From the NCBI RefSeq assembly GCF_003231495.1, contig NZ_PQWO01000002.1, positions 360,001-392,000 of the forward strand: a stretch of DNA of 32,000 bases. The letters run 5' to 3'. Below, piece after piece: positions 1 to 32,000 of the stretch. Numbering within the stretch: the first letter of the stretch is position 1; each line of letters starts with the position of its first letter. The translations under genes were made by a program, and so were the position numbers. The notes under the pieces are model-generated. The model did no database searches, was not told where the DNA came from, and saw only the letters and a program-made list of their open reading frames with translations. Origin of the DNA: Acaryochloris thomasi RCC1774 (GTDB lineage: Bacteria > Cyanobacteriota > Cyanobacteriia > Thermosynechococcales > Thermosynechococcaceae).

Positions 1-1
1 A

Positions 2-418
2 GATTGGCTCTACGTTGAAGACCATTGTGAGGCTATTTGGCTGGTGCTGCAGCGGGGCCGCTTGGGAGAGTCTTACAATGTGGGTGGCAATAACGAAGTG
101 ACGAATCTAGAGGTTGTGCAGCAGATTTGTGCGAGACTCAACCAGTTATCGCCAAAAGAAAACTTCGACTATGCGTCTTTGGTAACGTTCGTGAAAGATC
201 GGCCAGGGCACGATCGCCGCTATGCGATTGACAGCACTAAGATTCAGCGTGAACTGGGCTGGGTGCCTCAAGAAAGTTTCGAAAGTGGCCTGTCGAAAAC
301 GATTCAGTGGTACCTAGACCATCCAGACTGGATTGAACAGGTGCGATCTGGCGCTTATCAAGCTTGGATTCAGCAAAACTATGATCATGCACGTTCTTCC
401 GCAGCTCCTGACTCTTGA
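2..418 (+). CDS. rfbB: dTDP-glucose 4,6-dehydratase, C-terminal part (5' end lies upstream of the window)
   Basis: Frame 2 is open from base 2 (DWLYVEDHCEAIWLVLQRGRLGESYNVGG...DRPGHDRRYAID...). This matches the conserved C-terminal half of RmlB/RfbB dehydratases. rfbA follows 15 nt downstream. Confidence 0.9.
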   Translation, partial: DWLYVEDHCEAIWLVLQRGRLGESYNVGGNNEVTNLEVVQQICARLNQLSPKENFDYASLVTFVKDRPGHDRRYAIDSTKIQRELGWVPQESFESGLSKTIQWYLDHPDWIEQVRSGAYQAWIQQNYDHARSSAAPDS

Positions 419-433
419 CTCGGCCCTAAACCC

Positions 434-1309
434 ATGAAAGGTATTGTTCTCGCCGGAGGCTCGGGCACTCGACTAGCTCCCCTCACTGAGGTGGTCAGTA
501 AGCAATTAATGCCGGTTTATGACAAGCCGATGATTTATTATCCCCTGTCAACCCTGATGCTGGCCGGGATTCGGGACATTTTGATTATCTCTACGCCCCG
601 TCATTTACCGTTATTTCAGCAACTGCTGGGTGATGGTCACCAGTGGGGGCTAGATCTGAGCTATGTTGAGCAACCCCGCCCCGAAGGACTGGCCCAGGCT
701 TTTATTCTGGGACGAGACTTCATTGGCGGGGAGCCGGTTTGTTTGGTGCTGGGTGACAACTTGTTTTATGGTCACGGCCTGCCAGAGGTTTTAGGTCAAG
801 GCGCTCAGCTACAGTCAGGAGCCTTAATCTTTGGCTATCGCGTGCTGGAACCGCAGCATTACGGCGTTGTGGAGTTTGACCAGGCTGGCTATGTGGTGGG
901 TTTAGAAGAAAAGCCCCAGCAGCCAAAGTCTAAATATGCGGTGCCGGGGATTTATTTCTACGACTCTAGGGTTGTTGAGTTTGCCGCTAAATTGAAGCCT
1001 TCGGCACGGGGTGAACTAGAAATTACGGATCTGAGTCGGGAGTACCTGAAGCGCGGCGAGTTGAAAGTGGAGCTTTTGGGCCGAGGCTATGCTTGGCTCG
1101 ATACTGGGACGCATGACACCTTGCATCAGGCGGGCAGCTTCATCCAGACGCTGGAGCAGCGCCAAGGGTTCAAGGTTGCCTGTGTTGAAGAGATTGCCTA
1201 CCGGCAAGGCTATATCGATGCGGCTCAACTTAGCCAATTGGCACAGCCGCTGGCGAAAAGCGGCTACGGAAAGTATTTACTCACTCTCCTGGAGAGTGAT
1301 CTCATCTAG
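434..1309 (+). CDS. rfbA: glucose-1-phosphate thymidylyltransferase
   Basis: The N-terminus [18 protein letters not shown] carries the G-x-G-T-R-L sugar-nucleotidyltransferase motif. The 291-aa length and the EKP..PKS.YAV.GIYFYD region are typical of RmlA. It sits directly after rfbB. Confidence 0.93.
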
Positions 1310-1384
1310 GTTCAATCTCATGCAATAGGATGCTTCTAGGTTCCTATGCAATACTGCAAATAATTATTTTTATTCTCTATCGTC

Positions 1385-1690
1385 ATGGCTCAGCCTCCGA
1401 AAGCCAAACTTGGACAACCTGACCAACAGCATCCTCAGTGGTATCGCGATCGCCAAGTTGCAGACCGATTGATGCGCGAAGAACCCACGAATCTCAACCT
1501 TGCTGAGCTGGCCCGCCTCCGGATTCGCTATACCGGTTTTCCGGGGGGCTGGGATATTCAGACGGATCTCGATACGGTCCTGAAAAAATGGGAACTGACC
1601 GAAGAATCGCTGTTTGAAAAGACGCGGTTGATTCATGAGACCGAGCAGCTCTACAGCATCAAAACTAGCAAGAAAGAAGACTGGACCTAG
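1385..1690 (+). CDS. conserved cyanobacterial hypothetical protein (resembles the DUF3288 family)
   Basis: A 101-aa ORF with an ATG start. The segment HPQWYRDRQVADRLM..NLAELARLRIRYTGFPG..DIQ.DLD..LKKW.LTEE.LFEKTR looks like a small protein family I recall as restricted to cyanobacteria. The family name is from memory, not from a search. Confidence 0.6.
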   Translation: MAQPPKAKLGQPDQQHPQWYRDRQVADRLMREEPTNLNLAELARLRIRYTGFPGGWDIQTDLDTVLKKWELTEESLFEKTRLIHETEQLYSIKTSKKEDWT

Positions 1691-1928
1691 GGTCGAGCTT
1701 TGCGGATGGGTCGATAATCGCTATATCAGACACAGACTGGATTTGAGGCAGACTGGTATGATTGATCTACCGCTTCATATAGAAGTGCTTAGGTCCTTTT
1801 CTGTAGACCTGCAGCGACTGCACCTCAGCGGCCTTTGTTCTGCGTGCAGACATTGGACTCTACGCGTCTACGCTACTGCCGTGATGAAAACGCTGAGGCT
1901 ATGACAATACCCAACATTGAGTTGCCCT

Positions 1929-3065
1929 ATGACAGCATGTGAGTATCAGATTGGTTTGGAAGGTATTCCTGCCGCCCAGTCAAGAATTAGCTACGTCGAT
2001 GGCAAGATTGGCCGATTAGAATATCGCGGCGTCCCAATTGAGCAGCTCGCGGAGCATGGAAGTTTTTTAGAAACCGCGTATCTATTGATTTGGGGCAAGT
2101 TTCCCACGGCAGATGATCTGTCAGCTTTCCAGTACGAGATTACCCATCACCGTCGGGCCAAGTACCGGATCCGAGACATGATGAAGTGCTTTCCTGAAAG
2201 CGGTCACCCGATGGACGCTTTGCAGGCTTCAGCGGCGGCGCTGGGGCTGTTCTATTCCAAGCGGGCGCTAGATGACCCGACCTATATTCGGCGGGCTGTG
2301 GTGCGGCTGCTGGCGAAAATCCCGACGATGGTGGCGGCGTTTGAGCATATCCGCAAGGGGAATGACCCCATTCAGCCCCGTGATGATTTGAGCTATGCGG
2401 CGAATTTTCTTTACATGCTCAATGAGCAGGAACCCGATCCGATACAGGCTCATATTTTTGATACCTGTCTGACGCTCCATGCCGAGCATACGATGAATGC
2501 CTCGACCTTCTCTGCGCGGGTGACGGCTTCAACGCTGACGGATCCCTATGCGATTGTGGCGTCTGCGGTCGGCACTCTGGGCGGGCCGCTCCACGGGGGG
2601 GCCAATGAAGAAGTCATTGAGATGCTGGAGCAGATTGGCTCTGTGGAAAATGTCCGACCCTTCTTGGAAGAGAAGTTCGCGACCAAATCTAAGATTATGG
2701 GCTTTGGGCATCGCGTCTATAAGGTAAAAGATCCTCGGGCTAAGATTTTGCAAAAGCTGGTGGAGGAGCTGTTCGGTGAGCTAGGGAGCGATAAGTATTA
2801 CGAAATCGCTCTGGAGCTGGAGAAGATTGTTACCGACAAGCTAGGGGACAAAGGTATTCATCCCAACGTTGATTTTTATTCTGGGCTGGTCTACAAGCGG
2901 CTGGGGATTCCGACGGATTTGTTTACACCGATATTTGCGATCGCAAGGGTTGCTGGCTGGCTTGCCCACTGGCGGGAACAGCTCGAAGCCAACCGTATCT
3001 ATCGGCCTACCCAGATTTATATTGGTGAGCATAACCAGCCTTATCTACCAATTGCCGAGCGCTAA
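1929..3065 (+). CDS. gltA: citrate synthase
   Basis: GLEGIPAAQSRISYVDG..G.LEYRG, HAEHTMNASTF, GPLHGGANE, GFGHRVYK..DPRA and DFYSG are the hallmark citrate synthase motifs. The ORF track opens at a TTG at 1917, but the ATG at 1929 (MTACEYQ) is the more likely start. Confidence 0.93.
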   Translation: MTACEYQIGLEGIPAAQSRISYVDGKIGRLEYRGVPIEQLAEHGSFLETAYLLIWGKFPTADDLSAFQYEITHHRRAKYRIRDMMKCFPESGHPMDALQASAAALGLFYSKRALDDPTYIRRAVVRLLAKIPTMVAAFEHIRKGNDPIQPRDDLSYAANFLYMLNEQEPDPIQAHIFDTCLTLHAEHTMNASTFSARVTASTLTDPYAIVASAVGTLGGPLHGGANEEVIEMLEQIGSVENVRPFLEEKFATKSKIMGFGHRVYKVKDPRAKILQKLVEELFGELGSDKYYEIALELEKIVTDKLGDKGIHPNVDFYSGLVYKRLGIPTDLFTPIFAIARVAGWLAHWREQLEANRIYRPTQIYIGEHNQPYLPIAER

Positions 3066-3136
3066 GTCCCTGAAAAAGCGCAGGGGCACTATACTGAGTA
3101 AGGTCAAAAAAAACATCACAAACATCAGAGCAGGAC

Positions 3137-4255
3137 ATGAACCCAGGCATTGATCTGCAGCAACGCTTCATCGAGACCTTAATGGGCTACGGCCTTTCAC
3201 CGGGTGCAGCCAAAGCTGTCTGGCTTCCCCTTCCCCTTTTACTGATGCTCATTGGAGCCACGGTCGGTGTCCTCGTCGCCGTTTGGCTAGAGCGGAAGAT
3301 CTCCGCCGCCGCTCAGCAACGTATCGGTCCCGAATTTATTGGCCCACTGGGCATTCTGGCCCCAGTCGCTGACGGTATCAAGCTCGTCTTTAAAGAAGAT
3401 ATTGTCCCCGCAGAAGCCGATCCCTGGCTCTTTCTTCTAGGACCGGTGATTGTCGTCATCCCCGTTTTCCTGTCCTACCTAATCGTGCCCTTCGGTCAAA
3501 ATCTGATGATTACCGACTTGGGCCTCGGTATTTTCCTCTGGATTGCCCTCTCTAGCATTGTTCCCATCGGCTTGCTGATGGCGGGCTACGCCTCTAACAA
3601 CAAGTACGCCCTGATCGGTGGTCTGAGAGCTGCAGCACAGTCAATTAGCTATGAAATTCCGCTCGCGCTGGCCGTACTCGCCGTCGTGATGATGTCTAAC
3701 AGCCTTAGTACTGTCGATATCGTCAACCAGCAGTCCGGTTATGGAATTCTGGGATGGAACGTCTGGCGACAGCCTGCCGGTCTACTCCTGTTCTGGATCT
3801 CCGCCCTCGCAGAATGTGAACGGATGCCCTTTGACCTTCCTGAAGCAGAAGAAGAAATTGTTGCCGGTTACCAAACAGAATATTCCGGCATGAAATTTGC
3901 CCTGTTCTATCTGGGGTCTTACGTTAACTTAGTACTATCGGCCCTGCTTGTTTCAGTTCTTTACCTGGGTGGCTGGGATTTTCCTATACCCATTGGTTTG
4001 CTAGCGAACTGGATCCACATCAGCCCCGATAATGCTGTTCTGCAGATTGTAACGGGTGGCCTCGGGATTGTAATGACCCTGCTGAAGGCATATGTCTTCG
4101 TCTTCATCGCCATCTTGCTGCGCTGGACTGTACCCAGGGTTCGTATTGATCAGCTCCTTGACCTAGGCTGGAAGTTCTTGTTGCCCATTGGCCTTGTGAA
4201 TTTGCTGATGACCGCAGGACTCAAGCTAGCCTTCCCTTTTGCCTTTGGCGGCTAG
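3137..4255 (+). CDS. ndhA: NAD(P)H-quinone oxidoreductase (NDH-1) subunit 1/H
   Basis: A 372-aa polytopic membrane protein with [37 protein letters not shown] and [30 protein letters not shown], all NuoH/NdhA signatures. It is the first gene of the ndhAIGE order. Confidence 0.95.
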
Positions 4256-4310
4256 TCTTTGCCTGAAACCGTGCCCATACCTTCAACCTTTTTTAGAGAA
4301 TGACCTCACC

Positions 4311-4925
4311 ATGCTGAAATTTCTGAAGCAAGTCGGTGGCTACGCCAAGGAAACTCTTCAGTCTGCCCGCTACATTGGGCAGGGCCTGTCAGTGACCTTT
4401 GACCATATGAGCCGCCGCCCGGTTACGGTTCAATACCCCTACGAGAAGCTGATTCCTTCCGAGCGATTCCGAGGGCGAATTCACTTTGAATTTGATAAGT
4501 GTATTTCCTGTGAAGTTTGTGTCCGGGTCTGCCCCATCAACCTGCCGGTCGTCGATTGGGAATTCAACAAAGCGCTCAAGAAAAAGCAGCTTAAGCATTA
4601 CAGTATTGACTTCGGCGTCTGTATTTTTTGCGCTAACTGTGTCGAGTACTGCCCGACCAACTGTCTATCGGTTACAGAAGAGTACGAACTCTCAACCTTT
4701 GACCGTCACGAGCTCAACTACGACAACGTTGCCATGGGGCGTCTGCCCTATAAAGTCACAGAAGATCCGATGGTGACCCCCATTCGGGAGTTTGCATATC
4801 TGCCCGAAAAAGTGCTGAGTGGGCATGATGCCCCTGCCAATGCCGCCCGTGCCGGACAGCGCCCTGAAGAGATTGTGGCCGCGGCCCCCCCGAAACAGGA
4901 AGAAAAGGAGACTGAAGCTCAGTGA
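4311..4925 (+). CDS. ndhI: NDH-1 subunit I (2x[4Fe-4S] ferredoxin-type)
   Basis: It has two CxxCxxCxxxCP motifs ([12 protein letters not shown] and [12 protein letters not shown]). The N-terminus [26 protein letters not shown] is typical of NdhI. The ATG at 4311 is preferred over the track's 4239 start, which would overlap ndhA and add a non-conserved leader. Confidence 0.92.
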
Positions 4926-5521
4926 ATTTAGCAGAAGGGATTCGATTTGTTTGTTCGATCTTGCTAGCCGCCATGATGATTGGCGCAGCGCTGGGCGTTG
5001 TTCTGTTTGAGAACATTGTCTATTCCGCCTTTACCCTAGCGGGCGTCTTTATGAGCATTGCAGGTTTGTATATCCTGCTGAATGCTGATTTTGTATCTGC
5101 TGCCCAAGTTCTGGTTTATGTAGGGGCCGTCAATGTTCTTATTTTGTTCGCAATCATGCTCGTGAACAAGCGGGAAGATTTCAAGCCTGTTCCTCGTCGC
5201 TGGATTCGCCAAGGCGCTGCGGCAGTGGTCTGTGCGGGGGTTTTTGCCCTGCTCGCCACAATGGTTGTACAGACAAGCTGGGGCACGAATCTTGCGCTAA
5301 TTCCGCCGGAGTCGACCTCGCTTCTGATTGGCGAACATTTTTTCAGCGACTACTTGCTTCCCTTCGAGCTGGCTTCGATTCTGCTGCTGATGGCGTTGGT
5401 CGGAGCGATTGTCATTGCTCGTCGAGAGTCAATTATGGGTGAAGAGACCGCCATCGTTGGCGAGACCCCTCCTCCAGTTTTGGAGCTGCCTGAGCGTCCT
5501 CGAGAGCCTGTTGCTCGATAA
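4922..5521 (+). CDS. ndhG: NDH-1 subunit 6/J-type membrane subunit
   Basis: MNLAEG...[30 protein letters not shown] is the conserved NdhG/NuoJ core. The GTG start overlaps the ndhI stop by 4 nt. Confidence 0.92.
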
Positions 5522-5580
5522 AGGTAAGCTCAACTAGTGCTTAAGCCTCTTGATAAGCTCTGCTTAACCGTCCTTTGTAA

Positions 5581-5895
5581 ATGAGTCCCATGCCTTTAGA
5601 GTTCTTTCTTTTACTTGCTGCCGCCCTCTTTTGTATCGGGATTTACGGCCTCGTGACCAGTCGGAATGCTGTGCGGGTACTGATGTCTGTTGAACTGCTG
5701 CTGAACGCAGTCAATTTGAACTTGGTTTCGTTCTCGAATTATCTCGATGGAGCCAATATTAGAGGACAGGTCTTCACTGTTTTTGTGATTACGGTTGCTG
5801 CCGCTGAGGCCGCTGTCGGGCTGGCCATTATCCTAGCGATCTATCGCAGCCGCGACACGATCGATATGGAGCAGTTTAATCTACTGAAGTGGTAG
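5581..5895 (+). CDS. ndhE: NDH-1 subunit 4L
   Basis: A 104-aa three-helix protein. [20 protein letters not shown]...[17 protein letters not shown] is the NuoK/NdhE signature. It is the last gene of the ndhAIGE order. Confidence 0.93.
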
Positions 5896-5898
5896 GTC

Positions 5899-6450
5899 AT
5901 GACTCAGGCGCTCAAAATACAGGTCCAGATCCTGGGGAGTATGGTGGCCCTGATGTGGGCTTCAGCGCTCCTGAACCTCTTCCTATTTCGTGGTTCCCTC
6001 GTTGAGTTTGGAATCATTCCGCGTGCCGTGGTTGGGCTGCGGGGAATTTTGTTTGCTCCTTTTCTCCATGCGGGATTAGGGCATTTGATGGCCAATACAG
6101 TCCCCTTTATTGTTTTGGGCTGGCTGGTTCTGATTCGCTCGACGGAAGATTTTTTCATGGTGACTGCGATCGCAATGGGCGTTGGCGGTTTGGGCACATG
6201 GTTCTTTGCAGGCTCTAGAACAGTCCACGTTGGCGCAAGTGGACTGATTTTTGGTTACCTTGGTTACTTGCTGCTGCGCGGGTACTTTGAGCGCAGCTTT
6301 GCCGCCAGCTTTCTATCGATTCTGGTCGCGGTTCTTTACGGCAGTTTGGTCTTCGGGGTTCTGCCCTCTGTCCCTGGTATCTCTTGGCAGGGGCATCTAT
6401 TTGGATTCTTGGGCGGCGGAGTCGCGGCTCGATTTTTGGCTAAACCCTAG
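5899..6450 (+). CDS. rhomboid-family intramembrane serine protease
   Basis: A polytopic 183-aa protein with the GxSG catalytic-serine motif (HVGASGLIFGYLG) and a downstream catalytic-His helix (QGHLFGFLGG). An HAGLGHLMAN segment is also present. The start is 3 nt after the ndhE stop. Confidence 0.8.
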   Translation: MTQALKIQVQILGSMVALMWASALLNLFLFRGSLVEFGIIPRAVVGLRGILFAPFLHAGLGHLMANTVPFIVLGWLVLIRSTEDFFMVTAIAMGVGGLGTWFFAGSRTVHVGASGLIFGYLGYLLLRGYFERSFAASFLSILVAVLYGSLVFGVLPSVPGISWQGHLFGFLGGGVAARFLAKP

Positions 6451-6514
6451 ATTCTTTTGCCACAATTGAGGGAAGGAGGTTCGTCTCTCCACTCATATTC
6501 CCTAGATTCTGGCT

Positions 6515-7414
6515 ATGTTCAAGCATCTTGTGCGTTTTGTCTCTTCCGGTTTGTTTGTTTCCCTGTGGGCGATTTCTCCTCTGGCTGCAGCTCAGGAGCC
6601 AGCCGATTGTCGTCCGTCGGTTGTCGATAGCTTGAAGCAGTACACCATCACCTCGGGAGAAACGCTCACCACTGTATCGGCAAAGTTTCAGCTTTTACCC
6701 ACAACCCTCATGGGGTTAAATCCTTCGCTGAGACAGGGGCAGGCTCCTGCGGGCACGAAAATTGCGGTACCTCCCTACAACGGCATTTTAGTGTCGGTTC
6801 CTCGCGGTAAAACAATTCACGATTTAGCTAAGGCCTACCGAGTGCGCCCTGATGTTTTATTTGAACTCAACGGATGCCAGAAAACGCCAGAAGTGGCGTT
6901 TGTTCCTGGTGTCAATTGGTCGCCGCTGCTCCATAATCAGCCCACTGGGATTGCACCCTTTCAGGATCTATTCAAAACGCAGCAGATTGCCACTGCCTAT
7001 GAGCGAGATCGCTACCCTCTACCTAAACCCGCAAAAACATTGGGAGCCTACGGCTGGCGCGTCAACCCTAAGACCCAAGCGGCTGAGTTCTATACCAGCG
7101 TAGACTTAGCTGCAGCCCCTGCTATGCCTGTGTATGCCGTTGCTGATGGAACGGTGGCCTTTGCTGGAGAAGAGGAAGGTGGCTCCATTGTTGTCATCAA
7201 CCACAGTCAGGGCCGCCAGACTCGCTATCTGCAGCTTTCTGATTTGGCCGTGCAGACGGGGCAAACCGTTCAGCGTGGGACTCAGCTTGGAGCCGTTGCA
7301 GCCGCAACCGAGACCAATGCTTTCCTTCGTTTTGAAGTGCGCTCTCGTTCAAGCTTGGGCTGGGTCGCTCAAGATCCGCAGCCTTATCTAGAACTTCTGA
7401 GTCAACAGCTTTAG
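6515..7414 (+). CDS. secreted LysM + degenerate LytM (M23-like) protein, NlpD/EnvC-type putative amidase activator
   Basis: It has a signal peptide (LWAISPLAAAQE) and a LysM-like segment (YTITSGETLTTVSAKFQL..LMGLNP). The C-terminal M23 fold (VYAVADGTVAFAG..IVVINHS.G.QTRY..L....V..GQTV.RGTQLG) has its zinc ligands replaced. HxxxD reads YTSVD, and HLHFE reads FLRFE. Confidence 0.8.
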   Translation: MFKHLVRFVSSGLFVSLWAISPLAAAQEPADCRPSVVDSLKQYTITSGETLTTVSAKFQLLPTTLMGLNPSLRQGQAPAGTKIAVPPYNGILVSVPRGKTIHDLAKAYRVRPDVLFELNGCQKTPEVAFVPGVNWSPLLHNQPTGIAPFQDLFKTQQIATAYERDRYPLPKPAKTLGAYGWRVNPKTQAAEFYTSVDLAAAPAMPVYAVADGTVAFAGEEEGGSIVVINHSQGRQTRYLQLSDLAVQTGQTVQRGTQLGAVAAATETNAFLRFEVRSRSSLGWVAQDPQPYLELLSQQL

Positions 7415-7476
7415 GGGCCAAATGCTAGAATTTGACCGTCAAAGTTTCTGATTTATGAGCTATGGCGATTTGATGA

Positions 7477-8040
7477 TTGAGTGACTCCATGACTGCTGAC
7501 GATGACTACTACCCCAAACGTTTACCTCCCCGCCTGACGAAGGCGCAGATGTGGGTGCGGGTCGCTGCTTCAGCAATTGATTTTTCTTTAGCGTGGCTGC
7601 TGAGTACTGTCGCGATCACGGGTGATGCACAGCTCCAGCTAGGACAGTGGGTGATTTTTGCCGTGCTTTGGCTGCTGTTGCGGGTCGCGGTGGTGATCAA
7701 TAATCAAGGTCAAAGTCCGGGGCACTGGGCGATGGATCTTAAGGTCGTTGATGCCCGTTCGGCCAAACTGCCTAGAATTGAAGACTTACTCAAGCGAGAG
7801 GCGATCGCGGGGGGAGGCTGTCTGCTGCTGCTGATCGGCTTCAGTACGGGCGGGTTTGCACTGCTGGCGTTTATTGTGCCTTTAGCGATTGATAACGGCA
7901 TTGGGCTGGCTGATCCGGTTCGCCTACAGACTTTCCATGATCGATGGGTTGATACCGTCGTTATTTATACGACCCGCGGCTACTCATTAGATCTGAAGCT
8001 GAAGAAAGTTCTGACACAAGCTCAACAACGTGTGCGATAA
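7477..8040 (+). CDS. RDD-family membrane protein
   Basis: R..A..IDF at the first helix (RVAASAIDFSLAWLL), then GQSPGHWAMDLKVVD, and 3-4 hydrophobic helices fit the RDD family. The track start is a TTG at 7477. An ATG at 7489 is an alternative start. Confidence 0.7.
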   Translation: MSDSMTADDDYYPKRLPPRLTKAQMWVRVAASAIDFSLAWLLSTVAITGDAQLQLGQWVIFAVLWLLLRVAVVINNQGQSPGHWAMDLKVVDARSAKLPRIEDLLKREAIAGGGCLLLLIGFSTGGFALLAFIVPLAIDNGIGLADPVRLQTFHDRWVDTVVIYTTRGYSLDLKLKKVLTQAQQRVR

Positions 8041-8083
8041 TTGGGGCTTGTGTTTAATTTATGTTTAGCGTCTAGAGAAGACC

Positions 8084-8272
8084 ATGGCTAAAGGCGTCCG
8101 TGTCATTATTACTCTCGAGTGCACCGAGTGTCGCTCGAATTCAACTCCCCGTTCACCGGGTGTATCTCGATACACCACGACTAAAAATCGTCGGAATACA
8201 ACGGGGCGCTTAGAACTTAAAAAGTTCTGTACCCACTGCAACAAGCATACTCCTCACAAAGAAATCAAATAG
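8084..8272 (+). CDS. rpmG: 50S ribosomal protein L33
   Basis: [17 protein letters not shown]...[28 protein letters not shown] is a canonical L33 sequence with CxxC...CxxC. Confidence 0.95.
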
Positions 8273-8319
8273 TGCGTTTTGCACATCGTCCACAGTTTCA
8301 ATTCAGATAGAGCAACGTT

Positions 8320-8535
8320 ATGGCCTATTTCCGCCGCCGCATTTCTCCGATCAAGCCCGGTGAGCCCATCGACTACAAGGATGTAGATTTACTGCGCCGA
8401 TTTATTACTGAGCGAGGTAAGATCTTGCCCCAGCGCATTACGGGTTTAACGTCCCGGCAGCAGAGAGATCTGACGCGGGCCATTAAGCGGGCAAGAACTC
8501 TGGCTTTGCTGCCCTTCATTAACCGAGAAAGCTAG
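8320..8535 (+). CDS. rpsR: 30S ribosomal protein S18
   Basis: [45 protein letters not shown] is the canonical S18 sequence. Confidence 0.95.
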
Positions 8536-8597
8536 TCACGTCCGTATCTCATGCGTTCAAGAAAGTGAGAGCCTGCCGCCCTATTTGACGAGCTACC

Positions 8598-10634
8598 GTG
8601 GAGAAAGGAACATTAGTCGAGTTTCGACGCCAAGGCGATAGCGATAGCCTGTGGCAGAGTCGTGTTGGCCTGCTAGAGCGACCTGAGGGTAAAAAAAACT
8701 GGGTTGTCGTCGACGCGAAGGGGCATTCCCACACGATTCATCCTCGGCAAATGACTTACGTTGTCGAGGATGAAAGATATGAGCCCAAAGAGCTTGCAGA
8801 GTTCTTTGCTGCGGTGGAATCTGTTTATGATCCCGATAGCTTAGAGGTTGCTTGGGAACTTTTGGTGGATGATAAGCAGGCCACGACGCCTGCTGAGATG
8901 GCGCTGCTGCTGTTCTCAGATCAAGAACCACCGTTCTGCTATGCGGCGCATCGGTTGCTTAGTGAAGACAAGCTTTATTTTAAGCAGAAGGGCAATGTAT
9001 ATGAGCCTCGGCCTTCATCCCAGGTGGAGGAGCTGAGGCATCAGGTTGAGAAGCAGGCCCAAAGGCTGCAGGAGCAGGAAGCTTTTCAAGCGTCTTTGCG
9101 AAAAGCCGTGGCGGGTGAGGATGTGGAGTGGGAAAGTTGCGATCGCATCTACTTACAATCCCTAGAAAAGTTTGCCTTGATGGGCGAGAGCGCTTCTAAC
9201 CGCGCCGACGCCATTGAAATATTGTCTGCTGTAAAGCGACAGGGGAGTCCAGAAGCTGCCCTCCAGCTTCTGGTTGATCTAAGGCTATGGAATCCCCACG
9301 AAAATCTATTCTTGCGCCGGAGTCAGATCTCTACAGAATTCTCGACGCCGGTTCAAGCTACCGTTGCTGATCGGCTGTCGCATATGCCCCCTGACCCCGA
9401 CCCGACCCGGACTGATCTGACCCACTTGAAGGTCTATACCATTGATGATGAAGGCACCCGCGAAATTGATGACGGCTTGAGCCTTGAAACCCTAGCAAAC
9501 GGTCAGCAGCGCCTGTGGATCCACATTGCTGACCCTAGCCGCTGGATTTTGCTGGGGGATGCACTCGATCAAGAGGCGAAGCGACGGGGCACCACCATTT
9601 ATCTGCCCACCGGTATGATTCCGATGTTCCCTGCAGAGTTGTCCACAGGGCCGATGAGTTTAGTGCAGGGGGACGTATGCTGCGCCCTCAGCTTTGGCGT
9701 CACGCTCACGGAAGAGGGGGGCATCGACAGCTATGAGATCTGTCCTAGCCAAGTCCGACCCACCTACCGGTTGACCTATGAAGATGTAGACGAAATGCTG
9801 GATTTAGCGGTTCAGGCTGAACCCGAGCTGCTGAGCTTAGCAAAATGGTCAAAGTGCCGTCAGGACTGGCGACGGCAGCAGGGCGCGATCAATATCAACC
9901 TCCCGGAATCCTCAATTAAAGTAGAGGGCGATCAGATTAGGATCGAAGTCCTAGATGATTCTGAAGCCCGCACCCTCGTCGCTGAAATGATGATTTTGAC
10001 TGGTGAGGTCGCTGCAAGCTATGGCGAGACCCATAATCTGCCGCTTCCCTTTCGGGGACAGCCGCAGCCAGAACTTCCACCGGTCGAAGAACTTGATCAG
10101 CTTCCGTCTGAGTGGGTGCGCGCCTGTGCGATTCGAGGGTGCATGACTCGCAGTGAAGTCGGAACAACTCCCATCCGCCACGCTAGCTTGGGATTAGATA
10201 GCTATTGCCAGGTCACCTCGCCTATTCGTCGCTATGCTGATCTACTGGCCCACTTCCAGATTAAGGCGCATCTGCGGGGCGATCCGCTGCCCTTTAGTGA
10301 CGTGGAGCTATCGCCTCTGATCGTCAGCGTTACCACTACAGCCCAAGAGGCCACTTTGATCGAGCGGCAGACTAATCGGTATTGGTGTTTAGAGTATTTG
10401 CGGCAGCATGCCGATGCCATCTGGCAGGCCGAGGTGCTGCGCTGGCTGCGAGAGCATGAGAACCTGGCGCTGGTGCTTCTCGAAGATTTGGGGGTAGAGC
10501 TGGCTGTCCGCCTGGATTTCTCGGTGGCGTTGGGCGATCGGCTAGAGGTGAAGGTCAGCTCCGTTGACCCTCGTTTGGATCGGATTAAGCTCAAGGCTTA
10601 TGCCTCTTCTACAGAGGCTTCTTCGCCTTCTTAG
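8598..10634 (+). CDS. RNase II/R-family 3'-5' exoribonuclease (RNB domain)
   Basis: The RNB catalytic region is present (YTIDDEGTREIDDGLS, IHIADPS, TIYLP....PMFP, and HASLGLDSYCQVTSPIRRYADLLAHFQI). A C-terminal S1-like segment follows. The start is GTG. Confidence 0.88.
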   Translation: MEKGTLVEFRRQGDSDSLWQSRVGLLERPEGKKNWVVVDAKGHSHTIHPRQMTYVVEDERYEPKELAEFFAAVESVYDPDSLEVAWELLVDDKQATTPAEMALLLFSDQEPPFCYAAHRLLSEDKLYFKQKGNVYEPRPSSQVEELRHQVEKQAQRLQEQEAFQASLRKAVAGEDVEWESCDRIYLQSLEKFALMGESASNRADAIEILSAVKRQGSPEAALQLLVDLRLWNPHENLFLRRSQISTEFSTPVQATVADRLSHMPPDPDPTRTDLTHLKVYTIDDEGTREIDDGLSLETLANGQQRLWIHIADPSRWILLGDALDQEAKRRGTTIYLPTGMIPMFPAELSTGPMSLVQGDVCCALSFGVTLTEEGGIDSYEICPSQVRPTYRLTYEDVDEMLDLAVQAEPELLSLAKWSKCRQDWRRQQGAININLPESSIKVEGDQIRIEVLDDSEARTLVAEMMILTGEVAASYGETHNLPLPFRGQPQPELPPVEELDQLPSEWVRACAIRGCMTRSEVGTTPIRHASLGLDSYCQVTSPIRRYADLLAHFQIKAHLRGDPLPFSDVELSPLIVSVTTTAQEATLIERQTNRYWCLEYLRQHADAIWQAEVLRWLREHENLALVLLEDLGVELAVRLDFSVALGDRLEVKVSSVDPRLDRIKLKAYASSTEASSPS

Positions 10635-10689
10635 CGTAAATTTTTCAAGGCGTGGCCTGTCTCCAACTTGACAGGCACAATGCAGTCCT

Positions 10690-11109
10690 ATGCAGATTCG
10701 TCCTTTTCAAAACTTTGATGAAGAGTCTGTTGTTGATCTCTGGGCACGTTGCGGCCTTCTGAGGTCGTGGAATGATCCGCATAAAGATATCGCTCGTAAA
10801 CTCTTAGTTCAGCCAGAGCTGTTCTTGGTCGGTGTAATTGATGAACAGGTTATGGCTACGATCATGGCCGGGTTTGAGGGGCACCGAGGTTGGATCAACT
10901 ATCTTGCTGTTGATCCACGTTGGCAGCGGCAAGGCTATGGACGTCGGCTGATGGATGAAGTCGAGCGTTGTCTTTGCGATCGCAACTGTCCTAAAATCAA
11001 CCTCCAAATTCGCCATGATAATCTTGACGCGATCAAGTTCTACAAACGATTAGGATTTATTCAAGATGCGGCAGTAAGCTTTGGCAAACGACTCGTGCAA
11101 GATGATTAA
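10690..11109 (+). CDS. GNAT-family N-acetyltransferase
   Basis: A 139-aa protein with the acetyl-CoA binding motif A (YLAVDPRWQRQGYGRRLM) and ...AIKFYKRLGF, the typical GNAT core. Confidence 0.8.
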   Translation: MQIRPFQNFDEESVVDLWARCGLLRSWNDPHKDIARKLLVQPELFLVGVIDEQVMATIMAGFEGHRGWINYLAVDPRWQRQGYGRRLMDEVERCLCDRNCPKINLQIRHDNLDAIKFYKRLGFIQDAAVSFGKRLVQDD

Positions 11110-11136
11110 CGTATCCCATTGTTTATCGGCTTCCAG

Positions 11137-11433
11137 TCATCGGTGATGAACGTCAAATAAGTAGCCGTCAATGTATTTGAGTGGGCCGTTTGGTTTTATA
11201 CGTAAATAGTGCTTATGCAGAGTTGCAATCTCATTTGCAAAAGCGAAGTATAGACAATGCCAACGCGCTGGAATTTTCAACGTAGCTTTGGTCAGACTCT
11301 TGGAGCGAACTGAAAATATTTGAATCAGAGAGCATAAGAACAAATGTATTCGAAAAGGCTTGCCAGTAGCTAGCTGTCCCTGAAACCCCCCTTCCACTCT
11401 GAAGATGCTTTGGCTACAGCCCTTATATATCAA
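11137..11433 (-). CDS. hypothetical ORF or possible gene remnant at the edge of the AT-rich island
   Basis: A 98-aa ORF in AT-rich DNA. I recognise no motif and see no convincing RBS. It is reported only because nothing else covers this 700-bp stretch. Confidence 0.25.
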   Translation of the reverse strand: MIYKGCSQSIFRVEGGFQGQLATGKPFRIHLFLCSLIQIFSVRSKSLTKATLKIPARWHCLYFAFANEIATLHKHYLRIKPNGPLKYIDGYLFDVHHR

Positions 11434-11819
11434 GAATTCTATAGGTCAAGTCTGGGGCATATAGATTTGAACAAATACAAACATTGAGGGCTTCAAGCGA
11501 TTTAGAGAAGCGCTGTTTCATCAGTTTTTGCAAGGATCAGCGAATTGACTTGTGCTTTAAAGCCGTATGTTAGCGATTAAAAGGCTTGTGATATATAGAC
11601 TGATGAGATTTTCAGAGACGACTAGCTATAGACGACTTCTGCTACTTACTTCCTCGTTTTTTCAGCAGGAAGCCTCCGAAACATCATTTAGATATATACA
11701 CCAGAATAGAACTAGTAATTTTTGAGAATAATATGCGGTAATCTTGATCTTGGGTTCGTTCGACTACTCGAATATTCTGAGCAAAGCCCCTGCCAACTGC
11801 CTTACTTTGAAGAGCCTTT

Positions 11820-12830
11820 ATGCAAAATCCTATGCAGCAAGCTGAGCAGCCAACCATAGATCTCGATTTGCCAGAACTCAAAGCAAGGCTATATTACGTT
11901 TTTTGCCCAGCCTTCCATGGCGCAACCTTGTTTTCGGCATTGTTAAATAATCACTCAAAAATCACGAGTTTGGGAGAGACAATCCCTCGAAGGAGGTTTG
12001 AGAATGGGATGTGTTCATGTAAGAAAAAAATAAAAAATTGCGAGTTTTGGCAGTCGGCCTACCGTACATCTGATCTAGATAAGTTTGTACAAGAAGATTC
12101 TTGGATTCCATACTACCCTCGGATTATTCAGCCCGTTAGCGCAAATCTGGCCAATCAGATCCTCAATCTAGTAATGTTAGGGATGACAATTCCTTTCAAA
12201 CATTATATTTGGAATCTATCCTATAAAGTTTATCGAGAATATTACGAGTCATACGTTGATTTTGTAAACTTTATCGTCAGTAGAAATCAGTCTTCAGTCT
12301 TTATTGATGGAGGTAAACAAGGCTTTAGGCCTATCTTTATTCAATCTTTTTCCCGATCACAAATTCCCGCAAAACTTATTCATTTGACTAGAAGGCCGCA
12401 CGACTATGTCTATTCATACGCCAAGGTATACCCATATCTAAGTAAGGCCTTCAGCATGAAAATGCGATCCCGCAATGATATCATTGCGTTTGCTGCAAAA
12501 AAATGGCTTTCGGTCCATCGAAAAGTTTTAAACTTAAAAAAATTCATTTTGGATGAAAATTATTATTCAATGAGATATGAGGATCTGTGTCAAGATCCCA
12601 ACCATTTTTTGGCAAAGACTCTTCGATTTTTAGACGTAGAATATGAAAATCTCCAACAGCCAGTTATTTATCCTGAGAAGTTTCACCTCATTGGTAGCCA
12701 ATCTATTCAAAAGCATGGTTTCGATGGAGTGATCAAGCTCAGCACACACACTGCCGATTTGTCGACTGAGGAGATCAAGATAATCGATAGAATTACTCAG
12801 CCATTCTCAGCTCGGTTCGGTTATGTCTAA
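11820..12830 (+). CDS. putative sulfotransferase-family protein
   Basis: It has the N-terminal PAPS-loop-like segment YYVFCPAFHGATLFSALLNNH. The C-terminal RYEDLCQDPNHFLAKTLRFLDV closely follows the 'RYEDL..dP......i..FLgl' block common in bacterial sulfotransferases. The gene is AT-rich compared with its flanks. Confidence 0.6.
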   Translation: MQNPMQQAEQPTIDLDLPELKARLYYVFCPAFHGATLFSALLNNHSKITSLGETIPRRRFENGMCSCKKKIKNCEFWQSAYRTSDLDKFVQEDSWIPYYPRIIQPVSANLANQILNLVMLGMTIPFKHYIWNLSYKVYREYYESYVDFVNFIVSRNQSSVFIDGGKQGFRPIFIQSFSRSQIPAKLIHLTRRPHDYVYSYAKVYPYLSKAFSMKMRSRNDIIAFAAKKWLSVHRKVLNLKKFILDENYYSMRYEDLCQDPNHFLAKTLRFLDVEYENLQQPVIYPEKFHLIGSQSIQKHGFDGVIKLSTHTADLSTEEIKIIDRITQPFSARFGYV

Positions 12831-12922
12831 CTTTTTCAAGAGAACTTTAGTTCAGTCCATAATAGAGACGTTTTTAGCTAACTTTTACATTGGTTAATGG
12901 AAAGTATCTTTCATCTGTCATT

Positions 12923-13960
12923 ATGAATACTATATATACCAACAGTTTCCTGTCCTACCTGAAGCGCCACTGGTTAGCGTCTGTCCAGTTTTTAACTCCG
13001 CTGAAACTGATAAATGCTGCGATCGCATTTACCGAAATGAAACTAGGTAGACTTCGCTGCAAATCTGTGCCAATCACCTACCGTATTGACCCATCTACTG
13101 CCTGTAATATTCGCTGCCCAGGTTGCTCAGCTCATACGGAAACAACGACAGAGAAGCGTTTGCTCAGCCTGGATGACTTTAAAAAAATTGTCAATAAAAT
13201 TAAGCGGTTCAGCATTCGTACAGCCCTCTATGATAGTGGTGAACCCCTTCTTAATAAAGATATTTATAAGATGATCGCTTACGCTAGTGATCAAGGTATT
13301 GGTACTTCTATTAGCACGAACTTTACGCTCTTCAACCCTGAGCGAGATCTCGATCAACTTCTAGAGAGTCGTTTAACGGTTTTACAGCCTGATCTTGATG
13401 GCATTACCCAAGAAACTTACGGTCAGTACCGAATTGGGGGTGAGGTGGATGCCGTCAAGACTAATATTGAAGCCGTCGTTCAAGGTAAAAAAGAAGCTGG
13501 AACGAAGTACCCAATCGTTGAACCTCAGATGATTATGTTTGAACATCTGATGGCAGAGAAGGAGGAGATTGAAACCTATCTTGAGGAGATTGGGGTCGAT
13601 AAGTTTACCTGGAAGCCTGATGATTGGGGATTTAATCCTGCCCAGATAGAGGATGCTCAGAATGATAAGAGTTCAGGACGCTGCCTCTGGGTCTATTTGT
13701 CCATGATGGTCCGTCCCGACGGCAATGTCTATCCCTGCTGCGGTCGGGGCCTAAACCGATTTTCCTATGGCAATATTCTCGAAGAATCCATCGACGAGAT
13801 TTGGAATAACAAGTACTATCAATTTTCGCGTAAGCTTTTCACGACAGGGCCAGATCTTGAATTTGACCCTGAGATGGAAGACTTACCCTGCCACCAATGT
13901 ACGATGTTTTCAAAAACAAGAGTCATGAAGCCCAACCCAACTAAAGATGGTGGGGCCTAA
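12923..13960 (+). CDS. radical SAM protein with C-terminal SPASM/twitch-type auxiliary-cluster domain
   Basis: It has CNIRCPGC (Cx3Cx2C) and a SAM-binding SGEPLL (GGE-type) motif. The C-terminal CLWVYLSMMVRPDGNVYPCC fits Cx12Gx4C, the first SPASM element. The later CHQC is not followed by the remaining SPASM cysteines, so the domain is twitch-like or partial. The ATG at 12923 is preferred, and the track's TTG at 12890 is an alternative. Confidence 0.8.
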   Translation: MNTIYTNSFLSYLKRHWLASVQFLTPLKLINAAIAFTEMKLGRLRCKSVPITYRIDPSTACNIRCPGCSAHTETTTEKRLLSLDDFKKIVNKIKRFSIRTALYDSGEPLLNKDIYKMIAYASDQGIGTSISTNFTLFNPERDLDQLLESRLTVLQPDLDGITQETYGQYRIGGEVDAVKTNIEAVVQGKKEAGTKYPIVEPQMIMFEHLMAEKEEIETYLEEIGVDKFTWKPDDWGFNPAQIEDAQNDKSSGRCLWVYLSMMVRPDGNVYPCCGRGLNRFSYGNILEESIDEIWNNKYYQFSRKLFTTGPDLEFDPEMEDLPCHQCTMFSKTRVMKPNPTKDGGA

Positions 13961-13975
13961 TAGTTTTCTGTTTCT

Positions 13976-14719
13976 TTAAGGTGTGTAGGGTCGAGACTCC
14001 TTGACTGTTTCTTTAATAGTCTCTTTGATTGGAGGACGTTCTTTGCTCTGGGGACGTTCTTTGCCCTGAGATCGGCCTTCTCGCTCTGTGCGCATGGCTT
14101 TGCTGCGAGCCTTTGCCTCTGCTGCACCTGTTTTTAATGCCTGCAGACGCGCTTCAAACTGTTTGCGTTTGCGACGATTAGGTGTTTGATCAATCAGCAC
14201 CTTCAAGGCGCTGCCGAGGCTTTTATAGGCGTTGGGCAGAGAATAGCCGAAACGAGTCGCAAGTGCGATCGCTTTTTCATCCGCAGCCGTTACATTATCC
14301 AGGCTCTGCTGTGAATTATTACGCTTGTAGAGTCGCCATCCTGACACGCCGCAAAGGGCCATTGCCAAGATTAGCAATAGGCCATCCTGGACCCATAGCT
14401 CTCCTACGGCACCACCTAAGCCGATCGCCAGCGCCGCCATTTCCCAGCCGTCTCTTGGAATTGTGTCGTTCTGAATTCGGGCAACCTCGTGCCAGAACAG
14501 GAGATTCCGCTGATCTTTGGCAAACTCTTCCCAGCGAATCAGATCAACCTGTACCTCGACCTGATCTTGCCCCAGTTCTTCTGAAGTAATCAAAGGTGGG
14601 TTAATCGCGGTCGTCGCCTCTACCGTAACCCAGCTCTGTAGTTCAGGGGGCAGCAAAGAGCGCAGACGCCGCAGTTCATTCATCTCAGTTCGTACACTGG
14701 AATTTGAAGAAGATACCAT
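13976..14719 (-). CDS. conserved hypothetical membrane protein with a Lys/Arg-rich C-terminal tail
   Basis: A 247-aa ORF with two adjacent hydrophobic helices (MAALAIGLGGAVGELWV and LLLILAMALCGVSGW) and a basic repeat-like tail (KERPQSKERPPIKETIKETVKE). Its GC content matches the core genome. It may belong to a cyanobacterial DUF family, but this is unverified. Confidence 0.6.
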   Translation of the reverse strand: MVSSSNSSVRTEMNELRRLRSLLPPELQSWVTVEATTAINPPLITSEELGQDQVEVQVDLIRWEEFAKDQRNLLFWHEVARIQNDTIPRDGWEMAALAIGLGGAVGELWVQDGLLLILAMALCGVSGWRLYKRNNSQQSLDNVTAADEKAIALATRFGYSLPNAYKSLGSALKVLIDQTPNRRKRKQFEARLQALKTGAAEAKARSKAMRTEREGRSQGKERPQSKERPPIKETIKETVKESRPYTP

Positions 14720-14889
14720 GCCGGTCAGGGAGTTTAAGTAATGTCTCTATATGAAGTATAGCGGTCTAGCTCCGGCGATCGCTGCCATCTCAGATGTACT
14801 TCATGCAGATTTAGGGCGTAGGCTATTCAGATCGGGCTATTCATTTCTGCCACAATGTTAGATATTGCTGCCTTGGCGAGGTAAAGAGG

Positions 14890-15468
14890 ATGACAGCGTA
14901 CACCGTTAACTTTGATACCATCTGCAAGCTGACGGATGACCAGTTTTTCCAGCTGTGTCAGGCAAACCCTGAGCTTAAGTTTGAACGCAACAGCAAAAGA
15001 GACTTAATCATCATGCCCCCGACTGGCGGAGAAGCAGGTCACCGCAATTTTGAATTAGCTACTGAAGTTGCGATTTGGAACCGCAAAGCCAATTTAGGTA
15101 TCGGCTTCGACTCTTCAACCTGCTTCAAATTACCCAACGGTGCAAATCGATCTCCAGATGTTGCCTGGATCCGTCTAGAACGGTGGAACGCTCTGACAAC
15201 TGAGCAACGAACTAAGTTCCCGCCCATTGCGCCCGATTTTGTTCTAGAGCTGATGTCTGCAACCGACTCTTTGCCAGCACTACAGTCGAAAATGCGGGAG
15301 TATAGAGACTGTCAGGTGCAGCTAGGCTGGTTAATTGTTCCTCGGAGCCGCCAAGTTGAAATTTATCGGCAGGGGGAAGCTGTTGAAGTTTTACCATCTC
15401 CTCGCACCCTGGCAGGGGAAGGTATTTTACCTGGATTTGTTCTAGATCTGAGTTTGCTCTGGTCTTAG
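14890..15468 (+). CDS. Uma2-family (DUF820) PD-(D/E)xK-type putative endonuclease
   Basis: PPTGGEAGHRN, FDSST.FKLPNGA.RSPDVAWI and PDFVLELMS are the characteristic Uma2 blocks. By-eye alignment puts it at about half identity with the second copy at 30276-30851. Confidence 0.85.
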   Translation: MTAYTVNFDTICKLTDDQFFQLCQANPELKFERNSKRDLIIMPPTGGEAGHRNFELATEVAIWNRKANLGIGFDSSTCFKLPNGANRSPDVAWIRLERWNALTTEQRTKFPPIAPDFVLELMSATDSLPALQSKMREYRDCQVQLGWLIVPRSRQVEIYRQGEAVEVLPSPRTLAGEGILPGFVLDLSLLWS

Positions 15469-15484
15469 AACAGCGTTGCTGATT

Positions 15485-15754
15485 TTATAGCGCCTGGATC
15501 CATTCTTTGACTTCGTACTCAGTCCAGACTCCGCCTTTCCAGTAGGGGTCTGACTCAATGAGCTGGCGGACTGTGGCTTCGTCGGCAGCTTCGTAGATGC
15601 CAAAGACTTTCGTAATATCTTTTGTGGGGCCAATGGTGATTAAAGTGCCAGATTCTTTTTGGGCAGCTAAACCATCGAGGTGATCCTGACGGTAGGGCGT
15701 TCGCTTTTCGAGAACATCTTCGCAATAGCTGCCCCACATTACGTATTTCGTCAT
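15485..15754 (-). CDS. YciI-like (dimeric alpha/beta barrel) protein
   Basis: The 89-aa sequence MTKYVMWGSYCEDVLEKRTPYRQDHLDGL......G.LI..GP......FGIYEA.DEATVRQLIESDPYW matches the YciI-family pattern. Confidence 0.7.
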   Translation of the reverse strand: MTKYVMWGSYCEDVLEKRTPYRQDHLDGLAAQKESGTLITIGPTKDITKVFGIYEAADEATVRQLIESDPYWKGGVWTEYEVKEWIQAL

Positions 15755-15789
15755 GATTGGTTCCTGTCGTTCAAGTTCTGCGATCTCAA

Positions 15790-15825
15790 AACAAGGGGTG
15801 ACTGCTGCCTAGCAATCACCCTCTC
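15790..15825 (-). terminator. possible intrinsic terminator downstream of grxD
   Basis: GGGTGA (15796-15801) pairs with TCACCC (15816-15821). Read on the minus strand, the stem is followed by CTTGTTTTG. It lies between the grxD stop (15843) and the yciI-like start (15754). Confidence 0.35.
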
Positions 15826-15842
15826 AAAATTCAGTTTTTTTG

Positions 15843-16166
15843 CTAGGAGGCTAAGGCGACTTCGACCATTTCTTGCAAGTCCCCCTGCTGGTATAGCTCA
15901 ATCAAAACATCGGACCCACCCACAAATTCGCCATTGATGTACACCTGTGGAATTGTAGGCCAGTTGGAATATTCTTTAATGCCTTGACGAATATCAGGAT
16001 CTGAAAGTACATCCACGGTCTCGTAAGGTGCACCCAGACTATTCAACAGCTGGACGGCGTTGTTAGAAAATCCACATTGGGGCATTAGTTTTGACCCCTT
16101 CATGAATACAACAATTTTGTTTTTCTGAACGATGTCATCAAGGCGAGTTTTGACTTCGGGTGTCAT
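15843..16166 (-). CDS. grxD: monothiol (CGFS) glutaredoxin, Grx4 family
   Basis: It has the CGFS active site ([13 protein letters not shown]), plus [17 protein letters not shown] and a 107-aa length. Confidence 0.93.
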
Positions 16167-16198
16167 AGTTATTTTCCTGAAATGAGTGTGGGTATGAC

Positions 16199-16477
16199 TT
16201 ACGGATTGGGGCTGGTGACCACCTCAGGATTGAGGGTGGCCCACTTCTCTGGCGTATAAGTTTTGAGGGCTAGGGCATGAAGTTCTTCAGTTGCCATGAC
16301 TTGATTGACGGTTGCATAAACCATCTGGTGCTGCTGAACTAAGTTTTTGTCGGCAAAGGCGGAGGACACGACTGTTGCTTGATAGTGATCGCCGCCACCC
16401 GTGAGATCCTGAGCATGGACTTCGGCCCCAGGTAAACCCGCTTGAATCATGGCTTCAAGATTGTCTGGGCTAATCAT
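16199..16477 (-). CDS. bolA: BolA-family protein
   Basis: G.GDHY...VVS..F......V.QH.MVY is BolA-like, and the protein is 92 aa. It lies 32 nt upstream of the CGFS glutaredoxin on the same strand, the classic BolA-Grx pairing. Confidence 0.85.
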
Positions 16478-16532
16478 TCAGCTACCTCATGGCAATGTTC
16501 TAGAACAGTCATTAGTTTAACTTTAAACATAG

Positions 16533-16569
16533 CGGTTCAAGGTATCTAACATACCGGTTCAAGGTCTCT
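16533..16569 (-). promoter_or_regulatory. 22-nt-spaced direct repeat upstream of bolA-grxD (candidate operator or promoter element)
   Basis: CGGTTCAAGGTaTCT (16533-16547) and CGGTTCAAGGTcTCT (16555-16569) match at 14 of 15 positions. They sit about 55-90 nt upstream of the bolA start on the minus strand. Confidence 0.25.
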
Positions 16570-16697
16570 TCGCCGGACATGAAATAGACAGGTGGTGACC
16601 TATCGCGCCACTCCCTGTCTATCAGCCTTTATTCAATTGCAGTCGAGATCAATGGCGACTGTCTCAGAAGCAATTTGAGAATCTCGTCACTTGAACT

Positions 16698-17408
16698 TTA
16701 GTTGATGTCAGCGCCTTGAGGCACGACGGACGGTGGTGCAGATGGGGTAGGGGCCGAAGGGGCTGCTTCCTCTGGTTTCACAACCGGTTTTGATTTCTTG
16801 TTCTCTTTTGTTTGAGTTTTGGGAAGGGGGGCATCGACAAAACCTAGCTCAACGAGCTGCTGGTAAGACTTTTTGCCGAGGTCGCGGGTCGGATTTTGGC
16901 TGCGAATAATCTCAATCAAGAGCGGAATCGATTTCTCTGGCTTGCTTTGAGAACGGTAGACAAGGGCGAGCTGATACGTTGCCTGATCTCTAAGCTGAGC
17001 CGTTTCTAGCGCTTTCCGTCGGTGGCTATCGGCTGCGACGCGGCTGACGCCTTGAAAGCTAGAGGTCAGAGCCTGATAAAAGTTAGAAAGCTGGTTGAAA
17101 ATGCTGCGGGAGTCCTGCAGTTTTTTGGCGGCTAAGTCATAGTTTTGAGATGCGACTGCGCTCTCGGACTCGGCCATTAGGTTTTTGCCTGCGGCAATGC
17201 TGAACAGGCCACTGCGGGCAACGTCTGGACTTAATGGCTCAACGTTGGTGGGGGTTACTTGCTGACCTTCGCCCAAGCCATCTAGGCTTTGAGCTTGAGC
17301 TGGTACTGCGAGGAAGGCCGAGCTGATAATGACTGCGGGCAGGGTTGCGATCGCAACTCTCCAAGATGGGCGATGCCCTATGAAACGTGTGGCGAATTTT
17401 GTAGACAC
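16698..17408 (-). CDS. secreted hypothetical protein (signal peptide, helical core, Pro/Lys-rich C-terminus)
   Basis: It has a GTG start and an N-terminal signal peptide ending AVPAQAQS. The C-terminus is low-complexity (KKSKPVVKPEEAAPSAPTPSAPPSVVP). I recognise no catalytic motif. Confidence 0.6.
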   Translation of the reverse strand: MSTKFATRFIGHRPSWRVAIATLPAVIISSAFLAVPAQAQSLDGLGEGQQVTPTNVEPLSPDVARSGLFSIAAGKNLMAESESAVASQNYDLAAKKLQDSRSIFNQLSNFYQALTSSFQGVSRVAADSHRRKALETAQLRDQATYQLALVYRSQSKPEKSIPLLIEIIRSQNPTRDLGKKSYQQLVELGFVDAPLPKTQTKENKKSKPVVKPEEAAPSAPTPSAPPSVVPQGADIN

Positions 17409-17721
17409 TGTGGATCAACCCTCAAACAACGCGACTGTAGAATAATAGGCTTTAAGTTCTGGTCATCTTACCATTATGTTTTGATCTGACTGACCCGAAT
17501 TTATGGCGGTACACGCATCGAGTAGGACCATAAAGCCAATGGTTGAAATCTATATAGATCTGCCAAAAAGTGGCTGTCCTAACTTCGTTGGCTACTGCTG
17601 TAGACCTTTGCGTTTGATTGACGTTGAGCACCTGTGCAAAAGTTCCGGCTACTTCCGGTTGTGGAGCATTGATGGCGCTAACTAAACTTCGCTGCTGTCC
17701 CTACTGCTGCTTCATGCTTGT

Positions 17722-19002
17722 ATGAATATTGCTCTTTTTGGTACTAGCGCAGATCCACCGACGATCGGTCATCAGGTGGTTCTAGAATGGTTGGTGCAAC
17801 GCTTTGACCTTGTGGCTGTTTGGGCATCAGATAATCCATTTAAAGGGAATCAAACGCCCCTTGAACATCGTCAGCAAATGCTGCGGCGCTTGGTAGACCA
17901 GGTGCAAGTACCTCAGATTCAGCACGATCCCAATCTGAGCGATCCGAGGACGCTGAATACGGTGAATACGGCCCGTCTACGCTGGCCTGCGGCTCAGTTT
18001 ACGCTAGTAGTGGGCTCTGACGTGCTACCAACTCTTTTGCACTGGCATCGCGTTGCAGAACTTTTGAGGCTCGTAAAGATTTTGGTAGTGCCGCGCTCCG
18101 GTGCGCCGCTGATGGAGGCGACGCTGCAGGCGTTGCGATCGCAACAGGCAGAAGTTGCGATTGCAGACTTTCTCGGCCCCGATATTTCTTCGAGCGCTTA
18201 CCGCAACACCGGCAATTCGGCTGGACTGCCCGAGACCATCTCAACCTATATTCAAGAGCATGATTTATACCCCAAACCTACAGACTCCCTTGAACTCCCG
18301 TCGGATCTGCCCCTAGCGGGTTTCAATGTGGGCGTCGATAACGTCATCTTTTCCGTTGATACCAACCATAATCAGCTTCTGGTGCTGTTGGCGGTGCGTC
18401 AGACGCCGCCCTACGTGGGGCAGTGGGCCTTGCCGGGAACACTTGTCCGGCAAGGCGAGGCCCTAGAAAATGCTGCCTATCGCATTTTATCTGAGAAGAT
18501 TCGGGTTCAGAACCTTTACCTAGAGCAGCTCTATACCTTTGGCGGCCCTAACCGAGATCCGCGAGAATCAGCAGAAAGCTCCCGCTACCTGTCCGTGAGC
18601 TACTTTGCCGTCGTGCGCTATGAAGAAGCTATTTTGATGAGCGATGAGCGACATCTGATCTCGTGGCACCCCATTGGACAGATTCCCCCGCTGGCCTTCG
18701 ATCACGCACAAATTTTGGCCTACGGTCATAACCGACTCCGCAACAAGCTAGAGTACAGCCCTGTGGCCTTCGACGTTTTGCCCGACTTGTTTACCCTCAG
18801 CGATCTCTATCAGCTCTACCGCACGGTACTGGGCGACCAATTTTCAGACTATTCTAACTTCCGCGCTCGGATTCTAAAGCTGGGTTTTTTGGCGGCGACC
18901 GGCCAAAAAGTGGGTCGAGGTGCCGGTCGCCCTGCCTCGCTTTATCGATTTGATGCGGAGGCCTTTGCGCCCCTCAAGGATAAGCCGATGGTGTTTATTT
19001 AG
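17722..19002 (+). CDS. nadD: fusion protein: NadD-type nicotinate/nicotinamide-nucleotide adenylyltransferase + degenerate Nudix domain + NrtR-like winged-helix C-terminus
   Basis: The N-terminal part has GTSADPPTIGH (a (H/T)xGH nucleotidyltransferase motif) and DISSSAYR (an ISST-type motif). The middle part has a Nudix fold whose box reads PGTLVRQGEALENAAYRILSEKIRV, so the REUxEE glutamates are partly lost. The C-terminus (YSNFRARILKLGFL..TG....GAGRPA.LYRF) is typical of the NrtR winged-helix domain. Confidence 0.8.
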   Translation: MNIALFGTSADPPTIGHQVVLEWLVQRFDLVAVWASDNPFKGNQTPLEHRQQMLRRLVDQVQVPQIQHDPNLSDPRTLNTVNTARLRWPAAQFTLVVGSDVLPTLLHWHRVAELLRLVKILVVPRSGAPLMEATLQALRSQQAEVAIADFLGPDISSSAYRNTGNSAGLPETISTYIQEHDLYPKPTDSLELPSDLPLAGFNVGVDNVIFSVDTNHNQLLVLLAVRQTPPYVGQWALPGTLVRQGEALENAAYRILSEKIRVQNLYLEQLYTFGGPNRDPRESAESSRYLSVSYFAVVRYEEAILMSDERHLISWHPIGQIPPLAFDHAQILAYGHNRLRNKLEYSPVAFDVLPDLFTLSDLYQLYRTVLGDQFSDYSNFRARILKLGFLAATGQKVGRGAGRPASLYRFDAEAFAPLKDKPMVFI

Positions 19003-19009
19003 TCGTCTT

Positions 19010-20131
<1,122 letters not shown>

Positions 20132-20238
20132 CTAAGCAATGCAATGCTTCTGTAGATTCAGATTTTCGATAAGAAAGATGATCTTTTGTTCGTTTCTCGT
20201 AATGAATTCAAGGACAGGCGTCCCTTGCATAGAGAGAT

Positions 20239-20272
20239 AATTCGGCCCCTCAATTTTGCGAAGGGCCGAATT
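20239..20272 (-). terminator. stem-loop immediately after the transporter stop codon (putative intrinsic terminator)
   Basis: AATTCGGCCC (20239-20248) pairs with GGGCCGAATT (20263-20272) around a 14-nt loop. On the minus strand it abuts the TAA at 20273-20275 and is followed by a moderately T-rich stretch (TTATCTCTCT). Confidence 0.5.
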
Positions 20273-22528
20273 TTAATCGTTATCTAAAACCTCAATAAAA
20301 TCTAAATCTTCAGAGGCCAGTACAAATAAAGTCGTCGGTAAGCCTGCTGTCCGTTCCTGCAGCTTGGTGTAGTACTGGCTGTAGTTTTCGTGTGGCGTTG
20401 CCATGCCTAAAACCACTAGGTCCGCTGTTTTCGACGATAGCTGCAGAATTTTATCAAAGGGCTGTCCGTCAGAAATCAAGACTTCAGCAACGGCATCCAC
20501 CCGTAGTCGTTTCAGAACCGCTTTGATATTCATGCGAGCAGCTTCTGCTGCGGCCTGATTGGGCACCACCAGCTTGAGCCAGACAACCGCATTGCGCCAT
20601 TCCCGGCTGGTCCGCAGGAGATCGGCCACAATCAGCATCAGACCCCCGTTATTTTTGAGTCCTCCCCACCACACATCGATGCGAGACCGCAATCGCAGGC
20701 TCCGAGGCTGGGGCGTCTGGTAGCGCAAGATCACAACGTTCCGCTGCACCTGATGGAAGTTCGCAATCATTTGGCAGTAGCGATCTTGGCTCTCTGACTC
20801 TCCGGTTGCCCCCAGCACAATCGTATTGGGGACCAGCGTCCCTAAGCCATAGGCTTCTACTAACCGCTCTGCCCCTTCAAAAAAGTCCTGTCCCTGGACG
20901 AGGCGTACTAATGCCTGCGTCCCACGACGCTCTAAATAGTCCTGGATCATCGCCTCCATGGTCACCTGCTGATGGGTGTCCCGTGCCCCACTGGGCAAAA
21001 CGCTGGCAATCGTAACCAGGCCGCGATTGTGGGAAAGGGCAGAGGCGAACTCCACGAGGTGCCAGCGCCGCGACGGTACGCCTGACAGCACTAGAATGTG
21101 GGGCCGCCAATTCTTGACGTCAGGAACGCGAGCTAGATTGAACAAACCCATTCGTACCAAGGTCATCCACATCCCCTGGCGCACATCTCCCCAAGTGCTC
21201 TCGATCTCTTGCCGCTCTAGCCAGAGATAAATAGCGAGCGAAACGACGGCGGCGACAATGGTGGCAAATCCATTGATCAAAAACATGACGGCAATGCAGC
21301 CGACTGCCCCTGCCAAAGAGAAGATCCAATGCACTTTGAACGTGGGTCGAAAGGAGGGACTACGGACGAATCCCTCAATGGCTGCTGCCACATTGAGCAC
21401 CATATAGGTGGTCAAGAAAAACATGCTCAAAATGGGAGCGATCAGGTTGATATCTCCCAGCAGCACTAGCGTCAGGGCTAGTGCCAGAGTTAACAGGGTT
21501 CCCCATTTGGGTGTGTCGCTCGGACCGCTGCCTTGTCCTAACCAGCGTAGTGAACGGGGCAAAACACCATCTCTCGCCAGTGCCTGCAAAACGCGTGGGG
21601 CACCTAAAATACTGCCGATAGCGCTTGATAGGGTGGCTCCCCAAACCCCGAGAAAGATCGCATTGCCCCATAGAGAAATGCGGCGCATTACGAGGGGATC
21701 CTGGACAAGGCTTGGGAAGTCGGCTCGAAACGCCAGCAAAATCGGCAGCAGCATATAGACGAGATAGCCGGTTCCCACTGCGGCGAGCGTGCCTTTGGGA
21801 ATGGATCGCTTGGGATCTTTGAGGTCGCCGGAGAGATTGACGCCTGCCATAATCCCGGTGACGGCAGGGAAGAAAACAGCAAAGACGGCCCAAAAATCGG
21901 CGGCTTCAGCAATGGGCAGGGCGACTGGAGCCCCAAGAGGATTGATGTCTACCCCCGCTAATGGCTTGCCGAAGACCAGTGAGGCCAACGACAGAATGAT
22001 GGCGCCCATGATGATGTACTGGGCTTTCATTGCGATATCAAGGGACCGCAGCGCCAGGAGGCCAATGATGGCTGTAGTGATTAAGGCCACTAGGGTTTGG
22101 TTGAGATTTGGAAACGCCTGCACTAAGCTTTCGGCGAATCCTAAGGTATACAGCGCCACAGAAAAGGCTTGGGCAAAAAAGAGCGGGATGCCGACGGCTC
22201 CGCCGGTTTCAATGCCGAGGGATCGGCTAATCATGTAATAAGCGCCGCCTGCTCGGACCGTTTGATCAGTTGCGATCGCAGCTATGGAGAGTGCCGTCAG
22301 AAACGTAATAGAGGTCGACAGCGTCACGATTAGTAACGTATTGAAGAGCCCCACATTACCCAGCACCCAGCCGAAGCGCAGGTACATGATGACTCCTAAG
22401 ATCGTTAAAACCGAAGGCGTATAAACGCCAGCGAACGTCCCCAGACCTTGCGGAGTTTCTGGACTAGCCTCATCACCCTTCTGATCGGTTTTTGCGAAGC
22501 GGTTTAGCGGAAAAAAGGGCATCGGCAA
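20273..22528 (-). CDS. APC-superfamily transporter of the SLC12/cation-chloride-cotransporter type (N-terminal permease + large cytoplasmic C-terminal domain)
   Basis: About 12 transmembrane helices carry APC/SLC12-like blocks (GAYYMISRSLG.E.GGAVG, FFPAVTGIMAGVNLSGDLKDP.RSIP.GT). A C-terminal domain of about 280 aa follows, opening with KNWRPHILVLSG, the SLC12 C-terminal-domain hallmark. Confidence 0.85.
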   Translation of the reverse strand: MPMPFFPLNRFAKTDQKGDEASPETPQGLGTFAGVYTPSVLTILGVIMYLRFGWVLGNVGLFNTLLIVTLSTSITFLTALSIAAIATDQTVRAGGAYYMISRSLGIETGGAVGIPLFFAQAFSVALYTLGFAESLVQAFPNLNQTLVALITTAIIGLLALRSLDIAMKAQYIIMGAIILSLASLVFGKPLAGVDINPLGAPVALPIAEAADFWAVFAVFFPAVTGIMAGVNLSGDLKDPKRSIPKGTLAAVGTGYLVYMLLPILLAFRADFPSLVQDPLVMRRISLWGNAIFLGVWGATLSSAIGSILGAPRVLQALARDGVLPRSLRWLGQGSGPSDTPKWGTLLTLALALTLVLLGDINLIAPILSMFFLTTYMVLNVAAAIEGFVRSPSFRPTFKVHWIFSLAGAVGCIAVMFLINGFATIVAAVVSLAIYLWLERQEIESTWGDVRQGMWMTLVRMGLFNLARVPDVKNWRPHILVLSGVPSRRWHLVEFASALSHNRGLVTIASVLPSGARDTHQQVTMEAMIQDYLERRGTQALVRLVQGQDFFEGAERLVEAYGLGTLVPNTIVLGATGESESQDRYCQMIANFHQVQRNVVILRYQTPQPRSLRLRSRIDVWWGGLKNNGGLMLIVADLLRTSREWRNAVVWLKLVVPNQAAAEAARMNIKAVLKRLRVDAVAEVLISDGQPFDKILQLSSKTADLVVLGMATPHENYSQYYTKLQERTAGLPTTLFVLASEDLDFIEVLDND

Positions 22529-22879
22529 TTGTATGGCATTGACAACAGGTGAAGACTACGGCCCGGGTCTAGAGAATCCCTTTACCTGTAGAGATAATCA
22601 GGTATTGAGACATTCTTAGTTTTAGCACCCCAACTCGATCCTTGAACTCCGTATCTCGCACTGCCCGGTTTTGGGGTAACTCGCACTGCTCGTTTTCTGG
22701 TCATTTATCTATTGGGTAGAAGAGCTAGGTCTCATTCAGACCCGCTATGCAGAGCGACCAATCATCCGCTAGATTGTGAGGATAATATTAGAGATATGGG
22801 TGTTGGCGAAAAGCCTAGGCGCTACCATTTCTAATCCGTTGAGTGATCTTTATCGTCTCAGTACCATTGGGCCGCAATT

Positions 22880-24766
22880 TTGAGTTCTTTCCTGGGTAAA
22901 CTTCGCAACCTATTCACCGATCAGCCCTCGCTGCCTGTCTCTCACGCCGGGGCGCTGGCCAAGGTTTATGGTGACGATCTCGATAGCCCAGAAGCGTTTA
23001 TCAATCGAGCTAATAAACGAGCCGTCAATGGTGATGTCGACGGTGCCCTGGACGACTTCAACGAAGCGATCCAGCTTAACCCAGCTAAGGCTACAGCCTA
23101 CTTTAACCGCGGATTTCTACATAATACTGTCGGTCGATTTGAACAGGCGATCTTAGACTTCAGTGAAGCGATTCAGTTGCTTCCAGATTACGATGAAGCC
23201 TATTTTCATCGCGGGATTGGGCGTGCCCAATCGAATGATTTGCAGGGAGCCGTCGGTGACTTCAGTCAGGCTTTGCAGATTAATTCTTTATGCGTCAAGG
23301 CTTACTATAGGCGTGCTGAAGCCCTTGCTGAATTAGGTGATGAGAAAGGCGCTTTAGCTGACTATTCGCAGGCGATTCTCAACGTACCGAGAGACGCCAA
23401 TGCTTACTATCGTCGGGGACTGTTTTTGGCGAGACTCGGAGAACAGCCCACCGCCATTAACGACTTTACCCAGGCCATTGAGCGTAAGTCAGACCATGCC
23501 GATGCTTATTTTCATCGTGGCTATTGCTATGCCCAATTGGGCGATGAGGCCAGGGCCACTCAAGACTTTAGCCAAGCATTGCTCTATGACCCCAGCCACG
23601 AGGCCGCTCAATATAATCGCACCTATTCTCTAGAAGCGCTTAAGGGTGCCAGTGATCCTCCGCCTCTTTTGCCGTCAGCTCAGGAACCTGTTTGTGCGCC
23701 AGAACGGCAGCTTGAAGCCGCAACGGATCCACTCCCAGGTGAGGCTCAATTTGCCCCCTCTTCGACATCCAGCATTGAGGTTTCTTGGTCTGAGTCAGTT
23801 CCTCCAGAGGTAGAACTATCCTCCTCCTCCTCTCCGCCGCCAGCGGTTATGCCGCCTGAGTCTGTGGAAAGCTATTTTGACCGCGCTCAAGCTCGGGCCG
23901 TCCAAGGCGATTTATTGGGTGCGATCTCAGATTACACCGAAATTATTGAGCGAGATCCCCACAACACGCAGGCCTACTATCAGCGCGGTCAAAGTCGCAA
24001 TGCTCTTGGGGATGCTGATGCCGCGATGCAGGATCTAGAACAAGCCATTCATTGGACCCGTCTTCAGTCGTTGAGTCTTCTTAAGGACTTCAGTGGTGAA
24101 CTGGCAGATACCATCGCCACGCTCAAAAGTGATCTGCCCGCCAACCCGCAGCCATCTGATAAGACTCTGCCGCCGATAGAATCGGCTATTGAAGCGACTT
24201 CCCAAGCCATTCGTGATAACCCTAACGATGCTCATGCCTTCTTTGAACGGGGTAAAAGTCGGGCCTTACTCGGTGATTTAGACGGAGCGATCGCAGACTA
24301 TACCGAGTCGATTCGCCTTGACCCGACCCAAAGTGAGGTCTACTACAAGCGTGGGCGCAGTCGTGCTGCTCTGGGAGATAGTCAAGGAGCCACTGAGGAT
24401 CTCAATCATGCGATTCGGCAAAAACCCCTAGCAAAAACACCGCGGCCTTCAAAAAAGAGCGAAGGGCCGCTACCCTTTGCGAATCGAATGTCTCCTAGTC
24501 AGTGCGATCATCAAGGCAACCTGCCTCACAATCGATTTTGCATTCACTGTGGTATCCCTTTGGCGTTAGATGTTCAGCCACAGCCACCTTCGGAGGCCGA
24601 GACCTTGTTTGAGCAGGGGGTTACCTCAGCCAAGACTGGAGATAAAGTCAGCGGTATCAAAGCACTGGCAAGCGCTCTACCTCTTTTTCTAGAGCAGCAG
24701 AATATGGACCGTTACCAAGAGACGATGAAGATGATCCAGCACTACTCCAATGATCTGCCGTCATGA
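22880..24766 (+). CDS. multi-TPR repeat protein with Pro/Ser-rich linker and C-terminal zinc-ribbon-like segment
   Basis: The 34-residue periodicity repeats throughout (A..DF..AI.L.P..A.AY..RG). The central low-complexity linker is PPEVELSSSSSPPPAVMPPE. The C-terminal segment is CDHQGNLPHNRFCIHCG. TTG at 22880 is the only in-frame start after the stop at 22844-22846. Confidence 0.8.
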   Translation: MSSFLGKLRNLFTDQPSLPVSHAGALAKVYGDDLDSPEAFINRANKRAVNGDVDGALDDFNEAIQLNPAKATAYFNRGFLHNTVGRFEQAILDFSEAIQLLPDYDEAYFHRGIGRAQSNDLQGAVGDFSQALQINSLCVKAYYRRAEALAELGDEKGALADYSQAILNVPRDANAYYRRGLFLARLGEQPTAINDFTQAIERKSDHADAYFHRGYCYAQLGDEARATQDFSQALLYDPSHEAAQYNRTYSLEALKGASDPPPLLPSAQEPVCAPERQLEAATDPLPGEAQFAPSSTSSIEVSWSESVPPEVELSSSSSPPPAVMPPESVESYFDRAQARAVQGDLLGAISDYTEIIERDPHNTQAYYQRGQSRNALGDADAAMQDLEQAIHWTRLQSLSLLKDFSGELADTIATLKSDLPANPQPSDKTLPPIESAIEATSQAIRDNPNDAHAFFERGKSRALLGDLDGAIADYTESIRLDPTQSEVYYKRGRSRAALGDSQGATEDLNHAIRQKPLAKTPRPSKKSEGPLPFANRMSPSQCDHQGNLPHNRFCIHCGIPLALDVQPQPPSEAETLFEQGVTSAKTGDKVSGIKALASALPLFLEQQNMDRYQETMKMIQHYSNDLPS

Positions 24767-25029
24767 TTCAGCTCATTCTCTACAGCAAGCCGGGCTGTCA
24801 CCTCTGTGAGGGACTTCAAGAAAAACTGGAGCAGATTCAGGAGCCACCGCTGCAGTTAGAAGTTAGAGACATCACGATCAATGATGCTTGGTTCCAGGCC
24901 TATCAGTACGAAGTTCCCGTCCTGTTCCAAATGGCAGCAGATGCGACGGAGAAACAACTTCCTCGTCCCTCTCCTCGCCTCTCGGTTGAACAGCTCCAAA
25001 AGTTCCTCCATAAATCCTTGAAAGCTTAG
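24763..25029 (+). CDS. glutaredoxin-like thioredoxin-fold protein (DUF836-type)
   Basis: An 88-aa protein starting MIQLILYSKPGCHLCEG, with a CxxC site at the typical position after beta-1, and a later YQYEVPVL. Its ATG overlaps the TPR gene stop (ATGA). Confidence 0.75.
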   Translation: MIQLILYSKPGCHLCEGLQEKLEQIQEPPLQLEVRDITINDAWFQAYQYEVPVLFQMAADATEKQLPRPSPRLSVEQLQKFLHKSLKA

Positions 25030-25190
25030 AGAGCAGCTTCTCGAAAGTTGGAGTTGGTCGCAAATCGTTCCTAAGCTCCCTGATCTCAAATGAAGAGCTT
25101 GTGTTCTTGACAGCAAGGAATCTTGGGAGAAGATGATGTTGATAATCGGGTTTTAGGGAATACTCTCTGTATAGTAAAAATATTAAAATT

Positions 25191-25412
25191 GTGCCTGAAT
25201 ATTCTTCGCAACAGCAGTCTCCGAAAAATTATCAGCCTCAAGAAGCCCAGCTCATCATGGGTCTCAAGCATCATTTCTCAAAAACGTTGAGTGAGGTTCC
25301 TTTAGATGTCGCGATACAGGCGGTCTCCAAAGTATGGCAGTCCTGCCAAATTGAGCAAGATAAAAAAGATATGGAGCGCGGCAAAAGGGAAGATGACGTC
25401 ATCCATCTCTAG
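25191..25412 (+). CDS. hypothetical small protein
   Basis: The ORF opens at a GTG at 25191, with an internal ATG at 25257 (MGLKHHFSK...). It is preceded by AT-rich, -10-like sequence (TATAGTAAAAATATTAAAAT). I recognise no family. Confidence 0.3.
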   Translation: MPEYSSQQQSPKNYQPQEAQLIMGLKHHFSKTLSEVPLDVAIQAVSKVWQSCQIEQDKKDMERGKREDDVIHL

Positions 25413-25486
25413 TCCACGTTTGTGATGGTTTCTGACCGGCTTGCCGACAGAGGAAGAGCTAAGTCTCTGCGGACAATCGAACGGTA

Positions 25487-26137
25487 CTACTGGCTATCAC
25501 CAATCATCGGTCTCAGCGCTTCAATATATCTGTGGCGCGGGGTGATAATCGCCAGCAAAATTCCCAAGCCGTCATTAACAATCGTTTTCTGAGGGGTCCG
25601 AACTGAAAACGGAATCAGATTCATAATCCCTGCGCAGCAGCTTGTGACTGCCAATGTTTGGAGGGCGATCATTCCCACCTGATCTGAGTTGCGTAATAGG
25701 TGATTGGGGCCCACGACCACAAGGATGAAGACCGCAAGTATGATCTCGATCCCCGGTCCTGCCAGATAGATCAAAGCGTTTTTCACGCGCGGTAGTTCTA
25801 GGTTCGTGGGGCGACAACGGGTAAAGCCCTCCAGTGGCAGCAATCGCCACTCCACTGCAATGGAGCCGATGTGGAAAGAACGCAAAGGTCGCCCAATTCC
25901 GATCACAACTTTATCGACAGACCACCCTAGAACACTTGCCATCGCTGCATGTGCCGCTTCATGCAAAACCAGCAGCGGAAACCAGAAGAAGACAAAAAAG
26001 AAAAAGCTGAACTTGGCGGGCTGGAAATCCTGGGCAAACTCCAATGCCAGTAGGCTGGCTGCCAGGGTAATGAGCAGCCCCACCAAGAGCTGCTCATTTG
26101 GCGTTTGTGGTCCTCGCTGCGGTGAGGGATCGAACAT
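25487..26137 (-). CDS. M50/site-2-protease-like membrane metalloprotease
   Basis: An HExxH motif is embedded in a transmembrane helix (LVLHEAAHAAMASVLGW). A later NLIPF........NDG segment resembles the N-x2-P-x4-DG second zinc-site motif. The protein has several transmembrane helices. Confidence 0.7.
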   Translation of the reverse strand: MFDPSPQRGPQTPNEQLLVGLLITLAASLLALEFAQDFQPAKFSFFFFVFFWFPLLVLHEAAHAAMASVLGWSVDKVVIGIGRPLRSFHIGSIAVEWRLLPLEGFTRCRPTNLELPRVKNALIYLAGPGIEIILAVFILVVVGPNHLLRNSDQVGMIALQTLAVTSCCAGIMNLIPFSVRTPQKTIVNDGLGILLAIITPRHRYIEALRPMIGDSQ

Positions 26138-26335
26138 CTCGGCGATTGTGAATAGAGTACATTCAGTCTACCCATATCCCTCATGCCGGGGCTGTCTTAC
26201 TTGCTCGATTCCCCGACTCAATTGATGCGTTGCAAAAGTCTCTGGAAAAGCTGCATGATCTATCCTAATTTTGGGCATGGTTTTTAGACACTGGAGCAGC
26301 TTAGAATAAGCTCTGCAGCAGCTCATAGGTCAACA

Positions 26336-27838
26336 ATGGTCAAATTGCGTGCCTTACTTGCCCAACTTCCCGCTGAACTCAGTGCGGAGTCAACCTGGAA
26401 CAGCTCAACACATTCGGCTCTGGAAACAGAGATTACGGGGCTGGCAACCAATTCTTGGACCTGCAAGCCTGGCGATTTATTTATGGGTATGCCGGGTACC
26501 CGTGTTGATGGCGGCGATTTTTGGGCAAGCGCCATTGAGTCAGGAGCCGTGGCAGCTTTAGTCTCTGCCCAGGTCCCGCGCCCTGAAGAGGGGACTGCCT
26601 GCGTCATCCCCATGACGGATATGAATCGCGTCTGTGCTGAAGTGGCGGCTGCTTTCTATGACTATCCCAGCCAAAAGATGCAGATGGTGGGTGTGACCGG
26701 CACCAATGGTAAAACCACTACCACCCATCTAATTGAATATCTATTTAATCACTGTCAGAAGGCGACTGCCCTCCTTGGGACGCTCTATGCCCGTTGGCCG
26801 GGGCATGAACAAACGGCTACTCACACAACACCTTTTGCGGTGGACCTGCAGCAGCAGCTATCGGCTGCCCAGAAAGCTGGTTCTGAGTACGGCGTTATGG
26901 AAATCAGTTCTCATGCCCTGGCGCAGCAGCGGGTTCTGGGCTGTAAGTTCAGCGTGGCGGTCTTTTCTAATCTGACGCAGGATCATCTGGACTACCACAA
27001 AGATTTAGACGACTACTTTGAAGCGAAGGCGCTCTTGTTTAGTCCCACTTACCTACAGGGACGGGCCATTGTTAACCTCGATGACTCCTACGGTCGTCGC
27101 CTGATCGAACGCGTTGACAGCGTATGGACCTACAGCACAGAAAACTCTGATGCTGATCTGTGGACCAGCGATCTGGTCTATGCCCCGGGTGGTGTACAGG
27201 GACAACTGCATACGCCCTCAGGCACAGTTCCGTTTCAGTCACCGCTGGTGGGACAGTTCAACGTTGCTAATCTGTTGGCGGCGGTGGGGGCAGGCTTAGC
27301 TCTTGAGCTTGATCTCGAGATGATGGTCCAAGCTCTATCTCAGTTCTTGGGTGTGCCAGGGCGGATGGAGCAGGTTGCCGTTGTACCAAGCCAAGATATT
27401 AGCGTCATCGTTGACTATGCCCATACGCCTGACAGTTTAGAAAATATGCTGAAGGCTGCACGCCCCTTTGTGAAGGGCCAGATGATTTGTGTGTTTGGCT
27501 GTGGTGGCGATCGCGATCGCACCAAGCGTCCGCTGATGGGTGGCATTGCCGCTAGTTTCGCCGATCAGGTAGTTGTGACTTCAGATAACCCCCGTACTGA
27601 AGATCCCCAGCAAATTCTGCAGGATGTTTTGGCGGGTATCGATGATAGCGTTCAGCCGGTTGTGGAAGTCGATCGCCATGCTGCTATTCAGGCGGCAATT
27701 CTCAAGGCTCAGCCAGGAGATTTTGTCTTAATCGCGGGTAAAGGCCACGAAGACTATCAGATTCTAGGCACGGAGAAGATTCACTTCGATGACCGCGAAG
27801 AAGCCCAAGCCGCTCTAAAGCAAAGACTCAATTCCTGA
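26336..27838 (+). CDS. murE: UDP-N-acetylmuramoyl-L-alanyl-D-glutamate--2,6-diaminopimelate ligase
   Basis: It has the GVTGTNGKTTTT P-loop, then HTTP, EISSHAL, the DYAHTPDSLEN motif, GCGGDRDR.KRP and the DNPR motif (TSDNPRTEDP) that marks meso-DAP-adding MurE. Confidence 0.93.
   Translation: MVKLRALLAQLPAELSAESTWNSSTHSALETEITGLATNSWTCKPGDLFMGMPGTRVDGGDFWASAIESGAVAALVSAQVPRPEEGTACVIPMTDMNRVCAEVAAAFYDYPSQKMQMVGVTGTNGKTTTTHLIEYLFNHCQKATALLGTLYARWPGHEQTATHTTPFAVDLQQQLSAAQKAGSEYGVMEISSHALAQQRVLGCKFSVAVFSNLTQDHLDYHKDLDDYFEAKALLFSPTYLQGRAIVNLDDSYGRRLIERVDSVWTYSTENSDADLWTSDLVYAPGGVQGQLHTPSGTVPFQSPLVGQFNVANLLAAVGAGLALELDLEMMVQALSQFLGVPGRMEQVAVVPSQDISVIVDYAHTPDSLENMLKAARPFVKGQMICVFGCGGDRDRTKRPLMGGIAASFADQVVVTSDNPRTEDPQQILQDVLAGIDDSVQPVVEVDRHAAIQAAILKAQPGDFVLIAGKGHEDYQILGTEKIHFDDREEAQAALKQRLNS
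27507..27520. repeat. HIP1 (GCGATCGC) palindrome, tandem overlapping copy; representative of many HIP1 sites in the window
   Basis: GCGATCGCGATCGC lies inside murE. Other exact GCGATCGC sites that I located by eye are at 1446, 2937, 6166, 9139, 10976, 13019, 14265 and 14775, and others are visible. Confidence 0.9.
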
Positions 27839-27917
27839 ACGATAGATTTTTGACAACACATTTCTTAATATTTGTGCAATCATGGTTACCTGACGTAATG
27901 ATAGGGACTTCAAGGCC

Positions 27918-28016
27918 ATGAATTCTGATGCACTTCGCAAAGCTTCCACAGCAATACTTTTGCTTACAGGTGCTTTTATTTTTCTTGCCAATGTAGGCGC
28001 GATCGGTTCTATCTAG
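27918..28016 (+). CDS. candidate small single-pass membrane peptide (32 aa)
   Basis: This is my own translation: MNSDALRKASTAILLLTGAFIFLANVGAIGSI*. It has a charged N-terminus followed by one 22-residue hydrophobic helix, and an AGGGA about 10 nt upstream of the ATG. It is below the ORF-track size cutoff and I recognise no family. Confidence 0.25.
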   Translation: MNSDALRKASTAILLLTGAFIFLANVGAIGSI

Positions 28017-28123
28017 TGGTCTCTGCGTCAACGAAGTAAGAGGAGGCTGGTAACCGCTGGTCTCCCCGCTCTTAATTGAGAGATGTCAGACGCTTAGAAC
28101 CCCTCACAAGAAGAGGTAGGGGG

Positions 28124-28243
28124 ATGCAGAATGCTAAATTCCGGTTCCCCTTTGCTCTGTGTGGTTTACCTCTGCTCGTGATGTTTTGCTGGACTTGCGA
28201 TCGCATCATTCTCCGCAGCTACAGACAGATCAATAAACCATGA
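28124..28243 (+). CDS. candidate small hydrophobic, Cys-containing peptide (39 aa)
   Basis: This is my own translation: MQNAKFRFPFALCGLPLLVMFCWTCDRIILRSYRQINKP*. A GAGG lies 7 nt upstream of the ATG (GAGGTAGGGGGATG). I recognise no family. Confidence 0.25.
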   Translation: MQNAKFRFPFALCGLPLLVMFCWTCDRIILRSYRQINKP

Positions 28244-28301
28244 CGACTTAGCTTAGTGGAGACGACTACAGCTCAAAATTATGAGCAAGTTCTCGCCCAG
28301 C

Positions 28302-29660
28302 TTATCCCCCTCCAGGTTTGGCTAGATTGAAAAACCGCGTTAACTTCGGTTCGAAGAGCAGCTTCACCGTCCCGACGGGACCGTTTCTATGCTTGGCAAT
28401 ATTCAGCTCACAGATGCCGCGCTCAGGACTATCAGGATTGTAGTAATCATCCCGATATAGCAAAACGATTAAGTCAGCATCCTGCTCAATCGACCCAGAC
28501 TCTCTGAGGTCAGACATTAGGGGGCGCTTGTTCGTTCGAGATTCAACGCCACGACTGAGCTGAGATAATACAATCACCGGCACATTTAATTCACGCGCTA
28601 AACCCTTGAGCGCCCGCGTAATTTTAGAAATTTCCTGCACTCGGCCTTCTGAATCACCGGACCCCATGAGCTGCAGGTAGTCGATCATCACCAGACCCAG
28701 CCCTTCAGGACGCTCTGCCTGTAGACGGCGAGCATTGGATCGTAGCTCATTCACAGACGGGTTCGGTGAATCATCAATATAGATGCCAAGCTGAGAGAGC
28801 GTGCCAATCGCGCGACTGAGGGGTTCCCATTGGTTTTGCTGGATGCGTCCGGCCCGCAAATAGTTGCTATCGATGCCTGCCTCGCAGGATAGCAAGCGCT
28901 GAACAAGCTGCTCCTTTGACATCTCTAGGCTAAAGACTGCAACGCCAAGCTGATGGATTTCAGCGACCTGTCGAGCAATCTGCAGCGTTAGAGCTGTTTT
29001 CCCCATCGAAGGACGACCGGCAACGATAATCAGGTCAGAGCGCTGAAAGCCCTGGGTCATTGCATCAAGATCGTAAAAGTTGCAGGAGAGGCCGGGGAGT
29101 ACTTGGCCCAGCGATCGCTGTTCAATTTCAGCAAAGGTGCTGGCCAGAATATCCTCTGTTGCCACTAGCCCCTGACTGGCTCGGTCTTGGGTGACGCTAA
29201 AAATCTGCTGCTCAGCTTCATCCAAAATCACCTCTAGAGATTTAGAGGTGTCATAGGCCATTTGATTAACTTCACCCGTCGCTTTAATCAGCTGACGGCG
29301 TAGATTCTTCTCTTTAATAAGGGCCGCGTACTGGTCAATATTGACAGCGCTGACGATGGAGTCGACGAGCTGCGTCAGCTTACTTTGACCGCCGACTTTC
29401 TCTAGCAGTCCCTGATCCTGCAGCCAAGCGGTCACGCACATCAAATCTGTGGGGCTTCCCTGGGCGTGAAGTGCCAGAGCCGCACGGTAAATCTCTTGAT
29501 GGGCGCTGATATAGAACGTATCTGGCGTCAGGAGCTCTGCGACGCGTCCGATGGCCTCGGGGTCCAGCAAAATACCGCCCAGAATCGATTCTTCAGCTTC
29601 GATATTCTGAGGCGGTAAGCGGTCTTCGCTCGGTGCCTGGAAGTCAAGTTGATAAACCAC
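28302..29660 (-). CDS. dnaB: replicative DNA helicase DnaB (no intein)
   Basis: PQNIEAEESILGGILLDPEA (N-terminal domain), Walker A GRPSMGKTAL, the IDYLQLM block and the RELNVPVIVLSQLSR block are present. The 452-aa length indicates an uninterrupted gene. Confidence 0.95.
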   Translation of the reverse strand: MVYQLDFQAPSEDRLPPQNIEAEESILGGILLDPEAIGRVAELLTPDTFYISAHQEIYRAALALHAQGSPTDLMCVTAWLQDQGLLEKVGGQSKLTQLVDSIVSAVNIDQYAALIKEKNLRRQLIKATGEVNQMAYDTSKSLEVILDEAEQQIFSVTQDRASQGLVATEDILASTFAEIEQRSLGQVLPGLSCNFYDLDAMTQGFQRSDLIIVAGRPSMGKTALTLQIARQVAEIHQLGVAVFSLEMSKEQLVQRLLSCEAGIDSNYLRAGRIQQNQWEPLSRAIGTLSQLGIYIDDSPNPSVNELRSNARRLQAERPEGLGLVMIDYLQLMGSGDSEGRVQEISKITRALKGLARELNVPVIVLSQLSRGVESRTNKRPLMSDLRESGSIEQDADLIVLLYRDDYYNPDSPERGICELNIAKHRNGPVGTVKLLFEPKLTRFFNLAKPGGG

Positions 29661-29724
29661 GAGTCAGCCCGCCGATCCTGTCATGCACAACATGGGAACA
29701 CTATTGTACATGAGTATATGAGTA

Positions 29725-30183
29725 CTAGTCGGGCAGCACCTCGATCTTAACTGTGGCGGTGACTTCTGGGTGTAGCTTCAGGTCAACGTTATAGGTGCCT
29801 AGCTTGCGAATCTCAGGGATGTCTAGCTCACGTCGGTCGAGTTCGATGCCGCTGGTGTTTTGAACAAGATCAGCGATATCGATGGCTGTGACACGGCCAA
29901 AGAGCATGTCTTCTTCGCCCGCTTTCTCTTTAATGCTGAAGACGCCAATGGTCTCTAGGGCTGTTTTTTGCTTCTCGGCACCGGCTTTAAGGGCGGCAAT
30001 GCGCTTCACTTCTTCGGCTTTGCGGAATTCGATTTGCTTGAGGACACCCTTGGTGACACGAACCCCCATCCCCTGAGGAATCAGGTAGTTGCGGGCATAA
30101 CCGGGGGCTACCTCGACCAGTTGACCGGATGTGCCAAGTTTTTTGACATCTTGATTGAGGAGGAGCTGTATTCGTTTTGCCAT
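29725..30183 (-). CDS. rplI: 50S ribosomal protein L9
   Basis: MAKRIQLLLNQDVKKLGTSGQLVEVAPGYARNYLIPQG is the canonical L9 N-terminus. The ATG at 30183 is preferred over the track's upstream start at 30231. The rplI-dnaB order is conserved. Confidence 0.93.
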   Translation of the reverse strand: MAKRIQLLLNQDVKKLGTSGQLVEVAPGYARNYLIPQGMGVRVTKGVLKQIEFRKAEEVKRIAALKAGAEKQKTALETIGVFSIKEKAGEEDMLFGRVTAIDIADLVQNTSGIELDRRELDIPEIRKLGTYNVDLKLHPEVTATVKIEVLPD

Positions 30184-30275
30184 GGCTGTAGGGGTGGGAA
30201 TTATTTTGCAGTAACGATCCATATTACCCAAGAGTCTTTACCCTTTGCAATAATTGTGACGGATTTAGTTGTTAG

Positions 30276-30851
30276 TTAAAAGATTCGCTGTAGCTTTAGA
30301 ACAAAGCCGTGCAGGATATTCTCTCCGTCAAGCTGATGTGGCGAAGACAGCACTTCTTTCTGTTGCCCCTGTCTAAAAATCTCTACTTGTCGATCTTGAG
30401 GGTTGAGGAGCCAGCCGAGGCGGGTGCCGTTATCGATATATTCCTGCATTTTGTCTTGCAGGGGGCGGAGTGTGTCGCTAGGTGATCTCAGTTCAATAAC
30501 AAAGTCTGGGCATAGGGGCGGGAAGGTTCTGCGTTCTTCAAGTGTCAGGACATTCCACTTTGCCAGTGGAATCCAGGCGGCATCAGGTGAACGAAAGGCT
30601 CCATTGGGCAAACGAAACATAGTGCTGGAATCGAAGGACTCCCCGGTGCCGTCTTGGTCAGTCCAGTTGCCGAGCTGCTGAGTTAGTCTGCGATTGCGAT
30701 GTCCGCTTTCTCCGCCTGTGGGTGGCATAACAACTAATTCACCACTGGCAGTGCGTTCAAGTTTGGCGTCTGGATTGGCATGACAAAGCTTGAGGAATTG
30801 TTGGTCAGTCAGTTGGACAAGTGGTTCTAGGGTCAGTGTGACTGTGTTCAT
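30276..30851 (-). CDS. Uma2-family (DUF820) PD-(D/E)xK-type putative endonuclease
   Basis: PPTGGESGHRN, FDSSTMFRLPNGAFRSPDAAWI and PDFVIELRSPSD are present. It is a paralogue of the gene at 14890-15468. Confidence 0.85.
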   Translation of the reverse strand: MNTVTLTLEPLVQLTDQQFLKLCHANPDAKLERTASGELVVMPPTGGESGHRNRRLTQQLGNWTDQDGTGESFDSSTMFRLPNGAFRSPDAAWIPLAKWNVLTLEERRTFPPLCPDFVIELRSPSDTLRPLQDKMQEYIDNGTRLGWLLNPQDRQVEIFRQGQQKEVLSSPHQLDGENILHGFVLKLQRIF

Positions 30852-31007
30852 TATGCTGCACCTCTAATGTCGAAATTGGGGCATTAGAACATTTTCTCTA
30901 GTCTAGTCGCTATGGTCTCTGATATTTGTTGCCTGGACTTTGATGAGATCGCAACCCTGCACAATACTGTTTATTCTCATCACAAATTTTGCTGGCAAAA
31001 CAAGATG

Positions 31008-31244
31008 CTAAAGATAGCGCCGCTGAAATTGTGGGTCGATGCGATCGCATTTCTTACGGTTGCAGCGCTGACAAAGCGTATGCAGATTGCTGATATCGTT
31101 GGGGCCACCCTTCGCCAACGGAATGATGTGATCCACTTCTAAGGGAACGTGTGATTGGCTGCAGCTCTGACATTGGTGACCATCTCTAGCCAGGACATAA
31201 CTTCTGACACCTACAGGGATAGGAATGCGAGGTGTTTTATCCAT
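31008..31244 (-). CDS. minimal stand-alone HNH endonuclease (78 aa)
   Basis: The sequence V..RDGHQCQSC.....LEVDHIIPLAKGGPNDISNLHTLCQRCNRKK contains both CxxC pairs and the H-N-H catalytic residues. Its ATG is 2 nt downstream of the preceding gene's stop. Confidence 0.88.
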   Translation of the reverse strand: MDKTPRIPIPVGVRSYVLARDGHQCQSCSQSHVPLEVDHIIPLAKGGPNDISNLHTLCQRCNRKKCDRIDPQFQRRYL

Positions 31245-31246
31245 GT

Positions 31247-31594
31247 CTACCCGTGACCATTTACTTGAGTCGTTTCTTGCCTCAGTGCATCTAAAGGAGA
31301 TTCTGTGCTTGATGCTTGTTCCGCAGCTGGTTCGTCAGTTGCCTCTTCTGGTGAATCTGGACAAAACTCGATGACAACCCGAAATTTGCCAGTTTGCCAA
31401 CCTTCACCATTTGGTCTTAATACATGACAGCTAAATCCTTCGCTGAATACTAGCTTCTCTTGATTACTTCTGGCCCATCCATCTTTCAAGTCAATCAATA
31501 GTTCCTTCGCTTTAAAGGTGTAAGGTAGACTCTTTGTTTCTCCGATGGGCGAAATTACATCACAGCTAGAAAGAATGACAGAATTTTTTTGCAT
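31247..31594 (-). CDS. KGK-domain protein (cyanobacterial domain of unknown function), acidic C-terminal tail
   Basis: FSEGFSCHVLRPNGEGWQTGKFRVVIEFCPDSPEE aligns with the upstream paralogue and with the eponymous G-W-x-K/T-G-K core of the KGK domain. An acidic tail and an LDALR motif follow. A GAGG RBS lies 9 nt upstream of the ATG. Confidence 0.75.
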   Translation of the reverse strand: MQKNSVILSSCDVISPIGETKSLPYTFKAKELLIDLKDGWARSNQEKLVFSEGFSCHVLRPNGEGWQTGKFRVVIEFCPDSPEEATDEPAAEQASSTESPLDALRQETTQVNGHG

Positions 31595-31613
31595 GGTATA
31601 CCTCGAAGGAAAA

Positions 31614-31988
31614 TTACTGGTTCTGATAGCTGCTAGGTTCTCTAAGAGCGTCTAGTCCTGATTCATTCATTTCTGGCTCGTCTGGATAAAACTCAAGCGT
31701 AACTTTGAATCTCACCTTGCCTTTCTGCCAGCCCTGAGAACTCGGTTCAAGAATTTCGCAGTCTAAACCATCGGTAAACCATGCTTCACGATAATTTTCT
31801 GGTTTGTCAATCGGGAACTTGCCACGGCCCTCATCCCAGATCATTTTGCCTAGTTGATTCAATCCGTGGTCTTGGAAAGCCGTTAACGCATATTGCATTA
31901 GCTCTTTTTGCTTGAACATATTAGAGCTAATCGAAACGGCTGTACCCTCGTCATTAAAGGGTTTAAATTTTGGATTGGAGTAGTTCAT
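31614..31988 (-). CDS. KGK-domain protein (cyanobacterial domain of unknown function)
   Basis: FTDGLDCEILEPSSQGWQKGKVRFKVTLEFYPDEPE...GLDALRE contains the literal KGK motif. It is the first gene of the minus-strand KGK-KGK-HNH run. Its promoter region lies beyond the window end. Confidence 0.78.
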   Translation of the reverse strand: MNYSNPKFKPFNDEGTAVSISSNMFKQKELMQYALTAFQDHGLNQLGKMIWDEGRGKFPIDKPENYREAWFTDGLDCEILEPSSQGWQKGKVRFKVTLEFYPDEPEMNESGLDALREPSSYQNQ

Positions 31989-32000
31989 CGTTAATATTTT

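What the first reader, a model, noticed from the sequence alone, without database searches (positions are those of the whole stretch)
30276..31988. Two tandem KGK-domain genes coupled to a minimal HNH nuclease, followed by a Uma2 nuclease: candidate uncharacterised nuclease/partner module
Seen in sequence: three minus-strand ORFs run head to tail (31988->31614, 31594->31247, 31244->31008). The first gap is 19 nt and contains a GAGG RBS. The second gap is only 2 nt between the stop and the next ATG, which argues for co-translation. The first two proteins are paralogues. Both carry ...(D/S)C(E/H)(I/V)L.P...GWQ(K/T)GK.R....EF.PD.PE... and then an acidic tail ending in LDALR(E/Q). The third protein is a complete 78-aa HNH nuclease with no other domain. 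A Uma2 (PD-(D/E)xK-like) gene follows 156 nt downstream on the same strand. Established knowledge: the KGK domain is a cyanobacteria-restricted domain with no assigned function. Stand-alone HNH nucleases with small, tightly coupled partner genes are a recurring layout in toxin-immunity, toxin-antitoxin and anti-phage systems. Inference: the KGK proteins may be cognate inhibitors, regulators or specificity partners of the HNH nuclease, and their acidic tails could mimic nucleic acid. I know of no description of this pairing. The locus is cut by the window end, so further upstream genes may belong to it.
Basis: partly seen in the sequence, partly recalled or inferred. Interest (0 to 1): 0.7.

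Follow-up and report, generated by a model that had tools for sequence, protein, structure and literature searches.

The report
Dynamin-linked KGK–HNH nuclease gene cluster
The two KGK genes and the tiny HNH nuclease are real and belong together, but they are the tail end of a cyanobacteria-wide gene cluster headed by a dynamin-like GTPase (SynDLP type), which links a presumed membrane-remodelling protein to a DNA-cutting enzyme; the neighbouring Uma2 gene is a bystander.

Summary
On the minus strand lie KGK (31988-31614), KGK (31594-31247), a 78-aa HNH (31244-31008) and Uma2 (30851-30276), with spacers of 19, 2 and 156 nt. All four pass Pfam thresholds. The window comes from Acaryochloris thomasi RCC1774.

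KGK-HNH adjacency is strongly conserved: 63 of 79 KGK-seeded genome loci from about 20 cyanobacterial genera show it, with 85 of 101 KGK/HNH junctions overlapping or at most 60 nt apart. In almost every case the pair sits directly downstream of an ~810-aa dynamin-like GTPase orthologous to SynDLP/Slr0869 (PDB 7ZW6). In a DLP-seeded metagenome survey, 41 of 59 informative loci carry the HNH. KGK copy number runs from 0 to 5.

The window ends 12 nt upstream of KGK1, so the GTPase gene cannot be seen here.

Uma2 is not part of the unit. It makes up 4 of 108 flanking ORFs, its copies next to different clusters are not orthologous, and a paralogue lies 15 kb away in the same window.

A simple toxin-antitoxin model is weakened, because the HNH occurs without KGK and KGK occurs without the HNH.

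The DLP-KGK link is published. The HNH link appears only in a supplementary table. Function remains inferred.

The parts
31614..31988 (-). KGK1, a 124-aa acidic (pI 4.8) KGK-domain protein of the 'DLP-proximal' type
   Evidence: It is the ORF. Pfam KGK matches at E 2e-23 over residues 8-116. It is 100% identical to A. thomasi C1752_00942. It is 70% identical to the first KGK of L001, which follows a SynDLP orthologue. The AF2 model has pLDDT 78 and no PDB or BFVD fold match.
31595..31613 (-). 19-nt spacer carrying a GAGG Shine-Dalgarno-like motif ahead of KGK2
   Evidence: Read directly from the sequence.
31247..31594 (-). KGK2, a 115-aa acidic (pI 4.7) KGK-domain protein of the 'HNH-proximal' type
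   Evidence: Pfam KGK matches at E 4.8e-15 over residues 25-107. Its best cross-locus matches are KGKs that sit last before the HNH, or that are the only KGK in their locus.
31008..31244 (-). Minimal 78-aa basic (pI 9.2) HNH nuclease, starting 2 nt after the KGK2 stop codon
   Evidence: Pfam HNH_5 matches at 7e-17 and HNH at 2e-14. C25, C28, D38, H39, N49, N53, C58, C61 and N62 are at least 98% conserved across 55 unique orthologues, with median identity 59%. By Foldseek the AF2 model matches the McrA HNH domain, the stand-alone Gme HNH nicking endonuclease, the phage GVE2 HNH and Cas9 HNH domains.
30276..30851 (-). Uma2 (PD-(D/E)xK-like) gene next to the cluster, judged a bystander and not part of the unit
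   Evidence: Pfam Uma2 matches at 4.7e-46. It is only 27% identical to the Uma2 next to the orthologous cluster in L001. It is 53% identical to a second Uma2 at window 14890-15468. Uma2 accounts for only 4 of 108 dereplicated flanking ORFs across loci.

Best explanation
The three ORFs are the distal genes of a conserved cyanobacterial gene cluster. Its order is a SynDLP-type dynamin-like GTPase (~810 aa), then 0-5 small acidic KGK proteins, then one minimal basic HNH nuclease, all on one strand. The last KGK is usually translationally coupled to the HNH.

Shown by the data: the gene order and its conservation, the intact HNH active site, the KGK/HNH co-occurrence, the charge complementarity, and the dispensability of Uma2.

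Inferred: the three products act together. The HNH would be the effector that nicks or cuts DNA. The fast-evolving, copy-number-variable KGK proteins would be adaptor or regulator subunits. They would hold the bare HNH domain inactive and/or tether it to the oligomeric, membrane-binding GTPase. Nuclease activity would then be confined to sites and times set by the dynamin-like protein, for example membrane perturbation during phage DNA entry or other envelope or thylakoid stress.

The most likely biological role is a membrane-coupled surveillance or defence activity against invading DNA. A housekeeping DNA-handling role is the main alternative.

In this window the GTPase gene, if present, lies beyond position 32000.
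For: Orthologous loci show the order DLP-KGK-KGK-HNH even though their outer flanks differ.

The KGK-seeded genome scan found 63 of 79 loci with DLP+KGK+HNH on one strand. They span Microcoleus, Tychonema, Planktothrix, Microseira, Nostocales, Stigonema, Pleurocapsales, Chroococcus, Aphanothece, Pseudanabaena, Leptolyngbyaceae and Thermosynechococcaceae.

In the DLP-seeded metagenome scan, the 59 informative loci break down as follows:
- 34 with DLP+KGK+HNH
- 7 with DLP+HNH
- 5 with DLP+KGK
- 13 with DLP alone

KGK and HNH presence are associated in that set (odds ratio 12.6, p 7e-5).

Of 101 KGK-HNH junctions, 36 overlap by 4 or 8 nt and 49 are 0-60 nt apart.

The DLP is a full-length orthologue of Slr0869/SynDLP (PDB 7ZW6, E 3e-274).

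DLP and HNH evolve slowly, at 54-61% and a median of 59% identity across orders. KGKs are only 30-45% identical, and 0-5 copies precede the HNH.

KGK proteins are acidic and HNH proteins basic throughout.

In Synechocystis, slr0868-slr0871, which include SynDLP, are co-induced 6-16-fold in a lexA mutant. This fits one co-regulated unit (PMC4759255).

Bacterial dynamin-like proteins have published links to phage defence: B. subtilis DynA, as cited in PMC10104851, and Eleos LeoA/LeoBC models in PADLOC.

The 12 nt upstream of KGK1 in the window resemble the DLP-KGK spacer of relatives.
Against: - The GTPase gene is not visible in the window.
- No A. thomasi protein appears among the best 120 SynDLP homologues, although its KGK and HNH are in the same database. 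The window's contig could not be retrieved.
- Two loci carry KGK-HNH without a DLP within 8 kb (L020, L072). Thirteen of 59 DLP loci carry neither KGK nor HNH. Linkage is therefore strong but not obligate.
- The median DLP-to-KGK spacer is ~224 nt by my ORF calls, so separate promoters are possible.
- Flanking genes are mostly housekeeping, with only a few defence-like hits.
- No KGK relative was found in viral contigs.
- Slow evolution and wide vertical conservation are atypical of defence systems.
- The KGK fold matches nothing solved, so an adaptor or inhibitor role rests on context and charge only.
- No interaction, activity or phenotype data exist.
Confidence: 0.55

Rival explanations
1. 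The unit is a toxin-antidote or immunity pair. The HNH is a toxic DNase and the acidic KGK proteins are its cognate inhibitors, acting as antitoxin or immunity proteins or as DNA mimics. On this view the module is self-contained and the dynamin-like GTPase is only a neighbour.
For: The KGK2-HNH junction is 2 nt in the window, and junctions overlap or lie within 60 nt in 85 of 101 loci. KGK is acidic and the HNH basic. KGK and HNH co-occur (p 7e-5). KGK-HNH persists without an adjacent DLP in L020 and L072. From established knowledge, the colicin E-type HNH DNases are neutralised by small acidic Im proteins.
Against: - The HNH sits directly after the DLP with no KGK in 7 of 59 loci, and those HNHs keep all family motifs.
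- KGK occurs without the HNH in 5 of 59 DLP loci, in the window's nearest relatives L089 and L169, and in 8 orphan loci.
- The conserved SPLDDxR tail is retained in orphan KGKs (10 of 11), so its partner is not specifically the HNH.
- Copy number of 0-5 KGK per single HNH is odd for a 1:1 antidote.
- The cluster is single-copy, slowly evolving and found across orders, unlike mobile toxin-antitoxin modules.
- There are no PADLOC hits for KGK.
Confidence: 0.15
2. The architecture is the same three-part DLP-KGK-HNH cluster, but the role is housekeeping. It would process the cell's own DNA at membranes, for example in nucleoid or chromosome-copy handling in polyploid cells, DNA uptake or export, or repair. 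This would be analogous to the E. coli dynamin-like CrfC acting at replication forks, and would not be defence.
For: DLP and HNH are highly conserved across cyanobacterial orders. Flanks are mostly housekeeping and variable, with rplI and dnaB in the window. There are no viral homologues. The Synechocystis cluster responds to LexA depletion. JGI pipelines name these DLPs 'CrfC', but this is an automatic label and weak evidence.
Against: The cluster is absent from 13 of 59 SynDLP loci, and the HNH has been lost in close relatives of the window (L089, L169), so it is dispensable. KGK copy number and sequence turn over quickly, as expected for conflict interfaces. Some loci sit next to defence-like genes, such as McrBC in L072 and AriA-, AbiL- or HEC-like hits. 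No beta-clamp motif or DNA-replication link was shown.
Confidence: 0.25
3. This is the first reader's four-gene reading, in which Uma2 is a functional member of a dual-nuclease module with KGK and HNH.
For: Uma2 lies 156 nt downstream on the same strand. A Uma2 gene also follows the HNH in L001. Uma2 genes flank clusters in L024, L097 and L112.
Against: - The window and L001 Uma2 proteins are only 27% identical, while KGK1 is 70% and the HNH 76% identical, so the Uma2 genes are not orthologous.
- Only 4 of 108 flanking ORFs are Uma2.
- Where Uma2 does flank a cluster, its position and strand vary.
- A 53%-identical paralogue lies among housekeeping genes at 14890-15468, which shows a high background density.
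- In most loci a convergent gene directly follows the HNH.
Confidence: 0.04

Closest known systems
'KGK clade' of cyanobacterial dynamin-like proteins / SynDLP (Slr0869) gene cluster (Jilly et al. 2018, PMC5827413; Gewehr et al. 2023, PMC10104851)
   Same: A SynDLP-type DLP is followed by one or more KGK genes. DLPs of related loci are full-length orthologues of the solved SynDLP. The window's KGK1 is orthologous to the KGK that follows such DLPs.
   Different: The papers treat KGK as the only conserved neighbour and discuss membrane or thylakoid remodelling. The HNH nuclease is never discussed and appears only as 'HNH nuclease' in three rows of a supplementary table. Here the HNH is a regular third component, present in 41 of 59 DLP-seeded loci. 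The DLP gene itself is outside the window.
Dynamin-like proteins in phage defence: Eleos (LeoA/LeoBC) and B. subtilis DynA
   Same: Both involve a large dynamin-family GTPase, co-encoded with partner genes in Eleos, and both have published or catalogued anti-phage roles.
   Different: The cluster's DLP matches LeoA/LeoBC models only over the N-terminal GTPase region (E 1e-7 to 1e-11, ~60-260 residues). Those systems have no nuclease and no KGK. No defence phenotype is known for SynDLP.
McrBC-type GTP-dependent restriction (oligomeric GTPase plus nuclease subunit)
   Same: The logic is the same: an oligomerising GTPase is co-encoded with a small nuclease effector. In one locus (L072) an McrB-like AAA_5 gene and an McrC gene occupy the position upstream of KGK-HNH.
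   Different: McrB is an AAA+ GTPase and McrC a PD-(D/E)xK nuclease. Here the proteins are a dynamin-fold GTPase and an HNH nuclease. There is no homology and no evidence for modification dependence.
Stand-alone minimal HNH nucleases (Gme HNH nicking endonuclease PDB 4H9D; phage GVE2 HNH 5H0M) and the McrA, Cas9 and IscB HNH domains
   Same: The fold and the CxxC...DH...N...CxxCN metal and catalytic constellation are shared. These are the best Foldseek matches. The best NCBIfam hit is to the HNH segment of IscB.
   Different: The IscB score is sub-threshold (69 bits against a 175-bit cutoff). There is no RuvC, guide-RNA or DNA-recognition domain. Family-specific KTPRIxIP N-terminal and DxRFRR C-terminal motifs are conserved. 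Genomic coupling to KGK and a DLP is unique to this subfamily.
Colicin E-type HNH DNase / Im immunity protein pairs (established knowledge)
   Same: A small acidic protein is encoded next to a basic HNH DNase.
   Different: KGK has no detectable sequence or fold relation to any solved protein, Im proteins included. Here the acidic gene lies upstream. KGK number varies from 0 to 5. KGK and the HNH each occur without the other.

Membership tests
Pfam KGK (PF08872) | Score above the Pfam gathering threshold (25.6 bits) for both upstream proteins | tested here: met
   The scores are 83.5 and 56.5 bits. The conserved core and tail motifs are shared with 1450 family representatives.
HNH nuclease superfamily (PF01844 / PF14279) | HMM score above threshold, plus the beta-beta-alpha-Me catalytic His/Asn residues and two CxxC zinc ligand pairs | tested here: met
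   HNH_5 scores 61.5 bits and HNH 53.8 bits. C25, C28, D38-H39, N53, C58, C61 and N62 are invariant in 55 orthologues. The structural model matches solved HNH domains. Catalysis itself was not tested.
Uma2 (PF05685) | HMM score above threshold | tested here: met
   The score is 156.8 bits. This shows membership of the family, not of the KGK-HNH unit.
SynDLP 'KGK-clade' DLP gene cluster | A KGK gene or genes on the same strand directly downstream of a SynDLP-type dynamin-like GTPase | not testable with these tools
   The window ends 12 nt upstream of KGK1, and contig retrieval failed. The feature is met in all near relatives examined (L001, L005, L089, L169) and in 68 of 79 KGK-seeded loci. No A. 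thomasi DLP was seen.
SynDLP 'KGK-clade' DLP gene cluster | Window KGKs are orthologous to the cluster's KGKs | tested here: met
   KGK1 is 70% identical to the first KGK of L001 and 65% to that of L089. The best hits of KGK2 are HNH-proximal KGKs.
Eleos (LeoA/LeoBC) dynamin defence system | Full-length matches to LeoA and LeoBC | tested here: not met
   Only partial N-terminal GTPase matches were found for the DLPs of relatives. KGK has no PADLOC hit.
Type II toxin-antitoxin / nuclease-immunity pair | The toxin is never found without its cognate antidote gene, in a two-gene autonomous module | tested here: not met
   Seven of 59 loci have the HNH without KGK, and KGK occurs without the HNH. 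Toxicity and neutralisation were not testable.
IscB / Cas9 RNA-guided nucleases | NCBIfam equivalog score, plus RuvC and bridge-helix domains | tested here: not met
   The score is 69 bits against a 175-bit cutoff, and it covers only the HNH segment 183-238 of the IscB model. The protein is 78 aa.
Septu PtuB / type II-IV restriction HNH proteins (PADLOC) | A full-length model match and the partner ATPase or methylase | tested here: not met
   Only HNH-core partial hits were found (E 1e-8 to 1e-2). No PtuA-like gene is adjacent.

The most novel reading that the evidence does not exclude
SynDLP-KGK-HNH is an ancient, cyanobacteria-wide three-component machine. A dynamin-like GTPase oligomer at the membrane would recruit or release a minimal HNH nuclease through rapidly diversifying KGK adaptor proteins. 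This would be a dynamin-gated nuclease, for example for destroying incoming phage or plasmid DNA at the entry site. On this reading the physiological role of the SynDLP clade would be DNA-directed rather than purely membrane or thylakoid remodelling, and KGK would be a new fold acting as a nuclease-coupling adaptor.
Probability: 0.3. Interest if true: 0.8.

Novelty: new variant of a known kind. Interest (0 to 1): 0.58.

Why it matters
The in vivo function of cyanobacterial dynamin-like proteins is unknown. This includes SynDLP, which has been solved structurally, and current thinking centres on thylakoid and membrane repair. About 70% of SynDLP-type genes are followed by a strictly conserved HNH nuclease, usually via KGK proteins. 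This gives a concrete handle that has not been discussed before: a DNA-cutting effector and a family of candidate adaptors. It also gives the orphan KGK domain (about 1450 representative sequences, no known fold relative) a defined genomic partnership. Finally, it suggests simple experiments (nuclease assays with and without KGK, SynDLP and GTP, and mutant phenotypes) in tractable strains.

Tried and rejected
1. Extending the window. Exact-protein look-ups for KGK1, P0001 and the HNH found no indexed contig. Whether A. thomasi has the DLP upstream therefore stays open. The closest DLP cluster (P0047) contains no A. thomasi member.

2. Uma2 as a component. This was rejected. My own seed-limited Uma2 HMM found only one organism, so I replaced it with a Pfam scan of 108 flanking ORFs.

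3. KGK fold assignment. The AF2 model gave no PDB or BFVD match with E below 0.1, and a profile search against PDB sequences found nothing.

4. KGK in phages. None was found in IMG/VR.

5. KGK fusions to other domains. There were none among the top 150 of 1450 representatives.

6. Recurrent partners of orphan KGKs. None were found.

7. The 162-aa ORF between KGK and the HNH in Planktothrix-type loci as a divergent KGK. This was rejected by hhalign.

8. Promoter and terminator scans between the HNH and Uma2. Nothing exceeded the shuffle expectation on the relevant strand.

9. Homing-endonuclease or mobile-HNH idea. This was rejected on three grounds: the fixed 3' position, 59% median identity across orders, and the absence of any DNA-binding domain.

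10. Multimer prediction was not possible with the tool restrictions.
Full report
**Observation**

The minus strand of the window end carries four ORFs at exactly the stated coordinates:
- 31988-31614, 124 aa
- 31594-31247, 115 aa
- 31244-31008, 78 aa
- 30851-30276, 191 aa

The spacers are 19 nt (containing GAGG), 2 nt (TAG-ac-ATG) and 156 nt. rplI and dnaB follow on the same strand.

Pfam assigns KGK to the first two ORFs (83.5 and 56.5 bits, cutoff 25.6). It assigns HNH_5/HNH to the third, with no other domain, and Uma2 to the fourth. PADLOC and NCBIfam give nothing for KGK and only partial HNH-core hits for the nuclease. The best of these is the HNH segment of IscB at 69 bits against a 175-bit cutoff.

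**Origin**

KGK1 and the HNH are 100% identical to proteins of Acaryochloris thomasi RCC1774. KGK1 is C1752_00942, on a 561-kb contig.

**What lies upstream in relatives**

The nearest retrievable locus is a Thermosynechococcaceae MAG (KGK1 70% identical, HNH 76%). It reads Dynamin_N protein (836 aa), KGK, KGK, HNH, Uma2, and is then followed by RecQ, so its outer flank differs from the window's. Another lineage (L005) reads DLP-KGK-KGK-HNH followed by a convergent GH57 gene and no Uma2.

The 836-aa protein is a full-length orthologue of Slr0869/SynDLP, whose cryo-EM structure is PDB 7ZW6 (E 3e-274).

Published work already defines a 'KGK clade' of cyanobacterial dynamin-like proteins by a KGK gene downstream of the DLP (PMC5827413, PMC10104851). 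Neither paper mentions a nuclease in its text. The supplementary table of the first lists 'HNH nuclease' three times and 'Restriction endonuclease' once as the downstream gene. Searches combining dynamin-like, KGK, PF08872 and HNH found no other description.

**How general is it?**

I ran a scan of species-dereplicated genomes seeded with a KGK alignment. It returned 79 loci, which I annotated with my own ORF calls and HMMs:

| Arrangement | Loci |
|---|---|
| DLP, then 1-5 KGK, then HNH, on one strand | 63 |
| DLP+KGK, cut by a contig end | 4 |
| KGK-HNH with no DLP visible (two of these have at least 7 kb of upstream sequence: L020, L072) | 3 |
| DLP plus five KGK but no HNH | 1 |
| Distant orphan KGK genes, mostly Nostocales | 8 |

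The 63 full clusters come from about 20 genera: Microcoleus, Tychonema, Lyngbya, Planktothrix, Microseira, Anabaena/Nostoc/Cylindrospermum/Tolypothrix, Stigonema, Xenococcus/Waterburya/Hyella, Chroococcus, Aphanothece, Pseudanabaena, Leptolyngbyaceae and Thermosynechococcaceae.

Because that scan is biased towards KGK, I repeated it seeded with the DLP in metagenome contigs. Of 59 loci with enough downstream sequence:
- 34 are DLP+KGK+HNH
- 7 are DLP+HNH with no KGK
- 5 are DLP+KGK only (one of these, L151, has the HNH divergently upstream)
- 13 are DLP alone

KGK and HNH presence are associated given a DLP (odds ratio 12.6, Fisher p 7e-5). Over 101 non-redundant loci, the last KGK and the HNH overlap by 4 or 8 nt in 36 and lie 0-60 nt apart in 49. 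The adjacency seen in the window is therefore a conserved, selected arrangement.

**The parts**

*HNH.* The 55 unique orthologues are a median of 59% identical to the window protein. C25, C28, D38-H39, N49, N53, C58, C61 and N62 are essentially invariant. So are a family-specific N-terminus (KTPRIxIP) and C-terminus (DxRFRR). An AF2 model (pLDDT 73) matches the McrA HNH domain, the stand-alone Gme HNH nicking endonuclease, the phage GVE2 HNH, and the Cas9 and Cap5 HNH domains. It is a credible active minimal nuclease with no DNA-recognition domain of its own.

*KGK.* The family has about 1450 representatives at 50% clustering. The best 150 are all 76-263 aa, stand-alone or tandem, and none is fused to another domain. 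An AF2 model of KGK1 (pLDDT 78) shows a hairpin, a long helix, a short helix, a second hairpin that carries GWQKGK, and a disordered acidic tail ending in the conserved SPLDDxR motif. It has no significant match in the PDB or BFVD, and a sequence profile finds no solved relative.

KGKs are uniformly acidic (median pI 4.7-5.1) and the HNHs basic (median 9.6). There is weak positional orthology. First-position KGKs tend to match first-position KGKs. HNH-proximal KGKs tend to match last-position or sole KGKs. The window's KGK1 and KGK2 follow this pattern.

KGKs evolve much faster (30-45% identity) than the DLP (54-61%) or the HNH. In the window they also have lower GC (0.43 against 0.50).

**Uma2**

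The Uma2 genes next to the window cluster and the L001 cluster are only 27% identical. Only 4 of 108 dereplicated flanking ORFs across loci are Uma2, among 122 different Pfam families. A 53%-identical Uma2 paralogue sits among housekeeping genes at 14890-15468 in the same window. An equally similar one (57%) lies upstream of the DLP in L112. In most loci a convergent gene follows the HNH directly. Uma2 is a high-copy bystander.

**Mechanism**

The data show a co-linear, often translationally coupled unit made of a dynamin-like GTPase, variable KGK proteins and a catalytically intact minimal HNH.

I infer that the unit works as one system in which the HNH is the effector. The KGK proteins would be adaptor or regulator subunits that restrain the bare nuclease and/or dock it on the oligomeric, membrane-binding GTPase.

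Three observations argue against a pure toxin-antitoxin or immunity pair:
- The HNH occurs directly after the DLP with no KGK in 7 loci, and those HNHs keep all family motifs.
- KGK occurs without the HNH, including in the window's nearest relatives L089 and L169 and in orphan loci.
- The conserved tail motif is retained in orphan KGKs (10 of 11) and in HNH-less DLP loci (8 of 11), so the tail's partner is not specifically the HNH.

Whether the biological role is defence or housekeeping is open.
- For defence: other bacterial dynamins are linked to phage resistance, Eleos models are in PADLOC, KGK turns over quickly, and there are occasional defence-like neighbours, including McrBC directly upstream of KGK-HNH in L072.
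- For housekeeping: the DLP and HNH are strongly conserved, the flanks are varied and mostly housekeeping, there are no viral homologues, and slr0868-0871 are co-induced in a Synechocystis lexA mutant.

**Caveat for this locus**

The DLP cannot be seen. The window stops 12 nt before KGK1. Those 12 nt resemble the DLP-KGK spacer of relatives. No A. thomasi DLP appears among the best 120 SynDLP homologues, and the contig could not be fetched. A stand-alone KGK-HNH pair, as in L020, is therefore not excluded here.

**Novelty and verdict**

The DLP-KGK pairing is known. The systematic presence of an HNH nuclease as a third component is, as far as the searchable literature shows, undescribed. The same holds for the KGK copy-number range, the charge complementarity and the exclusion of Uma2.

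I rate this a new variant of a known kind: a bacterial dynamin-like protein operon carrying a nuclease effector. Interest is moderate to high, because it gives the unresolved function of SynDLP-type dynamins and of the KGK domain a directly testable handle.

Noticed in passing
window 14890-15468 (+): A second Uma2 gene (Pfam E 1e-41) is 53% identical to the one at 30276-30851. It sits among housekeeping genes, which shows a high Uma2 density in this genome.
   Followed up: yes
window 31247-31988: Both KGK genes have markedly lower GC (0.43) than the window average (0.50) and the adjacent HNH (0.50). Fast evolution or a different history are possible explanations. The cause is unexplained.
   Followed up: no
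L072 5017-7293 (+), Microcoleus sp. CAN_BIN18: An McrB-like AAA_5 gene and an McrC gene lie directly upstream of KGK-HNH, where the dynamin-like GTPase normally sits. No DLP lies within 8 kb. In L020 (Lyngbya) KGK-HNH also lacks an adjacent DLP.
   Followed up: partly
L049 8253-9440; L012 9246-10466 (similar-sized ORFs in L017 and L028): A DUF2252 gene recurs inside the cluster, between KGK and the HNH, or just after it in Cylindrospermum- and Microseira-type loci.
   Followed up: partly
L077 8694-9182, L080 8627-9115, L084 8301-8801, L085 8325-8813: A conserved 162-166-aa ORF lies between KGK and the HNH in Planktothrix-type loci. It has no Pfam hit and no hhalign similarity to KGK. It may be a lineage-specific extra component.
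   Followed up: partly
L012, L017, L028, L127 (downstream of the HNH): In Microseira-type loci an additional KGK gene follows the HNH, giving the order KGK-KGK-HNH-KGK.
   Followed up: no
L151 1828-2070 (-): Here the cluster-type HNH is encoded divergently upstream of the DLP instead of after the KGK genes. It is still linked but rearranged.
   Followed up: no
L089 and L169 (nearest DLP-bearing relatives of the window; KGK1 ~65% identical): These loci have DLP-KGK-KGK but no HNH, and tblastn finds no remnant. This indicates recent loss of the nuclease in a sister lineage.
   Followed up: partly
Synechocystis PCC 6803 slr0868-slr0871 (literature, PMC4759255): All four genes around SynDLP (slr0869) are induced 6-16-fold in a lexA-disrupted mutant. 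This suggests one LexA-repressed unit. Whether slr0871 is the HNH was not determined.
   Followed up: partly
one search hit list: No A. thomasi protein is among the best 120 SynDLP homologues, although its KGK and HNH are in the same database. The DLP may be absent, a pseudogene or simply not indexed. JGI pipelines label these DLPs 'replication fork clamp-binding protein CrfC'.
   Followed up: partly
window 17722-19002 (+): This is an NrtR/NadR-like regulator-enzyme fusion (cytidylyltransferase-like + NUDIX + AraR_C/NrtR winged helix). The other ORFs scanned in the window are ordinary housekeeping genes, including an NDH chain-6 (Oxidored_q3) gene, a Mur ligase, an amino-acid permease/SLC12-family transporter and a TPR protein.
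   Followed up: no
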